This document shows, one piece after another, positions 1-64,000 of a DNA stretch of 64,000 bases (its first letter is position 1; every line of letters starts with the position of its first letter). The stretch covers positions 21,484 to 85,483 of the forward strand of contig NZ_DASVCJ010000020.1 in the NCBI RefSeq assembly GCF_036381655.1. Direction: 5' to 3'. A model generated the notes under the pieces. That model saw nothing but the letters and a program-made list of their open reading frames with translations. It searched no databases and was not told the origin of the DNA. The position numbers were made by a program, and so were the translations under genes. Source of the stretch: Ferrovibrio sp. GTDB taxonomy: Bacteria > Pseudomonadota > Alphaproteobacteria > Ferrovibrionales > Ferrovibrionaceae.

Positions 1-10
1 GGATGGAGAC

Positions 11-1102
11 ATGGAGAAACTCGATCAAGCAATTGCGGGCCTCTATGAGGCAGCCGCGGAGCCGGCGCTCTGGACCGACGCGCTGGACCGCATTGCCAAA
101 GCGGCGGGAACACCCAGTGCGATCGTGTATACCGCGGGCCGGCGTCCGGAGGATGGCGGGATCTGGGCCGGATCGGCCGCCGTGCTCGAAATGATGGAGG
201 ATTTCACCAATTACTACGTCGACCACGACGTCTGGCGGCAGGCACTGCTCAAGGATTTTGGCGGCCGTCCGGGACTGTATCTCAGCGACGAGATGTATCC
301 CTGCGAAGAACTGGTGAAGACCGAATTCTACAATGACTTCCTGCGGCGCCAGGAGGTCGGCCGCCTGGTGGCGATGACCCACGAGGACATCATCATCTCC
401 GTCCACCGCCGCATCCGCGATTCCTGCTTCGAGGACGAGGTAGTCGACATCTGCCGCGCGCTGCGCCCGCATATCAAACGGGCCTATCAGCTGCACGACC
501 GCCTGCATGCCGCCAGACAGCGCTACGCGCTGCTGGAGGACGCGCTGAATGCCGATCCGGTAGCGCAGTTCCTGGTCGACGGCAGCGGGCGCATCCTGCA
601 CATGAACGGTGCCGCCAGCCTGATGATGGTCCGGCGCGACTGCATCACCGCGGTTCAGGGCCGGCTGGTTGCGGTAAGTCCGTCGAAGGCGCCGGTGCTG
701 GCGGCGATGATCTCGGCCGCGGCCCGCGCCACCTGCCGCCGGGGCGATGCCATCGCCGTCGCGAAGGAACATGGCCGCCCCTATCAGATCGTGATCGCCC
801 CGCTGGGCGACACCCGTGGCGGCCAGGTTCTGGTCACGGTCAGCGATCCCGATGCGCAGGCGACGCCGGATATGAGTGCCATCCTGCAGAAACTCTATGG
901 CCTGACGGCGGCAGAAGCGCGGGTCTGCCTTGCGCTGCTGGAGGACCTTTCGGTGACCGAGATCGCCGAACGCTTCGGCGTGTCACGCACGACCGTTGTC
1001 AGCCAGTTGCGCAGCATCTTCGGCAAGACGGAGACCAGCCGGCAATCCCAGCTCGTTCGCCTGCTCCAGACCGTTCCGAAACGCAGCCGCGCGGCGCGCT
1101 AA
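11..1102 (+). CDS. LuxR-family HTH transcriptional regulator with N-terminal GAF/PAS-like sensor region
   Basis: C-terminal LuxR HTH (LYGLTAAEARVCLALLEDLSVTEIAERFGVSRTTVVSQLRSIFGKT); PAS-like segment (QFLVDGSGRILHMNGAA); GGAG SD at 5-8. Confidence 0.85.
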   Translation: MEKLDQAIAGLYEAAAEPALWTDALDRIAKAAGTPSAIVYTAGRRPEDGGIWAGSAAVLEMMEDFTNYYVDHDVWRQALLKDFGGRPGLYLSDEMYPCEELVKTEFYNDFLRRQEVGRLVAMTHEDIIISVHRRIRDSCFEDEVVDICRALRPHIKRAYQLHDRLHAARQRYALLEDALNADPVAQFLVDGSGRILHMNGAASLMMVRRDCITAVQGRLVAVSPSKAPVLAAMISAAARATCRRGDAIAVAKEHGRPYQIVIAPLGDTRGGQVLVTVSDPDAQATPDMSAILQKLYGLTAAEARVCLALLEDLSVTEIAERFGVSRTTVVSQLRSIFGKTETSRQSQLVRLLQTVPKRSRAAR

Positions 1103-1118
1103 CGCCGCGCCGCGCAGG

Positions 1119-1673
1119 CTACAGCTTCGGCAGCGTGACGCCGCGCTGGCCCATATATTTGCCGGCGCGGTCCTTGTAGCTGACCTCGCAGGGCTGATCG
1201 CCCTTGAGGAACAGGAACTGGCAAGCGCCCTCGTTGGCATAGATTCTGGCCGGCAGCGGCGTGGTGTTGGAGAATTCCAGGGTCACGTGGCCTTCCCATT
1301 CCGGCTCGAGCGGCGTGACATTGACGATGATGCCGCAGCGCGCATAGGTACTCTTGCCCAGGCAGATCACCAGCACGTCGCGCGGGATGCGGAAATATTC
1401 CACCGTGCGGGCGAGCGCGAAGGAATTCGGCGGGATGACGCAGACATCGGTCTCGCGGTCGACGAAGCTGTTCGAGGAGAATTCCTTCGGATCGACCACG
1501 GCGCTGTCGACATTGGTGAAGATCTTGAATTCGCGGGCGACCCGCGCGTCGTAGCCGTAGGAGGACAGCCCGAACGAGATCGTGCCCTCACGCTTCTGCT
1601 GCTCGACGAAAGGCTCGATCATGCCGTGCTCCTTCGCCATCCGGCGAATCCAGATATCGGACATCACGGACAT
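1119..1673 (-). CDS. dcd: dCTP deaminase
   Basis: [36 protein letters not shown] and YANEGACQ motifs. Confidence 0.97.
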
Positions 1674-1737
1674 GGGCGCGCCCCCTTTTCGAGCCGGCGA
1701 AACATCGCACCGGGCTTACGCGGGCGTTTTGCCGCGG

Positions 1738-1932
1738 TCAAGGCTTTGGCTTGCCCGCGCCTGTGCCCGTGCCCGTGCCCGGCGCGGCCGTCTGCCGGGA
1801 GCGGCTTTGCTGCTTGCGGCGGGCCAGGTTGGCGCGCAGCTTCGCCGCCAGGCGCTCGGCGCGGGCGGCCTGGTCCAGCTCGCTCCAGTTGCCGCTCTGC
1901 CCGGCGGCGGGTTTGGGCTTGTCAGGCGGCAT
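1738..1932 (-). CDS. Small basic hypothetical protein (~64 aa)
   Basis: Helical RAERLAAKLRANLARRKQQ segment resembles a small ORF I recall near dcd in alphaproteobacteria; ATG at 1932 lies within the last codons of the CYTH gene. Confidence 0.6.
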   Translation of the reverse strand: MPPDKPKPAAGQSGNWSELDQAARAERLAAKLRANLARRKQQSRSRQTAAPGTGTGTGAGKPKP

Positions 1933-2578
1933 CGCAGGCATCCGGCCCGGGCATGGCGCCATCGGGTATGGCGCGGTCCGCCTCCCGCAGCAGGCGGCGC
2001 ACGGCCTTGTCCAGTTCGGGCGGCGCCGGCGGCGGCATGTCGCTCGCGCCGGCCTGCGCCAGTGCGGCATTGCGATAGCGCGGATCGGCGGTCACCTCGG
2101 CGCCGAGCCAGTCCGGCAGATCGAGCGGATAATCGGCGCGCGGCAGCTCGATCTCGGCGAGCCACAGGCCGTCATGGCGGCCGCGGAAGCGGTCGATTTC
2201 CCAGGCCAGGTCCGCGCCATCCGCATAAGGCCGGCGGTAGCGGATCTTGCTGACCAGCTGCGCCGCCGGCAGGCCGGCGAGGAGCTGCCGGGCGAGATCG
2301 ACCGGCAGGGCGCCTTCGATCTCCTCGCGCACGGCGCCCGGCTGCTGCGATTTCAGGTTCAGCCAGGCGGTCGCGTCGGTTTCTTGCGTCTGCGCCGCGG
2401 ACAGCCGCACGCGCACCGACCAGCCGTCGATCGGCGCGAAATAGCCCTGGGTCAGCGCGCGGCCGGACAGGCCGGCAATGACGGCGGCGGCAGCGGATTC
2501 GCGCAGCAGGAATTTGCGCTCGATCTCCGCTTTGCGCTCGATCTCCGCGCCGGCCTTGCCGGGCTCTGCACCGATCAT
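1922..2578 (-). CDS. CYTH domain protein (triphosphate tunnel metalloenzyme / adenylate cyclase-like)
   Basis: EIERKFL (ExExK), SVRVRL, WEIDRF, LAEIEL and WLGAEVTADPRYRN motifs; start moved to 2578 because the longer ORF runs antisense through the tRNA. Confidence 0.9.
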   Translation of the reverse strand: MIGAEPGKAGAEIERKAEIERKFLLRESAAAAVIAGLSGRALTQGYFAPIDGWSVRVRLSAAQTQETDATAWLNLKSQQPGAVREEIEGALPVDLARQLLAGLPAAQLVSKIRYRRPYADGADLAWEIDRFRGRHDGLWLAEIELPRADYPLDLPDWLGAEVTADPRYRNAALAQAGASDMPPPAPPELDKAVRRLLREADRAIPDGAMPGPDACDAA

Positions 2579-2947
2579 GTCGCCGATCCCGTAGGAGAGA
2601 TGGGAGGATGAAACCGGCGCCAGCGATAGCCAGGCCCGGGCCCCGGAGTCAACCGCCGGGTCAACCGCCGGGTCAACCGCCGTTTCGCCCGCCCCCCTGC
2701 GCCGCAGGCGCTGAGACGCCAAAAGACGCCGGAAAGACGGCAAAAATCCCGGCGGAAAAAGCCGCCATCTCCGGCTTGCGCGGGACGGCCGCCTGTGGCA
2801 GTTTCCGCGCCCGACGCCATCCCGCCCGGCAAGAGCCGGGATGGCGACCGTTTTTGGCCATGCAGGCGCGAGCGGGACTGCTCCGATCGCGCCCGGCGCA
2901 TTGAGACCGGTGCGTAAAGACCGGTTCACTGAAACTGGCCAATCGGG

Positions 2948-3022
<75 letters not shown>

Positions 3023-3131
3023 GCCATAAATTTCCGGCAAAGTAGTATGGTCGCGCCGCCGCCCGCCCTTAACGGGCAAGGCGATTTCCTTTAGGGTTAT
3101 CGCCCTGATTCACCGCCGCATCCTACGCAGA

Positions 3132-5420
3132 ATGCTTCAAAGACGCCATCTTCGGACTGCCCTGCTTGCTGTCGTGTCGTTGGGCGGACTGGCCGGCGTC
3201 CTCTATTTCTTCGACTTCTCCGCCATCGCCGCCTCACTGGACAATCTGCGGCTGACGACGCTTGGGCTGGCCCTGGCGCTGATCGTCGCGAATTCGCTGC
3301 TGGCGCTGCTGCGCTTTCGTTCGGTTCTGAAGTCCTTCGGCTACCGGCCGAAATGGCGGGATATCTTCTTCGCCTTTTCCATCGGCCAAATCTCGAATTA
3401 CCTTCTGTTCAACGTCGTCGGCCAAAGCCTCAGCCGGGCGACGGCGCTGACCAGTGCCGGCGTGCCCTTCGCCGCATCCGTGATGGTGACCTACTGGGAA
3501 CGGCTGCTGGCGGCGGGGCTGCTGTTCCTGCTCAGCATCGGCGGCGCGCTGTATCTTTTCCTGAGCATCCAGATCGATCTGGAGGCCGGCGGCGCGTATT
3601 TGATCTCGCTTCTCGCCGCCATGGCGGTGACCAGCGGCGCGGTTCTCTGGCTGGTGATCCACAAGACCGATTTCGAGCTTTCCGCCGCCGGGGCGTTGCG
3701 CCAGCTGGGAAGGCTTTGGCCCAGCATCGCCCTGACGCTGGCCGCCCAGGCGCTGATGCTGGCGGCCTATCTGGCAATCCTTGGCGATCTCTTCCTGCCG
3801 AACATGACCGGCGATGTCGTTGCTGCGCTCACCATCGTCATGTTCTCGGCCAGCCTGCCGATCAGCTTCTCGGGCTGGGGCATCCGCGAACTCAGCGCGG
3901 CCAAGGCATTGGGGGCGCTGGGACTGGATCCGGCGGCGGCCGTCGCCGGGGCGGTCGCGATCGGCCTGTTGTCGATGGTGGCCCTGCTCGGCTTCGGCCT
4001 GGTCGGCACGATTTTGCTGTTGCGGCGCCGGCCGGGCGGCAGCATTGCCGCGATGCCTGTCTCCATGGATGGCAGCGTCTCCCGCTGGAGCAATGTCATG
4101 GTCGCCGGCAGCGCCATTCTTTGTGCGGTGCTGCTCTATTTCCAGATCCGCATTCCCCTCGAGGGCGGCGAAGTGACGGCGAATGCCGGAGACATCCTGG
4201 CCCTGACCGGCTTGGGCTTTCTGATCTTTTTCATGTGGTCGCGGCAGAGCCTGACGCCATTGCCGTGTTCCCTGGTGATCGGCCTGTGCGCCATTTCAAT
4301 ACTGCTGTTCGCCAGCCTGCTGTTCGGCTATGCCCGTTTCGGCTCGAATAGCTGGGCTCTGGTCAATCGCGGCTTCGGATGGCTTATCATCCTGGGCTAT
4401 GTCGCAGTCGGCGCCTCGACCGCCCTGGTGCCGGAAAGATGGGGCAGAAGCCTGCTGCTGACCACCTTCGTCGTTGCGGGCGCCAGCGTCGCCGCGATTC
4501 AGCTCGGCCTGCTGATTTTGACGTTGTTCGGCCTCTCCCTATCCAAAGACGCCTTTATCATCCCCTTGCGCGGCTACGCGACAAACTCGAATGCCTTCGC
4601 CTTTCAATTGATCATGACGGCGGCTTGCGCGATCACCGCCAGCCGTATCGGCGCGTTCGTCAGACGCGAGGCGGCACTGCATGGCATCCTCGCCGTCATC
4701 GCTGTGGCAATCTATTATTCGCATTCACGCGCCGGCATGGGCATGCTGATCATCACGCTGATCATGATGATCGTCTTCAGCCGCCGGGAGCAGCGCCGAC
4801 AGGCGATAATGGCCTGCGGCACCGTTTTGGCTGCGCTGCTGGCGGCACTTGCGCTTCCGTTCATCATCGACGGGCTTACGGCGATTGCCAGAGCCTTGCT
4901 CGCCAACAAATCCGAGCTTCTGGTAAGTCCCGGCGTGATGCAGTATCTCTCGCCGATACTGGAACGCGCCTATGATGCCGGCGACCGCTGGAGCAGCATC
5001 GTCCAGGGCTGGCAGTTATGGCTTCAGCACCCAATTTTCGGCGGCGGCCTCGGCTCCTACATCCAGATGCGCGAGGAAATGCACCTGCCTTTCCTGATCA
5101 TCCATTCCATCCCCGTATGGCTGCTTGCGGAAATGGGATTGATCGGCTTCGTCGTGGTGGCCGCTATCCTTGTCAAGCTTGCTTCCAGCGCCTTCCGGAT
5201 GCTCAGGCAAGACGATAACCACGGCTGGGGTCTCGGGCTGCTGATCATTCTCACCTGCATCACGGCCTCTGGCCTGGTACATGATTTCTTCTACCAGCGC
5301 ACATTCTGGTTCCTACTCGGCCTTTTCCTGGCAACTCCACTGCAGCGCGGCGAAAAGACCGCGGCCGCGGCCGATTCAGCCGGCAATCGCATTGGTGGAG
5401 AGGCGGCAACTTCTCTATAG
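3132..5420 (+). CDS. Polytopic membrane protein: lysylphosphatidylglycerol-synthase-TM (UPF0104, flippase-like) domain fused to O-antigen ligase (Wzy_C)-like domain
   Basis: N-half LALLRFRSVL...FSIGQISNYLLFNVVGQ...WERLL and LPISFSGWGIRE; C-half HSRAG, RWSSIVQGWQLWLQHPIFGGGLG and IHSIPVWLLAEMGLIG. Confidence 0.8.
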   Translation: MLQRRHLRTALLAVVSLGGLAGVLYFFDFSAIAASLDNLRLTTLGLALALIVANSLLALLRFRSVLKSFGYRPKWRDIFFAFSIGQISNYLLFNVVGQSLSRATALTSAGVPFAASVMVTYWERLLAAGLLFLLSIGGALYLFLSIQIDLEAGGAYLISLLAAMAVTSGAVLWLVIHKTDFELSAAGALRQLGRLWPSIALTLAAQALMLAAYLAILGDLFLPNMTGDVVAALTIVMFSASLPISFSGWGIRELSAAKALGALGLDPAAAVAGAVAIGLLSMVALLGFGLVGTILLLRRRPGGSIAAMPVSMDGSVSRWSNVMVAGSAILCAVLLYFQIRIPLEGGEVTANAGDILALTGLGFLIFFMWSRQSLTPLPCSLVIGLCAISILLFASLLFGYARFGSNSWALVNRGFGWLIILGYVAVGASTALVPERWGRSLLLTTFVVAGASVAAIQLGLLILTLFGLSLSKDAFIIPLRGYATNSNAFAFQLIMTAACAITASRIGAFVRREAALHGILAVIAVAIYYSHSRAGMGMLIITLIMMIVFSRREQRRQAIMACGTVLAALLAALALPFIIDGLTAIARALLANKSELLVSPGVMQYLSPILERAYDAGDRWSSIVQGWQLWLQHPIFGGGLGSYIQMREEMHLPFLIIHSIPVWLLAEMGLIGFVVVAAILVKLASSAFRMLRQDDNHGWGLGLLIILTCITASGLVHDFFYQRTFWFLLGLFLATPLQRGEKTAAAADSAGNRIGGEAATSL

Positions 5421-5455
5421 TCCCCTATACTACTGCGCATCCTGGGGGGTGAGCC

Positions 5456-6034
5456 GTGCCAGAAGGCACCACGCAACCGATCTTTGCCGACGAGCCGATC
5501 TTATCGGAGGTTGCCCGCTACTGGGCCGCCAAGCGCAACGGGCGCCTGATGCCGGACCGGACGGATATCGATCCGCTGCAGCTTCGCCCCGGCATATGGC
5601 CCAATCTCCTGATCACCGAGCCGGTGCCGCAGTCGACGGCGATGCGCTATCGCCTGGTCGGCTCGGCCCATGTGCAGCGCTATACCTACGATTTCACCGG
5701 CAAGACCACCGCCGATATCATGCAGGGCAGCTATCGCGACTATATGGAGCGGATCTACGGCACCGTGCTGCAGCAGGCGCTGCCGGTCTATTCCGAAAGC
5801 CTGTTCCGCTGGGACAATGCCGACAGCATCCTGCAACAGGCTTTCACCCGCCGCCTCATGCTGCCGCTCAGCCGCGGCACGCCCGACGTTGCGGCCATGG
5901 TGCTCAGCGTGCAGGTCTGGCCGACGGCGATTCCCTACGAGCCGCGGTCGATCTCGGAGCTGAGCGGCAGCGGCGGCTTCAGCCAGGGCGATTTCGTGCC
6001 GCTCGATCGCGACCGCTTCACGCCGCTGTCCTAG
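5456..6034 (+). CDS. Stand-alone PAS-like domain protein (PAS_5/DUF1457 type)
   Basis: YWAAKRNGRLMPDRTDIDP, YRLVGS, DFTGK and RRLMLPLS motifs. Confidence 0.8.
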   Translation: MPEGTTQPIFADEPILSEVARYWAAKRNGRLMPDRTDIDPLQLRPGIWPNLLITEPVPQSTAMRYRLVGSAHVQRYTYDFTGKTTADIMQGSYRDYMERIYGTVLQQALPVYSESLFRWDNADSILQQAFTRRLMLPLSRGTPDVAAMVLSVQVWPTAIPYEPRSISELSGSGGFSQGDFVPLDRDRFTPLS

Positions 6035-6075
6035 CAAGGCCCCAGATCGAGGACCCCCAGTTCAAGGGCCCCTCA

Positions 6076-6471
6076 TCAAGGGCCGTGGAAGGTTTCCATG
6101 TAGCGCGTTTGCACGATCAGCGGCACCGGGCCGGTATTGCTGACGCTGGTGCCGGCGCGGCCGAAGGCCTCATAGATGTCCGCCTTGCCACCAGCCGGAA
6201 CATCGACCACGCGGCCGGAACCGGCGAAGCGAAGCCGCCCCGCCTCGGCGCCGGCATTGCGGATGGTGACGGTGGTGTAGTTGCCACGCTCGCCGGTATC
6301 GATCGTCGTCGTCGCGCCGGGCGCGAGGCTGAACTGGCCCGCCGCTGCGGTATCGGGCCAGGTCACGGCGAGGCTGCCGAGCAGCAAGGCGCCGGCACAG
6401 ACCTGCCGGGCGGTGGCAATCCAATCCGGGGCAATCCAATCCGGGGCGATCAAATCTGTCCGTTCTGTCAC
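6076..6471 (-). CDS. Hypothetical secreted beta-rich protein
   Basis: Hydrophobic stretch VCAGALLLGSLAVTW then AAA cleavage-like site; small Gly/Thr-rich mature region; start uncertain. Confidence 0.55.
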   Translation of the reverse strand: MTERTDLIAPDWIAPDWIATARQVCAGALLLGSLAVTWPDTAAAGQFSLAPGATTTIDTGERGNYTTVTIRNAGAEAGRLRFAGSGRVVDVPAGGKADIYEAFGRAGTSVSNTGPVPLIVQTRYMETFHGP

Positions 6472-6619
6472 TTCGCGGCCTCCATCTGGAATACCCCTCC
6501 CGCCCAGCAGGGTAGGACGGCGCCGGCCGGGCGGTAGTGGCGGAGATCACAAAGCGCATCGATTCCCAGGATCGCCCGCGGCGATCAGGGGTGAAAAACG
6601 CGCGAAAGATCAGAATCGA

Positions 6620-7870
6620 TCAGGAGCGGATCGCGGGTCCCGGCGCCGGCGTCTGGGTCTCGGCGGCGCCCAGGCAGTGGCGCAGATCGGCGCCAGCGAA
6701 ATTCGCCCGCTCCAGCTTGGCATTGCGCAGATCGATGTGATCGAGCACGGCGCCGCGGAAATCGGCGCCGGACAGATCGGCGCCGGACAGGATGGGATAG
6801 ATGATGCGGCCGGTCGCCTGCTGGCTGGCGCTGAACAGCGGCGCCCCGGTCAGCTTGGCGCCACGGAACGTGGCGCCGCGCAGATCGGCGCCGGTGAAGT
6901 TGACCCCGCCCAGATCGGCCTGATCGAAATTCGCCTTGACCATTTCGGCGCCGAGGAAACTGGCGAAGAGCAGCTGGGCATGGGTGAAGCTGGCATTCTG
7001 CAGATCGCAGCCATGCAGCTCCGCGCCGCGCAGATCGCAGCTCGAGAAGTCGCAGCCGGCGAGCCGCTTGCCGCTCAGGATGGCGCGCTGGCCCTCGGCG
7101 CCGCCGGTGGCGATCCAGCGGCTATGGGCATGCAGCAGAACCTCGATCTCGGTCGGCAGGCTGGCCGATTTGCGGTGCACCGCGCCCGACAGGTCGACGC
7201 CCTTCAGATTCACCTTGGAGAGATCGACATTGCGCAGATTGGCGCCCTGCAGATCGGCGCCCTGCAGCAGGACGCCATCCATCTTGGCGCCGACCAGATT
7301 GACGTCGCGCAGACGCGCCGCGGTCAGGTTGGCGCCGCTCAGATCCGCGCCGGCGAGGTTGACCGCGAACAGGCTGGCATTGGAGAAATTCGCGCCCGTC
7401 GCGGAGGCGACGGCGAGATTGGCTTCGTCGAGCTGGGCCGCGCGCAGATCGGCGCCGTCGATCTTGGCCTCTTTCAGGTTGGCCGCCTGCGACTTGATCC
7501 CGCCATCCCCGGCCACGATCTGGCCGGGCCGCAGATCGGCCTGATTCAGCGAGGCGCCGCGCAGGATGGCTTTCATCATGTTGGCGCCGCGCAGATCGCT
7601 GCGATCCATGACCGCGCCCGACAGATCGGCATGCATGAAATCGCCGGCGAACAGATCGGCGCGGCGCAGCTCCGCCTTGACCAGCGAGGCGCCGACGAAC
7701 TGGCAGCGCGACAGAATCGCGTCGTTGAGCTTGGCGTTGTCCAGCCGCAGGAAGCTGAAATCCTCGCCCCGGCGCTGCAGACGCTCGCCGTCGCTGCGTC
7801 CGTTCGCCCAGGCGGCGTGGCGGGACAGCGCAACGGTCAATTGCGATGACGGGAAACGCAGTTCTGCCAT
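6620..7870 (-). CDS. Pentapeptide repeat protein, paralog 1
   Basis: Long A(D/N)Lxx arrays in two modules, each opened by an H-x-x-W cap (LSRHAAW; LHAHSRWIATGGAEGQRA). Confidence 0.92.
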   Translation of the reverse strand: MAELRFPSSQLTVALSRHAAWANGRSDGERLQRRGEDFSFLRLDNAKLNDAILSRCQFVGASLVKAELRRADLFAGDFMHADLSGAVMDRSDLRGANMMKAILRGASLNQADLRPGQIVAGDGGIKSQAANLKEAKIDGADLRAAQLDEANLAVASATGANFSNASLFAVNLAGADLSGANLTAARLRDVNLVGAKMDGVLLQGADLQGANLRNVDLSKVNLKGVDLSGAVHRKSASLPTEIEVLLHAHSRWIATGGAEGQRAILSGKRLAGCDFSSCDLRGAELHGCDLQNASFTHAQLLFASFLGAEMVKANFDQADLGGVNFTGADLRGATFRGAKLTGAPLFSASQQATGRIIYPILSGADLSGADFRGAVLDHIDLRNAKLERANFAGADLRHCLGAAETQTPAPGPAIRS

Positions 7871-8026
7871 TGGCTGGCAACCCTCACAGAGAGAATTACT
7901 TTGGAATGAAATCTAGCAAAACAGCCTAGGACGCCGGCTGGGGACGGACAAGGGACTAGCCGCGCCGCCGAAGGGCGAGGGGAAATCCTGCCCATCCTTG
8001 GCAGGGCCGGCAGACGGCGGCGAGTT

Positions 8027-8063
8027 AAGACTCGGTAACGCAACTGAAAGACTTGGTAACGCA
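8027..8063. repeat. 16-bp direct repeat with 21-bp period upstream of pentapeptide paralog 1
   Basis: AAGACTCGGTAACGCA (8027-8042) and AAGACTTGGTAACGCA (8048-8063), one mismatch. Confidence 0.85.
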
Positions 8064-8081
8064 CCGGCCCGCCGTCTTCGG

Positions 8082-9308
8082 CTATTTCCGGCCGCTCGGG
8101 ATGCCGACGCACTGGCGCAGTTCGGCGCCCTGCAGGTTGGCGCCGTCCATCACGGCAGTGGCGAAATCGATTCCTTCGAAGACGGCGCCGCGCAGATCGG
8201 CCCTAGCGAGATCCGCCTCCTCGAAACGAGGATAGACGACCTTGCCGGTCTTCTGGTTGCGCCCGTTATAGATGTCGACCCCGACCGCCCGCGCGCCGCG
8301 CCAGCGGCTTTCGGCCAGGCAGGTCTTCGTGAAATTGGTGCCGCTTAGATCGGCCAGATCGAAGGTGACCTTGCGCAGGTTGGCGCCGACGAAGCTGGCG
8401 AACATCATCTGCGCGTTGGAGAAGTCGGCGCCTTCCAGCGACGCGCCGTGCAGTTCGGCGCCGCGCAGATCGCAGCCCGCGAAATTGATGCCATCGAGCT
8501 TCTGCCCGCTGAGCACCGCGCGCTGGCCTTCCGCGCCGGCGGTCGCGATCCAGGTGCTGTGCTGCTTCAGCACGGTTTCGATCTCCGGCGGCAGGCTGTC
8601 GCCCTTGCGATAGATCGCGCCCTGCAGCGAGACGCCGTCGAGATCAACCTGGCTGAGATCGACATTGCGCAGATTGGCGCCGCGCAGATCGGTGCCCTGC
8701 AGGCGCGCGCCGGCGAGATTGGCGCCGATCAGGTTGGCGTCCTTCATCTTCGCCCCGGCCAGATTGGCGCCGGAGAGATCGGCGCCGGCAAGGTTGACCG
8801 CGTACATGCTGGCATTGCTGAAGGAGGCGTTGACAGCGGAGGAGACCGCCATGCTGGCATTGTCGAGCTGCGCGTTCTTGAATTCGGCGCCGTCCAGCTT
8901 GGCGCCGTCGAGATTGGCGGCGACTTCCTTGCTGCCGCCCTGCTCGACCAGCATGAGCTGGCCCGGACGCAGATCCACCTGCGCCAGCGAGGCCTGGCGC
9001 AGGACGGCGCGGCCGAGATTGGCGCCGCGCAGATCGGCGCGGTCGAACACCACGCGCGTCAGATCGGCATGCTGGAAGTCGGCGCAGAACAGATCGGCGC
9101 GGCGCAGCTGCGCGCCGGCCAGCGAGGCATGGCTGAACTCCGCACGCGGCAGGATGGCATCGTCCAGCTTGACGCCGTCGAGCTTCAGCTTGCCGTAATG
9201 GCCGCCGGCATTCTGCAGTCGGCTGCCGCCCGGCCGACCGGCCAGGAAGGCGGCATGGCGGGAGAGAACGATCTGCACCTCATGCGGCGGTATCATGTGA
9301 TCGGACAT
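8082..9308 (-). CDS. Pentapeptide repeat protein, paralog 2
   Basis: Same two-module layout (LSRHAAF; LKQHSTWIATAGAEGQRA) and DLRPGQ loop. Confidence 0.92.
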   Translation of the reverse strand: MSDHMIPPHEVQIVLSRHAAFLAGRPGGSRLQNAGGHYGKLKLDGVKLDDAILPRAEFSHASLAGAQLRRADLFCADFQHADLTRVVFDRADLRGANLGRAVLRQASLAQVDLRPGQLMLVEQGGSKEVAANLDGAKLDGAEFKNAQLDNASMAVSSAVNASFSNASMYAVNLAGADLSGANLAGAKMKDANLIGANLAGARLQGTDLRGANLRNVDLSQVDLDGVSLQGAIYRKGDSLPPEIETVLKQHSTWIATAGAEGQRAVLSGQKLDGINFAGCDLRGAELHGASLEGADFSNAQMMFASFVGANLRKVTFDLADLSGTNFTKTCLAESRWRGARAVGVDIYNGRNQKTGKVVYPRFEEADLARADLRGAVFEGIDFATAVMDGANLQGAELRQCVGIPSGRK

Positions 9309-9447
9309 CGTGTGCGTCCAAAGCCGCTATTGTCGTTCAACTGAGGATGGTGAGAGAACGCTAGTTATCGCAACATGTTAATGCAACCAGAAAATGCCGG
9401 TTGCCAGAATTGATAAGATTCGCAATTAGTTATGGAGTTACCGGCGT

Positions 9448-10683
9448 TTAGCCGCGGCGGCCGCGCAGCCCGGTGCACTGGCGCAGGTCGGCGCCAGCGA
9501 AATTCACCTTCTCGAAAACCACCCCGGCGAAATCGACGCCCTCCACGGTGGCGCCGCGCAGATCCGCGCCGGTCAGGTCGGCATTGTCGAAGCGCGGGAA
9601 GATCACCTTGCCGGTCTTCTGGTTCAGGGCATTGAAGATTTCGACGCCGACAAGCTGCGCGCCGCGCAGGGCCGCGCCGGCCAGCAGCGCGCCGGAAAAA
9701 TTCGCGCCGCCCAGGCTGGCCTGATCGAAATTCGCCCGCCGCAGATCGGCGCCGATGAAGCTGGTGAACAGCAACTGGCTCTTGGTGAAGAAGGCGCCGG
9801 CCAGATTGGTCTCGTGGAAAACCGCCGCGCGCAGATCGCAACTGGAGAAATCCATGCCCGGCAGCTTCATCTTGCTGAAGACGGCGCGCTCGCCCTCCAG
9901 GCCGTTCGAGGCGATCCACTTGCCATGCGCGGCCAGCATCGCTTCGATCTCCGGCGGCAGTTTCGCCTGGCCTTCGCGGTAGATCGCGCCCTGCAGATTG
10001 GCGCCGCTCAGATCGACGCCGCTCAGATCGACGCTGCGCAGATTGGCGCCGCGCAGATCGCAGCCGGCCAGCTTGGCGCCGTCCAGATTGGCGCCGACGA
10101 AGCTGGTCTCCTTCATGCGGGCGCCGGAGAAATCCGCCCCCGAAAGATCGGCGCCGGTCAGGTTGACGGCGAACAGCGAGGCGCCGACGAAGGTGGCGCC
10201 GACCGCGCTGGAATTGCTCATATTGGCATGATCGAGATGGGCATGGCCGAGATTGGCCTCCTGCAGATTGGCGCCCGACAGGTTGACCGGCACGTCCTCG
10301 CGGTTTTCGTCGCCCTCCTTCTCATGGCGCACGATCTGGCCGGGCCGCAGATCGGCCTGGCGGAACGAGGTCTGCTTGAGCTTTGCCATCAGGAAATTGG
10401 CGCCGCGCAGATCGGCCCGGTCGAACATCGTATTGGACAGGTCGGCGCGGCTGAAATCGACGCCGAACAGATCGGCCCGCAGGAACTGCGCGCCCTTCAG
10501 CGACGAGCCGGCGAAACTGCAGCCCGGCAGGATGGCATCGTCGAGTACCACGGCATCCAGCTTGAGATCGGCAAAATCCTCGCCGCGGCGCTGCAGGCGC
10601 ACGCCGCCGGGTCGGCTGTTGAGATAGGCTTGATGACGCGACAAGGCCCAGACGACGGGCTCGGGCGGCAAACGCACGGACAT
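9448..10683 (-). CDS. Pentapeptide repeat protein, paralog 3
   Basis: Same layout (LSRHQAY; LAAHGKWIASNGLEGERA); start 10683 chosen by alignment with the paralogs (alternative 10758). Confidence 0.9.
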   Translation of the reverse strand: MSVRLPPEPVVWALSRHQAYLNSRPGGVRLQRRGEDFADLKLDAVVLDDAILPGCSFAGSSLKGAQFLRADLFGVDFSRADLSNTMFDRADLRGANFLMAKLKQTSFRQADLRPGQIVRHEKEGDENREDVPVNLSGANLQEANLGHAHLDHANMSNSSAVGATFVGASLFAVNLTGADLSGADFSGARMKETSFVGANLDGAKLAGCDLRGANLRSVDLSGVDLSGANLQGAIYREGQAKLPPEIEAMLAAHGKWIASNGLEGERAVFSKMKLPGMDFSSCDLRAAVFHETNLAGAFFTKSQLLFTSFIGADLRRANFDQASLGGANFSGALLAGAALRGAQLVGVEIFNALNQKTGKVIFPRFDNADLTGADLRGATVEGVDFAGVVFEKVNFAGADLRQCTGLRGRRG

Positions 10684-10850
10684 GGAATTCTGCTTTTGGT
10701 CGGTCGTGAATCTTTCGTTGCCACCGGCAGTGTAAAGAAAGCGGCTCTGCGCCGCCATGCTTTTGTCGGACAGGAGCCGCTCTTATTCACGCTTCCCTTG
10801 CCGCGGCGGCGCCGCTAGTGTGCAGGCAAAGACGGGGGAGATTCGGTTCA

Positions 10851-11324
10851 ATGGCCGCTGACAAAGCCGCGAGTGCCAAAAAGACGATCGTGAAAGCATC
10901 CAGGAGCAAGACGTCCGGCAAAACGACGCCGGGCAAGAAGACCAAGGCCGCGGCGGACACCGCCAACCGCCGCCGCTTTCAGCGCCGCGATACCAGGATC
11001 ATCGCGCGGCTGGAGCATGGCGCGACCGAGACCCCCGGCGCGGTGACCAACCTGTCGCTGCAGGGCTGCCTGTTCACCCCGCGCGTCGACCTTGCCGCCG
11101 GAACGCGCATCAGGCTGTGGCTGGCGAACGAGACGAAGCCGGTCGCCGCCACGGTGAAAGCCGTCAGCGCCCGGGGCGTGCATTGCCTGCTGCATGCCGG
11201 CGGCGCCACGCTCAGCCGCCTGTCGGCCGATCTCGACGACATGGCCCTGCTGATGCTGAGCGCCGGGCGGCCGCGCTCCAATCACCTGCCCGGGAAGCCG
11301 GCCGCGAAGAAGCGCAAGGCCTGA
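10851..11324 (+). CDS. PilZ domain protein
   Basis: RRFQR (RxxxR) and NLSLQG (D/NxSxxG) motifs; Lys-rich disordered termini. Confidence 0.85.
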   Translation: MAADKAASAKKTIVKASRSKTSGKTTPGKKTKAAADTANRRRFQRRDTRIIARLEHGATETPGAVTNLSLQGCLFTPRVDLAAGTRIRLWLANETKPVAATVKAVSARGVHCLLHAGGATLSRLSADLDDMALLMLSAGRPRSNHLPGKPAAKKRKA

Positions 11325-11340
11325 CGCCGCAAACGGCGCG

Positions 11341-11371
11341 AAAAAAGGCCGCCGGGAGAACCCGGCGGCTT
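11341..11371 (-). terminator. Intrinsic terminator of the T1SS operon
   Basis: GGCCGCCGGG-AGAA-CCCGGCGGCT hairpin with A6 on the + strand (U-tract on the - strand). Confidence 0.8.
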
Positions 11372-11395
11372 GCCGTGCATGCGGCGATCGTCCGG

Positions 11396-13066
11396 TCAGG
11401 CGAGCAGCACGTCGAAATGCAGATGCCCGCTGTCGCTGCTGCCATCCTTGTCGGCGATCGCATAGGCCACCGAATCATGGCCGGTGAAGCCGGGCTTCGG
11501 CGTGTAGATGCCGGCGCCCTTCGCCGCATCCCAGGCGACCTTGCCGCCCTCTGCGGTGACGCTGTCCATGCCGGTGATGTGCAGGCCGCCATCGGCGCCC
11601 TTGTCGTTCATCAGCAGATACTTGCCGGCGAAGTAATCCTTCGTGCCGGCCTTGATCCGGTGATAATCGTCGCCGACCGAGACCGGGTTGCCGCTGCCGC
11701 CAGTGGCCGGCGGGGCGGCACCGGCCGCGTCCGAGCCCGAACCGGAGCCTGAACCGCCGGTGCCGGTGCCGGTGCCCGTTCCCGTGCCAGAGCTGGTGCC
11801 GCTGCCGACCTGCACATGGATCGTCGCCGTATCGCTGCTGCCATCGGCATCCTTCAGCGTGTAATCGAAGGAATCCTTGCCCTGCCAGCCTTTCGGCGGG
11901 ATGTAGCGCACCGTGCCGTTGCTGGCATCCCAGGTGATGGTCGCGCCGGCATCGCTGTGGGTTTCGACATGACTGACATGCAGGCCGCCATCGGCGCCCT
12001 TGTCGTTCCAGGTGAGATACTTGGTGTTGAACCAGAGCGACTTGTCGGGATCGATCTTGTAATTGTCGTCATAGGCGAGGACCGGATTGCCGCTGCCGCC
12101 CGAGGCCGGCGGAGCCGAGCCGGCATTCGTACCGCCTGACGTGCCACCCGACGTTCCGCCCGATGTGCCGCCGGCAGGATTGGCGGCCTTGGCGTGATCG
12201 AGGTGCATGGCGAAATCGTGGTAGATCTCGCTCTGGTGCTTCTGCACGGTTTCCGAGCCGTAAAAGCTGCCATTCATCAGGCTGGGCGCCTTGTTGTCGG
12301 ACCAGTAATGGTCGCCGTGGCCGGTCTTCACATAGGCGCCGCCCCAGCTATCGGCGGCCGGATTGTTGTTGTCGGCATTGTCGATGAGATAGAGCAGCGA
12401 GGGCGTATCGCCCATCTTCAGGCCCCAGGGGCGCGCGTGGTAGAAATACTCGCCCAGCGCGCCATGGCCCTGCGCGTCGCTCATGCGCCAGCTATTGTTG
12501 CCGGCGCCGCCGTCATCGACATACATGCCGCGCATCGTGGTGTTGCTCTCGATCCACCACAGATCCTTGAAGGTGTTGTAGATGTAGTCGCGGGCGGCGG
12601 TATCCTGCTGGGTATTCCAGGCCCCCAGGCTGTAAAGCCTGATCTTGCCGGCGATGGACGGATCGTCATGCAGCGCCTGGGCGACATCGGTCAGCGCGCC
12701 CCAGGCGAGCACCCAGAGCGGCTCGGCCGAGGCCTTCGCGGCGGCGACGATCTGCTTGGAGCCTTCGGTTGCCGTCGAATAGCCCTGCGCGGGCGCGACA
12801 TGAACATTGCCCTGCTTGGTGATCGAGCGCAGGTAATCCGGCGTCGCATAATCGGCCGACCAGGTCTTCAGCTTGCCGTAATCCTGCGCATAGGCGTCGA
12901 TCACCTTGCGGATATCCGCCGTGCTGCCGGAATGGCCGGTCGGCGTGGAGACCAGGCCGACCAGGTTGACCTTGTCGCCATAGAGCAGGGCATGAACCAT
13001 CGACTGGGCATCGTCGGGATCCGAGCCGCCGATATCGGTGGAGATGAGTACGCGTGGCTTGGCCAT
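11396..13066 (-). CDS. DUF1593 (nucleoside hydrolase-like) domain protein with two cadherin-like/Ig-like repeats; probable T1SS substrate
   Basis: STDIGGSDPDDAQS, PLWVLAWGALTD and KMGDTPS motifs; two repeats (DD.Y...NDKGADGGLH...Y.P..G..G.DS..Y...D.DGSSD); G/S/T linkers; no signal peptide. Confidence 0.85.
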   Translation of the reverse strand: MAKPRVLISTDIGGSDPDDAQSMVHALLYGDKVNLVGLVSTPTGHSGSTADIRKVIDAYAQDYGKLKTWSADYATPDYLRSITKQGNVHVAPAQGYSTATEGSKQIVAAAKASAEPLWVLAWGALTDVAQALHDDPSIAGKIRLYSLGAWNTQQDTAARDYIYNTFKDLWWIESNTTMRGMYVDDGGAGNNSWRMSDAQGHGALGEYFYHARPWGLKMGDTPSLLYLIDNADNNNPAADSWGGAYVKTGHGDHYWSDNKAPSLMNGSFYGSETVQKHQSEIYHDFAMHLDHAKAANPAGGTSGGTSGGTSGGTNAGSAPPASGGSGNPVLAYDDNYKIDPDKSLWFNTKYLTWNDKGADGGLHVSHVETHSDAGATITWDASNGTVRYIPPKGWQGKDSFDYTLKDADGSSDTATIHVQVGSGTSSGTGTGTGTGTGGSGSGSGSDAAGAAPPATGGSGNPVSVGDDYHRIKAGTKDYFAGKYLLMNDKGADGGLHITGMDSVTAEGGKVAWDAAKGAGIYTPKPGFTGHDSVAYAIADKDGSSDSGHLHFDVLLA

Positions 13067-13140
13067 GAGGGGTCCTTTTTACGCTAGGGATATTGCAAAC
13101 CGGGTAATGTGCGTAAGGTGCGTGATTTCCGATCTGCGCC

Positions 13141-14463
13141 TCAGCTTTCGTTCATGCTCTGCCGCAGCGAGTCGATGAGGGGCTGGGTCAGATAGCCGAG
13201 CGCGGTGCGCGTGCCGGCCATGACCATGACCTCGGCGGGCATGCCCGGCGTGAGTTCGATATCGGGCGCCAGCCGGGCGAGCTGCGCGCGGTCGACCTCG
13301 ACGCGGACCAGGTAATAAGGCTTGCTGCTGTTGGGCTCGACGATGCGGTCGGCCGAGACGCTGCGCACCCGGCCCTCGATGCGCGGCTGGTTGCGCAGCT
13401 TGTAGGCCGAGAGCACCACGCGGGCCGGCAGGCCTTCATGCACGATGTCGATGTCGTTCGGCGCGATATGCGCCTCGATCAGCAATTCGTCGTCGCGCGG
13501 CACGATGTCGAGGATCGGCTGGCCGGCGCCGACGATGCCGCCGATGGTGCGCGCCTTCATCTGCACGACGGTGCCGGCGACCGGCGCGATGACCACGGTC
13601 CGGCGCAGCACGTCCTCGGCCGCCGCCAGCTTGTCGCGCGCCGCGGCGATCTGCCCGGTGACATCGGCCAGTTGCGTGCTGATCTCCTCCTGGCGCTGCG
13701 ATTCCATCGTGCTGATCTGCACATCGGTTTCGGCGATGGTCTGCAGCGCGCGGGCGATGGCGGCCTCGTTGGCGCCGCGCGCGCCGACGATCTCGGCCTG
13801 GGCGCGCTGCAGCGCCAGCAGCCGCGGGCGGCGCTCCAGCCCCTTTTCCAGCAGCGTGTTGACGCCCTTCACTTCCTCGGCGATCAGCGCGAGCTGCCGG
13901 GTCTGGCCGGCGATCTGCGCGCGCAGGCCGGCGATCTCGTCATCGACCTGGGCGCTGCGTTGCTGCAGCAGGGTGCGGCGCTGCTCCAGCGCGGCGCGGC
14001 GCTGCTGCATCAATTCGCGTTGCGCCGTCAGCAGCGCGGCGACCTCCGGCTCGGCGGCATGGCCGCGCAACTGCTCGGCGATGCGCGGCTCGCCCTCGCC
14101 GGCGCGCTCGGCCAGCAGGCGGCCTTCCACCGCCAGCAATTGCCGCAGATCGCCCAGGGCGAGGTCGCGGGCGGCGCGGGCGGCCTTGTCGTCCAGCACG
14201 ATCAGCGTGTCGCCGGCCTCGACATGGCTGCCATCCTGCACCAGCAGCTGCCTGACGATGCCGCCTTCGAGATGCTGCACGGTGCGGCGGTTGCCGTCCG
14301 GACTGACGACGCCCGGCCCGAGCGCGGCGGTGGCGAGCGGCGCCAGCGCCGACCAGGCGCCGAGGCCGCCGAAAAAGGCGAGGCAGACCAAGGCGCCGGC
14401 AATGAGCGGGCGGCGCAGGCTGGCTCGCAGGTCGGGCGCCCCGATCTCGCTGAGATGGGTCAT
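13141..14463 (-). CDS. HlyD/PrtE-family type I secretion membrane fusion protein
   Basis: TVQHLEGGIVRQLLVQDGSHV, coiled coil, IAPVAGTV and LTPGMPAEV motifs. Confidence 0.95.
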   Translation of the reverse strand: MTHLSEIGAPDLRASLRRPLIAGALVCLAFFGGLGAWSALAPLATAALGPGVVSPDGNRRTVQHLEGGIVRQLLVQDGSHVEAGDTLIVLDDKAARAARDLALGDLRQLLAVEGRLLAERAGEGEPRIAEQLRGHAAEPEVAALLTAQRELMQQRRAALEQRRTLLQQRSAQVDDEIAGLRAQIAGQTRQLALIAEEVKGVNTLLEKGLERRPRLLALQRAQAEIVGARGANEAAIARALQTIAETDVQISTMESQRQEEISTQLADVTGQIAAARDKLAAAEDVLRRTVVIAPVAGTVVQMKARTIGGIVGAGQPILDIVPRDDELLIEAHIAPNDIDIVHEGLPARVVLSAYKLRNQPRIEGRVRSVSADRIVEPNSSKPYYLVRVEVDRAQLARLAPDIELTPGMPAEVMVMAGTRTALGYLTQPLIDSLRQSMNES

Positions 14464-14485
14464 GAACGGATCTCCTGTAAGAAAA

Positions 14486-16216
14486 TCAGACGGTGCGGAT
14501 GGCGGCCTTGCGGGCGGCGGGCTGTCCGGTCACCAGCGGCCAGACCTCTTCGATCGGACCGAAGGCCTGCGCCATGCCGTCGCGCAGGAACAGCAGCATG
14601 TCGCTATGCTCGAGCATGCTGGGGCGGTGATTGACCATGATCACCGTGCAGCCCTGCTGCCGGGCGGCCTTGAGCGCGGCCAGCAAAGCCGCCTCGCCTT
14701 CGCCGTCCAGATGCGCGTTCGGCTCGTCCAGCACCAGCAGCTTCGGATTGCCATACAGCGCGCGGGCCAGGCCGATGCGCTGGCGCTGGCCGCCGGAGAG
14801 CTGGCTGGCGCTGGCATCGAGGCGCGTCTCGTAGCCCTGCGGCAGGCGCAGGATCATCTCGTGCACATGCGCCTGCCGCGCCGCCGCGACGATCAGCGCC
14901 GGGTCGATGCTGTCATTGCCATGCCCCATGCGGGCGATGTTCTCGGCGACGGTGCCGGCGAACAGGGTCACCTCCTGCGGCAGATAGCCGAGATGCGGGC
15001 CGATTTCGGCGCGGTTCCAGGCGGCCAGATCGGCATGATCGAGCCGCACATGGCCGGCGCTGGGCGGCAGCGCGCCGATCAGCAGGCGGCAGAGCGTGCT
15101 CTTGCCGGCGGCGGACGGCCCGATGATGCCGAGCGACTGGCCCGGCCTGAGCGCGAAGGAGATGTTGCGCAGCACCGGCTTTTCCGCGCCCGCCGGCGCA
15201 TAGGTCAGTCCTTCGACCGAAAGCGCGCCCTGCGGCTGCGGCAGCGGCATCGGCGGCGGCGCCTGCGGATGGCGGTTGAGCAGAACGGCAAGACGCTGCC
15301 ACGAGTGGCGCACGCCGACGAACTGCTTCCAGCTTCCGAGCAGCTGGTCGATCGGCGCCAGCGCCCGGCCCAGCAGGATGGAGGCGGCGATCATGCCGCC
15401 CGAGGTCAGCTCGCCGCGCACCGCCAGCCAGGCACCAAGGCCGAGGATGGCGGTCTGCACGAACATGCGCAGCGCCTTGGTCAGGCCATGCAGCCGCAAT
15501 GTGCGGTCGGCGGCATTCTGCTGCGCCGTCAGCGCGCGATCCTGCGCGCCGCGCCAGCGGCTCAGCAAGGCCGGCAGCAGGCCGAGCGCGCGGACCAGTT
15601 CGCCGCTGCGCAGCGTGGCGTCGGCCAGCGCATAGGCGTTGACCTGATGCGCTTCGCCCTCATGCACCGCGCGGCGGGTGAGCCATTCGCCCGCCACCAT
15701 CAGGGCCAGCAGCAAAAGGCCGGCGCCGAGCGCGAAGCCGCCCAGCCAGGGATGCATGATCCACAGCACGGCAAGGAAGACCGGCGTCCAGGGCGCATCG
15801 AAGAGCGGCGCCATGGCCGGCCCGGTGAGAAAGCCGCGCACCTGTGCGAGATCGCGCAAGGGCTGCGTGCCGGTCGGCGTGCCGCTGGCGGCCGCATCGA
15901 GGCCGGCGGCGATCAGGCGTCCGGCCAGCGCGCGGTCGAGCCAGGCGCCGAGGCGCGACAGCAGATTGCTGCGCACCGTCTCCAGCGCGCCGAAGGCCAT
16001 ATAGGCCGCCGTCGCCATCACCGTGAGCCAGATGAGCGTATCAAGATTGGAACTGCTCAACACGCGGTCGTAGACCTGCATCATGTAGAGCGGCGAGGTC
16101 AGGACCAGCAGGTTGATCGCCAGACTGAAGCCCGCCACCGCGAGCAGGGCAAAGCGGAACGGGCCGGTCATCAGGTGGAACAGCGATGCGGGTATTGCGG
16201 CTCGGGCAAAACTCAT
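14486..16216 (-). CDS. PrtD-family type I secretion ABC transporter (permease/ATPase)
   Basis: LYMMQVYDRVLSS, GRALAPID, GPSAAGKST, LSGGQRQRIGLARALYG and LDEPNAHLD motifs. Confidence 0.96.
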   Translation of the reverse strand: MSFARAAIPASLFHLMTGPFRFALLAVAGFSLAINLLVLTSPLYMMQVYDRVLSSSNLDTLIWLTVMATAAYMAFGALETVRSNLLSRLGAWLDRALAGRLIAAGLDAAASGTPTGTQPLRDLAQVRGFLTGPAMAPLFDAPWTPVFLAVLWIMHPWLGGFALGAGLLLLALMVAGEWLTRRAVHEGEAHQVNAYALADATLRSGELVRALGLLPALLSRWRGAQDRALTAQQNAADRTLRLHGLTKALRMFVQTAILGLGAWLAVRGELTSGGMIAASILLGRALAPIDQLLGSWKQFVGVRHSWQRLAVLLNRHPQAPPPMPLPQPQGALSVEGLTYAPAGAEKPVLRNISFALRPGQSLGIIGPSAAGKSTLCRLLIGALPPSAGHVRLDHADLAAWNRAEIGPHLGYLPQEVTLFAGTVAENIARMGHGNDSIDPALIVAAARQAHVHEMILRLPQGYETRLDASASQLSGGQRQRIGLARALYGNPKLLVLDEPNAHLDGEGEAALLAALKAARQQGCTVIMVNHRPSMLEHSDMLLFLRDGMAQAFGPIEEVWPLVTGQPAARKAAIRTV

Positions 16217-16443
16217 CGGACGGTGTCTCCTTCAACGATGCGGCAGACACCATGTTCAGTTCCGGTTGTAAACCTGGGTGGGAGCGAGGGTTATCGGGTG
16301 GTAAGCAGCGCGCGCGAGCTTCTCACAGCGATGCCACATGCAGGCTTCCGCCATCACAGGATTCGCCCCCCGCCGATCACAGCAGCATCACAAGCCTTAC
16401 CGCGATTTTAAGGCTTTGGCGAAAAACCGCCGCGCGGGGCGAA

Positions 16444-16950
16444 TCAATCCGGCGCGCCGGCGCCGCGGGCGAGACAGGCCTCGAGCGCGTCGAGAAACGG
16501 GAGCTGGTTCTTGTGAATGCGCCGGCGCGCCGTCGCCAGGTCGAACCAGGCCGCCCGGTCGGCTTCGGGAAAATCGCGCATTTGCCCCGAGCGCGGCGGC
16601 CATTCCATGCTGAAGCTGTTGCTGCGCAGCCTGGCCGGATCGCAATCGCCTTCGATGGCCCAGGCCTGGATGATTTTCTGCCCGTGCTTGTAACGGCCGA
16701 GAGCGATGGCCGCGCCGGAGGCCGCGACCTCGGCGGGCGCAAAGCCGGTTTCCTCGGCAAATTCGCGCTGCGCCGCAGCCAGGGCATCCTCGTCGGGGTC
16801 GATCTCGCCTTTCGGCATCGACCAGGCATGCGCGTCCTTGCCGGCCCAGAACGGCCCGCCGGGATGCACCAGCAGAACCTCGATGCCGGCGCCGTGACGG
16901 CCGGTTTTGTCGCGGCGATACAGCAATAAGCCGGCGCTGTGCTTCATCAT
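16444..16950 (-). CDS. NUDIX hydrolase
   Basis: LLVHPGGPFW, PKGEIDPDEDALAAAQREFAEETG (Nudix box) and FPEADRAAWF motifs. Confidence 0.92.
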   Translation of the reverse strand: MMKHSAGLLLYRRDKTGRHGAGIEVLLVHPGGPFWAGKDAHAWSMPKGEIDPDEDALAAAQREFAEETGFAPAEVAASGAAIALGRYKHGQKIIQAWAIEGDCDPARLRSNSFSMEWPPRSGQMRDFPEADRAAWFDLATARRRIHKNQLPFLDALEACLARGAGAPD

Positions 16951-16993
16951 GACAGTCAAACGACGGTGCCAACCTTAATCCGGATCGCCAATT

Positions 16994-17007
16994 TTAATCT
17001 GGATCAA
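16994..17007 (+). promoter_or_regulatory. FNR/FixK-like box
   Basis: TTAAT-CTGG-ATCAA, one mismatch to TTGAT-N4-ATCAA, centred about 65 bp upstream of the 17065 start. Confidence 0.6.
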
Positions 17008-17064
17008 TGCCGCCGTCTTCGTCCTGCCGATAATCGGAAGATCACATGCGGAAGGAGAGCGGAA

Positions 17065-17445
17065 ATGGCGATGGTGCATCAACGCGAACCCGGCAAGACC
17101 GCCGAAACGGACAATCTGCTTCCCGGAAAGATGTTCGAGGCCATGACCGGCGCGATGGAGGCTTTCTGGTCCAACCAGCATCGGATCCTAACGCTCTACG
17201 GCGATTTCGCCAGCCACTGGGTGGAGCGCCGGCAGCAGGCCGCGCAGACGGGCCTCGACGCGATGCGGGAGATGCTGGCCTCGAACGGCCAGCCGGCCAG
17301 GCTGCCGGAAATCGCCAATGCCTGGCTGCGCGGCAGCTTCGAGCGCGTTTCAGCCGACATGCAAAAATACCGGGAATGCTGCAGCGCGATTGCCGCCGCG
17401 CTGCAGGTCGCGCCCGCGCAAGGCGGCAAGCCGGCCAGGCATTGA
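17065..17445 (+). CDS. Phasin-like helical hypothetical protein
   Basis: AAGGAG SD at 17052-17057; amphipathic helical sequence (AFWSNQHRIL...HWVERRQQAAQ...NAWLRGSFERVSAD). Confidence 0.6.
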   Translation: MAMVHQREPGKTAETDNLLPGKMFEAMTGAMEAFWSNQHRILTLYGDFASHWVERRQQAAQTGLDAMREMLASNGQPARLPEIANAWLRGSFERVSADMQKYRECCSAIAAALQVAPAQGGKPARH

Positions 17446-17508
17446 CGCCGTTGCCAGTGCGGCCGCGGCGGATGCCTTCGACCTCAGTCAGCGTAAGAGG
17501 ATTTTGCC

Positions 17509-17923
17509 ATGACCGTGACCGGCCTGCGCGGTTTCGACACCACGGCGCACGAGACCAGCCAATGGCTGAGAAGCCTGATGGCGTGCCTGGAAACGGACGA
17601 CCGGCATCTGGCCTATGCCGCCTTGCGGAGCATGCTGCATGCCCTGCGCGACCGCCTCGGCTGGAGAATGCGGCTCATCTTTCGGCGCAACTGCCGATGC
17701 TGATCCGCGGCCTGTATTACGAGGGCCGGCGTCCCGGCCGGCAGAAGCCGAGGGAGCGGCACCGCGAGGAATTCCTGCAGCAGAACTCGCCGCCGCCAAG
17801 GCGCCGCTGGATCCCGAGGTCGCCGCCATCGCGGTATTCGATGTGATGGCTGCGCATCTGGATCCCGGCGAGACGGTCAAGGTGCTCGGCCTGCTGCCGG
17901 CGGAACTGCGCGACCTGCTCTGA
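17509..17923 (+). pseudogene. DUF2267 family gene split by two frameshifts
   Basis: Frame A MTVTGLRGFDTT...HALRDRL; frame B AAHLSAQLPMLIRGLYYEG...EEFL; frame C DPEVAAIAVFDVMAAHLDPGE...LPAELRDLL; shifts near 17660-17666 and 17780. Confidence 0.85.
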
Positions 17924-18042
17924 CAGGAGGAACCGTAGCCGGGCGCGGCCGCCCTACCTCCAATTCGCAGCGCGTCCGGCTGAAGCAGGCAGGCCCTGCG
18001 CTGCGTCTTTCCTGGCATAGTGGGCCGGACGAGGACAACGCC

Positions 18043-18420
18043 ATGCACCTGCCGCTGCAGATTTCCTTCCATGGCATGGACCATTCCCATGCGGTCGAGG
18101 CGCGCATCCTCGAGAAGGCCAGGGCGCTCGAACGATTTTACCGCGGCATCTCGTCCTGCCGGGTGGTGATCGACGCGCCGCAGCGCCAGCAGAACAGCCG
18201 GCAGCCGCAGAAAGGCCGGCTTTACCGCATCCGCATCGACATCACGATGCCCGGCGGCGAGCTGGTGGTCGGCCGCACCGCCGATGACGGCCATGCCCAT
18301 GAGGATATCCAGGCGGCGATCCGCGATGCGTTCGATGCTGCGGCCCGTCTGCTGGCGGACCGGGCCAGGGCGCAGCGGCATGGCCTGCGGACGCGCGAAA
18401 GGCGGCAGCGGCAGGAATGA
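18043..18420 (+). CDS. HPF/RaiA-family ribosome-associated protein
   Basis: LQISFHGMDHSHAVEARI, CRVVID, YRIRIDITMPGGELVV and HEDIQAAIRDAFDAAARLL motifs. Confidence 0.9.
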   Translation: MHLPLQISFHGMDHSHAVEARILEKARALERFYRGISSCRVVIDAPQRQQNSRQPQKGRLYRIRIDITMPGGELVVGRTADDGHAHEDIQAAIRDAFDAAARLLADRARAQRHGLRTRERRQRQE

Positions 18421-18569
18421 TCATCGGCACGGCCATGCGAGACGGATTGCGGCCACAAAAATACCACTGGCGGGCGAAGCGACTTCCATCACGATGGTGG
18501 ACCTGCCGGCCGCCGCGACCGTGGCGGGGCCGATCATCGGGATAGCGATACCGCCCACGCTTGCTGGTC

Positions 18570-19370
18570 ATGTCGGAAAGAAAGGCACAGCTTCGCTTCC
18601 GGGAAGCCTTCCGCATCATCCTCGTCGATGCCGACGAGGATTACCGCGATGCCGTCTGCAGCGAGCTGGCCGATCAGGGCTTCATCGTCCGCAGCATGGG
18701 ACATGGCGCCGCGCTGCTGGACTATTTCGCCCAGGGCGGCAGCGGCGAGATCGTCGTCATGGACTGGCGCCTGCCGGGCCTGTCGGGCGCCGCCCTGCTG
18801 GCGCAATTGCGCCAGCGCGGCATCGGACTGCCGGTGATCTTCCTGACCGGACTGACCGACATCGCGCATGAGAGCGAGGCGCTGGACAGCGGCGCGCTCG
18901 ATTTCGTCTCCAAGTCGCGCGGCAGCGCGATCCTGGCCAAGCGCATCCGCCTGATCCTTGCCTCCGCGCACCCTGCGGGCCGGCGGCGTCCGCCGCAGGA
19001 TTGCATCCGCCATGGCAACCTCACGCTGCGGCCGCAGGCCAGCCGCGCGCTGTGGTGCGGCCAGGATGTCGGCCTGACCGTGGCGGAATACAACATCGTG
19101 TATCTGCTGCTGCGGAATCTGGGCGAATACGTCACCTACCGGGCGATCTACGATCGCGTCCACCATGCCGGCTTCATGGCCGGGCATGGCGATGACGGCT
19201 ACCGCACGAATGTGCGCTCCTCCGTCAAGCGCATCCGCAACAAGTTCCGCGCCGTCGATCCCGGCTTTTCGCAGCTGGAGAATTTCGCCGCCTTCGGCTA
19301 TCGCTGGCGCGACGACGAGCTGCGCCCCGCCGCCGGTCAGCCGCAATCGGCAGAGCGGCTGGAAGGCTGA
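18570..19370 (+). CDS. OmpR/PhoB-family response regulator, ChvI-like
   Basis: Receiver (ILVD, VMDW, FLT, DFVSK) plus winged helix (LTVAEY, NVRSSVKRIRNKFRAVDPGF...GYRW). Confidence 0.88.
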   Translation: MSERKAQLRFREAFRIILVDADEDYRDAVCSELADQGFIVRSMGHGAALLDYFAQGGSGEIVVMDWRLPGLSGAALLAQLRQRGIGLPVIFLTGLTDIAHESEALDSGALDFVSKSRGSAILAKRIRLILASAHPAGRRRPPQDCIRHGNLTLRPQASRALWCGQDVGLTVAEYNIVYLLLRNLGEYVTYRAIYDRVHHAGFMAGHGDDGYRTNVRSSVKRIRNKFRAVDPGFSQLENFAAFGYRWRDDELRPAAGQPQSAERLEG

Positions 19371-19432
19371 CGCGCGCCTGGCGGCGGGCCGAATCCGCGG
19401 CCCGCCGCTGCAGCGCGACGCCCAATGCGGCA

Positions 19433-19891
19433 TCAGGCCGCCGGCTTGACCTCGATCCTGCGCGTTTCCGGCTTGGCGCCGGCTTTCTTGGGAATGACGA
19501 GGCTGAGCACGCCGTCCTTGCTGGTGGCGGCGATCTTCGCATCGTCGGCATCCTCCGGCAGGGCGAGCGAGCGCTCGAAACCGCCATAGGCGCGCTCGAC
19601 GCGGAGATAGTTCCTGCCCTTCTCTTCCTTCTCGCTGCTCTTCTCGCCCTTGATCGTCAGCACGCCGTTGGCCACGGAGACCTGGACGTCCTTGGCCGGA
19701 ACGCCGGGCAGTTCGGCGTCGAGCTGATACTCCTTCTCGGTTTCCTTGAAGTCGATCTTCGGCGCTTCCAGGCCGTTCCTGAAATGCAGCCGCGGCAGCG
19801 AGAAATCGTCGAAGAAGCTGCCGAAGAGGCGGTCCACCTCCTGGTGCAGCGTCGCGAGCGGGTTGGTCGGAATGATCTGCTTGTTGGTCAT
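19433..19891 (-). CDS. Hsp20/alpha-crystallin small heat shock protein
   Basis: PKIDFKETEKEY, ELPGV, ERAYGGFERSLALP and DGVLSLVIPK motifs; AGGAG SD 7 nt before ATG 19891. Confidence 0.95.
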   Translation of the reverse strand: MTNKQIIPTNPLATLHQEVDRLFGSFFDDFSLPRLHFRNGLEAPKIDFKETEKEYQLDAELPGVPAKDVQVSVANGVLTIKGEKSSEKEEKGRNYLRVERAYGGFERSLALPEDADDAKIAATSKDGVLSLVIPKKAGAKPETRRIEVKPAA

Positions 19892-19962
19892 GGTCATGCT
19901 CCTGAAATGAACGGAGGGAATTGACGCGGGCATGACGCTAGGCGGGACAAAATGTCTTTTCC

Positions 19963-19976
19963 TTAATCTAGGTCAA
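19963..19976 (-). promoter_or_regulatory. FNR/FixK-like box in the hsp20 divergent promoter
   Basis: TTGAC-CTAG-ATTAA on the - strand, two mismatches to consensus. Confidence 0.5.
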
Positions 19977-20058
19977 AGTCAGGACACAATCCGGCCGGCA
20001 TAGTGCCATCGACGACGACGAATTGGTGGTAGCGCGGCGCAGCGCAGCAGGAGGCGAG

Positions 20059-20256
20059 ATGGCAAAGCAGAATCCGATCCTATCCGAACCATCGCTCCAG
20101 GACGTGCTGGACGATGCCATCGTGGCGCTGCTGATGGAGCGCGATCATGTCGATCGCGAGCAATTCTGCCGCCTCGTCCGCCGGATGCGGCGGCATTTGC
20201 GCACCGGCCCGCCGGGAACGGCGCCGGAGCGCCGCGCGGACAGGCTGGAAGGCTGA
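20059..20256 (+). CDS. Small hypothetical protein (~65 aa)
   Basis: AGGAGG SD at 20049-20054; EPSLQDVLDDAIVALLMERDHV resembles a small Rhodospirillales protein family as I recall it. Confidence 0.65.
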   Translation: MAKQNPILSEPSLQDVLDDAIVALLMERDHVDREQFCRLVRRMRRHLRTGPPGTAPERRADRLEG

Positions 20257-20325
20257 CGGCCGGCGCAAACGCCGGGGGATTTTCCGCCAAACTCCGAGCG
20301 CGAGACCGGCGTGCGTTATTTCGCG

Positions 20326-21999
20326 TCAGTGGCGCTTGAATTTGCGGCCGGCATAGGTCGCGGCCAGCACCATGCCGGTCGACAGCAGGATCATGACGAT
20401 CCCGAGCGCCGACAATTTGCCCCACAGGCCGTCATCGGCGAAATTGAGGATGCGCACCGCCAGCACCTCGCTGCCCGGCCGCGACAGCACCACCGAGACC
20501 GAGAGTTCGCGGATGAACATGGTGGCCATCAGAATCCAGGCCGAGACGATGCCCGGCAGCACCAGCGGCGCCACGATGCGCCGCATGGTGGTCAGCGGCG
20601 GCGCGCCGCAGACCTGCGAGGATTCCTCCAGATGCGCATGCACCTGCACGAAGGCGCTTGTCAGCGGCCGCACGCCGTAAGGCAGATAGGCGGCGATATA
20701 GGCGAGCATCATGGCGGTCAGCGTCGCATAGAGCGGCGTCTGGACGAAGAACCACATGAAGCCGATGCCGATGACGATGCCGGGGAAAGAAAACGACAGG
20801 AAGGTGAGCATTTCCAGCAGGCCCGCCGCCTTGGTGCGCAGCTTCACGGTGACATAGGCGGCGAAGAGCGACAGCAATACGCCGAGCGATGCGCCGACGA
20901 TGGCGAGGATCAGGCTGTTCTGCAGCGCCCGCATTGTGATGTCGTCATGGACCATCTCGATCCAGTTCTGCCAGCTCATCAGCGCCAGGGCGCGGGCGCC
21001 AGGCACCATCGAATAGGGCAGCAGCGAGGTATAGAACAAAGCGCCGACCGGAATGACGATCATCAGCAGGCATAACAGGGCGACGACGACGAAAAGCGGC
21101 AGGCGCGCGCCTTTCAGGTCGATGATCGCCGGCTTGAAGCCGCGGCTGGATATGGTGACGAACTTGCCGCCCTCCGCGGTCAGCGCGCGGTAGAGCACGA
21201 TCAGCAGGATGGAGGCCGACAGCACGCTCATGCCGAGCGCCGCGGCCTGGCCGTAATCCGGCGCGAAGCCGGTGGAGATCATCTCGTAGAGATAAGTCGC
21301 CAGCACGTCGACCCGGCCCGGCGTGCCCAGGGCGCGCGGCACCGCGTAGGAGGCGAGCGCCCGCACGACGCAGAGGGTGAAGGCGGCAAGGATCGCCGGC
21401 CGCAGGATCGGCAGGGTGATGCGGCGCAGCGTCGTCAGGGTGCCGGCGCCGCTGACCCGCGAGGATTCCTCGAGCGAAACGTCGAAGGCGCCCATCGCCG
21501 GCGCGATGACCAGATAGGCGATCGGCAGGTTCAGCAGGCCTTCGACGAAGATCATGCCGCCGATCGAATAGATGTTGATCGGCGACTGCTCGAGCCCGAA
21601 GGCGCCGCGCAGAACGAGGTTCATCAGGCCGTTCGACGGATTCAGCAGCAGCGCCCAGCTGATGGCGAACAGCAGATGCGGAATCATCATCGGAACGATG
21701 GACAGCAGGGTGAAGGCGCCCTTCCAGGGAATGTTGGTGCGGGTGTTGAGATAGGACAGGAAGATCGCCAGCACCGTGCTGAACAGCGAGGCGCCGAGGA
21801 CGAAGACCAGCGTGTTGACGATCACCCCGGCCAGCGCCGGATCGGTATAGGCGGCGACGTATTTATGCGCGGTGAAGGCGCCGAAGGCGGTCAGCCCCTG
21901 CGAAAAGCTGCCGGCCAGCAGCATCAGCACCGGGCAGAGCGTGAGGAAACCGACGATGGCGATCAGCAGCCAGACGAGCTGCGCGCGGGTCCTGGTCAT
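20326..21999 (-). CDS. ABC transporter permease, FbpB/iron(III)-thiamine type (two EAA modules)
   Basis: LEESSRVSGA and LEESSQVCGA loops; start 21999 after the ATPase stop. Confidence 0.9.
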   Translation of the reverse strand: MTRTRAQLVWLLIAIVGFLTLCPVLMLLAGSFSQGLTAFGAFTAHKYVAAYTDPALAGVIVNTLVFVLGASLFSTVLAIFLSYLNTRTNIPWKGAFTLLSIVPMMIPHLLFAISWALLLNPSNGLMNLVLRGAFGLEQSPINIYSIGGMIFVEGLLNLPIAYLVIAPAMGAFDVSLEESSRVSGAGTLTTLRRITLPILRPAILAAFTLCVVRALASYAVPRALGTPGRVDVLATYLYEMISTGFAPDYGQAAALGMSVLSASILLIVLYRALTAEGGKFVTISSRGFKPAIIDLKGARLPLFVVVALLCLLMIVIPVGALFYTSLLPYSMVPGARALALMSWQNWIEMVHDDITMRALQNSLILAIVGASLGVLLSLFAAYVTVKLRTKAAGLLEMLTFLSFSFPGIVIGIGFMWFFVQTPLYATLTAMMLAYIAAYLPYGVRPLTSAFVQVHAHLEESSQVCGAPPLTTMRRIVAPLVLPGIVSAWILMATMFIRELSVSVVLSRPGSEVLAVRILNFADDGLWGKLSALGIVMILLSTGMVLAATYAGRKFKRH

Positions 22000-22012
22000 C
22001 GCGGGCGGCCCG

Positions 22013-23116
22013 TCACGCCGACAGCAGCAGGCAATGGGCCGGATCGATCGCCATCCGCACCGTATCGCCCTGGCGCACGGCGACATCGGGATCGATCCGC
22101 GCCAGCAGCCGCTCGCCGGCGACGGCGATTTCCGCCTCGTAGACCTCGCCGACGAATTCGAGCGCTTCGATCCTGCCCTCGAGCGCGGTCTTTCCCTCCG
22201 GGGCGGCGGCGCGGCTGGTGATATGGATGAATTCCGGGCGGATGCACAGCGTCGCCCGGCTGCCCGCGGGCAACTCGCGCCGCTGGCAGGCGATGGTGCC
22301 CATGCCGGTCTCGGCCAGGGTGATGCCGTCCTCGTGCCGCAGCACCGTCGCCTCGATCTGGTTGGCGCGGCCGATGAAATCGGCGACGTAGCGATGGCGG
22401 GCGTTGAAATAGATGTCCTGCGGCGTGCCCATCTCGACGATCCTGCCGGCGCGCATGACCGCGATGGTGTCCGACAGCGCCAGCGCTTCGACCCGGTCAT
22501 GCGTGACGTAGATCGCGGTGATGTCGAGTTCGTCGAGGAAGCGGCGCAATTCCCTGCGGGTCTCCTCGCGCAGCTTGGCGTCGAGATTGGACAGCGGCTC
22601 GTCGAACAAAATGACCCGGGGTTCGGCGACGAGCGCCCGCGCCAGGGCGACGCGCTGCTGCTGGCCGCCCGACAGCTTGGTGGCGGAGCGGCGCTCGACG
22701 CCTTCGAGCTGCACGAAGCGCAGCGCCTTGGCGACCTTCTCGCGGATCAGCGCGGCATCCATCTTCCGCACCTGCAGCGGATAGGCGATGTTGTCGAACA
22801 CGCTCATATGCGGCCAGATCGCATAGGTCTGGAACACCATGCCGAGGCCGCGCTTTTCCGGCGGCACGAAGATGCCCTTGCGGCTGGACCAGACGACCTC
22901 GCCGCCGATGCTGATCTCGCCCTCGTCCGGCGTCTCCAGGCCGACGATGCAGCGCAGCAGCGTGGTCTTGCCGCAGCCGCTCGGCCCGAGCAGGGTGAAG
23001 AAGGTGTTGGCGGGAATGCTCAGGTCGACATGATCGAGGGCGGCGACCGTCTTGCCGTCGGAGGTGAAATACTTGCACAGGCCTTCGATTCGGATGTCCA
23101 TCTTTGCCATCCCCAT
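22013..23116 (-). CDS. ABC transporter ATP-binding protein (PotA/FbpC type with TOBE)
   Basis: GPSGCGKTT, LSGGQQQRVALAR, LFDEPLSNLDA and YVTHD motifs. Confidence 0.95.
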   Translation of the reverse strand: MGMAKMDIRIEGLCKYFTSDGKTVAALDHVDLSIPANTFFTLLGPSGCGKTTLLRCIVGLETPDEGEISIGGEVVWSSRKGIFVPPEKRGLGMVFQTYAIWPHMSVFDNIAYPLQVRKMDAALIREKVAKALRFVQLEGVERRSATKLSGGQQQRVALARALVAEPRVILFDEPLSNLDAKLREETRRELRRFLDELDITAIYVTHDRVEALALSDTIAVMRAGRIVEMGTPQDIYFNARHRYVADFIGRANQIEATVLRHEDGITLAETGMGTIACQRRELPAGSRATLCIRPEFIHITSRAAAPEGKTALEGRIEALEFVGEVYEAEIAVAGERLLARIDPDVAVRQGDTVRMAIDPAHCLLLSA

Positions 23117-23213
23117 ACGCCATCAACGGGCGCGATGAACAGGCGCAACAAACAGGACGGCGCGGGCGGGTTTCCGCGACCGCGCCGCCTGCCGGCGATA
23201 TCGGTTTCGATCG

Positions 23214-24233
23214 TCAGCGCGTCGCGAAGATCGCGGCGAACTCACGTCCCCAGGTCTTGAATTCGTCGTCGGAGAGATCGCGGACCGGCTTCACTTCCAC
23301 CTTGTCGATCCCCTCGATCTGCGGGAACACGCCCGGCGCCAGCACGTATTCGCCGACCTTGCTGGCCAGTAGCTGCATCGCCTCCTTGCTCAGCCAATAG
23401 TCAATGAACACCTTGGCGGCCTTGGGATGCGGCGCGTTCTTGGTCAGCGCGATGGTGCGGGCGGTGCCGAAGAGCGGGCCGGAACGCGGACCCCAGTCGA
23501 GCGGCGCCGGCGCCTTGGTGACGATGTATTTCGGCATCGAGATGCCGATCAGCCGCTCGCCGCTGGCGATCGGCGCGGGCGTCGGGCCGAAGGATTCGAC
23601 GAACATCGGCTGGTTGGCGGCGAGGCCCTTGAGGAATTCGCGCCACTTCGCTTCCGACTTGAACACCTGCTCCTTGAGCGCCACGAGCCAGCCGATGGTA
23701 GAGGCATGGGTGGCCGGATTGGCCATGACGATCTTGCCCTTCCATTTCGGATTGGCAAGATCCTCGTAGGTCGCGGGCGCGTCGGCCTTCTTCACATGGT
23801 CGGTATTGTAGAGATAGGAGACATACTCGACCCCGAAATGGGTCATGGTCTCCTTCTCCGTCGCCCAGGCCGGATAGCCCTTGGCGGAGGGCGAGCGATA
23901 GGGCAGCAGAACCTTGTTCTGATCCAGCAGCTCGATCATCGGGCGCGGCGCCTGCACGGCATCGGCCAGCAGCTTGCCGGCGCCCGCCTCGGTCAGGATG
24001 GTGGGGATGAACTTGGAGCTGGAGATGCGGGTATATTCGCCCTTGACCCCGGTCGCCTTGGCAAAGGCCGCCATCACCGCGTCGACGCCGGTGATGTTGG
24101 CGTAGAACACCGCCCGCCCCTCCGTCTCGGCCGCCATCGCCTCGAAAGCGAGCGGCGACAGGCCGGACAGACCGGCGGCGCCGGCGCCCGCCGCCGAAAG
24201 CTTCAGAAATTCCCTGCGATCGAACACGGTCAT
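23214..24233 (-). CDS. ABC substrate-binding protein with Tat signal peptide
   Basis: FDRREFLK twin-arginine motif; DLANPKWKGKIVMANP cluster-D SBP signature. Confidence 0.9.
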   Translation of the reverse strand: MTVFDRREFLKLSAAGAGAAGLSGLSPLAFEAMAAETEGRAVFYANITGVDAVMAAFAKATGVKGEYTRISSSKFIPTILTEAGAGKLLADAVQAPRPMIELLDQNKVLLPYRSPSAKGYPAWATEKETMTHFGVEYVSYLYNTDHVKKADAPATYEDLANPKWKGKIVMANPATHASTIGWLVALKEQVFKSEAKWREFLKGLAANQPMFVESFGPTPAPIASGERLIGISMPKYIVTKAPAPLDWGPRSGPLFGTARTIALTKNAPHPKAAKVFIDYWLSKEAMQLLASKVGEYVLAPGVFPQIEGIDKVEVKPVRDLSDDEFKTWGREFAAIFATR

Positions 24234-24893
24234 CGTTTTCTCCCCTGACTTCAGCCTGCCTGCGGATAGTCAGCCGGCCGACCCGAATGTTTTGTCAAAT
24301 GCCGCGGCAGCCTAGGTTTTCCGGTTTTCGAGTGTCAATCCTTTTATCGCCGGCGCGGCGCGGCGCAACCGGCTCTTCGCGGCATGGCCGCGCGATGGAT
24401 GAAAGCGTGCGACGACCGCGCTTCGCGCGATGGTGGAAGCCATCCTCTGCGGCGCTCTCTTTGGCATGTGCCGATGCTGCGCTCCGCTTGGACGATGCAA
24501 TTGGACGATGCGGCGGGCGGCCCTCGGCGCCGCCGAAGAGCGATAACCCCGGGTCATTTATTCAGCGCCGGCATTCCACGTCGTCATTCTCTGGAGCCGG
24601 ATTCTCTGGGGCCCGGATTCTCACGTCATTAATTCCCTGGAGCCGGCATTGTCGTAAAAGCGCCTGCGCTGCGGCTTCCGCCTGCCGGGCGCGGCTTTTT
24701 TATGCCGAAACCGGGATCCGGCCCTGCATCGCCCTTTAAATAACTGAAAAATAATGATATATTGTCACTTTCGTACCCGGCGAATGTTGCAGGCGAGATG
24801 GATGGCCCCGATAGCGGGGCCGGGGCGCTTTTAACGCGGTAAAAATGGCCCAGCTTTAGCTAAACCCCTGGCACAAAAAGCCTCTTGGGGTGT

Positions 24894-24922
24894 ATGTCAT
24901 TAAATTGTAATAATTCTGCAAC
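24894..24922 (+). promoter_or_regulatory. Pho box (PhoB site)
   Basis: 11-bp-period repeats ATGTCAT-TAAA-TTGTAAT-AATT-CTGCAAC, 43 bp upstream of a phosphate symporter. Confidence 0.75.
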
Positions 24923-24964
24923 GTTCGCCCCGCGCCGGGGATCCCCGGCTTTGGAGAGGCTCTG

Positions 24965-26740
24965 ATGGAATCGTATGGCGCCACTGAATTGCTGCTTGAT
25001 CTGATGGCCGGAGTGGCGCTGCTGCTCTGGGGCGTACGCATGGTGCGCACCGGCATGACGCGCGCCTTCGGCGCGCAGCTGCGGCGCTATCTCGGTCAGG
25101 CCCTGCGCCGGCCGCTGCAGGCCTTCGTCGCCGGCATCGGCGTGACCGCCCTGCTGCAATCGAGCACGGCGACGGCGATGATCGTCTCGTCCTTTGCCGG
25201 CCGGGGACTGATCCGCGGCGTCGCCGCCATCGCCGTGCTGCTGGGCGCCGGCATCGGCACGTCGATCTCGGCGCAGTATCTTTCGCTCGACCTGCATTGG
25301 CTCGGTCCGCTCTGCCTGCTGGCCGGCGTGATCGGTTTCTTCAGTTTCGAAGGCGGCCAGCCGCGCCATATCGGCCGGCTGCTGATCGGGCTCGGCCTGA
25401 TGCTGCTGTCCCTGCAGATGATCTTCGCCGCCTCGGCGCCGCTGCGCGATTCGCCGGCGCTGACGCTGGTCCTGCAGCCGCTCGAACAGGCGCCGTTCCT
25501 GGCCGTCATCCTGTTCGCGCTGCTCACCTGGCTGTCGCACGCCAGCCTCGCCACCGTGCTGCTGGTGGCATCGCTGGCCAAATCCGGCACCGTCGATGCG
25601 CCGCTGGCGATCGCGCTGGTGCTCGGCGCCAATCTCGGCACGGCGATCTCGCCTTTCGTCGCCGCCAGCGGCCAGCCGCCGGCGGCGCGGCGCGCCCAGC
25701 TGGCCAACCTGATCGCCCGCGTCGTGCTCGTCGTCGCGATGCTGCCGCTGCTGCCGCAAATGCCAAGCTGGCTCGGCGTATTCGGCATCGACCCGGCGCG
25801 CCTGACGGTGAACGCGCATACCGCCTTCAATATCGCCATGGCCGTCGCCTTCCTGCCGCTGCTGCGCCCGCTGGATTACCTGGCGCGCCGCCTGCTGCCC
25901 GACCTGCCGGCCAGCGACGACAGCCTGCGGCCGCGCTATCTCGACGAATCCGTGCTGGATACGCCGAGCGTGGCCCTGGCCGCAGCGGCGCGCGAGACCC
26001 TGCGCATGAGCGACATCGTCTCCCGCATGCTGGACGAGACCATGATGGTGTTCAGCCGCGACGACGCCAAGCTGGCCAAAGCGGTGGAGCATAGCGACGA
26101 CACCGTCGACCGCCTGCACGAGGCGATCAAGCTGTATCTGACCGAGGTGTCGAAGCACGGCATGGACGAGGCCGAAAGCCGCCGCTATGTCGATGTGCTC
26201 ACCTTCACCACCAATCTGGAGCATATCGGCGACATCATCGACAAGAACCTGATGGAGCTGGCGCAGAAGAAGATCAAGAACAAGCTGGCCTTCAGCCGCG
26301 AGGGCCTGGCCGAGCTGACCGCCTTCCATCACCGCGTCGCCGCCAATCTGCAGATGGCCTGCAACCTGTTCATGTCCGGCGACGTGAAGCTGGCGCGGCA
26401 GTTGCTGCAGGAGAAGGCGAGCATCCGCGAAGCCGAGCAGACCGCCGCCGAGCATCATTACCAGCGCATCCGCGAAGGCCGCGCCGAAACCATCGAAACC
26501 AGTTCGATCCATCTCGACGTGATCCGCGATCTGAAACGGATCAACAGCCATCTGACGGCGGTGGCCTATCCCATCCTGGAACAGGCCGGCGAACTCAGCG
26601 CCACCCGCCTGCGCGGCGCCGACCAGCCGCAGCCGGCCAGCGACGAGACCGGCGACGAGACCGGCGACGAGACCGGCGCCGAGGCCGGCGCGGACGAGGC
26701 GGTGAAGCCCGGCAAGTCCGGCTCGGCGCGCCTGGCGTGA
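24965..26740 (+). CDS. Na+/Pi cotransporter family protein with PhoU-like C-terminal domains
   Basis: TALLQSSTAT, LGAGIGTS, SHASLATV, LGANLGTA and LEHIGDII motifs. Confidence 0.95.
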   Translation: MESYGATELLLDLMAGVALLLWGVRMVRTGMTRAFGAQLRRYLGQALRRPLQAFVAGIGVTALLQSSTATAMIVSSFAGRGLIRGVAAIAVLLGAGIGTSISAQYLSLDLHWLGPLCLLAGVIGFFSFEGGQPRHIGRLLIGLGLMLLSLQMIFAASAPLRDSPALTLVLQPLEQAPFLAVILFALLTWLSHASLATVLLVASLAKSGTVDAPLAIALVLGANLGTAISPFVAASGQPPAARRAQLANLIARVVLVVAMLPLLPQMPSWLGVFGIDPARLTVNAHTAFNIAMAVAFLPLLRPLDYLARRLLPDLPASDDSLRPRYLDESVLDTPSVALAAAARETLRMSDIVSRMLDETMMVFSRDDAKLAKAVEHSDDTVDRLHEAIKLYLTEVSKHGMDEAESRRYVDVLTFTTNLEHIGDIIDKNLMELAQKKIKNKLAFSREGLAELTAFHHRVAANLQMACNLFMSGDVKLARQLLQEKASIREAEQTAAEHHYQRIREGRAETIETSSIHLDVIRDLKRINSHLTAVAYPILEQAGELSATRLRGADQPQPASDETGDETGDETGAEAGADEAVKPGKSGSARLA

Positions 26741-26792
26741 CGATGGCGTAGCTGTCGAAGCCGCGCCCGCCGCCCAGGCGGGCCGCCGGTAT

Positions 26793-27611
26793 TCAGTCGA
26801 TCAGATTGCCGTTCGCATCGAAGAATGGATGCGGCCCGTCGTAATCGCCGATCACCGCGGTATGGGTGACGAGCTGCCCGTCATGCCACCAATGCAGCAT
26901 GAAGCCCGGCGGCTCCATGCAAAAGCAGCTCGGCGCGTTTTCATCGATGTCGAGGGCGACCTGATGTGCCGGGCTGGGACAGGTCAGCGCCGGCCGGCCG
27001 CCGACATCGGCGCGGATCACCCGGTGCAGATGGCCGCACAGGATGAGCTGCACCTGCGGATGCCGCGCCATGATCTCGGCGAAGCCCTCGCGGCCTTTCA
27101 GGCCGATCTTGTCCATATGGCCGATGCCGGTGACGAACGGCGGATGATGCATCATCACCAGGGTCGGCGCATCGGGCCGCTGCGCCAGCGTCCGGTCGAG
27201 CCAGCCGAGCCGTTCGCCGCAGAGTTCGCCGCCGCCCTCGCCCGGCACCAGGGTGTCGAGGCCGACGATGCGCAGCGGATAATCGTCGTCGATGGCGAAT
27301 TGCAGGAAGCCGTCCGGCGGCAGATAGCCTTCCGGCGCGAAGGCGGCGCGCATGCTGTCGCGGCTGTCATGGTTGCCGGGGATGGCGATGATGCGCTGGG
27401 GCAACGGCGCGAGGATTTCCTTCAGATGGGCATATTCCTCGGGCCGGCCGAGATCGACCAGGTCGCCGGTGAACAGGATCAGGTCGGGCTGCGGCTTCAA
27501 AGCCTGCAATTCCGCGACGCAGCGGCGCAGCATCGCGGCGGTATCGACCTTCTTGTAGGCCAGCCGGCCGGGCAGCTTGATATGGGTGTCGGTGATCTGG
27601 GCGATCAGCAT
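26793..27611 (-). CDS. Calcineurin-like metallophosphodiesterase (CpdA/Icc/GpdQ type)
   Basis: ITDTH, FTGDLVD, IPGNHD, MMHHPP and LCGHLH motifs. Confidence 0.93.
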   Translation of the reverse strand: MLIAQITDTHIKLPGRLAYKKVDTAAMLRRCVAELQALKPQPDLILFTGDLVDLGRPEEYAHLKEILAPLPQRIIAIPGNHDSRDSMRAAFAPEGYLPPDGFLQFAIDDDYPLRIVGLDTLVPGEGGGELCGERLGWLDRTLAQRPDAPTLVMMHHPPFVTGIGHMDKIGLKGREGFAEIMARHPQVQLILCGHLHRVIRADVGGRPALTCPSPAHQVALDIDENAPSCFCMEPPGFMLHWWHDGQLVTHTAVIGDYDGPHPFFDANGNLID

Positions 27612-27620
27612 GGCGCTTCC

Positions 27621-28667
27621 TCACAGCACGAGCAGGTTCTGCGCGGCGATTTCCAGGCCGACCGCCTCGCCATGGGCGAAATCGCGCCGCTCGCTGCTCT
27701 CGACCACCAGCGGCTGCGCCTCGCCGACCTCGACGAACAGGCGGGTCCGGTCGCCGAGGAAAAAGGCGGCGGCGACGGTGCCGCGCAGCGGCGCCGCATC
27801 GGGCGCGGCGATGCGGATATCCTCGGGCCGGAACAGCACTTCCACGGCGCCGGCCGGGGCCCCGGCCCAGGCGAAGCGGCCGGCGGCGCAGACGAAGGCG
27901 CCGCCTTCCGCGCGGCCGCTCAGGCGGTTCATCGTGCCGATGAAATCGGCGACAAAGCGCGAGGCCGGCTTGCGGTAGATGTCGCGCGGATGCCCGACCT
28001 GGGCGACGCGGCCATGTTCCATCACCACGATGCGGTCGCCCAGCGCCATCGCCTCGGCCTGATCATGCGTCACGTAGATGGCGGTGATCCCCAGACTGCG
28101 CAGCAAGGTGTCGATCTCCAGCCGCAGGGTATCGCGCAGCTTGGCGTCCAGGGCGGTCAGCGGCTCGTCGAGCAGCAGCGCGCGCGGCCGCACGGCAAGC
28201 GCGCGGGCAAGCGCGACGCGCTGGCGCTGGCCGCCGGAAAGCTGGTCGATATTGCGGTCCGCCAGCTTTTCGATGCGCATCATCGCCAGCATTTCGGCGG
28301 TGCGGGCGCGGATCTCTGCGGCCGGCAGCTTGCGGATGCGCAGGCCATAGCCGATGTTTTCCGCCACCGTCATGTTGGGAAACAGCGCGTAGGACTGGAA
28401 CACCATGCCGACATTGCGCTTCTCGATCGCCAGGCCGGTGACGTCCTGCCCGTCGAACAGGACGCGGCCGCCGGCATCGGGCGCCTCCAGGCCGGCGATG
28501 ATGCGCAAGGTGGTGGTCTTGCCGCAGCCCGAGGGCCCGAGGAAGACGACGGTCTCGCCGGCCGCGATCTCGAGATTCAGCGGCTCCAGCGCACGGGTGC
28601 CGTCGGCAAAGGTCTTGGCGCAATGCTCGAGGCGGATTGCCAGCGGGCTCTGGTTCGCAGTCATCAT
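27621..28667 (-). CDS. ABC transporter ATP-binding protein (PotA type)
   Basis: GPSGCGKTT, LSGGQRQRVALAR and LLDEPLTALD motifs. Confidence 0.95.
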   Translation of the reverse strand: MMTANQSPLAIRLEHCAKTFADGTRALEPLNLEIAAGETVVFLGPSGCGKTTTLRIIAGLEAPDAGGRVLFDGQDVTGLAIEKRNVGMVFQSYALFPNMTVAENIGYGLRIRKLPAAEIRARTAEMLAMMRIEKLADRNIDQLSGGQRQRVALARALAVRPRALLLDEPLTALDAKLRDTLRLEIDTLLRSLGITAIYVTHDQAEAMALGDRIVVMEHGRVAQVGHPRDIYRKPASRFVADFIGTMNRLSGRAEGGAFVCAAGRFAWAGAPAGAVEVLFRPEDIRIAAPDAAPLRGTVAAAFFLGDRTRLFVEVGEAQPLVVESSERRDFAHGEAVGLEIAAQNLLVL

Positions 28668-29476
28668 TCACTCTCCGGCTTGGCGTGCACTTGGCGGCGC
28701 GGTCGGCTGAACCACTGCAGCGCAATCAGCAGCGGCACGATCATCAGGAAGAAAACCAGGGTATAGGCGCTGCCGACCTCGAGGCGCAGCGAGGCATAGG
28801 CATCGGCGAGGCCGACCGGCAGCGTCTTGGTCAGCGGCGTATGCAGCAGCCAGGTCATGTTGAACTCGCCGACCGACAAGGTCACCACCATGAGCGCGCC
28901 GGCGAGAATCCCGTTGCGGCAATTGGGCAGCACCACGGTGAAGAAGCGGGTCCAGAAGCCGGCGCCGAGCGAGGCGGCGCCTTCCTCCAGCGTCTGCAGG
29001 TCGATGGCGCTGAGCACCGCCAGCACCGAACGCACCATGAAGGGCAGCGTGAACAGCACATGGCCGACCAGAATGAAGGTCCACGACGTGCGGAAGCCGG
29101 ACAGGCCGCCATAGGCGACGATCAGCGCAAGCGCCGTGGCAAGGCCGGGAATCGCCACCGGCATCACCATCAGTTCCTCGATGGCGCGGGCGAGCGCGTT
29201 CTGCCGCTTGGCCAGCACGTAGGCGGCCGGTATGCCGAGGAGCAGCGTGCAGACCAGGCAGGCCAGCGCAATGCCGATCGAGCGGAAGATGGTGTCGCTG
29301 TAGCCCGCCCAGACCTGGCCGACCCAGCGCAGCGTGAAGCCGCTGGACAGGCCGGTGAAATAATTGTTGGTGACGCCGGCGAGGATGGACAGGATCACCG
29401 GCACGATCAGGAAGGCGCAGACCAGCAGGGTGAAGCCGAGCTGCAGCCAGAACAGGATGCCGCGTTTCTGAGCCAT
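28664..29476 (-). CDS. ABC transporter permease
   Basis: LEEGAASLGAG EAA loop; start 29476 after GGAGGG SD. Confidence 0.9.
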   Translation of the reverse strand: MAQKRGILFWLQLGFTLLVCAFLIVPVILSILAGVTNNYFTGLSSGFTLRWVGQVWAGYSDTIFRSIGIALACLVCTLLLGIPAAYVLAKRQNALARAIEELMVMPVAIPGLATALALIVAYGGLSGFRTSWTFILVGHVLFTLPFMVRSVLAVLSAIDLQTLEEGAASLGAGFWTRFFTVVLPNCRNGILAGALMVVTLSVGEFNMTWLLHTPLTKTLPVGLADAYASLRLEVGSAYTLVFFLMIVPLLIALQWFSRPRRQVHAKPESE

Positions 29477-29487
29477 GCCGCCCTCCC

Positions 29488-30327
29488 TCAACCGGCCGCC
29501 GCGACGGAGGAGCCGGCCGCCGTCCGCGCCAGCGCCAGCACCGCCCAGGTCACCGCGCCGAGCACGAAGCTGAGCGCGGCCGCCATGGCGATGTTCGCCG
29601 ACAGGGTGAATTCGGTATAGATCGTCATCGGCAGCACATTGATGCGAGTGGCCAGCGTGAAAGCCGTGCCGAAGGCGCCCACGGCGGTGGCGAAGCAGAT
29701 CGCGCCGGACGACAGGAAGGCCGGCTTGAGGCCCGGGATGATCACGTCGAGCACGACGCCCAGCGGCGAGGCGCCCAGCGAGCGGGCGGCCTCTTCCAGC
29801 TTGGGGTCCAGCTTCTCGGTCGCGGCCATCACGGTCAGGATGACGCGCGGTATCGAAAAATAGACATAGCCGGTGAACAGCCCGGCCATCGAATAGGCGA
29901 AGACCAGCTTGTCGGCGCCCAGCATCTGGCTGATATCGCCGAGCAGGCCCTGACGGCCGGCCAGCATGATCACCATGAAGCCGACGACGACGCCGGGAAA
30001 GGCGAGCGGGAAGGTCAGCATCGCCACCAGGGCGGCGTTGCCGGGAAACTTGTGGCGCTGCAGGAATACGCCGGCGATGCCGCTGATGACGAGCGTGGCG
30101 GCCGTCGTGGCGGCGGCGACGCCGAGGGTGGCGAGCAGCGAGCCGAAATAATTCGCGTTGGTGACGATGGTGGCATAGGCGGCCCAGCCGAGCGTGCCGC
30201 TGCCGCCGATCAGGAACAGCCGCACCATCGGCAGCAGAAAGAAGGCGGCGAAGAAGATACCGGCCGGCAGCATCAGGGCCACCAGCATCGGGGTATCGCG
30301 CTGCATCTTTCCTGGTTTCGCCGGCAT
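29488..30327 (-). CDS. ABC transporter permease
   Basis: LEEAARSLGAS EAA loop; AGGAG SD before ATG 30327. Confidence 0.9.
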   Translation of the reverse strand: MPAKPGKMQRDTPMLVALMLPAGIFFAAFFLLPMVRLFLIGGSGTLGWAAYATIVTNANYFGSLLATLGVAAATTAATLVISGIAGVFLQRHKFPGNAALVAMLTFPLAFPGVVVGFMVIMLAGRQGLLGDISQMLGADKLVFAYSMAGLFTGYVYFSIPRVILTVMAATEKLDPKLEEAARSLGASPLGVVLDVIIPGLKPAFLSSGAICFATAVGAFGTAFTLATRINVLPMTIYTEFTLSANIAMAAALSFVLGAVTWAVLALARTAAGSSVAAAG

Positions 30328-30347
30328 CGTCGCTCCTGACTGTAGGG

Positions 30348-30379
30348 AAAAAGCGGGGCGATGGCTGGCCATCGCCCCG
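30348..30379 (-). terminator. Hairpin with U-tract between SBP and permease genes
   Basis: CGGGGCGATGGC/GCCATCGCCCCG 12-bp stem; A5 on + strand gives the U-tract on - strand. Confidence 0.7.
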
Positions 30380-30421
30380 TCCGGTTCAACTACCCGGTAC
30401 TTCCGAGCATGCCCCGACGGC

Positions 30422-31432
30422 TCAGTGCACTTCGGCGCCGTAGCGGTCGACGATCGCCTTCTGCGCCGCGGCCAGCTTCTTCAGGTCGACCGCCTTGGCA
30501 CGGGCATATTCCGACGCGGGCAGGAATTTCGCCTTCGCCTCGGGCGACAGCTTGTCGGCAAAGACGGGGCGCAGGAAGGCATTGCCCCACATCGCCTGGC
30601 TCTTATCCGACAGCACGAAGTCGAGCACCTTCTTGCCGGCTTCGGCATGCGGCGCCTTGTTCACCAGGCCCATCACATAGGGGAAGGTCAGGGTGCCTTC
30701 CTTGGGGATGACGAATTCGACGGGCGCCTTGTCGATATACTGGCCGCGATAGGCGTTGAAATCGTAATCCATCAGGATCGGAATCTCGCCCGAGATGACG
30801 CGGGCATAGGAGGTCTGCTTCGGCACGATCGGATCGTTCTTGGCCAGCTCCTTGAAATACTTGATCGCCGGATCGAGGTTGTCGTAGGTGCCGCCGAGCG
30901 CGAGGTTCACCGCCATCACGCCGAGCTGGCCGACCGAGGCCGAGGTCGGATCGAGATAGCCGACCATGCCTTTGTATTCCGGCTTCAGCAGGTCGGCCCA
31001 GCTCTTCGGCACCGGCTTCTTGCCGAGCGCCGCCTTGTTGACGAACAGGCCGAGCGTGCCCGAATGGATGGTGAACCAGTAGCCGTCCGGATCCTTCAGG
31101 TCGGCGGGGATCTTGTCCCACCCCTTCGGCTTGTAGGGCATCAGCACGCCGGCATCCTTGGCCGGATCGGCGACGATGCCGCCCAGATAGGTCACGTCGG
31201 CGACCGGATTGGCCTTCTCGGCGATCAGCGCCGCCATCGCCTGGCCGGAATTCTTGTTGTCCGGCGGAACGGTGATGTTCAGCGTTTCCTGGATCGCCTT
31301 GAGCTGCGAGCCCCAATCGGCCCATTGCGGCGGGCAATTGTAGCAGATGGCGGCCTCGCCGGCTTGCGCCTGCGCGGTTCCGAACAGCATCGACGCGCCG
31401 AGCGCCGCGCCAAGCATTACACGTTTCATCAT
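30422..31432 (-). CDS. ABC substrate-binding protein (PotD/AfuA-like)
   Basis: Sec signal MMKRVMLGAALGASMLFGTAQAQA; AICYNCPPQWADW and DLLKPEYKGMVGYLDP motifs. Confidence 0.92.
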   Translation of the reverse strand: MMKRVMLGAALGASMLFGTAQAQAGEAAICYNCPPQWADWGSQLKAIQETLNITVPPDNKNSGQAMAALIAEKANPVADVTYLGGIVADPAKDAGVLMPYKPKGWDKIPADLKDPDGYWFTIHSGTLGLFVNKAALGKKPVPKSWADLLKPEYKGMVGYLDPTSASVGQLGVMAVNLALGGTYDNLDPAIKYFKELAKNDPIVPKQTSYARVISGEIPILMDYDFNAYRGQYIDKAPVEFVIPKEGTLTFPYVMGLVNKAPHAEAGKKVLDFVLSDKSQAMWGNAFLRPVFADKLSPEAKAKFLPASEYARAKAVDLKKLAAAQKAIVDRYGAEVH

Positions 31433-31434
31433 GA

Positions 31435-32268
31435 TCACCCTCTCCTGCCGGTTGGCTGTGCTGCGTTGGAAGAGTCGTCCGGCCAGACGACGAGACGGAC
31501 GCCGGCGGCGCGCAACATGGCGGCGATGGCGTCGGGCACCGGGCGATCCGTGAACACGGCCGTCGCCTCGGTGATCCGACCGCCGCGCACGGTGGCGCCA
31601 CGGCCGAATTTGGAATGATCGAGCACGAGGAAGCGCTGGCGGCAATGCCGCACCAGGCTCTCGCGCATATGCACTTCATCGACGCTGAAATCGAGCAGGG
31701 TGCCGTCATCGGCGACGCCGCCGACGCCGTAGATGCCGATATCGACGGAGAAGCGGCCGAAGAAGCCATGCGCCTCGCCGGCCACGACGTCGCGGTCGAG
31801 ATTGCGCAGCCGGCCGCCGGCGATGGTGATCTCGCAGGCCGGATTGCGGCTCAGGGCGATGGCGACGTTGAGGTTGTTGGTCATCACGCGCAGACCCGGA
31901 TGGTCGGCCAGTGCCAGCGCGCATTGTTCGGGCGTGGTGCCGATGCCGAAGAACAGCGAGGCATTCTCCGGCACCTCGGCGGCAACCAGCTGGGCAATCA
32001 GCCGCTTGGCCTCGATATTCAGGACCTGTCGGGCCGGATAGGCAAGATTCTCGCCGTCGGGCGGCAATTCGACGCCGCCATGGCGCCGTCGCAGCAGGCC
32101 GCGGTCGCAGAGCAGGTTGACATCCCGCCGGATGGTCTGGGGGGTGACGCCGAAACGCCCGGCAAGACCATCGATGGCCTGAAAGCCTTCGCGCCTCACG
32201 AGGTCCACGATCGCTCGGGCGCGGTCATCCGCTGGCAGCATCCCCGTTCCGTCCGTTTCCTGTCCCAT
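31435..32268 (-). CDS. DeoR/GlpR-family transcriptional regulator
   Basis: FGVTPQTIRRDVNLL HTH, RRRHGGV, FFGIGTT, VMTNNL and LDHSKFGR motifs; start uncertain (32241, 32268 or 32304). Confidence 0.9.
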   Translation of the reverse strand: MGQETDGTGMLPADDRARAIVDLVRREGFQAIDGLAGRFGVTPQTIRRDVNLLCDRGLLRRRHGGVELPPDGENLAYPARQVLNIEAKRLIAQLVAAEVPENASLFFGIGTTPEQCALALADHPGLRVMTNNLNVAIALSRNPACEITIAGGRLRNLDRDVVAGEAHGFFGRFSVDIGIYGVGGVADDGTLLDFSVDEVHMRESLVRHCRQRFLVLDHSKFGRGATVRGGRITEATAVFTDRPVPDAIAAMLRAAGVRLVVWPDDSSNAAQPTGRRG

Positions 32269-32287
32269 CCGGCTGTCCGACGTCTGA

Positions 32288-32305
32288 GATGTTCGTTCGA
32301 ACATC
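32288..32305. promoter_or_regulatory. 18-bp palindromic operator, GlpR-like half-sites
   Basis: GATGTTCG-TT-CGAACATC directly upstream of the DeoR/GlpR gene. Confidence 0.65.
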
Positions 32306-32491
32306 AGCGGCGGTTGTTTCCGGTGATGCGACTTTCACATGAAAATTCCCTGTCGTCAAATGAACGCGCTTAAGTGGAGGCGGCCGCCCCGGACGACAAC
32401 TGGAGGGCCCCGTTCCGGGGCGATTGCAGCCGGCATGGCTGCGGCGGGGCGGGAGATGAAAGATCCGGCGCCGCGGGCCGGCGGGGTTGCC

Positions 32492-33721
32492 CTAGACGGC
32501 GGCGGCCAGCCGGCCGCGCCACTGGCGGCGCAGCAGCACAAACGCGATCGCCATGTTGGCGATATTCCACAAAATGCCGTTGAGCAGCGCCGCCTGATAC
32601 GAGCCGGTGAGATCGTAGATCGCGCCCGACATCCAGCCGCCCAGGGCCATGCCGGCCATGGTGGCCGAGATCGTCAGGCTGACGCGGAAACCGGCCTGGC
32701 TGGCCGGAAACAGCTCGCGGACGATGAAGGCATAGCTCGGCACGATGCCGCCCTGCACCAGGCCGAAGATCGCCGAGATGACATAGAGCGACATCAGGCC
32801 GTCGAAGGGCAGATACAGCGCCAGCGCCATGGCCTGCAGGGTCGAGCCGAGCAGCAGCGTCGGCAATCCGCCGATGCGGTCGAGGATCCAGCCCGATGTC
32901 AGCCGGCTGACGATGCCGAAGCCCAGCATCAGCGACAGCATCTGCGCGCCGCGCGCCGGGCCGTAGCCGAGATCGACGCAGTAGGCGACGATATGCACCT
33001 GCGGCATCGACATCGCCACGCAGCAGCCCAGTCCCGCCAGCACCAGCAGGCCCTGTACCAGTTGCGGCGGCCATCCGAGCGGCCGGCTGCCGAAGGCCGG
33101 CTGACCGGCATCGGCGCTGACCGGCGCCGGCTGGATGGTGGCGCGCCGGCGCAGCACCAGCAGCAGCAGCGGCATGGTGACGAGGCAGAAGATGGCGATG
33201 CCGATATGCGTCGCGCGCCAGCCGGCCTGGGCGATGAAATGCTCGATCACCGGCGGCCAGAGCGTGCCGGCGAAATAATTGCCGGCGGCGGCGAGGCCGA
33301 TGGCGAGGCCGCGCCGCGCCGAGAACCAGTGCGAGATATCCGCCATCAGGGGCGCGAACATCGCCGCGCCGCCCAGTCCGACCAGGGCGCCATAGAGCAG
33401 CGCGAAGGAGACGATGCCCGGCGCAAAAGCCGTGGCGAAATAGCCGGCGGCGAGAAGCACCACGGCGCCCATCGCCGGCAGCATGAGGCCGAAACGGTCG
33501 GAGAGGCGGCCGATCACGACCGTGCCGCACATAAATCCGATCATCGTTGCCGTGTAGGGCAGCGATGCCTCGCCGCGGTCGACGCCGAATTCCGCCTGCA
33601 CGGCGGGCATGGCCACGACGATCGACCACATGCCGACGCCGCCGATGGTGCCCAGGGCGACGCTGGCGGCCAGCCGCGCCCAGGCATAGGGCGATTCGAT
33701 CTCGCGCGCGGCCATGCTCAT
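32492..33721 (-). CDS. MFS transporter
   Basis: About 12 hydrophobic segments; GRLSDRFG and GWILDRIG motif-A loops. Confidence 0.92.
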   Translation of the reverse strand: MSMAAREIESPYAWARLAASVALGTIGGVGMWSIVVAMPAVQAEFGVDRGEASLPYTATMIGFMCGTVVIGRLSDRFGLMLPAMGAVVLLAAGYFATAFAPGIVSFALLYGALVGLGGAAMFAPLMADISHWFSARRGLAIGLAAAGNYFAGTLWPPVIEHFIAQAGWRATHIGIAIFCLVTMPLLLLVLRRRATIQPAPVSADAGQPAFGSRPLGWPPQLVQGLLVLAGLGCCVAMSMPQVHIVAYCVDLGYGPARGAQMLSLMLGFGIVSRLTSGWILDRIGGLPTLLLGSTLQAMALALYLPFDGLMSLYVISAIFGLVQGGIVPSYAFIVRELFPASQAGFRVSLTISATMAGMALGGWMSGAIYDLTGSYQAALLNGILWNIANMAIAFVLLRRQWRGRLAAAV

Positions 33722-33733
33722 CGCCGTGGCGGC

Positions 33734-34066
33734 TCAGTCGACGATGAAAAGCTTGGCGCCGGCCGGGCCGGTGCGCGAGCGGTGCGGCTCGGCATTGTCG
33801 GCGACCTGATAGCTCTGGCCGGGCTTGAGCGTGAAAACGCGGCCGTCCTTGAGCTCGGTGACGAGTTCGCCTTCCAGCACGAAAAGGATATGGCCCTTCT
33901 GGCACCAGTGATCGGCCAGATAATGCGGCGAATATTCCACCAGGCGCACGCGGATCGCGTCGAAATTCTGGGTACGCCACAGCGCCTCGCCGGTCTCGCC
34001 GGGATGGCGGGTCGGCGCCACCTTGGACCAGTCGGTGGTGCCAAACGGGATATTGGACATTTGCAT
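33734..34066 (-). CDS. DHCW-motif cupin fold protein
   Basis: YLADHWCQKGHILFVLEGEL and YQVADNAEPHRS motifs. Confidence 0.9.
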   Translation of the reverse strand: MQMSNIPFGTTDWSKVAPTRHPGETGEALWRTQNFDAIRVRLVEYSPHYLADHWCQKGHILFVLEGELVTELKDGRVFTLKPGQSYQVADNAEPHRSRTGPAGAKLFIVD

Positions 34067-34161
34067 AGGGCGGACTCCGAAACGGACATCCTGTTCTAGG
34101 CCCGCCGGCCGGCCCTGGCCAGCCTTGAATTGTGTCGGGACAATCTTGCGGAAAACCGGCT

Positions 34162-34614
34162 TCAGTGGCTGCCGATCACCGCGCCGGCGATGGTGACGAG
34201 CGCGGCGCCGAGCAGGAGGATGTGCAGCCGGAACATCCGGGTGAAATCCGGCGCGGTGTTGGCGTCATGGCGGCGGCGGTGCAGAAAGAACGGCTCGACG
34301 ATGTAGAGCATCACCGCGAAGAGCAGCCACAGCCCGACCATGGCATGCATCCACCAGAAGCCGGGTTCGCTGAAGCGGTACCACAGCGCGCCATTGCGCA
34401 GCATCCACAGGCCGCTCAGGCCGGCGAGGGCGACGGCCCAGCGGGCGATGCGGCTGAACGGGCCTTCGATGGCTTCGAACAGGGCGCGCTTCTGCGCCAT
34501 TGTCGGCTGGCGGCGCGCCAGCGGCAGGCCGATCAGGGTGACGAAGGCCACCCCGCCGATCCAGATCACGATCGACAGAACATGCAGGGCACGGGCGATG
34601 AGAAGATCGTTCAT
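34162..34614 (-). CDS. Four-TM hypothetical membrane protein (CopD-like N-terminus)
   Basis: ARALHVLSIVIWIGG, GLSGLWM, WWMHAM and MFRLH hydrophobic His-containing helices. Confidence 0.75.
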   Translation of the reverse strand: MNDLLIARALHVLSIVIWIGGVAFVTLIGLPLARRQPTMAQKRALFEAIEGPFSRIARWAVALAGLSGLWMLRNGALWYRFSEPGFWWMHAMVGLWLLFAVMLYIVEPFFLHRRRHDANTAPDFTRMFRLHILLLGAALVTIAGAVIGSH

Positions 34615-34686
34615 CGGCGATAGATTAGACGACTCTGCCAAGCCGCAATTTGAGGGAAATCAAGTTGGCATTCTTTAGATGCCGGC

Positions 34687-35172
34687 CTAACTACCGGGGA
34701 CTGGCTGCTTTACGCCGGACGTCGCCGTGGCTTTCCCTGCCGCAACGAGCGCCTTTCGCATGTTTTCGTCTTCGATAAACTGTTGCATTACGTTCGTCAG
34801 GGCGTCTTCCAAGGCGACTTTTGCATTACTGCCTGTCGCCATTTGAATATTCCTGTTCATACCTACGCCCCTGCAGCCGCGACTATAGATATAAGAGCCG
34901 TCGGAGCGGGTTACAGTAAAATTGAAGGCAACCTCAGCAACAGCATCACCGGAGAAGAAGCCGTTTTTAAAATCATTGCAGAAAGTCTGCAATTCGATCT
35001 TAGCCTGCAACCCACCTGGGCCGACTTTAAAACCTAGCGACTCAAGCTCATGCTCGACCGCCTTTTGCATCAAGACAACAATGTCATTCTCCGCCTTAAT
35101 GGGCGCGGTCTCTATGCCATAGCCATTCTTTTTGCTGCTGATTCGGTCTTTATTCGAAGCACGTCCGTCCAC
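34687..35172 (-). pseudogene. AT-rich, N-terminally truncated YajG-like lipoprotein remnant
   Basis: Visibly AT-richer than flanks; RISSKKNGYGIE...FCNDFKNGFFSGDAVAEV; in-frame TGA stops just upstream, no signal peptide or lipobox. Confidence 0.55.
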
Positions 35173-35251
35173 AGGCCTTCAAGCTGATCAACGCGCTGCG
35201 CCTGTTTTATTATATAATTCGCTCATCGAGAACAACTCTAAAAAGAATTAA

Positions 35252-36406
35252 TCACCACCCCATCTGACGGCTCGCCAGATCCTTCATGATCTCCTCGGTG
35301 CCGCCGCCGATCGCATTGACCTTCACCTCTCGGTAGATGCGTTCGGACTTGCAGCCGCGCATGTAGCCGGCGCCGCCGAGAATCTGCACGGCCTCCGAGG
35401 CGCAGAAGGCCAGGGTCTGCGTCGCCTGGTTCTTCAGCATGCACAATTCGGCGATCGGGCTTTCGCCCTGATCGAGCGCCCAGGCGATGCGTTCCAGCAT
35501 CGCCTGCGATGCCGCGAGGCGCTGCGCCATGTCGACCAGCTTGTGGCGGATCACCTGATGCCGGATCAGCGGCTGGCCGAAGGTCTCGCGCAGCTTCGCG
35601 TAATCCAGCGCCTCCTCGTAGGCGGTGCGGGCGAAACCGATGGCCGAGGCGGCCAGGCCGAGCCGTTCGTCGTTGAAGTTGAGCATGATGCCGCGGAAGC
35701 CAGCATTCTCCTCGCCGATCAGGTTCTCGGCCGGCACGCGGCAATCGTCGAAATGCAGGCTGGCCGTATCGGAGGCCCACCAGCCCATCTTCTTGAGCGG
35801 CGTGCGCGAAAAGCCGGGCGTATCGCGCTCGATCAGCAGCAGCGAGATGCCGCCCATGCCGGGCCCGCCGGTGCGCACCGCCACGGTATAGAAATCGGCG
35901 CGCAGGCCGGAGGTGATGAAGGTCTTCTCGCCGCGCACGATATAATGGTCGCCGCCGGCGTCATGTACGCGTTTCGCCGTGGTCTTCAGATTGGCCACAT
36001 CCGAGCCGCCGCCCGGCTCGGTGATCGCCAGGGCGGAGATCTTCTCGCCGGCCAGCACCGGGCGCAGCACCCTGTCCTTCAGGCGCTCCGAGCCGAGCCT
36101 GGCGATCGGCGGCGCGCCGATGGTGTGGCTCATCAGCGAGGCGGCGACGCCGCCGGCGCCCGCCCGCGCCAGTTCCTGGCTGGCGATGATGGCGTAGAAG
36201 CGGTCGGCCGCGATGCCGCCATAGGCTTCCGGGAAGTTCAGCTGCAGCAGCCCGACCGCGGCGGCTTTGCGGTAAAGCGCGCGCGGAAATTCGCCCGCTT
36301 CGTCCCAGGCATCGGCGTAAGGCGCGATCTCCTTCTCCACGAAGCGGCGCAGCTGCGCGCGGAAAGCCTCGTGTTCGGGCGTGTAATAGGGCGATCTGGC
36401 CAGCAT
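35252..36406 (-). CDS. Acyl-CoA dehydrogenase
   Basis: LAITEPGGGSDVA, GEKTFITSG, NFNDERL and NAIGGGTEEIM motifs. Confidence 0.96.
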   Translation of the reverse strand: MLARSPYYTPEHEAFRAQLRRFVEKEIAPYADAWDEAGEFPRALYRKAAAVGLLQLNFPEAYGGIAADRFYAIIASQELARAGAGGVAASLMSHTIGAPPIARLGSERLKDRVLRPVLAGEKISALAITEPGGGSDVANLKTTAKRVHDAGGDHYIVRGEKTFITSGLRADFYTVAVRTGGPGMGGISLLLIERDTPGFSRTPLKKMGWWASDTASLHFDDCRVPAENLIGEENAGFRGIMLNFNDERLGLAASAIGFARTAYEEALDYAKLRETFGQPLIRHQVIRHKLVDMAQRLAASQAMLERIAWALDQGESPIAELCMLKNQATQTLAFCASEAVQILGGAGYMRGCKSERIYREVKVNAIGGGTEEIMKDLASRQMGW

Positions 36407-36408
36407 GC

Positions 36409-36954
36409 TCAGCCGCCATTATTCGCCTGCGGCGGACGCAGGCGGGCCATGATGACGATGTCGTCGTAATGCTGGTCCAGCTTGCGGGCGCGCACGCGCA
36501 CGCCCTCGGTGACGAAGCCGAACTTGCGATAGAGCGCGATCGCGCCGCTGTTGCTGGCATAGACCTGCAATTCGATGCGCTCCAGCCCGATGCGCTGCGC
36601 CCAGTCGAAACAGACCTGCAGCATGCGCGTGCCGAGCCCCTTGCCGCGCCAGCTCTCGTCCAGCCCCATGCCGAGCTGGCCGGCATGCTGAAAGCCCGGC
36701 CGCAGCGGATTGTCCGGCGGCACATGGATGTCGCACCAGCCGATCACGGTGTCGGACGGATCGACCGCGACGACGAAGGGCAGGCCGCGCTGCACCATCG
36801 CCTTGATGAAGAATTTCGCTTCCGCCGCCGAGGGCGCCTCGGTGAAGGCCAGATACAGCCGCTCGCGCGCCACCCGATCCAGGCAGGCGCGATAGGACTC
36901 GGCATCCGCCTCGCGGATCGGCCTGATCTCGGCGGGCAACGGCTTGCCGTTCAT
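36409..36954 (-). CDS. GNAT-family N-acetyltransferase (RimJ/RimL-like)
   Basis: GMGLDESWRGKGLG acetyl-CoA motif; NSGAIALYRKFGFVTEG. Confidence 0.92.
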   Translation of the reverse strand: MNGKPLPAEIRPIREADAESYRACLDRVARERLYLAFTEAPSAAEAKFFIKAMVQRGLPFVVAVDPSDTVIGWCDIHVPPDNPLRPGFQHAGQLGMGLDESWRGKGLGTRMLQVCFDWAQRIGLERIELQVYASNSGAIALYRKFGFVTEGVRVRARKLDQHYDDIVIMARLRPPQANNGG

Positions 36955-38930
36955 CCTCGTTCCGCCTCCAGCGGCTGCAGCGCCGCCAGCAACTGCCTGC
37001 TGGCGACCTGCTCGCCGACCTTGACCGGCAGCGCCTCGACCAGCGCATCGGCCCGCGCGACCATTTCATGCTGCATCTTCATCGCCTCCAGCACGACCAG
37101 ACGCTGGCCCTTCTTCACCCGTTCGCCCGCCGCCGCCAGCACGGCGACGATCCTGCCGCTCATCGGCGCGCGCAATTCCCGCTCGGCTGCGGCCTCCGCC
37201 TGGCCGGAGGGCCGATAGAGGATATCGCGGCAGGAGAAATCGGCGCCGGCGCAGGCGACATGCAATCTACCATCGGCGAAGACGAAAGCGAGATCGCTTT
37301 CGGCGCCATGCGCCGCCACGCGCAGACGGCCATTCCCGCGCGCCAGGATGCGCAGGTCGAGATCGTCGATGCGGTAGCGGCCTGGGTAGCGATCTGGGCC
37401 GAGTACGGCGACCTGCTTCCTGCTCGTGCCGCCGGCATGCTCGAGCAGGACCGGCCAGGCCAGGCTGCCGCTGGAGCACCAGGCGCGGGCCGGATCATGG
37501 CCGTTCGCCGCCGCATCCGCCTCGAAAAGCAGGATGGCCGCCGCGGCCAGCAGCAGATCGCCGGGCTCAGCCGCTCGCACGGCGGCGAAACGGTCGGCGA
37601 TGAAATGCGTCGTCGTCTTGCCGGCGGCGACATCCGGATGCGACAGCAGGTCGATCAGGAAGCCGCGATTGGTGGCAAGCCCCAGCGCCACCGTCCGCTC
37701 CAGCGCGCGCAGCAGCCGGCGCCGGGCTTCCTCGCGGCTGGCGCCATGCGCGACGATCTTGGCGATCATCGGATCGTAATGCGGCGTGATCTCCTGCCCG
37801 GCCGCCAGGCCATGATCGACGCGGATGCCCGCGCCCTCGGGCGGCTGCCAGGCGGCGAGCTTTCCCGCCTGCGGCAGGAAATTCTCATGCGGCGCCTCGG
37901 CATAGAGCCGCGCCTCGATGGCATGGCCGGCGAAGGCGACATCCTGCTGGCGGAGCGGCAGAACCTCGCCCGCCGCCACCCTGATCTGCCAGGCGACGAG
38001 ATCGAGGCCGGTGACGGCTTCGGTCACCGGATGCTCGACCTGCAGCCGCGTATTCATCTCGAGGAAATGGAAATCCCGGCCATTCGCATCGAGCAGGAAT
38101 TCCACCGTGCCGGCGCCGGCATAGCCGATGGCCCGGGCCGCCGCGACGGCCGCCGCGCCCATTTCCGCGCGCAAGCGCGCATCGACGGCGGGCGATGGCG
38201 CCTCCTCGATCACCTTCTGATGCCGGCGCTGCAGCGAGCAGTCGCGCTCGCCGAGATGGATGACGTTGCCATGGCTGTCGGCGAAGACCTGGATCTCGAT
38301 ATGGCGACCGGCGGCGACGGCCTTCTCCAGGATCAGCTCGCCCGAGCCGAAGGCGGCCGCGGCCTCGGCGCGCGCCGCCTGGATGGCGCCCGGAAGATCG
38401 GCGGGATCGCGCACCAGCCGCATGCCGCGCCCGCCGCCGCCGGCCGCCGCCTTGACCATCAGCGGCAGGCCGATCCTTGCGGCGGCCTCCAAGAGTGCCG
38501 CGTCGGATTGATCCTCGCCCTGATAGCCCGGCAGGCAGGGCAGGCCGGCCTCGATCATGCGCCGTTTCGCGGCGGCCTTGTTGCCCATCGCCGCGATCGC
38601 CGGCGCCGGCGGGCCGATGAAGACGAGGCCGGCATCGGCGCAGGCCTGCGCGAAATCCGCGTTTTCCGATAGAAAGCCATAGCCCGGATGCACCGCCTGG
38701 GCGCCGGTGTCCTTCGCCGCGTTCAGGATCGCGTCCATGCTGAGATAGCTCTGCTTCGCCTCGGCCGGGCCGATGCAGATCGCCTTGTCTGCCTGCAGCA
38801 CATGCGGCGCGCCGGCATCGGCTTCGGAATAGACCGCCACACTGCGATAGCCCAGCGCGCGCGCCGAGCGGATGATGCGGCAGGCGATCTCGCCGCGATT
38901 GGCGACCAGAATGTCGGTGAAGCCCGACAT
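36951..38930 (-). CDS. atuF: Biotin carboxylase/BCCP alpha subunit, geranyl-CoA carboxylase (AtuF)-like
   Basis: ILVANRGEIA, HPGYGFLSE, RDCSLQRRHQK, FLEMNTRLQVEHPVTE and EAMKM motifs; symbol inferred from context, could be an MCC/PCC paralog. Confidence 0.8.
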   Translation of the reverse strand: MSGFTDILVANRGEIACRIIRSARALGYRSVAVYSEADAGAPHVLQADKAICIGPAEAKQSYLSMDAILNAAKDTGAQAVHPGYGFLSENADFAQACADAGLVFIGPPAPAIAAMGNKAAAKRRMIEAGLPCLPGYQGEDQSDAALLEAAARIGLPLMVKAAAGGGGRGMRLVRDPADLPGAIQAARAEAAAAFGSGELILEKAVAAGRHIEIQVFADSHGNVIHLGERDCSLQRRHQKVIEEAPSPAVDARLRAEMGAAAVAAARAIGYAGAGTVEFLLDANGRDFHFLEMNTRLQVEHPVTEAVTGLDLVAWQIRVAAGEVLPLRQQDVAFAGHAIEARLYAEAPHENFLPQAGKLAAWQPPEGAGIRVDHGLAAGQEITPHYDPMIAKIVAHGASREEARRRLLRALERTVALGLATNRGFLIDLLSHPDVAAGKTTTHFIADRFAAVRAAEPGDLLLAAAAILLFEADAAANGHDPARAWCSSGSLAWPVLLEHAGGTSRKQVAVLGPDRYPGRYRIDDLDLRILARGNGRLRVAAHGAESDLAFVFADGRLHVACAGADFSCRDILYRPSGQAEAAAERELRAPMSGRIVAVLAAAGERVKKGQRLVVLEAMKMQHEMVARADALVEALPVKVGEQVASRQLLAALQPLEAERG

Positions 38931-38950
38931 TATTCCACCGCCCCGCAAGC

Positions 38951-39040
38951 GTCATGGCCGGACGTGTTCCGGCCATCCACGCATCTGCCGCAAACGTTCG
39001 AAAGAAAGGCGCGGCCGCCCGGGATCAGCCCGGGCATGAC
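38951..39040. repeat. REP-like palindromic intergenic element (GTCATGGCCGG...GCCCGGGCATGAC family)
   Basis: GTCATGGCCGGACGTGTTCCGGCCATCCAC ... GCCCGGGATCAGCCCGGGCATGAC with terminal GTCATG/CATGAC inverted repeat; partial copy at 40266-40289. Confidence 0.75.
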
Positions 39041-39066
39041 AACTTTCTTTTCAACCATCGTCATCT

Positions 39067-40224
39067 TCACTTCCGCTTGCCCGGCAGGATGCCCATATGC
39101 TTGGCGATGATCCCGAGCATGATCTCGTCGGCGCCGCCGCCGATGGAGGCCAGCCGGCTGTCGCGATAGGCGCGGCTGATCGGGGTTTCGTTCATGAAGC
39201 CCATGCCGCCGAAATATTGCAGGCAGGCATCGGTGATCTCGCGGCCGAGCCGGCCGGCCTTCAGCTTGGCCATCGAGGCGAGCATGGTGACGTCCTCGCC
39301 CTTCAGCATCAGATCGGCGGCGCGGTAGCTCAGCGCCCGCAGCAGCTCGATCTCGGTCTTCAGTTCCGCCAGGCGGAAATGCACGACCTGATTGTCGAGG
39401 ATCGCCTGGCCGAAAGCCTGGCGCTGGCGGGTATAGTCGATCGTCTGCTCGATATGGCGTTCCATCGCCGCCAGGCTGGACAGGGCCGCCCACAGCCTTT
39501 CCTCCTGGAACTGCATCATCTGATACATGAAGCCATGGCCTTCCTGGCCGATACGGAAGCGCTGCGGCACGCGCACGTCGTCGAAGAAGATCTGCGCCGT
39601 GTCGGAGCTGCGCATGCCGAGCTTGTCGAGCTTGCGCGCGATCTGCACCCCCTTGGTCTTCATCGGCAGGCAGATCAGCGACTTGTTCTGATGCACCGGG
39701 CCCTCGCCGGTATTGGCCAGCAGGCACATCCAATCGGCCTGCGTGCCGTTGGTGGTCCACATCTTGCCGCCGTTGATGACGTAATCGTCGCCGTCCTTGC
39801 GCGCCGTCGTCTTGATGCTGGCCACGTCCGAACCGGCGCCGACTTCCGACACCCCGAGACAGGCCACCCTGTCGCCGCTGATGCTGGGGACGAGGAACTC
39901 CTTGCGCAGTTCGTCCGAGCCGAACCTGGCCAGCGCCGGCGTCGCCATGTCGGTCTGCACGCCGATCGCCATCGGCACGCCGCCGCACTGGATCTGCCCC
40001 AGCGCCTCGATCATCACCATCTGATAGGAGTAATCGAGACCGAGGCCGCCATACTCGACCGGCTTGTTGATGCCGAGCATGCCCAGATCGCCCAGCTTCT
40101 TGAACAGCGCATGCGCCGGAAAGATGCCCGCGCGCTCCCACTCCTCGACATGCGGGTTGATCTCTGTGTCGATGAAGCGGATCAGGTTGCGCCGGATCGC
40201 CTCATGCTCCTGGGTGAACTCCAT
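39067..40224 (-). CDS. atuD: Acyl-CoA dehydrogenase, citronellyl-CoA dehydrogenase (AtuD)-like
   Basis: GVQTDMATPALARFGSDEL, GVSEVGAGSDVA and QFQEERL closely follow my recollection of Pseudomonas AtuD. Confidence 0.8.
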   Translation of the reverse strand: MEFTQEHEAIRRNLIRFIDTEINPHVEEWERAGIFPAHALFKKLGDLGMLGINKPVEYGGLGLDYSYQMVMIEALGQIQCGGVPMAIGVQTDMATPALARFGSDELRKEFLVPSISGDRVACLGVSEVGAGSDVASIKTTARKDGDDYVINGGKMWTTNGTQADWMCLLANTGEGPVHQNKSLICLPMKTKGVQIARKLDKLGMRSSDTAQIFFDDVRVPQRFRIGQEGHGFMYQMMQFQEERLWAALSSLAAMERHIEQTIDYTRQRQAFGQAILDNQVVHFRLAELKTEIELLRALSYRAADLMLKGEDVTMLASMAKLKAGRLGREITDACLQYFGGMGFMNETPISRAYRDSRLASIGGGADEIMLGIIAKHMGILPGKRK

Positions 40225-40323
40225 GACGCATCCTCCTCCACGCCGAACCGCCGGTTACGCCTTCTGTCATGGCCGGGCGCGGCCCGGCCGGCTACGTCCT
40301 GAACCGGCCATGTCCTGGACCGG

Positions 40324-41943
40324 TCACACCCTTGCAATCCCGAACGCGTTGCGTTTCGTCGCGCGCGCATCGGCCTCGCGGCAGATATCCAGGCAGAAGC
40401 CGAGCACGCGGCGCGAATCGCGCGGATCGATCAGTCCGTCGTCCCAGAGCCGCGCGGTGGCGAACAGCGCCGTGCTTTCGGCTTCCATCTTCTTCACCAC
40501 CTGCGCCTTCATCTTTTCCAGCGCCGCCATGTCGGGCTCGGCGCCGGCTCGGCGGAACTTCTCCTCGGCGACGATGGCCAGCACGCCGGCGGCCTGTTCC
40601 GGGCCCATCACGGCGATGCGGTTGTTCGGCCAGGCGAAGATGAAGCGCGGATCATAGGCGCGGCCGCACATGCCGTAATTGCCGGCCCCGAAGCTGGCGC
40701 CGATATGCAGGGTCAGTTTCGGCACGCGCGCATTGGTCACCGCCTGGATCATCTTCGAGCCATGCTTGACGATGCCGCCGCGTTCCGCCTCCCTGCCCAC
40801 CATGTAGCCGGTGGTGTTCTGCAGGAAGACCAGCGGCATGTCGGCCTGATCGCAAAGCTGGATGAACTGCGCGGCCTTGGCGGCGCCTTCGGTATCGATC
40901 GGCCCGTTATTGCCGATCAGCCCGACCGCCTCGCCTTCGATCGAGGCCTGGCCGCAGACGGTATGGCCGCCATAGCCGGGCTTGAAATCGACGAAGTCGC
41001 TGTCGTCGACCAGCCGCGCGATCACCTCGCGCACGTCGTAGGGCTTGCGGTAATCGATGGGCACGATGCCGCAAAGCTCGTCGATGTCGTAGCGCGGCGG
41101 CCGGCTCGCCTTCTTGCGCAACTGCGGCCCGCGCTCGTTCCAGGGCAGCTTGGCGCAGATCTCGCGCACGATGCGCAGGGCATCGGCATCGTCCGCGGCG
41201 AGATATTCGGCAACGCCGGAGACCTGCGCATGCATCTCGGCGCCGCCAAGCTCTTCATCGGTGGCGATCTCGCCGGTGGCGGATCTGAGCAGCGGCGGCC
41301 CGGCAAGGAAGATCTTGGCGCGGCCCTTCACCACGACGACGTAATCGCTCATCCCCGGCACGTAGGCGCCGCCCGCCGTGCTGGAGCCATGCACCACGGT
41401 GATCTGCGGGATGCCGGCAGCCGACAGCCGCGCCTGGTTGGCGAAGCCCTTGCCGCCCTCGACGAAGATTTCGGCCTGGTAATTCAGATTGGCGCCGCCG
41501 GATTCGACCAGGTTCACCACCGGCAGCTTGTTCTGCAGCGCGATCTCCTGCGCGCGCAGGCTCTTGCGCAGACCCATCGGCGCGATCGTGCCGCCCTTGA
41601 TGCCGGAATCGGATGCCGCGATCATGCAGCGGATGCCGGCGACGTAGCCGATGCCGGCGATGGAGCCGCCGCCCATGATGTTCTCGGCGCCGTCGTCGTC
41701 GTGCATCCTGTAGCCGGCCAGCGTGGCGATCTCCAGGAAGGGCGCGCCGCGGTCCAGCAGATGCGCGATGCGGTCGCGCGGCGAAAGCTGGCCGCGTTTC
41801 TCGAAGACCGGCCGGCGCGCATTGGAGGTATCGCGCACGCGCCGCTCCAGGGCGCGGAAGCCCTCGATCAGCGCCAGCATCTCGGCGCGGTTCCGCCGGA
41901 AGCTTTCCGAGGCGGGGTCGATCTGCGTCTGCAGGACCGCCAT
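40324..41943 (-). CDS. atuC: Acyl-CoA carboxylase carboxyltransferase subunit, AtuC-like
   Basis: KRGQLSPRDRIAHLLDRGAPFLE, HGSSTAGGAY, QNTTGYMVG and ARLWDDGLIDPRD motifs. Confidence 0.8.
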   Translation of the reverse strand: MAVLQTQIDPASESFRRNRAEMLALIEGFRALERRVRDTSNARRPVFEKRGQLSPRDRIAHLLDRGAPFLEIATLAGYRMHDDDGAENIMGGGSIAGIGYVAGIRCMIAASDSGIKGGTIAPMGLRKSLRAQEIALQNKLPVVNLVESGGANLNYQAEIFVEGGKGFANQARLSAAGIPQITVVHGSSTAGGAYVPGMSDYVVVVKGRAKIFLAGPPLLRSATGEIATDEELGGAEMHAQVSGVAEYLAADDADALRIVREICAKLPWNERGPQLRKKASRPPRYDIDELCGIVPIDYRKPYDVREVIARLVDDSDFVDFKPGYGGHTVCGQASIEGEAVGLIGNNGPIDTEGAAKAAQFIQLCDQADMPLVFLQNTTGYMVGREAERGGIVKHGSKMIQAVTNARVPKLTLHIGASFGAGNYGMCGRAYDPRFIFAWPNNRIAVMGPEQAAGVLAIVAEEKFRRAGAEPDMAALEKMKAQVVKKMEAESTALFATARLWDDGLIDPRDSRRVLGFCLDICREADARATKRNAFGIARV

Positions 41944-41946
41944 CGC

Positions 41947-42852
41947 CTATTCCTCCCGCAGCACGTTCGGCGTCGTCGCGCGATGAAAGCCGTTCCAGGG
42001 CTGCGATCGGTCGTGCTTGGGCAATTCGTAATTGCGCCGCGCATTCGGCACCGCGCCGTCGACGCGGAGGCAGTCGCCGGTGATGAAGGCCGCGGCCGGC
42101 GAGAGCAGAAAGACGATGGCGGCCGAGACTTCCGATTCGGTGCCGAGCCGCTGCAGCGGCACTTCGCGTTTCATGCCGCGGATGACCGGCGTCATCCAAT
42201 CGGGATAGGTGTCGATGCCGCTCGATGCGATCCAGCCCGGCGCCACGGCGTTGACGCGCACGCCGCTCGGCGCCCATTCCACCGCCGCCGTTTCGGTGAA
42301 GTTGACCATGCCGGCGCGCGCCGCGCCGGAATGGCCCATATTCGGCATGCCGCCCCACATATCGGCGACGATGTTGACGATGGCGCCGCCGTGATCGGCC
42401 ATCCATTGCGTGTAGCATTCGCGCGCCATCAGGAAGCCGCCGGTGAGGTTGTTGCGCACCACGGCGTCCCAGCCCTTCTGGCTGATCTGGCTGAGCGGCG
42501 CCGGGAACTGCCCGCCGGCATTGTTCACCAGGCCGTCGATGCGGCCGAAGCGCTTGACGATCGCGGCGACGGCGGCGCGCACCGCTTCCTCTTCGCGGAT
42601 ATCGCAGGCGAAGACATCGACATCGGCACGGGCGTTGTCCGCGCGCAGTTCGGCGGCGACGGCATCGAGCTTTTCCTTCTTGCGGCCGATCAGCGCGAGC
42701 CGGGCGCCGAGATGGCAGAGTTCGTGCGCCGTGCAGCGCCCGATGCCGGAGCCGCCGCCGGTCACGATCATCACCTGGCCGGCGAACAGGCCGTCGCGGA
42801 AAACCGAGCGGAACGATCCGCCATCGCTCTTGCTCGTCGGAGCGGCATCCAT
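41947..42852 (-). CDS. atuB: SDR oxidoreductase, citronellol/citronellal dehydrogenase (AtuB)-like
   Basis: TGGGSGIGRCTAHEL, VNNAGGQF and HSGAARAG (HxxxxR in place of YxxxK); GAGGGA SD. Confidence 0.78.
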   Translation of the reverse strand: MDAAPTSKSDGGSFRSVFRDGLFAGQVMIVTGGGSGIGRCTAHELCHLGARLALIGRKKEKLDAVAAELRADNARADVDVFACDIREEEAVRAAVAAIVKRFGRIDGLVNNAGGQFPAPLSQISQKGWDAVVRNNLTGGFLMARECYTQWMADHGGAIVNIVADMWGGMPNMGHSGAARAGMVNFTETAAVEWAPSGVRVNAVAPGWIASSGIDTYPDWMTPVIRGMKREVPLQRLGTESEVSAAIVFLLSPAAAFITGDCLRVDGAVPNARRNYELPKHDRSQPWNGFHRATTPNVLREE

Positions 42853-42934
42853 CGCGGCGTTTCTCCCTCGCAGCTTTATACTGCGTCGCATGGTCTTATG
42901 TGGTTTTTATGCGCTGCAGCGACGCTACTTGACG

Positions 42935-42950
42935 CTTACGTTAACGTCAA
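42935..42950. promoter_or_regulatory. Palindromic operator, LiuR (MerR-family)-like
   Basis: CTTACGTTAACGTCAA between the divergent atu-like operon and SCP2; second palindrome GTTGACGCAGCGTCAAC at 42978-42994. Confidence 0.6.
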
Positions 42951-43015
42951 TATAGGGTGCCGCCGGATGCAAGCAGCGTTGACGCAGCGTCAACATCAAG
43001 AGCCTGGGAGGCCTC

Positions 43016-43306
43016 ATGTCGCTCGAACAGATCACGCAGCAGATGAGCCAGCGCGTGCAGCCGGGCACGCTGGACGCCACGGTGAAATTCGATTTCGGCG
43101 ATGACGGCAAAATCTTCGTCGACGGCCCCGCCGGCAGCGTCAGCAACGACGACAAGGATGCCGACTGCACCATCACCATATCGCTGGACAATTTCAAGTC
43201 GCTGGTCGCCGGCGATCTCGACCCGACCACCGCCTTCATGATGGGCAAGCTGAAGGTACAGGGCAGTATGGGCGTGGCGATGAAGCTGCAGTCGATCCTC
43301 GGCTGA
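43016..43306 (+). CDS. SCP2 sterol/lipid-binding domain protein
   Basis: ADCTITIS...LDPTTAFMMGKLKVQGSMGVAMKL signature. Confidence 0.95.
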   Translation: MSLEQITQQMSQRVQPGTLDATVKFDFGDDGKIFVDGPAGSVSNDDKDADCTITISLDNFKSLVAGDLDPTTAFMMGKLKVQGSMGVAMKLQSILG

Positions 43307-43342
43307 GCGGCGGCGCCGTCCGGATAAGCCGCCCGCCGCGCC

Positions 43343-44944
43343 TCAGGCGGCGGTCGGCATCAGGATGCTGACGATGGTGCCGCGGCCAAGCTCGCTTTCG
43401 ATCGACACCTTGCCGCCCTGCAGCTCGACCAGCGAACGCACGATGGCCAGCCCGAGGCCGGCGCCGTCATATTGCCGGCGATAGATGTTGTCGAGCTGCG
43501 CGAACGGCTTCATCAGCTTGGGGATGTCCTGCGTGGCGATGCCGACGCCGGTATCGGCGACCCAGATGCGCATGCCGGCGGCGCCATCGGCGGCGAGGCC
43601 CAGCGTGACGCGGCCGCCCTCGGGCGTGAACTTGATCGCATTGGACAGCAGGTTGAGCAGTATCTGATGCATCGCGCGTTCGTCGGCGCGCAATAGCGGC
43701 AGATCGGCGGCGACCTCGCATTGCAGCGTCAGGCCGGCCCGCGCCGCCTGATCGCGCACGGTGCCGATGGCGCGGTTGGCGACATCCTGCATCGCCAGGT
43801 CTTCCAGGGCGAGGGCGAATTTGCCCGCCTCGATCCGCGACAGATCCAGCAGGTCGTTGATGATCTTCAGCAGATGCAGGCCGCTGGCATGGATGTCGGC
43901 CGAGTAGGAGGTCACCAGCGCGCGGTTCGAGATGTCGATGATGCCCGCGGCCATGGCTTCCGAGAAGCCGATGATGGCGTTCAGCGGCGTGCGCAGCTCG
44001 TGGCTCATATTGGCGAGGAAGCGGCTCTTGGCCCGGTTGGCCTCCTCCGCCTCGACCTTGGCCTGCCAGAGCATTTCGGCATGCACCACCCGCTCGGTGA
44101 TGTCGCGGTTGGTGCCGATCAGCTTGACGGCGCTGCCGTCGGGCGCGCGTTCGACAAGGCCGCGCACCTGCAGATGCCGCACTTCTCCCGACGGGCGCAG
44201 GATGCGGTGTTCGATCTCGAACTGCTCCTGCGCCGTCACCGCCGCCTTGAGCTGCTGCTGCAGCATCGCCCGGTCGTCGGGATGCACGCGCGCGGTCCAG
44301 GAGTCGACGTCGTAATCGAAATGTTCGGGATCGATGCCCCAGAGTTCGAGCACGCGCGCATCGGCGGTCAGGCTGGTGGTCGCCAGATCGCGTTCCCAGA
44401 TGCCGATGCCGCTGGCGGTGACGGCAAGCTGCAGATGGCGGACCAGTTCCTGCAGGTCGGCCTCGTGCTGCTTGCGGGCGGTGATGTCGGTGATCTGCAC
44501 CACGAGGTAATCCGGCGCGCCGGCGGCGTCGCGCACCAGGCGGCGGTCGACCAGGCCCCAGACATAGCGGCCGTCGCGGCGCCGGTAGCGTTTCTCTTCC
44601 TGGAAATGCTCGATCTCGCCGCGCTGGAAGCGCTCGAATACCCGCTCGGCCCCGGCCCGGTCGTCGGCGGACATGACATCGCGGAAGGCCAGCGTCTGCA
44701 TCTCGTCATGGCTGTAGCCGAGGAAGTCGCACATGGCGCGGTTGGCGCGCAGGCAGCGGCCATCCAGGGCGGAGATCACCAGGGCGACGGGCAGATGGTC
44801 GATGGCGGCCCGGATCAGCGGCACATCGCCCGCCGGCGCGGCGTCCGGGGGCTCCGCCGCATCGGCGGGCGCATCGGCTCGCGCACCTGAATCCTGATCC
44901 GCTTTGTCGACGTCGTGTTCCACGGTATCCGGCATATCCCGCAA
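43343..44944 (-). CDS. PAS/PAC sensor histidine kinase, PleC/DivJ-like
   Basis: Two PAS-PAC domains; FLANMSHELRTPLNAIIGFSE H-box; NLLSNAIKFT, DTGVGI and GAGLGL motifs. Confidence 0.93.
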   Translation of the reverse strand: MRDMPDTVEHDVDKADQDSGARADAPADAAEPPDAAPAGDVPLIRAAIDHLPVALVISALDGRCLRANRAMCDFLGYSHDEMQTLAFRDVMSADDRAGAERVFERFQRGEIEHFQEEKRYRRRDGRYVWGLVDRRLVRDAAGAPDYLVVQITDITARKQHEADLQELVRHLQLAVTASGIGIWERDLATTSLTADARVLELWGIDPEHFDYDVDSWTARVHPDDRAMLQQQLKAAVTAQEQFEIEHRILRPSGEVRHLQVRGLVERAPDGSAVKLIGTNRDITERVVHAEMLWQAKVEAEEANRAKSRFLANMSHELRTPLNAIIGFSEAMAAGIIDISNRALVTSYSADIHASGLHLLKIINDLLDLSRIEAGKFALALEDLAMQDVANRAIGTVRDQAARAGLTLQCEVAADLPLLRADERAMHQILLNLLSNAIKFTPEGGRVTLGLAADGAAGMRIWVADTGVGIATQDIPKLMKPFAQLDNIYRRQYDGAGLGLAIVRSLVELQGGKVSIESELGRGTIVSILMPTAA

Positions 44945-45069
44945 GACTGGCGTTCAGCCGATCATGCGCGGCCCAACAGCATTGGATGAGCCTGTCATCC
45001 TGCTGACAGACCGGTAACCAATTCCTAAACGCGGCCCGAAAAGGCCGCCCGGACAGCCGGCCCGGAAAC

Positions 45070-47268
45070 TTACGCCTCGTCGGCGCCGAAATAGGCCTTG
45101 ATCGCGGCAATGGCGGCGGCATCCTCGCTGCTGTAGCGCACCGCGACATACTCGCCGTCGATCCTGGTGACGGTGCCGGTGCAGCGGAAATTCAGCACGC
45201 CGCGGTCGGTCGCCACCCGCACCTGCAGCGGCAGTTCCGCCCCCATGGCCGGCGGACGCGCGAGCGGACCGAAGAACAGGCCGATGCGCGACCAGTTGCG
45301 CAACGGCACCGTCGCGCCCTGCAGCGTCACGGTATCGCCCGGGCCCGCTTCGTGGCGATGCGCCTGGCGATGCTCGGCATGGCGCGCGCCGAGCTGGAAG
45401 AAGGCGACCAGTTCGGCCAGGCCCTGGGCCATGTTGGCGAGCGACTGCGCCGAGGCATGCGTCTGCTCGACCAGGGCCGCATTGCGCTGGGTGATCTCGT
45501 CCATCTGGCCGACGGCGATGTTCACCTCGTCGAGCCCGCGCGACTGCTCGTCGGAGGCGGTGGCGATCTCGGCGACGATGGCGGTGACCTTCTCGACCGC
45601 AGCGACGATATCGGCCAGCGCCTGGCCGGCCTGATGCACCTGGCGGGCGCCGTCCTGCACCTGGGCGGTGGAGGTCTGGATCAGCGTCTTGATGTCCTTC
45701 GAGGCATTGGCCGAACGCTGCGCCAGCGCGCGCACCTCCTGCGCCACCACGGCGAAGCCCTTGCCGGCCTCGCCGGCGCGCGCAGCTTCCACGCTGGCAT
45801 TGAGCGCCAGCAGGTTGGTCTGGAAGGCGATCTCGTCGATCAGCGCGACGATGTCGGAAATCCGCCGCGCGCTGTCCTCGATGCCGCCCATCGCCGCCAC
45901 CACGCCGGCGACCACCTCGCCGCCGCGATGGGCGGTGCTGCGCGCCGCCGCCGCCAGCTCGTCGGCCGCCTTGGCGTTGTCGGCATTCTGCTTCACCGTC
46001 GCGGTGACCTGATGCATGGCGGCCGCCGTCTCTTCCAGCGTCGCCGCCTGGCTTTCGGTGCGATGCGCCAGATCCTCCGAGCCGGCGGAGATTTCCGCCG
46101 CCGACTGGCGCAGGGTCGCCGACGAGACGGAGAGTTCCTCGGCGAAGCCGCGCAAGGTATTCGCCATGCCGTTGGCGCTCTGCTTCAGATCGGCGAAGAC
46201 GCCGTGATATTCGCCATGCACGGCGCGGGAGACGTCGCCGTCCGCCATGCCGTGCATGACGCCCGCCAGCTCGGTGGTGATCTGCTGCAGCGTCGCGGTC
46301 AGGCTGTTCAGCCGCCGGCTGATAGCGAGCAGGAAGCCTTCCTTGCCGGCTTCGTTCAGGCGCGTTTCGAGACGGCCATGCACGATCTCGTCGCACAGCG
46401 CGGCGATTTCGGCCGCCGCCGCCGCTTCGCGCGCCGCGCGCTCGCTGCGCTGGGCCTCCGCCGTCTGGCGCATCGCCTCGGCTTCGCGCTGCAGCCGGTC
46501 GTTCTCCAGGCCGTTGGTCTTGAACACCTCGACGGCGCGGGCGATCGCGCCGACCTCGTCGCCCCGCGCCGTATGCGGCACGCTCACCGACCAGTCGCGT
46601 TCGGCCAGCCGGCCGATGGCGGCGGCCAGTGCCTGCAGCGGCCTGGCCACGGCGCGCGCCAGCAGCCAGCCGAAGAAGACCAGCAGCAGGCCGTTGGCGG
46701 TGACCGCGACGCCGGTCTTGACGATCTGGTGTTGCATCGCGGCATCGACATCGTCGAGATAGACGCCGCTGCCGATTACCCAGCCCCAGGGCGCATAGGC
46801 CTTCACGAAGGAGATTTTCTCCACCGGCTCGCTGCTGCCCGGCTTCGGCCAGCGATAGCGCAGCACGCCCTCGCCCTTCTCGCGCGCCAGCCGCGCGAAT
46901 TCGACGAAGATCCGCTTGCCGTCCGGATCGGCGTAGCGGCTGACATCCTGGCCGACCAGCTCCTTGGCGAAGGGATGCATGATCAGCACCGGCGTCTGGT
47001 CGTTGACCCAGAAATACTCCTTGCCGCCGTAGCGCAGCCCCTGCAGGGCGGCCAGGGCCGCCTGCTGCGCCGCCGCCTGGCTCAGGGCGCCGCTTTCGGC
47101 CTGGGCGGCGTAATGCTGCACCACGCCATAGGCGACCTCGACCAGCTCGCGGGTCTTCGCCGCGCGGTCCTCCAGCAGGGTGCCGCGCAGATGGAACAGG
47201 TCGACGCCGAGCTGGACGATCAGGCTGACGATGGATATGCCGATGATGGCCATGATGCGCACGATCAT
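45070..47268 (-). CDS. Methyl-accepting chemotaxis protein (Cache-HAMP-MA) with C-terminal PilZ-like domain
   Basis: Cache (YFWVND...MHPFAKELVG, KISFVKAYAPWGWVIGSGVY), HAMP (RGDEVG), IAFQTNLLALNASVEAARAGEAGKGFAVVA; tail RQAHR and NWSRIG; start approximate. Confidence 0.9.
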   Translation of the reverse strand: MIVRIMAIIGISIVSLIVQLGVDLFHLRGTLLEDRAAKTRELVEVAYGVVQHYAAQAESGALSQAAAQQAALAALQGLRYGGKEYFWVNDQTPVLIMHPFAKELVGQDVSRYADPDGKRIFVEFARLAREKGEGVLRYRWPKPGSSEPVEKISFVKAYAPWGWVIGSGVYLDDVDAAMQHQIVKTGVAVTANGLLLVFFGWLLARAVARPLQALAAAIGRLAERDWSVSVPHTARGDEVGAIARAVEVFKTNGLENDRLQREAEAMRQTAEAQRSERAAREAAAAAEIAALCDEIVHGRLETRLNEAGKEGFLLAISRRLNSLTATLQQITTELAGVMHGMADGDVSRAVHGEYHGVFADLKQSANGMANTLRGFAEELSVSSATLRQSAAEISAGSEDLAHRTESQAATLEETAAAMHQVTATVKQNADNAKAADELAAAARSTAHRGGEVVAGVVAAMGGIEDSARRISDIVALIDEIAFQTNLLALNASVEAARAGEAGKGFAVVAQEVRALAQRSANASKDIKTLIQTSTAQVQDGARQVHQAGQALADIVAAVEKVTAIVAEIATASDEQSRGLDEVNIAVGQMDEITQRNAALVEQTHASAQSLANMAQGLAELVAFFQLGARHAEHRQAHRHEAGPGDTVTLQGATVPLRNWSRIGLFFGPLARPPAMGAELPLQVRVATDRGVLNFRCTGTVTRIDGEYVAVRYSSEDAAAIAAIKAYFGADEA

Positions 47269-47550
47269 CGGCAGGCCCGGCGGCGCGCGGGCCGGGCTTG
47301 ATGGGCCATGGCCGGTGCGGTAAGGGGAACGGACATCGGCATACGCAAAAGCCTCTTTATTCGTCTGGGGCAGGAAACGGGAAAGCGGATGTGAAAGCCG
47401 GCAGGACCGTAGCAAAATGGCCGTCCGCAGGATTGATCCTGGTCAATTTCCGCCGCCGCGCGGCGGGCGGATGGCCGCCGGCCGCCGCCTGCCTCGGCGC
47501 CGCCGCTTTCCGTGGCGGCAATTAACCGAAGGACATACGAGGAACGAGGT

Positions 47551-49311
47551 TTGGAACACGACACTGGCATTCCCTATCTGCGCGAACTGGTCGTCTTCCT
47601 TGCCGCCGCGGGCATCGTGGTGCCGATCTTCCAGCGCCTGCGCGTCAGCCCGGTGCTGGGCTTTCTGGTCGTCGGCTTCCTGATCGGCCCGAACGGGCTG
47701 GCGCTGTTCGCCGACCGGCTGCCCTGGCTCGGCTTCGTCACCATCGGCGATATCGAAGGGGTCCGGCTGCTGGCCGAGTTCGGCATCATCTTCCTGCTGT
47801 TCATGATCGGGCTGGAGATGTCGCTGCAGAAGCTGTGGCAGATGAAGCGGCTGGTGCTCGGCCTCGGACTGGCGCAGATCGTGGCGACGGCCGTCGGCAT
47901 CGCCGGCGTCGCCGAGCTGTTCGGCAACCCCGCCTCGGCGGCGGTGATCCTCGGCGCCTGCCTTTCGCTCAGCTCCACCGCCATCGTCATGCAGCTTCTG
48001 ATCGAGAGCCGGCGCAGCGCCACCCAGGTCGGCCGCGCCAGCTTCGCCATCCTGCTCATGCAGGACCTGGCCGTGGTGCCCATCCTCTTCCTGGTCAGCG
48101 TGCTGGCCACGCTGGAAAACGGCGGCGGCGCCAGCGAACTGGCCTGGCGGCTGGGCGAGACGCTGGCGATCGCCGCCGGCACCGTCGCGCTGATCGTGCT
48201 GATCGGCCGCCGCCTGCTCGGACCGCTGTTCCGCAGCGTCGGCGCGGCGCGCAGCCCGGAGCTGTTCATGGCGCTGACGCTGCTGGTCGCCATCGGCATG
48301 GCGATGGCCACCAATGCCGTCGGCCTCTCCTTCGCGCTGGGCGCCTTCCTGGCCGGGATGCTGCTGGCGGAAAGCGAATACCGCCATGCCGTCGAGGTCA
48401 GCATCGAGCCCTTCAAGGGCCTGCTGCTCGGCCTTTTCTTCATCTCGGTCGGCATGGGAATCGATGTCCGTCTCGAACTGTCGCAGATCGGCCTGGTGCT
48501 GCTCTCGGTCGCCGGCCTGTTCCTGCTCAAGGGCGGCATCATCGGCGGCCTGGCGCTGGCCTTCGGCTTTTCGCGCGCCGCGGCGCTGGAGATCGGCTTT
48601 CTGCTCGGCCAGGGCGGCGAATTCGCCTTCGTCGTCATCGCGCTGGCCAGCCGCCTCGAACTGCTGGCGCCGGAGGTGGCCGCCTTCATGCTGCTGGTCA
48701 CCTCGCTGTCCATGCTGGCGACGCCGCCCGTCGCGCGGCTGGCGCAGCGGGCGGCAAAGCGGCTGGAAAGCCGGACCGCATCCGACCGGCTCGGCGTCGC
48801 CCAGGCCGAACCGCACGAGGATCACGTGCTGATCTGCGGCTTCGGCCGAGTCGGGCAGACCGTGGCGCGGCTGCTCGACGCCGAGGAGATCCCCTGGCTT
48901 GCGCTCGATTTCAACGCGGTCAACGTCGCCGAGCATCGCGGCCGGGGCCGGCCAGTGCATTTCGGCGATGCCAGCCGCATCGAACTGCTGGCCCGGCTGG
49001 ATGCCGACAAGGCCTCCGCCCTGGTGGTGACGCTGGACGATCCGGCCGCCACCCGCCAGCTTGTCGCCACGGCGCACCGCCATTGGCCGAAACTGGCGAT
49101 CTTCGCCCGCGCCCGCGACCGGCAGCAGGTCGAGATTCTGCGCCAGGCCGGCGCCAAGGGCGTCATCGCGGAAGCGGTCGAGACCTCGCTGCAGCTTGGC
49201 GCCCTGGCGCTGAGCCAGGCCGGACTGCCCGAGGATGCGGTGCTGGCCCGGCTCGACCGCGTCCGCACGGCGCTGGCGGGACAGCATGGGCGCCCGGACG
49301 AGCGGGATTGA
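47551..49311 (+). CDS. CPA2-family K+/H+ antiporter (KefB/KefC-like) with TrkA_N domain
   Basis: LSLSSTAIVM, LGAFLAG, IEPFKGLLLGLFF, QGGEFAFV and ICGFGRVGQ motifs; TTG start after GAGGT. Confidence 0.93.
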   Translation: MEHDTGIPYLRELVVFLAAAGIVVPIFQRLRVSPVLGFLVVGFLIGPNGLALFADRLPWLGFVTIGDIEGVRLLAEFGIIFLLFMIGLEMSLQKLWQMKRLVLGLGLAQIVATAVGIAGVAELFGNPASAAVILGACLSLSSTAIVMQLLIESRRSATQVGRASFAILLMQDLAVVPILFLVSVLATLENGGGASELAWRLGETLAIAAGTVALIVLIGRRLLGPLFRSVGAARSPELFMALTLLVAIGMAMATNAVGLSFALGAFLAGMLLAESEYRHAVEVSIEPFKGLLLGLFFISVGMGIDVRLELSQIGLVLLSVAGLFLLKGGIIGGLALAFGFSRAAALEIGFLLGQGGEFAFVVIALASRLELLAPEVAAFMLLVTSLSMLATPPVARLAQRAAKRLESRTASDRLGVAQAEPHEDHVLICGFGRVGQTVARLLDAEEIPWLALDFNAVNVAEHRGRGRPVHFGDASRIELLARLDADKASALVVTLDDPAATRQLVATAHRHWPKLAIFARARDRQQVEILRQAGAKGVIAEAVETSLQLGALALSQAGLPEDAVLARLDRVRTALAGQHGRPDERD

Positions 49312-49482
49312 AAGACTCCGCACAAGTCATTGTTCATAAAAGGCTTATCCACCTTGGCGGGAGCCACGCTTTGGGCTAATCTCCGGCCCAATCGTGTGTC
49401 GTGTCCGTTACGCCCCTGCCCCATCGGTTGCGGCGTCGACCGCCTCGCCAGCTAGCAAAATTGATATTTTTCGAGGGGATTC

Positions 49483-50343
49483 ATGTCGCAATCGCAACCG
49501 CAGATGGCCGGCCAACTGATGCAGGGACGCCGCGGCCTGATCATGGGCGTGGCCAATGACCGTTCGCTGGCCTGGGGCATCGCCAAGGCGGTGCATGCCC
49601 AGGGTGCGGAGCTGGCATTCACCTTCCAGGGCGAGGCGCTGGAAAAGCGCGTGCGGCCGCTGGCCCAGTCGGTCGGCGCCAAGCATCTGCTCGAATGCGA
49701 CGTGACCAACGCCGCCTCGATCGACGCCACCTTCGATGCGCTGGCCGAGGACTGGGGCAAGCTCGACTTCCTGGTGCATGCCATCGGCTTTTCCGACAAG
49801 AACGAGCTGAAGGGCCGCTATCTCGATACCAGCCCGGAGAATTTCGCGCTGACCATGAATGTGAGCTGCTACAGCTTCACGGCGGTGCTGCAGCGCGCGG
49901 AAAAGCTGATGAGCGAGGGCGGCTCGGCGCTGACGCTGACCTATTACGGCGCCGAGCGCGTCATGCCGCATTATAATGTCATGGGCGTCGCCAAGGCGGC
50001 GCTGGAAGCCAGTGTGCGCTATCTCGCCGTCGATCTCGGCCCGAAGGGCATCCGGGTCAACGCCATCTCGGCCGGCCCGATCAAGACCCTGGCCGCCAGC
50101 GGCATCGGCGATTTCCGTTATATCCTGAAATGGAACGAGCTGAACGCGCCGCTGCGCCGCAACGTCACCATCGAGCAGGTCGGCGGCGCCGGATTGTATC
50201 TTCTGTCGGAGCTCGGCGCCGGCGTCAGCGGCGAGGTGCATCACGTCGACAGCGGCTATCACAGCGTCGGCATGGTCGCGGTCGATCAGGCGGCGCAGGT
50301 GGCCGATCTGCTTCTCTCGCTGGGCGGCAGGAAGCCCGAATAG
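49483..50343 (+). CDS. fabI: Enoyl-ACP reductase FabI
   Basis: [25 protein letters not shown] and [13 protein letters not shown] motifs. Confidence 0.97.
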
Positions 50344-50351
50344 GATTCCCC

Positions 50352-51464
50352 ATGTCGGATAACAGTTTCGGCCGGCTCCTGCGCGTCACCACCTGGGGCG
50401 AGAGCCATGGCCCGGCCCTGGGCTGCGTGATCGACGGCGCGCCGCCGCGCATCGCCCTGGCCGAATCCGACATCCAGCATTGGCTGGATCAGCGCAAGCC
50501 GGGCTCGTCGCGCTTCGTCACCCAGCGCCGCGAGCCCGACAGCGTGAAGATTCTCTCCGGCGTCTTCGAGGGCGAGACCACCGGCACGCCGATCATGCTG
50601 ATGATCGAGAATGTCGATCAGCGCTCGAAGGATTACGGCGACATCAAGGACAAGTTTCGCCCCGGCCATGCCGACTACACCTACTGGGCCAAATACGGCA
50701 TCCGCGACTATCGCGGCGGCGGGCGCTCCTCGGCGCGCGAGACGGCGGCGCGCGTCGCCGCCGGCGCGGTCGCCCGCAAGGTGCTGTCGCATATCCTCGG
50801 CCCCGGCGTGACGATCCGCGGCGCGCTGGTGCAGATCGGCGAGAAGAGCATCGATTACGCCAACTGGAACTGGGCCGGCACGACGCAGAATCCGTTCTGG
50901 TGCCCCGATCCGAAGATGGCGATGGAGTGGGAAGACTATCTCGACGGCATCCGCAAGGCGGGATCGAGCGTCGGTGCCGTGGTGGAAGTGCATGCCAGCG
51001 GCATTCCGGCCGGCCTGGGCGAGCCGATCTACGGCAAGCTGGATGCCGAGCTGGCGGCGGCGATGATGAGCATCAATGCCGTCAAGGGCGTCGAGATCGG
51101 CGCCGGCTTCGCTGCCGCGCGGCTCAGCGGCGAGCAGAATGCCGATGAGATGCGCCGCGACGAGGATGGCCGGCCGCGCTTCCGCTCCAACCATGCCGGC
51201 GGCATCCTCGGCGGCATTTCCTCGGGCCAGGACATCGTCGTGCGCTTCGCCGTCAAGCCGACCTCGTCGATCCTGAATCCGCGCGAGACCATCGACCGCT
51301 TCGGCAGCGAAACCGAAATCGCGACCAAGGGCCGGCACGATCCCTGCGTCGGCATCCGCGCCGTGCCGGTGGGCGAAGCCATGATGGCTTTGGTGCTGGC
51401 CGACCACCTGCTGCGCCATCGCGGCCAGGTCGGCGGCTTCCGCGCCGGCTTTGACCGGCGGTAA
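50352..51464 (+). CDS. aroC: Chorismate synthase
   Basis: [28 protein letters not shown] and [11 protein letters not shown] motifs. Confidence 0.98.
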
Positions 51465-51487
51465 TTTGACCGGCGGCAAGCCGTCTC

Positions 51488-51560
51488 GTCGCTCCCGCGG
51501 AAGCGAAGCCGGAGCCGGAGCCCAAATTTAAAAACCGGATTCCCGCCTGTGCGGGATTGA
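51488..51560. repeat. Degenerate REP-like element (TCCCGCG..GCGGGA family)
   Basis: GTCGCTCCCGCGGAAGCG ... GGATTCCCGCCTGTGCGGGATTGA between convergent genes. Confidence 0.6.
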
Positions 51561-51571
51561 TCAGGCCTGGC

Positions 51572-51985
51572 TCAATGCACGCCCGGCTTCATCGCATCGA
51601 GCGCCGCGCGGCAGACCCGCTCGCAATTTTGGCAGGTCTCCATGCAATGCCGGCAATGCTCATGCTCCCCGGCATGGCGGGCGCATTCCTCGCCGCAGAG
51701 CCGGCAGGCTTCGATGCAGGCCTCCAGCGTCATGCGCATCACCGCCTGGTTGTTGCCGGTGCGTCGCGAGGCCATGGCGGCAGCGGCCGCGCACAGATCG
51801 GCGCAGTCGAGATCGAGCCGGATGCATTGCGTAAGCTGCGCCACCGTCTTTTCGCCCAGACAGGCATCGGCGCAGGCGGTGCAGGCCTGGGCGCAGTCGA
51901 GGCATTCCTCGATGCAATGGACGATGGCGTCGTGCGTTCGGCCCTTTGCCCCCGGATGGGTGGCGATCATCTGCTGGACATGCAT
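51572..51985 (-). CDS. Four-helix-bundle Cys-rich copper-binding protein (DUF326/Csp3-like)
   Basis: Repeated CxxxC/CxxC ([46 protein letters not shown]); AGGAGG SD. Confidence 0.92.
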
Positions 51986-52013
51986 GGCGGCCTCCTTGCG
52001 CTCGGTATGGCCG

Positions 52014-52038
52014 AACCCCCGCCCGCCGCCATTGTTCC
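52014..52038 (-). promoter_or_regulatory. Sigma-EcfG (general stress) type promoter of the copper-binding protein gene
   Basis: GGAAC-N17-GTT on - strand. Confidence 0.6.
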
Positions 52039-52093
52039 GCCGCATGACGCGGGGAAATTTTGCTCCTAGACTGGCGGCGATACGGAGGAACGC

Positions 52094-52672
52094 ATGTCGC
52101 AACCCAAACGCATTCACGCCCTGGATATCCCGGTTCCCGCCCGCAGCGAGCTCGATCCCGATACGCAGGCCTATTTCGCCAAATGCGACGAGAAGATCGG
52201 CTTCGTGCCGAATGTGCTGCTCAGCTACAGCTTCGATGCCAAGAAGCTGCGCGGCTTTACCGAAATGTACAACGAGCTGATGCTGGCGCCTTCGGGCCTG
52301 TCGAAGCTGGAGCGCGAGATGATCGCCGTCGCGGTCAGCAGCATCAACCACTGCTTCTATTGCCTCACCGCGCATGGCGCGGCGGTGCGCCAGTTGTCGG
52401 GCGATCCCAAGCTGGGCGAGCTGATGGTGATGAACTGGCGCAGCGCCGAACTCAGCGACAAGATGAAGGCGGCGCTGGAATTCGCGGCGAAACTGACCGA
52501 AAGCCCCGACAAGATCGTCGAGGCCGACCGCGCAGCGCTGCGTAAGGCGGGCTGGAGCGACCGCGACATCTGGGACATCGCGGCGACGGCCAGCTTCTTC
52601 AACATGTCGAACCGCATGGCCGCCGCCATCGAGATGATGCCGAACGAGGAGTATCACGGCATGGCGCGGTAA
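52094..52672 (+). CDS. Peroxidase-related AhpD/CMD-family enzyme
   Basis: [34 protein letters not shown] and FFNMSNR motifs. Confidence 0.93.
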
Positions 52673-53007
52673 GGCGGCCCGGCAAGGCTGCGGCGGGGTC
52701 CGGGCGGAGGTGCAGGCGGGAGGGTCAGGCGAGAGGATCAGGCCCGCGGAATGCCAAAGCGGCATGAGGATTTCTGCCCCGGGAAGGCCGGGACGGCCGC
52801 GCTGCTCAAAAACGCGCCAGCGGGCCGATTGCCTGTGGCTTAGGCGCAACACTTCGATTTAATTCGCGCCTGCACAATTGCAGGCCGGCGAACATTCTGT
52901 CGCAAAATCCTGGATTCCCAGTCAGAAAATGACCTAAGCCCATGAAATTGCAGGTGCGACGTTTTTTCCTCACTTTCCTCTTGCACTGCACCCGAGACAA
53001 GACTACA

Positions 53008-53019
53008 TTGTGCATCGCA
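53008..53019 (+). promoter_or_regulatory. TTGTGCA heptamer / TGC-N3-GCA motif upstream of the sRNA
   Basis: TTGTGCATCGCA; another TGCACTGCA at 52982-52990. Confidence 0.5.
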
Positions 53020-53037
53020 ACAAGCTTTCCGGTTTGT

Positions 53038-53101
53038 TGCATGCCCTTCTCGGGCGTTTCCTCCCTAGACTTGGGCCGCACTCGCTGCGGCCCTTTTTTT
53101 T
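53038..53101 (+). ncRNA. mmgR: suhB/alpha-r8 (MmgR-like) small RNA
   Basis: 5' hairpin GCCC-TTCTC-GGGC, core GGCGTTTCCTCCCTAGACTT, terminator GGGCCGCA-CTCGC-TGCGGCCC plus T8; family assignment from recall; 5' end approximate. Confidence 0.75.
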
Positions 53102-53159
53102 GCCCGCTTGTCTTTCGGAACTGGTATCGACCCGATACTGCCTGATCCGGACCGTCCGA

Positions 53160-54563
53160 TCAGATCTCCCAGCCGGCATCTTCCTCTGCGGCAGCCTCCG
53201 CCCTGGGCGGCACCGCCAGCACCTTGTCGATGCGCCGGCCATCCATGTCCATCACCTCGAAACGCCAGCCGTTCCAGTCCACGCTGTCGCCGGCAGCGGG
53301 CAGGCGGCCGAAGCGGTCGAGCAGGAAGCCGGCCACCGTGTGATGCCCGTCCGTCTCGGGCAGCATCAGGCCGAGCCGCTCGCCGAGCTCGTCGCGCGGC
53401 AGTTTGCCGTCGATCAGCCAGCTGCCATCGTTGCGCTGGACGATGCCGGGCAGGTCCGCCTCGCCCGGCAGGGCGAAATCGCCGGCGATGCTTTCCAGGA
53501 TGTCGCTGGCGGTGACCACGCCTTCCAGGCTGCCGAACTCGTCGACCACGAAGGCCATGCCGCTGGGCGAGCGCTTGAGCAGCGCCAGCGCATCCAGCAC
53601 ATCGGCGCTTTCATGCACCGCCGGCACCGGATGCACCAGCGCGGCGAGGCCGTTCTCGCCCGGCTGGGCGCCATGCGGTTCGGCGGCATCGGGCTTGGCG
53701 GTATCGGAGGCGAGCAGATCGTCGGCCTGCAGGCGGCGATCCAGCAGCGCGTTCAGCACATCCTTGACGCCGACGCTGCCGATCGGCTCGTCGATGCTGC
53801 CATGCGCCGCCGGCAGGCGCAGATGCATGGTTTCGCGCAGGATCTTGAGCTGCTTTTCGCGCGGCGCATCGAGATCGATCCAGTCCAGTTCGCGGCGCGG
53901 CGTCATCACCGCCCGCACCGAGCGGTCGCCCAGCTTCATCACCGCCGCGATCATCTTGCGCTCGGCCGGCTCGACCGTGCCGGCGCTTTCCGCCTCGGCG
54001 ACGAGCTGGCGGATTTCCTCCTCGCTGACGGCGCCGCGGGCGACGCCATGCCCGCCGGTCAGCCGCAGGACGAGCTGCGACGACTTGTCGAGCAGCAGCA
54101 CCAGCGGCCCGGCGATCCCGGCCAGGGCGGACATCGCCGGCGCCACCGCTGCGGCGATCGCTTCCGGATTCTTCAGCGCGAGCTGCTTGGGCACCAGTTC
54201 GCCGATAATCAGCGACAGATAGGTCACGCCGCCGACCACGACGGCGAAGGCGACGGAATCGGCCGCGGCCGGCGCCAGCCAGCCATGCCCGGCCAGCCAC
54301 AGCGCGAAGCGATGCGCCAGCGTGCTGCCGGAAAACGCGCCGGCGAGAATGCCGACCAGCGTGATGCCGATCTGCACGGCGGAGAGGAAACGGCCGGGAT
54401 CGGCGGCAAGCTGCAGCGCCCGGCGCGCGCCCTTGCGGCGCAGGCGCACCATCGCCTGCAGCCGCGCCCGGCGTGCCGAAACGACGGCCAGCTCCGACAT
54501 GGCGAGCAGGCCGTTCAGGACGATCAGCGCCACGATCAGCGCGATTTCCAGCGCTAGGGTCAT
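53160..54563 (-). CDS. Hemolysin-family (CNNM/DUF21-CBS-CorC) membrane protein
   Basis: LAMSELAVVSARR, FLSAVQIGITLVG, GELVPKQLAL and VVDEFGSLEGVVT motifs; CorC_HlyC tail. Confidence 0.93.
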   Translation of the reverse strand: MTLALEIALIVALIVLNGLLAMSELAVVSARRARLQAMVRLRRKGARRALQLAADPGRFLSAVQIGITLVGILAGAFSGSTLAHRFALWLAGHGWLAPAAADSVAFAVVVGGVTYLSLIIGELVPKQLALKNPEAIAAAVAPAMSALAGIAGPLVLLLDKSSQLVLRLTGGHGVARGAVSEEEIRQLVAEAESAGTVEPAERKMIAAVMKLGDRSVRAVMTPRRELDWIDLDAPREKQLKILRETMHLRLPAAHGSIDEPIGSVGVKDVLNALLDRRLQADDLLASDTAKPDAAEPHGAQPGENGLAALVHPVPAVHESADVLDALALLKRSPSGMAFVVDEFGSLEGVVTASDILESIAGDFALPGEADLPGIVQRNDGSWLIDGKLPRDELGERLGLMLPETDGHHTVAGFLLDRFGRLPAAGDSVDWNGWRFEVMDMDGRRIDKVLAVPPRAEAAAEEDAGWEI

Positions 54564-54788
54564 CGGTGGCGCGGCGTTACTGGCCGGAATGGCTGTCCAG
54601 CACCCGGTCTAGGTCGATCCGGCATAGCGGGGAAACTATACGAAACCGCCGGGCCGGCCGCCAAGAGGCCTGGCAGGCGGCTGATGCGATGCAGCGGCGG
54701 CCTGCGGCGCCGCGCTAGCGGCCAAGCGACAACGCCGTGCCTGTTGCGTGAGAAACGCATCGGCTTTGCGCATCGGCGCTCGGCCAGG

Positions 54789-54813
54789 GGAACCCGCCAT
54801 AGGCCGCGGTGTT
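54789..54813 (+). promoter_or_regulatory. Sigma-EcfG type promoter
   Basis: GGAAC-N17-GTT about 70 bp upstream of ATG 54883. Confidence 0.6.
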
Positions 54814-54882
54814 CTATGTCAGGCGCTGCAACCGCAGCGCGGCATCATTCGCGCATACAGGAGGCATAGGAGGAGAGCCGAC

Positions 54883-55356
54883 ATGGAATCGACGACCAAG
54901 GATCGCCTGCAACAGAAAGCCGATATCTTCACCCAATATCCGGCTGCGGCCGGGTTTGCCGGCCGGCGCCGCGCGCTGAACCAGCAGGAGCGGCTGCATC
55001 GCTGGAACGAATTGCTGCGCCGCCACCAGGAGCGCGCGCTGGCGACGTTCTTCGAGATCGAATATCTCGAACCGGAATTGCGCGACCGCACGCGCTGCGA
55101 CAATTCCGCCATCAGCGTCGCCTTCGAGGATCCGGTGCTGCGCGCCGACGGGCTGACCGACGACACCTACGGCACCGCGAAGCGCTATTTCGGCCTGACC
55201 GACCGGCAGATGCATCGCATCGTCTGCTACTGCCATCACGGCGCGACGGCCTATGCCGGCGGCGTCGCCTATATGGTGCGCGCGGCCTATCACAGCAGCC
55301 GGCCGGCGCAGCCCGGCCCCGTCGCGCGTCTGTGGCGGGCGCTGATGAGCTGGTGA
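54883..55356 (+). CDS. Conserved-looking hypothetical protein
   Basis: AGGAGG SD; ERLHRWNELL, SAISVAFEDPVLRADGL and FGLTDRQMHRIVCYCH resemble an uncharacterised rhizobial family as I recall it. Confidence 0.75.
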   Translation: MESTTKDRLQQKADIFTQYPAAAGFAGRRRALNQQERLHRWNELLRRHQERALATFFEIEYLEPELRDRTRCDNSAISVAFEDPVLRADGLTDDTYGTAKRYFGLTDRQMHRIVCYCHHGATAYAGGVAYMVRAAYHSSRPAQPGPVARLWRALMSW

Positions 55357-55488
55357 TCGAGGTAAATCAGGCGCAGTGCGGCGGGCGGCAGTGCGGCGGG
55401 CGGAAGGCAGGCTGAGCCCGGATCGTCTCCGGGCTCCCCCGCATCGTGTCAGGTCAGCGCTTACGGCCGCGCCGCCCGCAAGGGCGGC

Positions 55489-55689
55489 TTATTGCATGCG
55501 GCGCGACCAATCCTCCACCTGCCGCTCGGCTTCTTCCTTGGCGACCCCGTAGCGTTCCTGAATCCGCCCGACCAGCTGGTCGCGGTTGCCGGCGGCGCGC
55601 TCGACATCGTCGTCGGTCAGATCGCCCCATTGCTCGCGCACCTTGCCCCGCATCTGCTTCCAGTTGCCTTTCAGTTGATCCCAGTTCAT
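55489..55689 (-). CDS. csbD: CsbD/YjbJ-family stress protein
   Basis: MNWDQLKGNWKQMRGKVREQWGDLTDDD...LVGRIQERYG; AGGAG SD. Confidence 0.95.
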   Translation of the reverse strand: MNWDQLKGNWKQMRGKVREQWGDLTDDDVERAAGNRDQLVGRIQERYGVAKEEAERQVEDWSRRMQ

Positions 55690-55728
55690 CGCTTGCTCCT
55701 TCATCGCGCCCGATGCGCGCGTTGGAAA

Positions 55729-55754
55729 AACATCCGACGAAGGGCGGGTGTTCC
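55729..55754 (-). promoter_or_regulatory. Sigma-EcfG type promoter of csbD
   Basis: GGAAC-N17-TGTT on - strand. Confidence 0.65.
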
Positions 55755-55773
55755 TCGCGGGCGGCGAGGGCGC

Positions 55774-56490
55774 CTATTCCGTCCGGGCGCCTTTGCGCCG
55801 CTCCATCTCGCGCCGCAGGCTGTCGCGCCATTGCGCGCGCAATACCGCCGGGCGCTGCGGATAGCGCTCGTCGAGGAATTCGGCGGCAAGGACGCGGTCG
55901 GTGCGGAAATGGCGGAAATCCTGCCGCAACTCGCACCAGGCGGCGACGATGCGCACCGTCTGCATGAAACCGAGCGTGACCGGCCAGATGACGCGCCGCG
56001 TGGTGCGGCCCTCGACATCGGCGTAATCCAGCGCCAGCTTGCGGCCGAGCCGGATCTGCGCGCGCAGCTGCGCCAGGTCGATGCGGTCCGGCGGCCGCGG
56101 CTCGCCCGATTGCGAAACGATGGAGGCCGGCTCGGCCAGATAGGGCCGCAGCTTCTCCGGCACCGCGGCCTCGATCTTGGCGATCAGGTCCTGCGCCGCC
56201 CGCGCCAGCGCCGGATCGCCCTGGCCCGCCACCCATTGCGCGCCGAGCACGGCGGCCTCGATCTCGTCCGGCGTCAGCATCAGCGGCGGCATGTCGTAGC
56301 CTCCTTCCAGCACGTAGCCGAAGCCGGCTTCGCCACGGATCGGCACGCGCTGGCCGATCAGGTCGGCGATGTCGCGATAGACCGTCCGCAACGAGCATTC
56401 CAGCTCGGCCGCGATTGCTTCGCCGGTCAGCGGCGCCCGTGCCCGGCGCAGAATCTGGATGATCTGGAACAGGCGGTCGGCGCGGCGCAT
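55774..56490 (-). CDS. YafY-family HTH-WYL transcriptional regulator
   Basis: MRRADRLFQIIQIL, LRTVYRDIADL, GEAGFGY and WCELRQDFRHFRTDR motifs. Confidence 0.95.
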   Translation of the reverse strand: MRRADRLFQIIQILRRARAPLTGEAIAAELECSLRTVYRDIADLIGQRVPIRGEAGFGYVLEGGYDMPPLMLTPDEIEAAVLGAQWVAGQGDPALARAAQDLIAKIEAAVPEKLRPYLAEPASIVSQSGEPRPPDRIDLAQLRAQIRLGRKLALDYADVEGRTTRRVIWPVTLGFMQTVRIVAAWCELRQDFRHFRTDRVLAAEFLDERYPQRPAVLRAQWRDSLRREMERRKGARTE

Positions 56491-56528
56491 GGCGAAATGT
56501 CCTGGGATCGCATCCTGGATGGCGGCTC

Positions 56529-56546
56529 CTGACAGCATGCTGTCAG
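56529..56546. promoter_or_regulatory. Perfect 18-bp palindrome between the WYL regulator and GST genes
   Basis: CTGACAGCATGCTGTCAG. Confidence 0.75.
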
Positions 56547-56591
56547 CAGGACGGGCGTACAAGAGGGCAACGATGCTGAACAGGAGAGAGT

Positions 56592-57407
56592 GTGATGACC
56601 GCCGCGATCCCGGCCGATGCGAGACAGAGCGACAAGACCCCGATCATCCTTTACGGCTTCGGCCCCTGGATGGGCCTGCCGGATGCCAGCCATTATACGG
56701 TCAAGACCGAAATCCAGCTGCGCATGGCGAAGCTGCGATATGTGAAGGACGTCACCGGCTTTGCCGCCGCGCCGAAAGGCAAGCTGCCCTATATCCGCGA
56801 TACCGACGGCAGCGTGGTGGCCGATTCCACGTTCATCCGCGCCCATATCGAGCGCAGCCGCGGCCTCGATCTCGATGCCGCGCTCAAGCCGCGCCAGCGC
56901 GCCGAGGCCTGGGCGGTCGAGCGAATGCTGGAGGATCATCTCGGCTGGGCGATCGCCTGGTTCCGCTGGGTGCCGGAAGAGGCGTTCCAGGCCGGCCCGG
57001 CGCGCTTCTACGATGCCGCGCCGGCGGAACTGCAGGACGATCTGCGCAATGCGGCGCGGGCGCGGGTGATCTCCAATCTGCAGGCGCACGGCCTGGGCCG
57101 GCATGCCTATGACGAGATCGCCGAACTCGGCCTGCGCTCGCTGAATGCCCTGGCCATGCTGCTGGGCGGCGGCGACTATCTGTTCGGCAGCGGCATGAGC
57201 GCGGTGGACGCCACCGCGACGGCCTTCCTGGCGACGCTGACCGTTCCGCCGCTGGCCTCGCCGCTGCGCGACCGCGTCCTGCAGCTCGACAACCTGACCG
57301 ACTACACGCAGCGCAACATGGCGCGCTTCTTTCCGCCGGTGCCGAAACCCGCCGCCATGCCCGCGCTGCACGGCGATGCCGAACGGGAACTGATGGCGGC
57401 GGGCTGA
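56592..57407 (+). CDS. Glutathione S-transferase-like protein (metaxin/FAX-like)
   Basis: APKGKLPYI, VADSTFIRAHIE, ERMLEDHL and YLFGSGMSAVDA motifs. Confidence 0.9.
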   Translation: MMTAAIPADARQSDKTPIILYGFGPWMGLPDASHYTVKTEIQLRMAKLRYVKDVTGFAAAPKGKLPYIRDTDGSVVADSTFIRAHIERSRGLDLDAALKPRQRAEAWAVERMLEDHLGWAIAWFRWVPEEAFQAGPARFYDAAPAELQDDLRNAARARVISNLQAHGLGRHAYDEIAELGLRSLNALAMLLGGGDYLFGSGMSAVDATATAFLATLTVPPLASPLRDRVLQLDNLTDYTQRNMARFFPPVPKPAAMPALHGDAERELMAAG

Positions 57408-57504
57408 ATGCCCTGCGCCAGCCGGCCTGCGTCAGCGGCCAGGCGCCGTTTCGCCCGCTGTATCGGTCGCCTATTCGGCCGGCTCGAAGGCCTTCGCCCC
57501 GATT

Positions 57505-57651
57505 TCAGGCGTCTTCGCTGCAGGACTGCCGCCCGGCCCGGTTGACGGTCCGGTTGACGGTCCGGCTTGCGGCCTGGCCTCCGGCCGGGCCGCCTCGGTT
57601 TCGGCCTCGCGCGAGGCGTTTCCACCATGGCGATTCCACGCCGCGACACAT
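57505..57651 (-). CDS. Putative 48-aa small protein (below the ORF-track cutoff)
   Basis: AAAGGAGA SD 6 nt before ATG; MCRGVESPWWKRLARGRNRGG...SCSEDA*. Confidence 0.35.
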   Translation of the reverse strand: MCRGVESPWWKRLARGRNRGGPAGGQAASRTVNRTVNRAGRQSCSEDA

Positions 57652-57739
57652 GATCAGTCTCCTTTCGATAAGGACGACTGTCCCGCGATATGGACCGAGG
57701 CGGCCGTCCTATCAAGCCGCGGCAGCCGATGCGCCCTGT

Positions 57740-57753
57740 TTGCTCTGCCGCAA
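57740..57753. promoter_or_regulatory. NnrR-like (Crp/Fnr) box
   Basis: TTGCT-CTGC-CGCAA versus TTG(C/T)G-N4-C(G/A)CAA, in the norB upstream region. Confidence 0.4.
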
Positions 57754-58010
57754 CGAAACAACGCTGCGGGAATGCTCTACCACGCCTCGCTTCCACGCAG
57801 ATGCGGCAGGCGATGCGGGCCGCAACCAGAACCCTGTCAATGTCCTATTTGCGGTTGTCTTGACGATTTAAAAGGCGCAAGAATGAAACAGCTTGAGAAT
57901 GGCGGAGCGCGTTTTGCCTCCTGCAGCAGTGTTGAAGCCGAGTCCGTAGACGCCTGGATTGCCGAAGCCTGGGTCATCCCCCCTTGCTTCCCGAACGCGG
58001 AGGACTTCAC

Positions 58011-60317
58011 ATGAACAGCACCAAGACGCTCTGGGGTCTTCTGGCCGCCCTTCTGATCGCCTCCTTCGGCGTTCTGCTATGGACGGGCGAGCAGATCTAT
58101 CAGAAGGCGCCGCCGATGCCCGAGCGGGTCGTCTCCGCCGACGGCAAGGTCGTCTATACCCGGGACGATATCGAAAAGGGCCGCCAGGTCTGGCAGTCGA
58201 TGGGCGGCATGCAGCTCGGTTCGATCTGGGGCCATGGCGCCTATGTCGCGCCGGACTGGAGCGCCGATTTCCTGCACCGCGAGATCATGGCGCTGCTCGG
58301 CGCCTGGGCGCAGCGCGATTTCGGCAAGAGCTACGATGCGCTTAACGAAGAGCAGAAGGCGGCGTTGCAGGGCCGCGTGAAGGCGCGCATGCGGGCGAAT
58401 ACCTATGATGCAGCGACGCAGACGATCACGCTGGGCGCCGACCGCGCCGCCGCCATCGCCGCCGTCGCCTCGCATTACGAAAGCCTGTTCGGCGACGATC
58501 CGCAGACGGCGCAGCTGCGCGACGATTACGCCATGAAGGACAACACCGTGCCGGACGCGGAGAATCGCCGCGCGCTGACCGCCTTCTTCTGGTGGACCGC
58601 CTGGGCCGCCGGCACCGACCGGCCCGACGACGACATCACCTATACCAACAACTGGCCGAGCGAGCCGCTGATCGGCAACGCGCCGCCGCCGAGCACCTTC
58701 CTGTGGTCGGCCTTCAGCGTGCTGTTCCTGATCGCCGGCATCGCCCTGCTCGGCTGGCATTATGCGGTGACGCATGACGCCGGCGCCGAGCCGCAGCGTT
58801 TGCCCGATTTCGATCCGATGCGCCATGTGCAGGCGACGCCGTCGATGCTGGCCACGGCGAAATATTTCTGGGTGCTGCTGGCGCTGTTCCTGGTGCAGAT
58901 CCTGTTCGGCGCGATGACGGCGCATTACCAGATCGAAGGCCAGTATGTGTACGGCTTCAAGCTGGCCGATCTGCTGCCCTATTCGATCACCCGCACCTGG
59001 CATACCCAGCTCGCCGTGCTGTGGATCGCGCTGGCCTGGCTCGGCACCGGGCTCTACATCGCCCCGGCGGTGTCCGGCTACGAGCCGCGCTTTCAGCGCC
59101 TGGGCGTGAACGTGCTCTGGCTCTGCCTGCTGGTCATCGTCGTCGGCGCCTTCGCCGGGCAATGGCTGGCGGTGATGCAGAAGCTCGGCCTGCCGAACAA
59201 CTTCATGTTCGGCCATCAGGGCTGGGAATATGCCGATATGGGCCGCTTCTGGCAGTGGTTCCTGTTCATCGGCCTGATGCTGTGGCTGTTCCTGGTCGGC
59301 CGCGCCCTGTGGCCGACCCTGCGCGGCCAGTCGGAAGCGCGCTCCATCGTCATGCTGCTGTTCCTCTCCACCGTGGCGATCGGCGTCTTCTTCGGCGCGG
59401 CGCTGATGTGGGGCGAGCATACCGCGCTGTCGGTGGTGGAATACTGGCGCTGGTGGCTGGTCCATCTCTGGGTCGAAGGCTTCTTCGAGGTGTTCGCCAC
59501 CGCCGTGATCGCCTTCCTGTTCACCCGCCTCGGCCTGCTGCAGGTGAGGATGGCGACCGTCGCCGTGCTGTTCGCCACCATCGTCTTCAGGGCCGGCGGC
59601 GTGCTCGGCACCCTGCATCACCTCTACTTCTCCGGCACGCCGACGCCGGTGCTCGCCCTGGGCGCCAGCTTCTCGGCGCTCGAGGTGGTGCCGCTCGCCT
59701 ATATCGGCTTCGAGGCCTACCACACCTACCGGCTGGGCGGCGCGACGCAGTGGATGCGGCGCTATCGCTGGCCGGTGATGTTCTTCATCGCGGTGGCCTT
59801 CTGGAACCTGGTGGGCGCCGGCCTGTTCGGCTTCCTGGTCAACCCGCCGCTGTCGCTCTACTACATGCAGGGCCTGAACCTGACCCCGCTGCATGGCCAT
59901 ACCGCCCTGTTCGGCGTCTACGGCATGCTCGGCATCGGCCTGGTGCTGTTCTGCCTGCGCGGCATGAAACCCGACCTCGCCTGGCCGGAAGGCATCCTGA
60001 AGTTCAGCTTCTGGTGCTTCAATATCGGCCTGGCGCTGATGGCTTTGCTGACGCTGCTGCCGCTCGGCACGCTGCAGCTCTTCGCCGCGCTCAAGCATGG
60101 CTATTGGTATGCCCGCTCGGAAACCTTCATGCAGCAGCCGATCATCGACCTGCTGGTCTGGATGCGCGTGCCGGGCGATACCATCTTCGCCATCGGCGCG
60201 CTGGCGCTTGCCGTCTTCGTCATCGGGCTGTGGGTCTTCCCGCGCCGCGAGGGCGAGCCGGCGCGGCAGGACGGCGGTGAGGCGACGCGGACGGCGCGGC
60301 GCGGCGCGGCCGAATGA
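58011..60317 (+). CDS. norB: Quinol-dependent nitric oxide reductase (qNOR, long-form NorB/NorZ)
   Basis: GSIWGHGAY, RTWHTQLAVLWI, VHLWVEGFFEVF, GTLHHLYF and HGHTALFG motifs; GGAGG SD before ATG 58011. Confidence 0.96.
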   Translation: MNSTKTLWGLLAALLIASFGVLLWTGEQIYQKAPPMPERVVSADGKVVYTRDDIEKGRQVWQSMGGMQLGSIWGHGAYVAPDWSADFLHREIMALLGAWAQRDFGKSYDALNEEQKAALQGRVKARMRANTYDAATQTITLGADRAAAIAAVASHYESLFGDDPQTAQLRDDYAMKDNTVPDAENRRALTAFFWWTAWAAGTDRPDDDITYTNNWPSEPLIGNAPPPSTFLWSAFSVLFLIAGIALLGWHYAVTHDAGAEPQRLPDFDPMRHVQATPSMLATAKYFWVLLALFLVQILFGAMTAHYQIEGQYVYGFKLADLLPYSITRTWHTQLAVLWIALAWLGTGLYIAPAVSGYEPRFQRLGVNVLWLCLLVIVVGAFAGQWLAVMQKLGLPNNFMFGHQGWEYADMGRFWQWFLFIGLMLWLFLVGRALWPTLRGQSEARSIVMLLFLSTVAIGVFFGAALMWGEHTALSVVEYWRWWLVHLWVEGFFEVFATAVIAFLFTRLGLLQVRMATVAVLFATIVFRAGGVLGTLHHLYFSGTPTPVLALGASFSALEVVPLAYIGFEAYHTYRLGGATQWMRRYRWPVMFFIAVAFWNLVGAGLFGFLVNPPLSLYYMQGLNLTPLHGHTALFGVYGMLGIGLVLFCLRGMKPDLAWPEGILKFSFWCFNIGLALMALLTLLPLGTLQLFAALKHGYWYARSETFMQQPIIDLLVWMRVPGDTIFAIGALALAVFVIGLWVFPRREGEPARQDGGEATRTARRGAAE

Positions 60318-60380
60318 GCGCATGCTGAGCCCCTGCCCGGCGGGCGCTGAGCGGATGCGGTTGCGGTAAGGGCGGGCCGG

Positions 60381-60773
60381 ATGGCGGTATTCTACCCGGA
60401 GATCCGGCTCGTCCATATCGCCGCCATCTCGCTCATGGGCCTGCTGTTCCTGCTGCGCGGCGCGCTGGCGCTGCGCCATGGCGGCGCCGCCTGGCTGCGC
60501 TATCTGAGCTACAGCGTCGACACGGTCTGGCTTACCGCCGCGCTGATGCTGATGACCATCCTGCAGCAATATCCCTTCATCGACGCCTGGCTGACGGTGA
60601 AGCTGCTGCTGGTGCTGGTCTTCGTCGCGCTGCGTCTGTTCGCGTTTTCACCAAGCGTGCCGCGCGCGCGGCGCATCGCGCTCTGGATCGCCGGCGCCGC
60701 CGTCTACGGCTTCATCGTCTCGATCGCCCGCACGCATGATCCGTGGGGATTTCTCGGCGGGATGATGGGATAG
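60381..60773 (+). CDS. SirB2-family membrane protein
   Basis: IRLVHIAAI, YSVDTVWLTAALML, WLTVKLLLV and ARTHDPWG motifs. Confidence 0.85.
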   Translation: MAVFYPEIRLVHIAAISLMGLLFLLRGALALRHGGAAWLRYLSYSVDTVWLTAALMLMTILQQYPFIDAWLTVKLLLVLVFVALRLFAFSPSVPRARRIALWIAGAAVYGFIVSIARTHDPWGFLGGMMG

Positions 60774-60822
60774 CGGCGCCGGCCGCCGCAAGGCCGCCAG
60801 CCAACCGCCGGCGCGGGCGGCG

Positions 60823-61082
60823 TTGCCATCAGGCATCAAGACTGCTCAGCAACTGAAGAAATTCGCAAAATGGCTGCGCGAAGACCCGCGCCGCACCAAG
60901 GTGAGCGGCCGGGTGTCCGGCGACCTGTTGCGCGCCGCCAAAAAGAAGGCCGCGTGACGAGTGACAGCGAGGTCATCAACCTCGCCCTGGCCCGGCTTGC
61001 CCTGGACGACAATGTCGGCGCCAAACTGGTCGCCCGAAAGGGCCGTCTACCGGCAGATCTGCCGCTCGCCATCGAAGATTGA
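60823..61082 (+). pseudogene. Frameshifted small RHH-like/antitoxin-like gene
   Basis: KVSGRVSGDLLRAAKKKA continues after a one-base shift near 60951 as (G)VTSDSEVINLALARLALDDNVGAKLVARKGRLPADL; start uncertain. Confidence 0.5.
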
Positions 61083-61390
61083 CCGGGAAGCCGCAGCGTT
61101 CGGGGACCTATGCGACTTGAGGAATTGGCCGCCATCGTTGGGACCGATCGCCCGCGCAACGGCGCCTATCCTATCGCCCGATAGGTGCCCTGCCCTATCG
61201 GACCGACCCGGCCAGCGTCCCGGAAGCGTTGCTGCTGTCTGCATATTTGATCTATATTTGTTCTCACCGTTGCTGTCCAGCGTGAATCCCTCCGCAAGGG
61301 CCGTTTAGGCGGCCTGTCAGGGGCGCGCCTGCGCGGCATAGGTAATTTGTGCAATGCCTTGAAAAACCGCGGGAACCGCCGGGCCGCGCG

Positions 61391-61490
61391 CGAAGAGCCA
61401 AAATAAGCCGGAATAGGCCGAAACAAGACGGAAATAAGCGCGAATGGTTCAAAATGGCGCAAAACGGTTCGGAATGGCGCAAAACGGTCC
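61391..61490. repeat. Array of ten degenerate 10-bp units with phased A-tracts
   Basis: cgaagagcca aaataagccg gaataggccg aaacaagacg gaaataagcg cgaatggttc aaaatggcgc aaaacggttc ggaatggcgc aaaacggtcc. Confidence 0.7.
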
Positions 61491-61794
61491 GCCGCGATCC
61501 GCCGCCGGCCCGGAATGGGCGACAGCGGTGCATAACGGCCGGCCATCGCGCAACAGCCGGCCATCGCAACGACTGGCCGCGGGCCGCAGCAAAATCCGGC
61601 GGCCGCCAGGACATCCCTTAAGACGTCCTTTTGAGCCATGCCTTGAGCCCGGCGCGCAACGCCGTCGAGAAAAACGCAATGCAGACCGGAGCATAAGGGG
61701 TTTACCGCCCCGCGGCGCCTCGCTACCGTGCCGGCTTCCGGGGCGACAACAAGGCCGGGCGGATCGCCGCCATTCGGCCAGAGGGAGGAAACCG

Positions 61795-62703
61795 GTGGCC
61801 GCCAGTGCCGCAACGTCACAATCGGGACCGCAATCCGCCGCGCCGCAGACCGCGCCCGCGCCGGCCCGGCCCGGCCTTGCCGGCTGTCCGGCCGTGCGGC
61901 TTTCCGGCCTGGAGATCACCTTCGGCGCCGGCTCGCTCCAGCGCCATTGCGCCGTGCGCGACATCGACCTCGCCGTGCAGCCGGGCGAATTCATCGCCAT
62001 CGTCGGGCCGACCGGCTGCGGCAAGAGCACCCTGCTGAACGCCACCGCCGGACTGCTGACGCCGAGCGCCGGCACGGTCGAGATCGACGGCGCGCCGCTG
62101 GCGGGACTGAACGCCAAGGCCGGCTATCTCTTCCAGCAGGACGCGCTGATGCCGTGGAAGACCGCGATCGACAACGTAGCCGTCGCGCTGGAGCCGCAGG
62201 GCGTGAAGCGCGGCGCGGCGCTGGCCCGCGCGCGCGACTGGCTGGGCCGGGTCGGCCTGGCGGCTTTCGTCGACCGCTATCCGCATATGCTCTCCGGCGG
62301 ACAGCGCAAGCGCGTCGCGCTGGCGCAGATGCTGATCCGCGATCCCGAGATTCTGCTGATGGACGAACCCTTCGGTCCGCTGGATGCGCAGACGCGCCAG
62401 ATCATGGGCAACCTGCTGCTCGACCTCTGGGCCGCGGAAGGCGGCGCCAGCGGCGACAAGAAGGCCTGCATGTTCGTCACCCACGACCTGGAAGAGGCGA
62501 TCGCGCTGGCCGACCGCGTGGTGGTGATGTCGGCCGGGCCGGCCGCGCGCATCGTCGGCGACTACAGCGTGACGCTGCCGCGGCCGCGCGACATCGCCGA
62601 AATCCGTATCGAGCCGGCCTTCCACGAGATCCACAAGGCGATCTGGGCCACCTTGCGCGTCGAGGTGCAGAAAGCCTACAGCCAGGGAGAGATACAGCCG
62701 TGA
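61795..62703 (+). CDS. ABC transporter ATP-binding protein (NitT/TauT family)
   Basis: GPTGCGKST, LSGGQRKRVALAQ, LMDEPFGPLD and FVTHDLEEAI motifs; GTG start after AGGGAGG. Confidence 0.92.
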   Translation: MAASAATSQSGPQSAAPQTAPAPARPGLAGCPAVRLSGLEITFGAGSLQRHCAVRDIDLAVQPGEFIAIVGPTGCGKSTLLNATAGLLTPSAGTVEIDGAPLAGLNAKAGYLFQQDALMPWKTAIDNVAVALEPQGVKRGAALARARDWLGRVGLAAFVDRYPHMLSGGQRKRVALAQMLIRDPEILLMDEPFGPLDAQTRQIMGNLLLDLWAAEGGASGDKKACMFVTHDLEEAIALADRVVVMSAGPAARIVGDYSVTLPRPRDIAEIRIEPAFHEIHKAIWATLRVEVQKAYSQGEIQP

Positions 62704-63494
62704 GAAGCCGCGCGCTGCTGATCGCCACGCAGGTGCTGGTCGCCGTTGCCGGCCTCGTGCTCTGGCATCTGCTCACCACCGTGCCGATGGGCGACGGCAA
62801 GCCGCTGGCGCCGCCCTTCTTCTTTTCCACACCGCTCGAAGTGCTCGGCCGCACCTGGAAGGACCTGACCGGCCCGGAGATCTGGGGCCATATCGGCATC
62901 ACCCTGCTCGAAACCGTGCTGTCCTTCGCCATCGGCGCCGCCGGCGGCATCGTCGTCGGCTTCGCCTTCGCCCGCCGCGCGCTGCTGGCCGCCATCTTCG
63001 ACCCCTATGTGAAGGCGGCGAACGCCCTGCCGCGCGTGGTGCTGGCGCCGATCTTCGCGCTGTGGTTCGGCCTCGGCATCTGGTCGAAGGTGGCGCTCGG
63101 CTTCACGCTGGTCTTCTTCATCGTCTTCTTCAACGTCTATCAGGGCGTGAAGGAGGTCAGCCCCACGGTGCTGGCCAATGCGCGCATGCTCGGCATGAAC
63201 GAGCGCCAGCTGATGCGCCATGTCTACTGGCCGGCGGCGCTGACCTGGATGTTTTCATCGCTGCATACATCGGTCGGCTTCGCGCTGGTCGGCTCGGTGG
63301 TCGGCGAATATCTCGGCTCGGCGGCCGGGCTCGGCTACAAGATTCACGAGGCGGAGGGCGTCTTCGACGTTACCGGCGTGTTTTCCGGCATGCTGGTGCT
63401 GTCGCTGTTCGTCATCGTCATCGACATGGCGGTGTCGCTGATCGAAAAGCGCCTGCTGGTCTGGCGGCCCGAGCCGGCCGCGCGCACGACGTAA
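62700..63494 (+). CDS. ABC transporter permease (NitT/TauT family)
   Basis: NALPRVVLAPIF, FGLGIWSKV and GEYLGSAAGLG motifs; GTG overlaps the ATPase stop. Confidence 0.92.
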   Translation: MRSRALLIATQVLVAVAGLVLWHLLTTVPMGDGKPLAPPFFFSTPLEVLGRTWKDLTGPEIWGHIGITLLETVLSFAIGAAGGIVVGFAFARRALLAAIFDPYVKAANALPRVVLAPIFALWFGLGIWSKVALGFTLVFFIVFFNVYQGVKEVSPTVLANARMLGMNERQLMRHVYWPAALTWMFSSLHTSVGFALVGSVVGEYLGSAAGLGYKIHEAEGVFDVTGVFSGMLVLSLFVIVIDMAVSLIEKRLLVWRPEPAARTT

Positions 63495-63521
63495 ACAGGC
63501 TTTTTATCAACGGAGGGAACG

Positions 63522-64000
63522 ATGAAGGTGAAGATGTTGATTGCAGCGGCGGTTGCGATGCTGCTGCTGGGCGGCGGCGCCAGCCAGGCCGCGCCGGAGA
63601 AGAGCAAGCTCACGCTCGGCGTCGGCGGCAAGCCGCTGCTGTACTATCTGCCGCTGACGATCGCCGAGCGGAAAGGCTACTTCAAGGAGGAAGGCCTGGA
63701 TGTGACGATCAACGATTTCGGCGGCGGCTCGAAATCGCTGCAGGCCCTGATCGGCGGCAGCGTCGATGCGGTGACCGGCGCCTACGAGCACACCATCCGC
63801 ATGCAGCAGAAGGGCCAGGATATCCGCGCCGTGATCGAGCTCGGCCGCTTCCCCGGCATCGTGCTGGCGGTGAAGAAGTCGCATGAGGGCAAGGTCAAGA
63901 CCGCGGCCGATTTGAAGGGCATGAAGATCGGCGTCACCGCGCCGGGCAGCTCGACCAACTTCTTCGTCGATTTCCTGATCGCCAAGGCCGGCGGCGATCC
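63522..64000 (+). CDS. ABC substrate-binding protein (NMT1/SsuA-like), truncated by the window edge
   Basis: GGAGGG SD, signal peptide MKVKMLIAAAVAMLLLGGGASQA, YFKEEGLDV and DLKGMKIGVTAPGSST; no stop within the window. Confidence 0.9.
   Translation, partial: MKVKMLIAAAVAMLLLGGGASQAAPEKSKLTLGVGGKPLLYYLPLTIAERKGYFKEEGLDVTINDFGGGSKSLQALIGGSVDAVTGAYEHTIRMQQKGQDIRAVIELGRFPGIVLAVKKSHEGKVKTAADLKGMKIGVTAPGSSTNFFVDFLIAKAGGD

Follow-up and report, generated by a model that had tools for sequence, protein, structure and literature searches.

To our knowledge, most pentapeptide-repeat proteins (PRPs) have no known function. In the Qnr/MfpA/AlbG group, a C-terminal alpha-helix mediates a head-to-head dimer, and MfpA displays an electrostatic surface like that of B-DNA (PMC8145042). 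CipG is a pentapeptide-repeat adaptor that binds GlgC (PMC13506006). YjbI/PerA of Caulobacter crescentus, a protein of 183 aa, is secreted and found at the outer membrane, and it carries a secretion signal and, besides two flanking Cys pairs, a charged tail at its C-terminus (PMC12864828). Here we compare with these proteins a tandem trio of longer PRPs from Ferrovibrio.

Locus and protein architecture

The window, that is, the whole stretch of 64,000 nucleotides that was analysed, derives from the genome of a soil bacterium, Ferrovibrio. The features of the locus are as follows.

6620..7870, minus strand: PRP-A, ORF of 416 aa, two-module pentapeptide-repeat protein, final gene of the array in this genome
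8082..9308, minus strand: PRP-B, ORF of 408 aa, two-module pentapeptide-repeat protein
9448..10683, minus strand: PRP-C, ORF of 411 aa, two-module pentapeptide-repeat protein, the copy adjoining the PilZ gene
10851..11324, plus strand: PilZ-domain protein of 157 aa, divergent from the array, with Lys/Ala-rich, histone-H1-like basic tails
11396-16216: type I secretion ABC-MFP pair and likely substrate

Comparison of the three ORFs bore out the preliminary description, which had reported adjacent, co-oriented and colinear genes with spacers of 140-210 bp: the proteins are 54-56% identical in pairwise comparison and colinear throughout, and the spacers measure 211 bp (B-A) and 139 bp (C-B). The PRP-C ORF could extend to 10758; its start was set at 10683 by the orthologues, in which the beginning MS[AVL]R[IL]PPE is conserved, and the PilZ start at 10851 was inferred from an ATGGC conserved in orthologues. 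All three proteins match PF00805 (E about 1e-68 to 1e-72; 8e-72 for A and 8e-68 for B) over 8-9 stretches each, and counting by register gave about 63 pentapeptides in each protein. Since membership of the pentapeptide-repeat superfamily (PF00805, Rfr fold) is defined by a run of eight or more contiguous A(D/N)LXX-type pentapeptides, A, B and C are assigned to it on their contiguous repeats.

The cap, loop and Cys motifs listed earlier were found in every copy, namely LSRHxx[WFY]..G.RL, DLRPGQ, LP.EIE..L..H..WI...G.EG.RA and TG[RK][IV]x[YF]P, together with a conserved Cys about 8-18 residues before the C-terminus; none of the three contains Cys pairs. Each module is predicted to consist of a cap helix followed by a quadrilateral beta-helix with one hairpin loop. 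In the AlphaFold models of B (pLDDT 92.6, pTM 0.76) and C (pLDDT 94.2, pTM 0.81), the helix and hairpin occupy residues 9-23 and 116-129 in module 1 and 241-255 and 344-358 in module 2, with a strand every five residues. [quoted passage not shown] Global profile alignment of the N-module with the C-module was colinear, with cap 1 on cap 2, its probability value being inflated by the repeats, and half-versus-half BLASTP of A and B again gave this arrangement. These alignments support an internal duplication behind the two-module design, and, with the frames of the paralogues intact, agree with the proposal that a duplicated unit was later triplicated. A search with the C-module alone returned single-module PRPs only, all of them generic and without a name, at 30-40% identity. 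The N-termini of all three proteins are polar and lead directly into the cap helix, and because no signal-like hydrophobic stretch was visible there by eye, the cytoplasmic location assumed earlier is probable.

Analysis of the non-coding regions revealed three elements.

7923..7951, minus strand: promoter-like motif 5' of A, TTGTCC, 17 nt, TAGGCT, called by consensus resemblance only
9358..9386, minus strand: promoter-like motif 5' of B, TTGCAT, 17 nt, TAGCGT
10728..10767, minus strand: conserved element 5' of C, GACAAAAGCATGGCG, about 10 nt, GTTTCT(C/T)TA(A/C)A

Blocks matching the A motif (CTTGCAGC ... TAAT/TAG) are kept in most of 15 aligned B-A spacers, GGTTGC and (A/C)TAGCGTT blocks at the B motif are kept in most of 17 C-B spacers, and the element 5' of C comprises the most conserved non-coding blocks, as judged from 17 aligned upstream regions. 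The ATG within this last element starts a short upstream frame of 8-9 codons in at least two genomes (L011 and L017), is in frame into C in the window, and has no stop in the first codons read in a further genome (L014). A consensus scan for promoters and terminators did not rise above the shuffle background and placed no terminator-like site between the trio genes, and an Rfam scan of 5400-11500 returned nothing but a sub-threshold snoRNA chance match. An assignment of the spacer motifs to sigma-54 or EcfG was rejected because of their unsuitable spacings. None of the RNA runs looked up contains the locus. With a conserved TTGC-N17-TA motif in every spacer, separate transcription of A, B and C from putative promoters of their own is plausible, in line with the separate regulation suggested in the preliminary description.

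Conservation and selection within Ferrovibrio

Phylogeny and synteny had been proposed as a check on the trio. Sixteen further Ferrovibrio genomes show the gene order PilZ / C / B / A with all frames intact; some of them contain a fourth or fifth copy (D or E). Orthologue identity across the 16 genomes is 78-82% for A, 70-81% for B and 79-86% for C. In the tree, A, B, C and D each form a monophyletic group with 100% support, and the duplications are therefore older than the sampled species. Recent gene conversion was rejected, since the copies share no long near-identical stretches; even across their longest matching stretches, they do not exceed about 74% nucleotide identity. Ferrovibrio genomes contain 6-10 two-module PRP genes, compared with 0-5 in other genera of the order.

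Overall dN/dS ranged from 0.14 to 0.23 (A, 0.175; B, 0.231; C, 0.180) and regional values from 0.08 to 0.44, with purifying selection in every region. These values argue against relaxed selection, which had been raised as an objection to the trio. Loop 1 is variable and the least constrained region (dN/dS 0.27-0.44), whereas loop 2 is conserved among copies. In the alignment, 47 columns are conserved inside each orthologue group and differ across groups, and these copy-specific sites are scattered over the helix surface. Thus, the idea that divergent loops direct the copies to different targets may hold as regards loop 1, but fits neither the conserved loop 2 nor the spread of the copy-specific sites. 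Mean entropy of outward positions was 0.13-0.20 on one face and 0.6-0.9 on another, the faces being assigned from repeat register, not coordinates, and with uncertainty across loops.

Candidate functions of the array

We favour, at a probability of roughly 0.6, the reading that the trio is an old Ferrovibrio tandem expansion of cytoplasmic two-module PRPs, most likely rigid beta-solenoid binding proteins. Purifying selection would have maintained each copy, with its putative own promoter, from a time before the sampled species split, and the proteins would act as non-enzymatic adaptors or stoichiometric regulators of other macromolecules. Since all copies conserve one face in each module, we infer that they may share a common partner or undergo self- or hetero-association, and the copy-specific conserved surface positions and variable loop 1 may give each copy its specificity. 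A protein-binding precedent exists in the CipG-GlgC pair (PMC13506006). However, the adaptor reading draws on the fold in a generic way, the dN/dS of about 0.2 indicates moderate constraint only, and the assignment of the conserved face carries the uncertainty noted above. In addition, no gene neighbourhood is conserved outside Ferrovibrio among the nearest outgroups, so that context gives no function.

The alternative that survives best, though we consider it unlikely, is that the PilZ gene and the array constitute a c-di-GMP-responsive module, in which the PilZ protein binds or regulates the PRPs, or the PRPs sequester the very basic PilZ protein. The PilZ neighbour matches PF07238 (33 bits against a cut-off of 22.5) and is the sole PilZ match in this genome; its RxxxR (RRFQRR) and [D/N]xSxxG (NLSLQG) motifs are intact, and by its sequence it is a putative PilZ c-di-GMP receptor. 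In all Ferrovibrio genomes checked, 16 carrying the C-B-A array and 6 with only one PRP at the locus, it adjoins a PRP gene, and a check of same-genus genomes with a PilZ protein found the divergent pair in 8/8, with one PRP at the locus in 6/8. Relatives of the PRPs also occur near signalling genes, namely RR-HDOD in Thalassospira and, next to the copy on contig C68, a CheY-like receiver. On the other hand, the adjacency is genus-wide yet confined to Ferrovibrio and may represent inherited synteny, and in the only sister-genus genome with several matches of both kinds (G032) the PilZ and PRP genes are far apart. Fusions were likewise not found: a PilZ-domain search of 1.84 billion representatives gave 12 matches and no PRP fusion, and a search for chimeric, length-shifted PRP-PilZ proteins gave none, both having limited reach for divergent PilZ domains, while PF07238 was present in 0/120 of the best PRP homologues. 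The 12 PilZ relatives were short proteins or unrelated long ones, the latter including one MCP-PilZ fusion and two others without PilZ in Pfam at E<=0.001. The more specific proposal that PilZ and the array form one c-di-GMP-controlled unit, in which the PRPs would be rigid and interchangeable and would serve PilZ as docking partners or decoys, appears quite improbable; if true, it would provide the first function for a widespread alphaproteobacterial PRP family and a new type of PilZ output.

Falling between these two proposals in likelihood, and so also unlikely and not borne out by the evidence, is the Qnr/MfpA-style mimicry of DNA put forward in the preliminary description. The trio would then act on gyrase or topoisomerase IV as Qnr, MfpA and AlbG do, with a two-module chain in place of the usual homodimer and with copies protecting against different poisons. 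The fold is common to Qnr and the trio, which appears cytoplasmic, and the loops project as in Qnr. Moreover, this genome has another, more distant tandem pair from the family 5' of EmrA-EmrB-TetR efflux genes, recalling McbEFG and AlbF/AlbG, in which efflux is paired with immunity; however, this link was found in about half of the orthologous distant-pair loci checked, is missing in several genomes and is unrelated to the trio. Against the B-DNA-like surface of MfpA, the net charge of A, B and C is -2 to +1 and their pI 6.4-7.7. The B and C models end in beta-helix and a short tail, with a three-residue helical turn (405-407) in B and no helix in C, and thus lack the dimerising C-terminal helix, and the modules are arranged head to tail, not C-terminus to C-terminus. 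Equivalog scores were far below the cut-offs, at 86-92 bits against 240 for Qnr and 80-110 bits against 360 for MfpA.

We regard it as very unlikely that conflict drives the array, as an anti-phage, anti-toxin or immunity repertoire that gains and loses genes as it diversifies. Genomes do differ in the number of copies at the locus (1 to 5), and loop 1 is the least constrained region, but the orthologue groups are clean and under purifying selection throughout, no mobile-element genes were seen and the composition of the trio is that of its flanks. PADLOC gave 0 matches, and the PHROG matches of the PRPs were repeat-only, to families without known function.

Export, whether as envelope or effector proteins of the YjbI/PerA type or through the nearby type I secretion system, is the least credible reading. 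Secreted PRPs are known, such as YjbI (PMC12864828) and PipB2, and the secretion genes lie close by, but the 410-aa trio proteins have no flanking Cys pairs and no hydrophobic signal-like N-terminus by eye, and YjbI has 183 aa. The link to type I secretion was rejected because none of the 16 other Ferrovibrio loci has these genes next to the array.

Comparison with described relatives

MfpA, QnrB1, AhQnr, EfsQnr, AlbG and McbG share with the trio the right-handed quadrilateral beta-helix, a cytoplasmic location, probable for the trio, and projecting loops. Whereas these topoisomerase-protecting proteins are single helices of 180-220 aa with a C-terminal dimer helix and a DNA-like anionic surface, the trio proteins have two modules, are near neutral, lack the dimer helix and score below the cut-offs. 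Among solved structures of natural proteins, the best matches by sequence and fold are the cyanobacterial HetL (PDB 3DU1), Np275/Np276 (2J8K) and CipG, which bind proteins and are not DNA-mimicking. Np275 is reported to have an N-terminal cap helix, as in the trio, but these proteins have one module, other loops and no common context, and the trio reaches 148-174 bits in the HetL model (NF047416) against an equivalog cut-off of 260. Assignment to the Alr5209 family (NF052603) was rejected: the summed 140-163 bits exceed the cut-off of 125 by way of 4-6 separate repeat stretches, whereas Alr5209 is a small four-coil protein of about 129 aa with one match to the 113-position model, an architecture different from that of the trio (about 410 aa). 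YjbI, the only functionally studied alphaproteobacterial pentapeptide-repeat protein that our literature searches turned up, likewise has a pentapeptide-repeat beta-helix; the trio proteins differ from it in length (410 aa) and in lacking a secretion signal (by eye), Cys pairs and a charged C-terminal tail.

The nearest kin of the trio are alphaproteobacterial two-module PRPs annotated as 'pentapeptide repeat-containing protein' or COG1357 'YjbI'. They are uncharacterised, consistent with the earlier assumption that the family has no assigned function. These proteins of 410-440 aa occur in, for example, Thalassospira, Maricaulis, Asticcacaulis, Brevundimonas and Micavibrio, and by sequence the family is widespread in Alphaproteobacteria. 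Their order is that of the trio, with a cap helix and a beta-helix with a DLRxG-led loop, then cap 2 (H..W...G..G.R) and a beta-helix with a loop. Over 106 sequences, conservation reaches at least 90% at H18, R30, R114, G116, H250, W253 and G258, and G261 never varies. In contrast to the trio, these relatives are single-copy or form independent pairs, such as those in Thalassospira (68% identical) and elsewhere in this genome (48%); they are only 26-38% identical to the trio, and their neighbours differ, with deaminase and HSP20 genes in Caulobacterales and RR-HDOD in Thalassospira.

Because cultured Ferrovibrio strains exist, such as Ferrovibrio xuzhouensis KCTC 42182 and F. terrae, this conserved, probably cytoplasmic two-module subfamily offers a clean genetic handle; its orthologue groups are stable, one face is conserved, and a PilZ gene neighbours it throughout the genus. 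The locus poses no challenge to current views and opens no long-standing question. Set beside its relatives, the trio is not the undescribed 'system' proposed at first but a tandem expansion, at the level of the genus, of a family that is widespread in Alphaproteobacteria; the expansion is real, but it is ordinary paralogue growth and of modest novelty.

Intact genes encoding internally duplicated proteins

The three adjacent pentapeptide-repeat protein (PRP) genes are co-oriented, and their products aligned colinearly with 54–56% identity and matched PF00805 (the pentapeptide-repeat family) with E values of 1e-68 to 1e-72:

6620-7870, minus strand: PRP-A (A), ORF of 416 aa
8082-9308, minus strand: PRP-B (B), ORF of 408 aa
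9448-10683, minus strand: PRP-C (C), ORF of 411 aa, start from orthologues

A longer ORF for C would reach 10758, and an upstream ATG continues in frame into C in the window. Since the methionine of MS[AVL]R[IL]PPE is the start in 16 of 16 C orthologues, and that upstream ATG opens a frame of 8–9 codons in at least two genomes read (L011, L017), the start was placed at 10683, in agreement with the preliminary description, whose listed motifs were all found in the three proteins. Plus-strand ORFs at 6281-7849, 8448-9344 and 9814-10818 (298–522 aa), antisense to the PRPs, were rejected as genes because they are GC-rich repeat-codon artefacts; such open frames could mislead gene callers.

AlphaFold2, given a 106-sequence alignment for B, produced a confident model (pLDDT 92.6, pTM 0.76) with the following layout:

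Residues 9-23: cap helix 1
Residues 32-233: first beta-helix, one strand per five residues
Residues 116-129: hairpin 1, directly after DLRPGQ, breaking the first beta-helix
Residues 241-255: cap helix 2
Residues 265-402: second beta-helix
Residues 344-358: hairpin 2, bearing TG[RK]

The second run, on C, revealed the same layout (pLDDT 94.2, pTM 0.81), and in neither model did a C-terminal helix of any length follow the second beta-helix. Global profile alignment of the N-module with the C-module, the score of which is inflated by the repeats, was colinear and placed cap 1 on cap 2, supporting the internal duplication that had been proposed from the sequence. The top Foldseek matches in the PDB were pentapeptide-repeat structures (HetL, designed beta1 solenoids, Np275/276, Qnr, AlbG and MfpA), none of which is two-module; HetL and Np275/276 were also among the best matches by sequence.

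Relatives of like design (410–440 aa) number in the hundreds in Alphaproteobacteria and carry generic names only. The window genome contains four further two-module copies, including a second tandem pair on another contig (C12:28434-31116, L046) of 438 and 437 aa that are 48% identical to each other. Conservation is higher in this pair than in the trio, with identities to orthologues of 80–94% for one member and 70–86% for the other. Immediately downstream of the pair, in the window genome and in 5 of the 11 orthologous loci examined, come EmrA-like, EmrB-like (MFS) and TetR genes. Thalassospira (L040, 4546-7275) has an independent tandem pair of its own, two-module PRPs of 424 aa with 68% identity, adjoining a divergent response-regulator-HDOD gene. 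Three Caulobacterales loci (L042 and L043, Maricaulis; L044, Asticcacaulis) have a single two-module PRP after His_Phos_1 and cytidine/tRNA-adenosine-deaminase-like genes, with HSP20 nearby.

Conservation of the array in Ferrovibrio

The genomic loci nearest to the array all belong to Ferrovibrio (Alphaproteobacteria; NCBI Rhodospirillales). The order of a divergent PilZ gene followed by C, B and A was conserved in 16 other Ferrovibrio genomes, with orthologue identities of 70–86% and all complete array frames intact; the type I secretion genes (11396-16216) were not syntenic in these genomes. An additional copy, D, follows A in five genomes (incomplete in L016, where the locus end truncates it) and is absent from the window genome, and another, E, lies between B and A in one. 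A small ORF (6076-6471) lies within about 150 bp after A in the window (interval 6472-6619); in other Ferrovibrio genomes having its orthologue the distance is 1–3 kb, with D inside in four.

Maximum-likelihood phylogeny placed A, B, C and D each in a monophyletic group of its own (100% support) and the array clade apart from the remaining family members. D clustered with single-copy genes of deeper relatives, suggesting that it was probably lost from the window genome. DNA identity between copies was at most about 74% over the longest common stretches, which thus gave no sign of recent gene conversion. Comparison of the region after A between the window and L011-L026 indicates a deletion downstream of A in the window genome relative to its relatives. 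A survey of the GTDB order revealed 6–10 two-module genes per genome in 24 of 24 genomes of the genus, including the window genome, versus 0–5 in the ten other genera. The array is thus a genuine and well-conserved tandem expansion, at genus level, of a widespread, uncharacterised family of two-module, probably cytoplasmic PRPs.

Spacers and the divergent PilZ gene

No terminator-like site was found between the A, B and C genes. Each spacer carries genus-wide conserved blocks with a likeness to a sigma-70 promoter, listed here together with neighbouring features:

9386-9358, minus strand: promoter-like motif before B, TTGCAT-N17-TAGCGT (conserved blocks, consensus likeness)
7951-7923, minus strand: promoter-like motif before A, TTGTCC-N17-TAGGCT (same basis)
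8021-8062, minus strand: tandem 21-nt direct repeat, GCGTTACCAAGTCTTTCAGTT / GCGTTACCGAGTCTTAACTCG, about 70 nt upstream of the A motif
10767-10728, minus strand: strongly conserved element upstream of C, GACAAAAGCATGGCG...GTTTCTCTAAAG (upstream-region conservation), containing the ATG upstream of C
10851-11324, plus strand: PilZ protein, divergent from C, with RRFQRR and NLSLQG motifs

The element upstream of C may act as an operator or encode a leader peptide. A single copy related to the 21-nt repeat, GGTTAACGGATATCAAC, is kept at the same spot in most other Ferrovibrio genomes, and the repeat is a possible candidate for a regulator binding site.

The true start of the PilZ gene is 10851 (a longer ORF begins at 10818; pI 11.7), and both tails of the protein are Lys/Ala-rich and histone-H1-like. 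It is the sole PF07238 match in the whole window genome. All Ferrovibrio genomes checked have the gene beside a PRP, six of them with a single copy at the locus, whereas the several PilZ and PRP matches in a sister-genus genome (G032) lie far apart; a search of 1.84 billion representatives revealed only 12 relatives of the domain at E≤1e-3, none of them fused to a PRP. The PilZ–PRP link is thus genus-wide yet confined to the genus, and a PilZ/c-di-GMP connection of the array, suggested by gene neighbourhood, is a minor lead. One of the 12 relatives weakly matches the HC2 histone-like family.

Conserved surfaces and comparison with known systems

Pairwise Nei-Gojobori dN/dS among orthologues was 0.175, 0.231, 0.180 and 0.140 for A, B, C and D, respectively, at an unsaturated dS of about 0.65. 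By region it ranged from 0.08 to 0.44; constraint was weakest in loop 1 (0.27–0.44), and loop 2 was among the most constrained regions in B and C. Outward positions, assigned to faces from the repeat register rather than from coordinates, revealed one face per module with an entropy of 0.13–0.20 versus 0.6–0.9 on the others, and 47 alignment columns, scattered along the helices, were conserved inside each orthologue group and different between groups. This pattern fits a surface for binding or association that the copies share, alongside surfaces specific to each copy, and A, B and C would most likely be rigid binding or adaptor proteins that combine the two.

The preliminary description had proposed DNA mimics or scaffolds, citing Qnr and MfpA as characterised mimics. 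MfpA, Qnr and AlbG are single-helix proteins of about 200 aa that dimerise through a C-terminal helix and present an anionic, DNA-like surface (PMC8145042). In contrast, A, B and C have a net charge of -2 to +1, lack the C-terminal helix in the B and C models, and score 80–110 bits against family cut-offs of 240–360; they were therefore excluded from this group, and a similar mode of action is unlikely. No defence-system matches were found. Among alphaproteobacterial PRPs, literature searches yielded one whose role is known, YjbI/PerA of C. crescentus; this secreted protein of the outer membrane is 183 aa long and has Cys pairs (PMC12864828), and the trio differs from it in architecture. Protein-binding PRPs such as CipG and HetL offer the better functional analogy for the trio.

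What the first reader, a model, noticed from the sequence alone, without database searches (positions are those of the whole stretch)
11396..16216. Type I secretion unit exporting a nucleoside-hydrolase-like enzyme with cadherin-like repeats
Seen: order is PrtD-like ABC, HlyD-like MFP, then a signal-peptide-less protein. That protein has a DUF1593 domain (Asp-rich TDIGGSDPDD motif) and two Ig/cadherin-like repeats on G/S/T linkers, closed by a terminator. No TolC in the locus. Known: PrtDE-type systems usually export RTX proteases, lipases or adhesins. Inference: a dedicated extracellular or surface-tethered N-glycosidase/glycoside hydrolase, an unusual cargo that could scavenge or destroy extracellular nucleosides, NAD or signals.
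Basis: partly seen in the sequence, partly recalled or inferred. Interest (0 to 1): 0.65.

Follow-up and report, generated by a model that had tools for sequence, protein, structure and literature searches.

The report
Type I secretion operon exporting NH-fold enzyme
A soil Ferrovibrio-like bacterium carries a three-gene unit, a one-step export pump plus an uncharacterised calcium-site enzyme of the nucleoside-hydrolase fold with cadherin-like repeats. Relatives always keep the three genes together, so the enzyme is almost certainly exported, but what it cleaves is unknown.

Summary
On the minus strand lie a PrtD-class ABC exporter (14486-16216), a HlyD-type adaptor (13141-14463) and a leaderless 556-aa protein (11396-13066). 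That protein has a Sde182/DUF1593 nucleoside-hydrolase-like domain and two Big_9/cadherin-like repeats on disordered G/S/T linkers, and is followed by a strong terminator. TolC is unlinked, in a housekeeping locus.

- **Pump-cargo link:** all six independent loci with an NH-like+Big_9 gene have the ABC and adaptor genes directly upstream, with unrelated flanks. Among 40 genomes of the family, cargo and orthologous ABC occur in the same four and no others.
- **Export route:** single-domain homologues carry N-terminal leaders. The Big_9-bearing ones start at the catalytic motif and end in a conserved terminal repeat (…HFDVLLA).
- **Terminal repeat:** the same repeat closes a beta-helix protein inside an exopolysaccharide gene cluster.
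- **Active site:** Ca2+-site and ribose-site equivalents are conserved. The leaving-group His and Glu166 of true nucleoside hydrolases are not, so the substrate is open.

Best reading: a type I-secreted, Ca2+-dependent NH-fold glycosidase acting in the extracellular matrix, analogous to Rhizobium PrsDE with its Ply/Rap substrates. It is a new member of a known kind, of moderate interest.

The parts
16217..16426 (-). Untranslated leader and presumed promoter region of the operon. The RBS GAAGGAG lies 11 nt before the ABC start codon.
   Evidence: The upstream NUDIX gene (16444-16959) ends with a weak terminator at 16427-16442. No sigma-70 consensus was found.
14486..16216 (-). PrtD/PrsD-class type I secretion ABC permease/ATPase, 576 aa, without a C39 or CLD N-terminal domain
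   Evidence: TIGR01842 668 bits (cut-off 510), plus PF00664 and PF00005. It is 73% identical to the ABC of the syntenic Ferrovibrio locus.
13141..14463 (-). HlyD-family type I secretion periplasmic adaptor (MFP), 440 aa, with an N-terminal TM helix
   Evidence: TIGR01843 364 bits (cut-off 209). The gap to the ABC gene is 22 nt.
13067..13140 (-). 74-nt MFP-cargo spacer with RBS AAGGA and no terminator
12182..13066 (-). Cargo residues 1-295: Sde182/DUF1593 nucleoside-hydrolase-like catalytic domain, leaderless. Conserved D11, D16, D18, D19, T126, D127, N151, D220.
   Evidence: PF07632 E 5e-50. AF2 pLDDT above 90; Foldseek finds 2YHG at E 1e-21 and RihA/RihB/YeiK at about 1e-7. Conservation; hhalign mapping.
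12089..12181 (-). Linker 1 (residues 296-326), a Gly/Ser/Thr tract
   Evidence: pLDDT below 50 at 303-323
11804..12088 (-). Internal Big_9/cadherin-like repeat (residues 327-421)
   Evidence: PF17963 and PF17892. It is 85-91% identical in protein, and about 89% in DNA, to the three repeats of the C10 GDSL/RTX protein of the same genome, but only 42% identical to the terminal repeat.
11705..11803 (-). Linker 2 (residues 422-454), a Gly/Ser/Thr tract
   Evidence: pLDDT below 50 at 427-450
11399..11704 (-). Terminal Big_9 repeat (residues 455-556) ending HLHFDVLLA; presumed uncleaved type I secretion domain
   Evidence: It is 64-65% identical to the terminal repeats of the Ferrovibrio orthologue and of the unrelated beta-helix protein P0035, which both end HFDVLLA.
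11339..11369 (-). Intrinsic terminator (9-bp all-GC stem, 4-nt loop, T6)

Best explanation
The three genes form a type I secretion operon.

**Export (inferred from the points below).** The PrtD-class ABC protein and the HlyD adaptor, together with the unlinked housekeeping TolC, export the 556-aa protein in one step, C-terminus first and unfolded. Recognition is through its terminal Big_9 repeat and the D-hydrophobic tail (…HFDVLLA).

**Outside the cell (inferred).** Ca2+ folds the cadherin-like repeats and the N-terminal nucleoside-hydrolase-fold domain, whose active site is itself built around a Ca2+ site.

**Activity (inferred).** The domain most likely acts as a Ca2+-dependent glycosidase on a cis-diol sugar of an extracellular glycan or glycoside. 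That could be the cell's own exopolysaccharide or capsule, or an environmental polysaccharide side chain. The internal repeat would serve as spacer and matrix-binding module. This resembles Rhizobium PrsDE with its Ply glycanases and Rap lectins.

**Scope of the pump (inferred).** The same pump probably also exports the two GDSL/RTX hydrolases encoded on contig C10.

What is shown: gene identities, synteny, phyletic co-occurrence, the leaderless-versus-leader dichotomy, the fold, and the conserved residues. What is inferred: secretion itself, the Ca2+ dependence, the substrate class and matrix binding.
For: 1. Component identity: TIGR01842 and TIGR01843 over their cut-offs, and TolC over its cut-off elsewhere in the genome.
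2. Synteny: ABC-MFP-cargo with unrelated flanks in the window, Ferrovibrio (L011/L024), Shumkonia (L014, two cargos), L015, L016 (plus a GDSL-Big_9 second cargo) and Rhodospirillales MAG51 (L025, two cargos).
3. Co-occurrence: in 40 genomes of the family, the cargo is in exactly 4, and the 73-74% identical ABC is in exactly the same 4, adjacent on the same contig. The other genomes have only ABCs of 50% identity or less.
4. Export-mode dichotomy: 26 homologues (24 of them with Big_9 repeats) start at M-x-K-P-R-V…TDIGG. In 90 other homologues the motif lies a median of 44 residues from the N-terminus, and 75 of those 90 have an uncharged run of at least 10 residues before it.
5. Single switch: on the NH-domain tree the leaderless set needs only one change, against a shuffled mean of 22.4 and 0 of 500 shuffles as low.
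6. Two repeat classes: the terminal repeat is orthologously conserved and also closes the beta-helix protein P0035, which lies in an EPS biosynthesis cluster.
7. Composition: the cargo has no Cys and a pI of 5.3.
8. Fold and site: NH fold confirmed. D11, D18/D19, T126, N151 and D220 align with Asp10, Asp14/15, Thr126, Asn168 and Asp242 of canonical hydrolases, and each is invariant or at least 90% conserved across 87 homologues.
9. Esterase links: a GDSL neighbour, a SASA fusion, and shared repeats with a GDSL protein.
Against:
- The cargo has no RTX repeats, which are the usual hallmark of PrtD-class substrates.
- The four co-occurring genomes belong to one genus, so the phyletic signal is not four independent events.
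- The NH-to-NH-like alignment is statistically weak (hhalign E 0.018; PF01156 28 bits against a cut-off of 34).
- No polysaccharide genes flank the operon in the loci examined, and the contexts of single-domain homologues are uninformative, so the glycan substrate rests on indirect association.
- BLAST found no similarity between these repeats and anything annotated as a Rap protein on Rhizobium plasmids.
Confidence: 0.7

Rival explanations
1. Extracellular nucleosidase or N-ribosidase. The secreted NH-like domain would hydrolyse N-ribosidic bonds of extracellular nucleosides, NAD/ADP-ribose or riboside signals, for scavenging or for interference.
For: The Ca2+-ligand and ribose-contact equivalents of IU-nucleoside hydrolases are conserved, and the fold matches RihA/RihB/YeiK. 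The own genome has no canonical PF01156 hydrolase, and none was found in the 12 same-genus genomes searched, so a scavenging role would not be redundant.
Against: The leaving-group His241 equivalent is Gly and the Glu166 loop is deleted. PF01156 scores below its cut-off. The family's one solved member was deposited as a cellulose-binding protein associated with carbohydrate metabolism. Fusion or adjacency is with carbohydrate-type esterases. No nucleoside transporter or salvage genes are linked in the loci examined.
Confidence: 0.15
2. Non-catalytic adhesin or lectin. The NH-like domain would be a Ca2+-dependent sugar-binding head on a short cadherin-like stalk, secreted to bind matrix polysaccharide or surfaces, in the manner of RapA-type lectins.
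For: 2YHG was deposited as a 'cellulose-binding protein'. The repeat type is that of giant type I adhesins: 9856 representative proteins match it, mostly with tens of repeats. Rhizobium PrsDE substrates include Ca2+-dependent lectins (PMC9298526).
Against: The full set of catalytic-type Asp residues, including the general-base equivalent D11, is invariant or at least 90% conserved across 87 homologues from two phyla. Most family members are single-domain 330-aa exported proteins with no stalk, which is more typical of enzymes.
Confidence: 0.1
3. Adjacency without secretion. The NH-like protein would be cytoplasmic or exported by another route, and the pump would serve other substrates such as the C10 RTX hydrolases.
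For: The cargo has no RTX repeats. Other candidate substrates with RTX repeats exist in the genome.
Against: Synteny holds in 6 of 6 loci and ABC and cargo co-occur perfectly. Homologues without Big_9 repeats carry export leaders, so the domain works outside the cytoplasm. The terminal D-hydrophobic tail is conserved.
Confidence: 0.05

Closest known systems
Rhizobium leguminosarum PrsDE type I system with its PlyA/PlyB glycanases and Rap lectins (PMC9298526, PMC2275737)
   Same: An alphaproteobacterial PrtD/PrsD-class ABC plus HlyD adaptor, with an unlinked outer-membrane partner. Substrates are leaderless enzymes or lectins that carry C-terminal cadherin-like Ca2+-binding domains rather than, or besides, RTX repeats. 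There are several substrates per pump, some encoded elsewhere in the genome, and they work on the cell's own exopolysaccharide.
   Different: The catalytic domain here is the NH fold (PF07632), not a beta-helix glycanase. The cadherin-like modules are the Big_9/Cadherin_5 type and gave no BLAST match to any plasmid protein annotated as Rap. The cargo gene is tightly linked to the pump. No link to EPS has been demonstrated for this cargo.
Erwinia/Pseudomonas/Serratia PrtDEF, AprDEF and LipBCD protease and lipase exporters (RTX review PMC3034196)
   Same: The same ABC subclass (TIGR01842 over cut-off) with no C39/CLD domain. The cargo is a hydrolase encoded next to the pump. From my own knowledge (Ghigo & Wandersman 1994), these substrates end in an acidic residue followed by hydrophobic residues; …FDVLLA fits that pattern.
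   Different: The cargo has no GGxGxD nonapeptide repeats. The OMP gene is not in the operon. The region next to the signal is an Ig-like repeat instead of a beta-roll.
Saccharophagus degradans Sde_0182 (PDB 2YHG), founding member of PF07632/DUF1593
   Same: The same NH-like fold and family (E 1.6e-17 by sequence, 3.9e-39 by profile, 1.2e-21 by Foldseek). It shares the blocks TD.G..DPDD, WG…AQA, HGALG, GDTP and WGG.
   Different: Identity is only about 18-30%. Sde182 has its own Ig-like C-terminal domain (PF21027), which is absent here. Its biochemical function is also unknown.
IU-, RihA- and RihB-type Ca2+-dependent nucleoside hydrolases (PF01156)
   Same: The same fold (Foldseek TM 0.55-0.62 on the target). 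Equivalents of Asp10, Asp14/15, Thr126, Asn168 and Asp242 are conserved.
   Different: PF01156 scores below the Pfam cut-off. The first Asp of DxDxxxDD is Ser/Thr, there is a 3-residue insert carrying an extra invariant Asp, and His241 and Glu166 are absent. The protein is extracellular rather than cytoplasmic.

Membership tests
Type I secretion system (PrtD/PrsD class) | Half-size ABC exporter (TMD+NBD) of the type I class | tested here: met
   TIGR01842 668 bits against a cut-off of 510. Walker A GPSAAGKST, signature LSGGQRQR and Walker B LLVLDEP are present.
Type I secretion system (PrtD/PrsD class) | HlyD-family membrane fusion protein encoded next to the ABC gene | tested here: met
   TIGR01843 364 bits against a cut-off of 209, with a 22-nt gap to the ABC gene.
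Type I secretion system (PrtD/PrsD class) | TolC-family outer-membrane channel in the genome | tested here: met
   TIGR01844 339 bits (cut-off 225) at G000:C82:60192-61613, with a signal peptide, unlinked to the operon.
Type I secretion system (PrtD/PrsD class) | Substrate without an N-terminal signal peptide and with an uncleaved C-terminal signal | tested here: met
   Only 4 codons lie upstream of the ATG in the open frame. The tail …HFDVLLA is conserved in orthologues and in P0035. This is sequence-level evidence only.
Type I secretion system (PrtD/PrsD class) | ABC-dependent appearance of the substrate outside the cell | not testable with these tools
   This needs secretome or Western analysis of a pump mutant.
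RTX proteins | Tandem GGxGxD nonapeptide Ca2+-binding repeats (PF00353) | tested here: not met
   There is no PF00353 hit in the cargo. The only PF00353 hits in the genome are the two C10 proteins. One orthologue, P0015, does carry RTX repeats after its Big_9 repeats.
PF07632 Sde182_NH-like (DUF1593) | Profile match over the gathering score, and the NH-like fold | tested here: met
   170.9 bits against 26.8. The AF2 model (pLDDT 87.8) matches 2YHG at E 1.2e-21.
IU-nucleoside hydrolase family (PF01156) | Profile match over the gathering score | tested here: not met
   28.1 bits against a cut-off of 34.2.
IU-nucleoside hydrolase family (PF01156) | N-terminal DxDxxxDD motif and the Ca2+ ligands Asp10, Asp15, Thr126 and Asp242 | tested here: inconclusive
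   hhalign against three canonical hydrolases aligns D11, D19, T126 and D220 with the ligands. However, the first Asp is Ser, a 3-residue insert is present, and the alignment has E 0.018.
IU-nucleoside hydrolase family (PF01156) | Leaving-group and ribose residues His241 and Glu166 | tested here: not met
   The His241 position is G219, and the Glu166 loop is deleted.
Rhizobium Rap/Ply family (Ra/CHDL-domain PrsDE substrates) | Sequence homology of the cadherin-like module to Ra/CHDL domains | tested here: inconclusive
   tblastn of both repeats against 72,556 plasmids hit Rhizobium only in a DUF4082 giant protein, and hit nothing annotated as Rap, at E up to 1e-3. No profile-level test was made.

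The most novel reading that the evidence does not exclude
Two linked claims.

1. The terminal Big_9 repeat ending …FDVLLA is a portable, RTX-independent type I export domain. In one Rhodospirillales lineage it has been grafted onto at least two enzyme classes: the NH-like domain, and a beta-helix enzyme in an EPS gene cluster. In the NH-like lineage it replaced an ancestral Sec leader.

2. The NH-like (DUF1593) domain is a still unrecognised family of extracellular Ca2+-dependent glycosidases. Nothing is currently known about the substrate of this large family.
Probability: 0.35. Interest if true: 0.55.

Novelty: new member of a known kind. Interest (0 to 1): 0.4.

Why it matters
**A lead on DUF1593.** DUF1593/Sde182_NH-like is a large family with one solved structure and no known activity. 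The library search found no paper using the name. Here the same catalytic domain is exported either by an N-terminal leader or by a type I C-terminal module. That places the domain's function outside the cytoplasm, and it supplies a compact, Cys-free, 300-aa version for biochemistry.

**A possible secretion tag.** The locus also offers a small, well-delimited candidate type I secretion tag: a 100-aa Ig-like repeat with a D-hydrophobic tail and no RTX repeats. It could be tested for sufficiency and might be useful for heterologous secretion.

**Limits.** This does not overturn current understanding of type I secretion. It extends the PrsDE/Ply-Rap theme to another order and to another enzyme fold.

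Tried and rejected
- **Pentapeptide trio as further cargo: rejected.** The three tandem pentapeptide-repeat proteins downstream (6620-10758) have basic C-termini. They lie beyond the terminator and a convergent PilZ gene, and they are not syntenic in other loci.
- **Substrate from context of single-domain homologues: uninformative.** The Ferrovibrio P0037, Indioceanicola P0038 and Lignipirellula P0060 genes stand alone among unrelated genes.
- **Whole-library search with the terminal repeat: no catalogue obtained.** The search was swamped by giant multi-repeat adhesins, with 9856 hits, and gave no list of proteins sharing the terminal class.
- **Homology to Rhizobium Rap CHDL domains: not found.** tblastn against plasmids gave no such hit.
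- **hhalign modes.** Global hhalign of NH-like against NH failed. Local mode gave a full-length but weak alignment.
- **Literature: nothing on this family.** There were 0 papers for 'DUF1593' and nothing on Ferrovibrio type I secretion. An Asaia secretome paper lists only a cytoplasmic nucleoside hydrolase without a signal.
- **Promoter scan:** no sigma-70 consensus was found upstream of the ABC gene.
- **Toxin or bacteriocin reading: judged unlikely.** I considered it because of the type III NH-like effectors HopQ1 and XopQ in the literature. No immunity-like gene is linked, and the family is mostly single exported enzymes in free-living planctomycetes.


Full report
**1. What is in the sequence**

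Three co-oriented ORFs fill 11396-16216 on the minus strand.

- The first (14486-16216, 576 aa) scores 668 bits on TIGR01842 type_I_sec_PrtD against a cut-off of 510. It has an ABC_membrane domain and an ABC_tran domain with intact Walker A, signature and Walker B motifs, and no N-terminal peptidase or CLD domain.
- The second (13141-14463, 440 aa, 22 nt downstream) scores 364 bits on TIGR01843 against a cut-off of 209.
- The third (11396-13066, 556 aa, 74 nt further on, behind an AAGGA ribosome-binding site and with no intervening terminator) matches PF07632 Sde182_NH-like over residues 5-245 (E 5e-50). It also contains two Big_9/Cadherin_5 stretches.
- A 9-bp all-GC hairpin with a T6 tail starts 27 nt after the stop codon.
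- Upstream, a NUDIX gene (16444-16959) ends with a weak terminator. About 225 nt of leader then precede the ABC start.
- The cargo cannot have a hidden signal peptide. The open frame extends only four codons above the ATG, and orthologues begin with the same MAKPRVLISTDIGG.
- ABC and MFP are GC-richer (0.71-0.73) than the cargo and the flanks (0.63-0.67).

**2. The rest of the machine**

The genome is 3.87 Mb in 87 contigs; the window is C20:21484-85483.

- It holds one TolC over the TIGR01844 cut-off, on contig C82. This TolC has a signal peptide. By their first residues its neighbours look like valS, a DUF2497 gene and pcm, which I take to be a housekeeping locus; I did not scan them.
- The genome contains only one ABC protein over the PrtD cut-off and only one PF07632 protein.

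**3. Is the pump-cargo link real?**

*Synteny.* Every independent locus I could fetch that encodes an NH-like+Big_9 protein has the ABC and MFP genes immediately upstream, while the flanking genes differ:

| Locus | Organism or source | Cargo arrangement |
|---|---|---|
| window | this genome | one cargo |
| L011/L024 | Ferrovibrio MAG | one cargo |
| L014 | Shumkonia mesophila | two tandem cargos |
| L015 | metagenome contig | one cargo |
| L016 | metagenome contig | cargo followed by a second one, GDSL lipase + Big_9 |
| L025 | Rhodospirillales MAG51 | two tandem cargos |

*Co-occurrence.* Across 40 genomes of the taxonomic family, the cargo occurs in four (G000, G009, G033, G003). All four are of the window's genus, out of 24 genomes of that genus. 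An ABC protein 73-74% identical to the window's occurs in exactly those four, adjacent on the same contig. All other genomes hold only PrtD-like ABCs of 50% identity or less. A two-by-two table this clean has a hypergeometric probability of about 1e-5. The four genomes are related, though, so they are fewer than four independent events. The patchy distribution and the GC step suggest an accessory module.

**4. Evidence from the way homologues are exported**

Of 120 listed homologues, two groups stand out.

- 26 start directly at the catalytic motif. Of these, 24 carry Big_9 repeats; the other two carry a SASA esterase domain.
- 90 others, mostly about 330-aa single-domain proteins of planctomycetes but also six alphaproteobacterial ones including a Ferrovibrio protein, have the motif at a median of 44 residues from the N-terminus. 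Of these, 75 have an uncharged run of at least 10 residues before it, which fits a leader.

On a tree of the NH domain the leaderless set needs a single change of state, against a shuffled mean of 22.4 and 0 of 500 shuffles as low. The branch itself has weak support, 57.

So this domain works outside the cytoplasm throughout the family. In one Rhodospirillales lineage the N-terminal leader was exchanged for a C-terminal module. The cargo is acidic (pI 5.3) and Cys-free. From my own knowledge, both are usual for type I substrates.

**5. Two kinds of repeat**

- *Internal repeat* (residues 327-421). It is 85-91% identical in protein, and about 89% in DNA, to the three repeats of a second protein of the same genome (contig C10). 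It is only 42% identical to the cargo's own terminal repeat.
- *Terminal repeat* (residues 455-556). It is 65% identical to the terminal repeat of the Ferrovibrio orthologue. It is 64% identical to the terminal repeat of P0035, a protein with an unrelated N-terminal part that looks like a beta-helix. P0035 also ends …IHFDVLLA, and it lies inside an exopolysaccharide biosynthesis cluster with WecG, GT2, GT4, Wzy_C, a polysaccharide deacetylase and a Beta_helix protein.
- *C-terminal tails.* The closest orthologues end FDVLLA or FDVLIA. More distant ones end VDVLLS, IDVLLQ or HVND(L/W)S. One has swapped in RTX repeats with a …DFLFS end.
- *In the model,* the last residues form the final beta-strand of the terminal repeat.

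My reading, which is inference: the terminal repeat plus its acidic-hydrophobic tail is the secretion domain, and the internal repeats are exchangeable spacer or binding modules. From my own knowledge, the tail fits the 'acidic residue then hydrophobic residues' end required by the PrtD-class exporters (Ghigo & Wandersman 1994).

**6. Other likely substrates**

Contig C10 encodes two further candidates.

- A protein of about 733 aa with three Big_9 repeats, a GDSL/SGNH hydrolase domain and RTX repeats, ending …SDLVLV.
- Next to it, a 376-aa GDSL + RTX protein ending …PMDLIGM.

Both lack leaders, and no pump is encoded on that contig in the 14 kb examined. With only one PrtD-class ABC in the genome, the window's pump is probably multi-substrate. 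'Dedicated' is therefore too strong.

**7. The enzyme domain**

*Fold.* The AlphaFold model has mean pLDDT 87.8, with the domains mostly above 90 and the linkers below 50. Foldseek finds 2YHG (Sde182) at E 1.2e-21. It then finds E. coli RihA, RihB/YeiK and RihC-type and plant nucleoside hydrolases at about 1e-7, with target TM-scores of 0.5-0.62. The C-terminal half matches cadherins, protocadherins and RTX-adhesin repeats.

*Conserved residues.* In 87 homologues the following are invariant or at least 90% conserved: D11, G13, G14, D16, D18, D19, H25, D62, W122, G123, T126, D127, N151, H201, G202, K217, M218, G219, D220, W241, G242, G243 and D257.

*Mapping onto canonical hydrolases.* I ran a local profile alignment against three canonical hydrolases taken from related genomes. 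Residue numbers and roles on the canonical side are from my own knowledge of Crithidia IU-NH.

| This protein | Canonical residue | Role |
|---|---|---|
| D11 | Asp10 | general base and Ca2+ ligand |
| D18, D19 | Asp14, Asp15 | ribose contact; Ca2+ ligand |
| T126 | Thr126 | Ca2+ ligand |
| N151 | Asn168 | ribose contact |
| D220 | Asp242 | Ca2+ ligand |
| S9 | first Asp of DxDxxxDD | lost |
| G-S-D insert | none | adds the invariant D16 |
| G219 | His241 | leaving-group residue, lost |
| (loop deleted) | Glu166 | lost |

The alignment is weak on its own (E 0.018). PF01156 scores 28 bits, below its cut-off of 34.

*Conclusion.* The Ca2+/cis-diol-binding core of the fold is kept, but the aglycone side is different. 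The protein is not a canonical nucleoside hydrolase, and its substrate cannot be read from the sequence.

**8. Which substrate?**

Evidence here is indirect.

- *Pointers to glycans.*
  - The one solved member was deposited as a cellulose-binding protein associated with carbohydrate metabolism.
  - The NH-like domain is fused to a SASA carbohydrate-esterase domain in Indioceanicola.
  - It sits next to a GDSL-Big_9 co-cargo in L016.
  - It shares its repeats with a GDSL hydrolase in this genome.
  - The same terminal secretion module closes an EPS-cluster enzyme.
  - Earlier notes of this scan report DUF1593 in xylan loci and fused to a CE15 esterase. These are leads only.
- *Pointers to nucleosides.* The ribose-type site is kept. 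The own genome has no canonical PF01156 hydrolase, and none was found in the 12 same-genus genomes searched.

I rate the glycan or glycoside reading higher, and keep the nucleoside/NAD reading as the main rival.

**9. Comparison with known systems**

The closest analogue is Rhizobium leguminosarum PrsDE. It secretes many leaderless substrates, including the EPS glycanases PlyA and PlyB with C-terminal cadherin-like domains and the Ca2+-dependent Rap lectins (PMC9298526; also PMC2275737).

- *Same here:* pump class, an unlinked outer-membrane partner, enzyme-plus-cadherin-like architecture, and probably several substrates per pump.
- *Different here:* the catalytic fold, the tight pump-cargo linkage, and a repeat type for which BLAST found no similarity to any plasmid protein annotated as Rap.

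Compared with the protease and lipase exporters (PMC3034196), the cargo lacks RTX repeats.

No paper in the library mentions DUF1593, and none links an NH-like protein to type I secretion. Public annotation calls the orthologues 'nucleoside hydrolase-like domain-containing protein'.

**10. Verdict**

The secretion unit holds up well. 'Dedicated' and the proposed substrates are not established.
- This is a new member of a known kind, namely a PrsDE/PrtDE-like type I system with an enzyme cargo.
- Two points are worth an experiment: a compact RTX-free secretion domain, and an exported, tractable representative of a large family of unknown activity.
- Interest is moderate, 0.4.

Noticed in passing
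G000 contig C10:~17940-20165 and 20268-21398 (outside the window): Two adjacent leaderless GDSL/SGNH hydrolases with RTX repeats and D-hydrophobic C-termini. The first also carries three Big_9 repeats that are 85-91% identical to the internal repeat of the window cargo (about 89% at DNA level). That suggests recent intragenomic repeat exchange between type I substrates.
   Followed up: partly
window 6620-10758 (-): Three tandem paralogous pentapeptide-repeat proteins of 408-436 aa, with no leader and basic C-termini. They are not part of the secretion operon.
   Followed up: partly
window 10852-11324 (+): A small protein with a Lys-rich N-terminus and a PilZ domain (PF07238, E 8e-8). It converges on the cargo gene and so shares the terminator region. 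It may be a c-di-GMP receptor next to a secreted matrix enzyme, but it is not conserved in the other loci.
   Followed up: no
window 13500-16000: The ABC and MFP genes have 71-73% GC, against 63-67% for the cargo and the flanks. The module is present in only 4 of 24 genomes of the genus. Both points fit an accessory, horizontally moved unit, although no mobility genes are adjacent.
   Followed up: no
L053 (GCA_964429465.1 contig, 8001-9974): P0035 has a beta-helix-like N-terminal part, three Big_9 repeats and the same …IHFDVLLA terminal repeat. It is embedded in an exopolysaccharide biosynthesis cluster (WecG, GT2, GT4, Wzy_C, polysaccharide deacetylase). It looks like a PlyA/PlyB-like EPS-processing enzyme outside Rhizobium.
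   Followed up: partly
L051 (Indioceanicola profundi CP030127.1, 9001-11634): Leaderless proteins of 877 and 941 aa that combine the NH-like domain with a C-terminal SASA carbohydrate-esterase domain. They have no Big_9 repeats and no adjacent pump, so their export route is unknown.
   Followed up: no
Own genome and 12 same-genus genomes: No canonical IU-nucleoside hydrolase (PF01156 over cut-off) was found in the own genome or in the 12 same-genus genomes searched.
   Followed up: no
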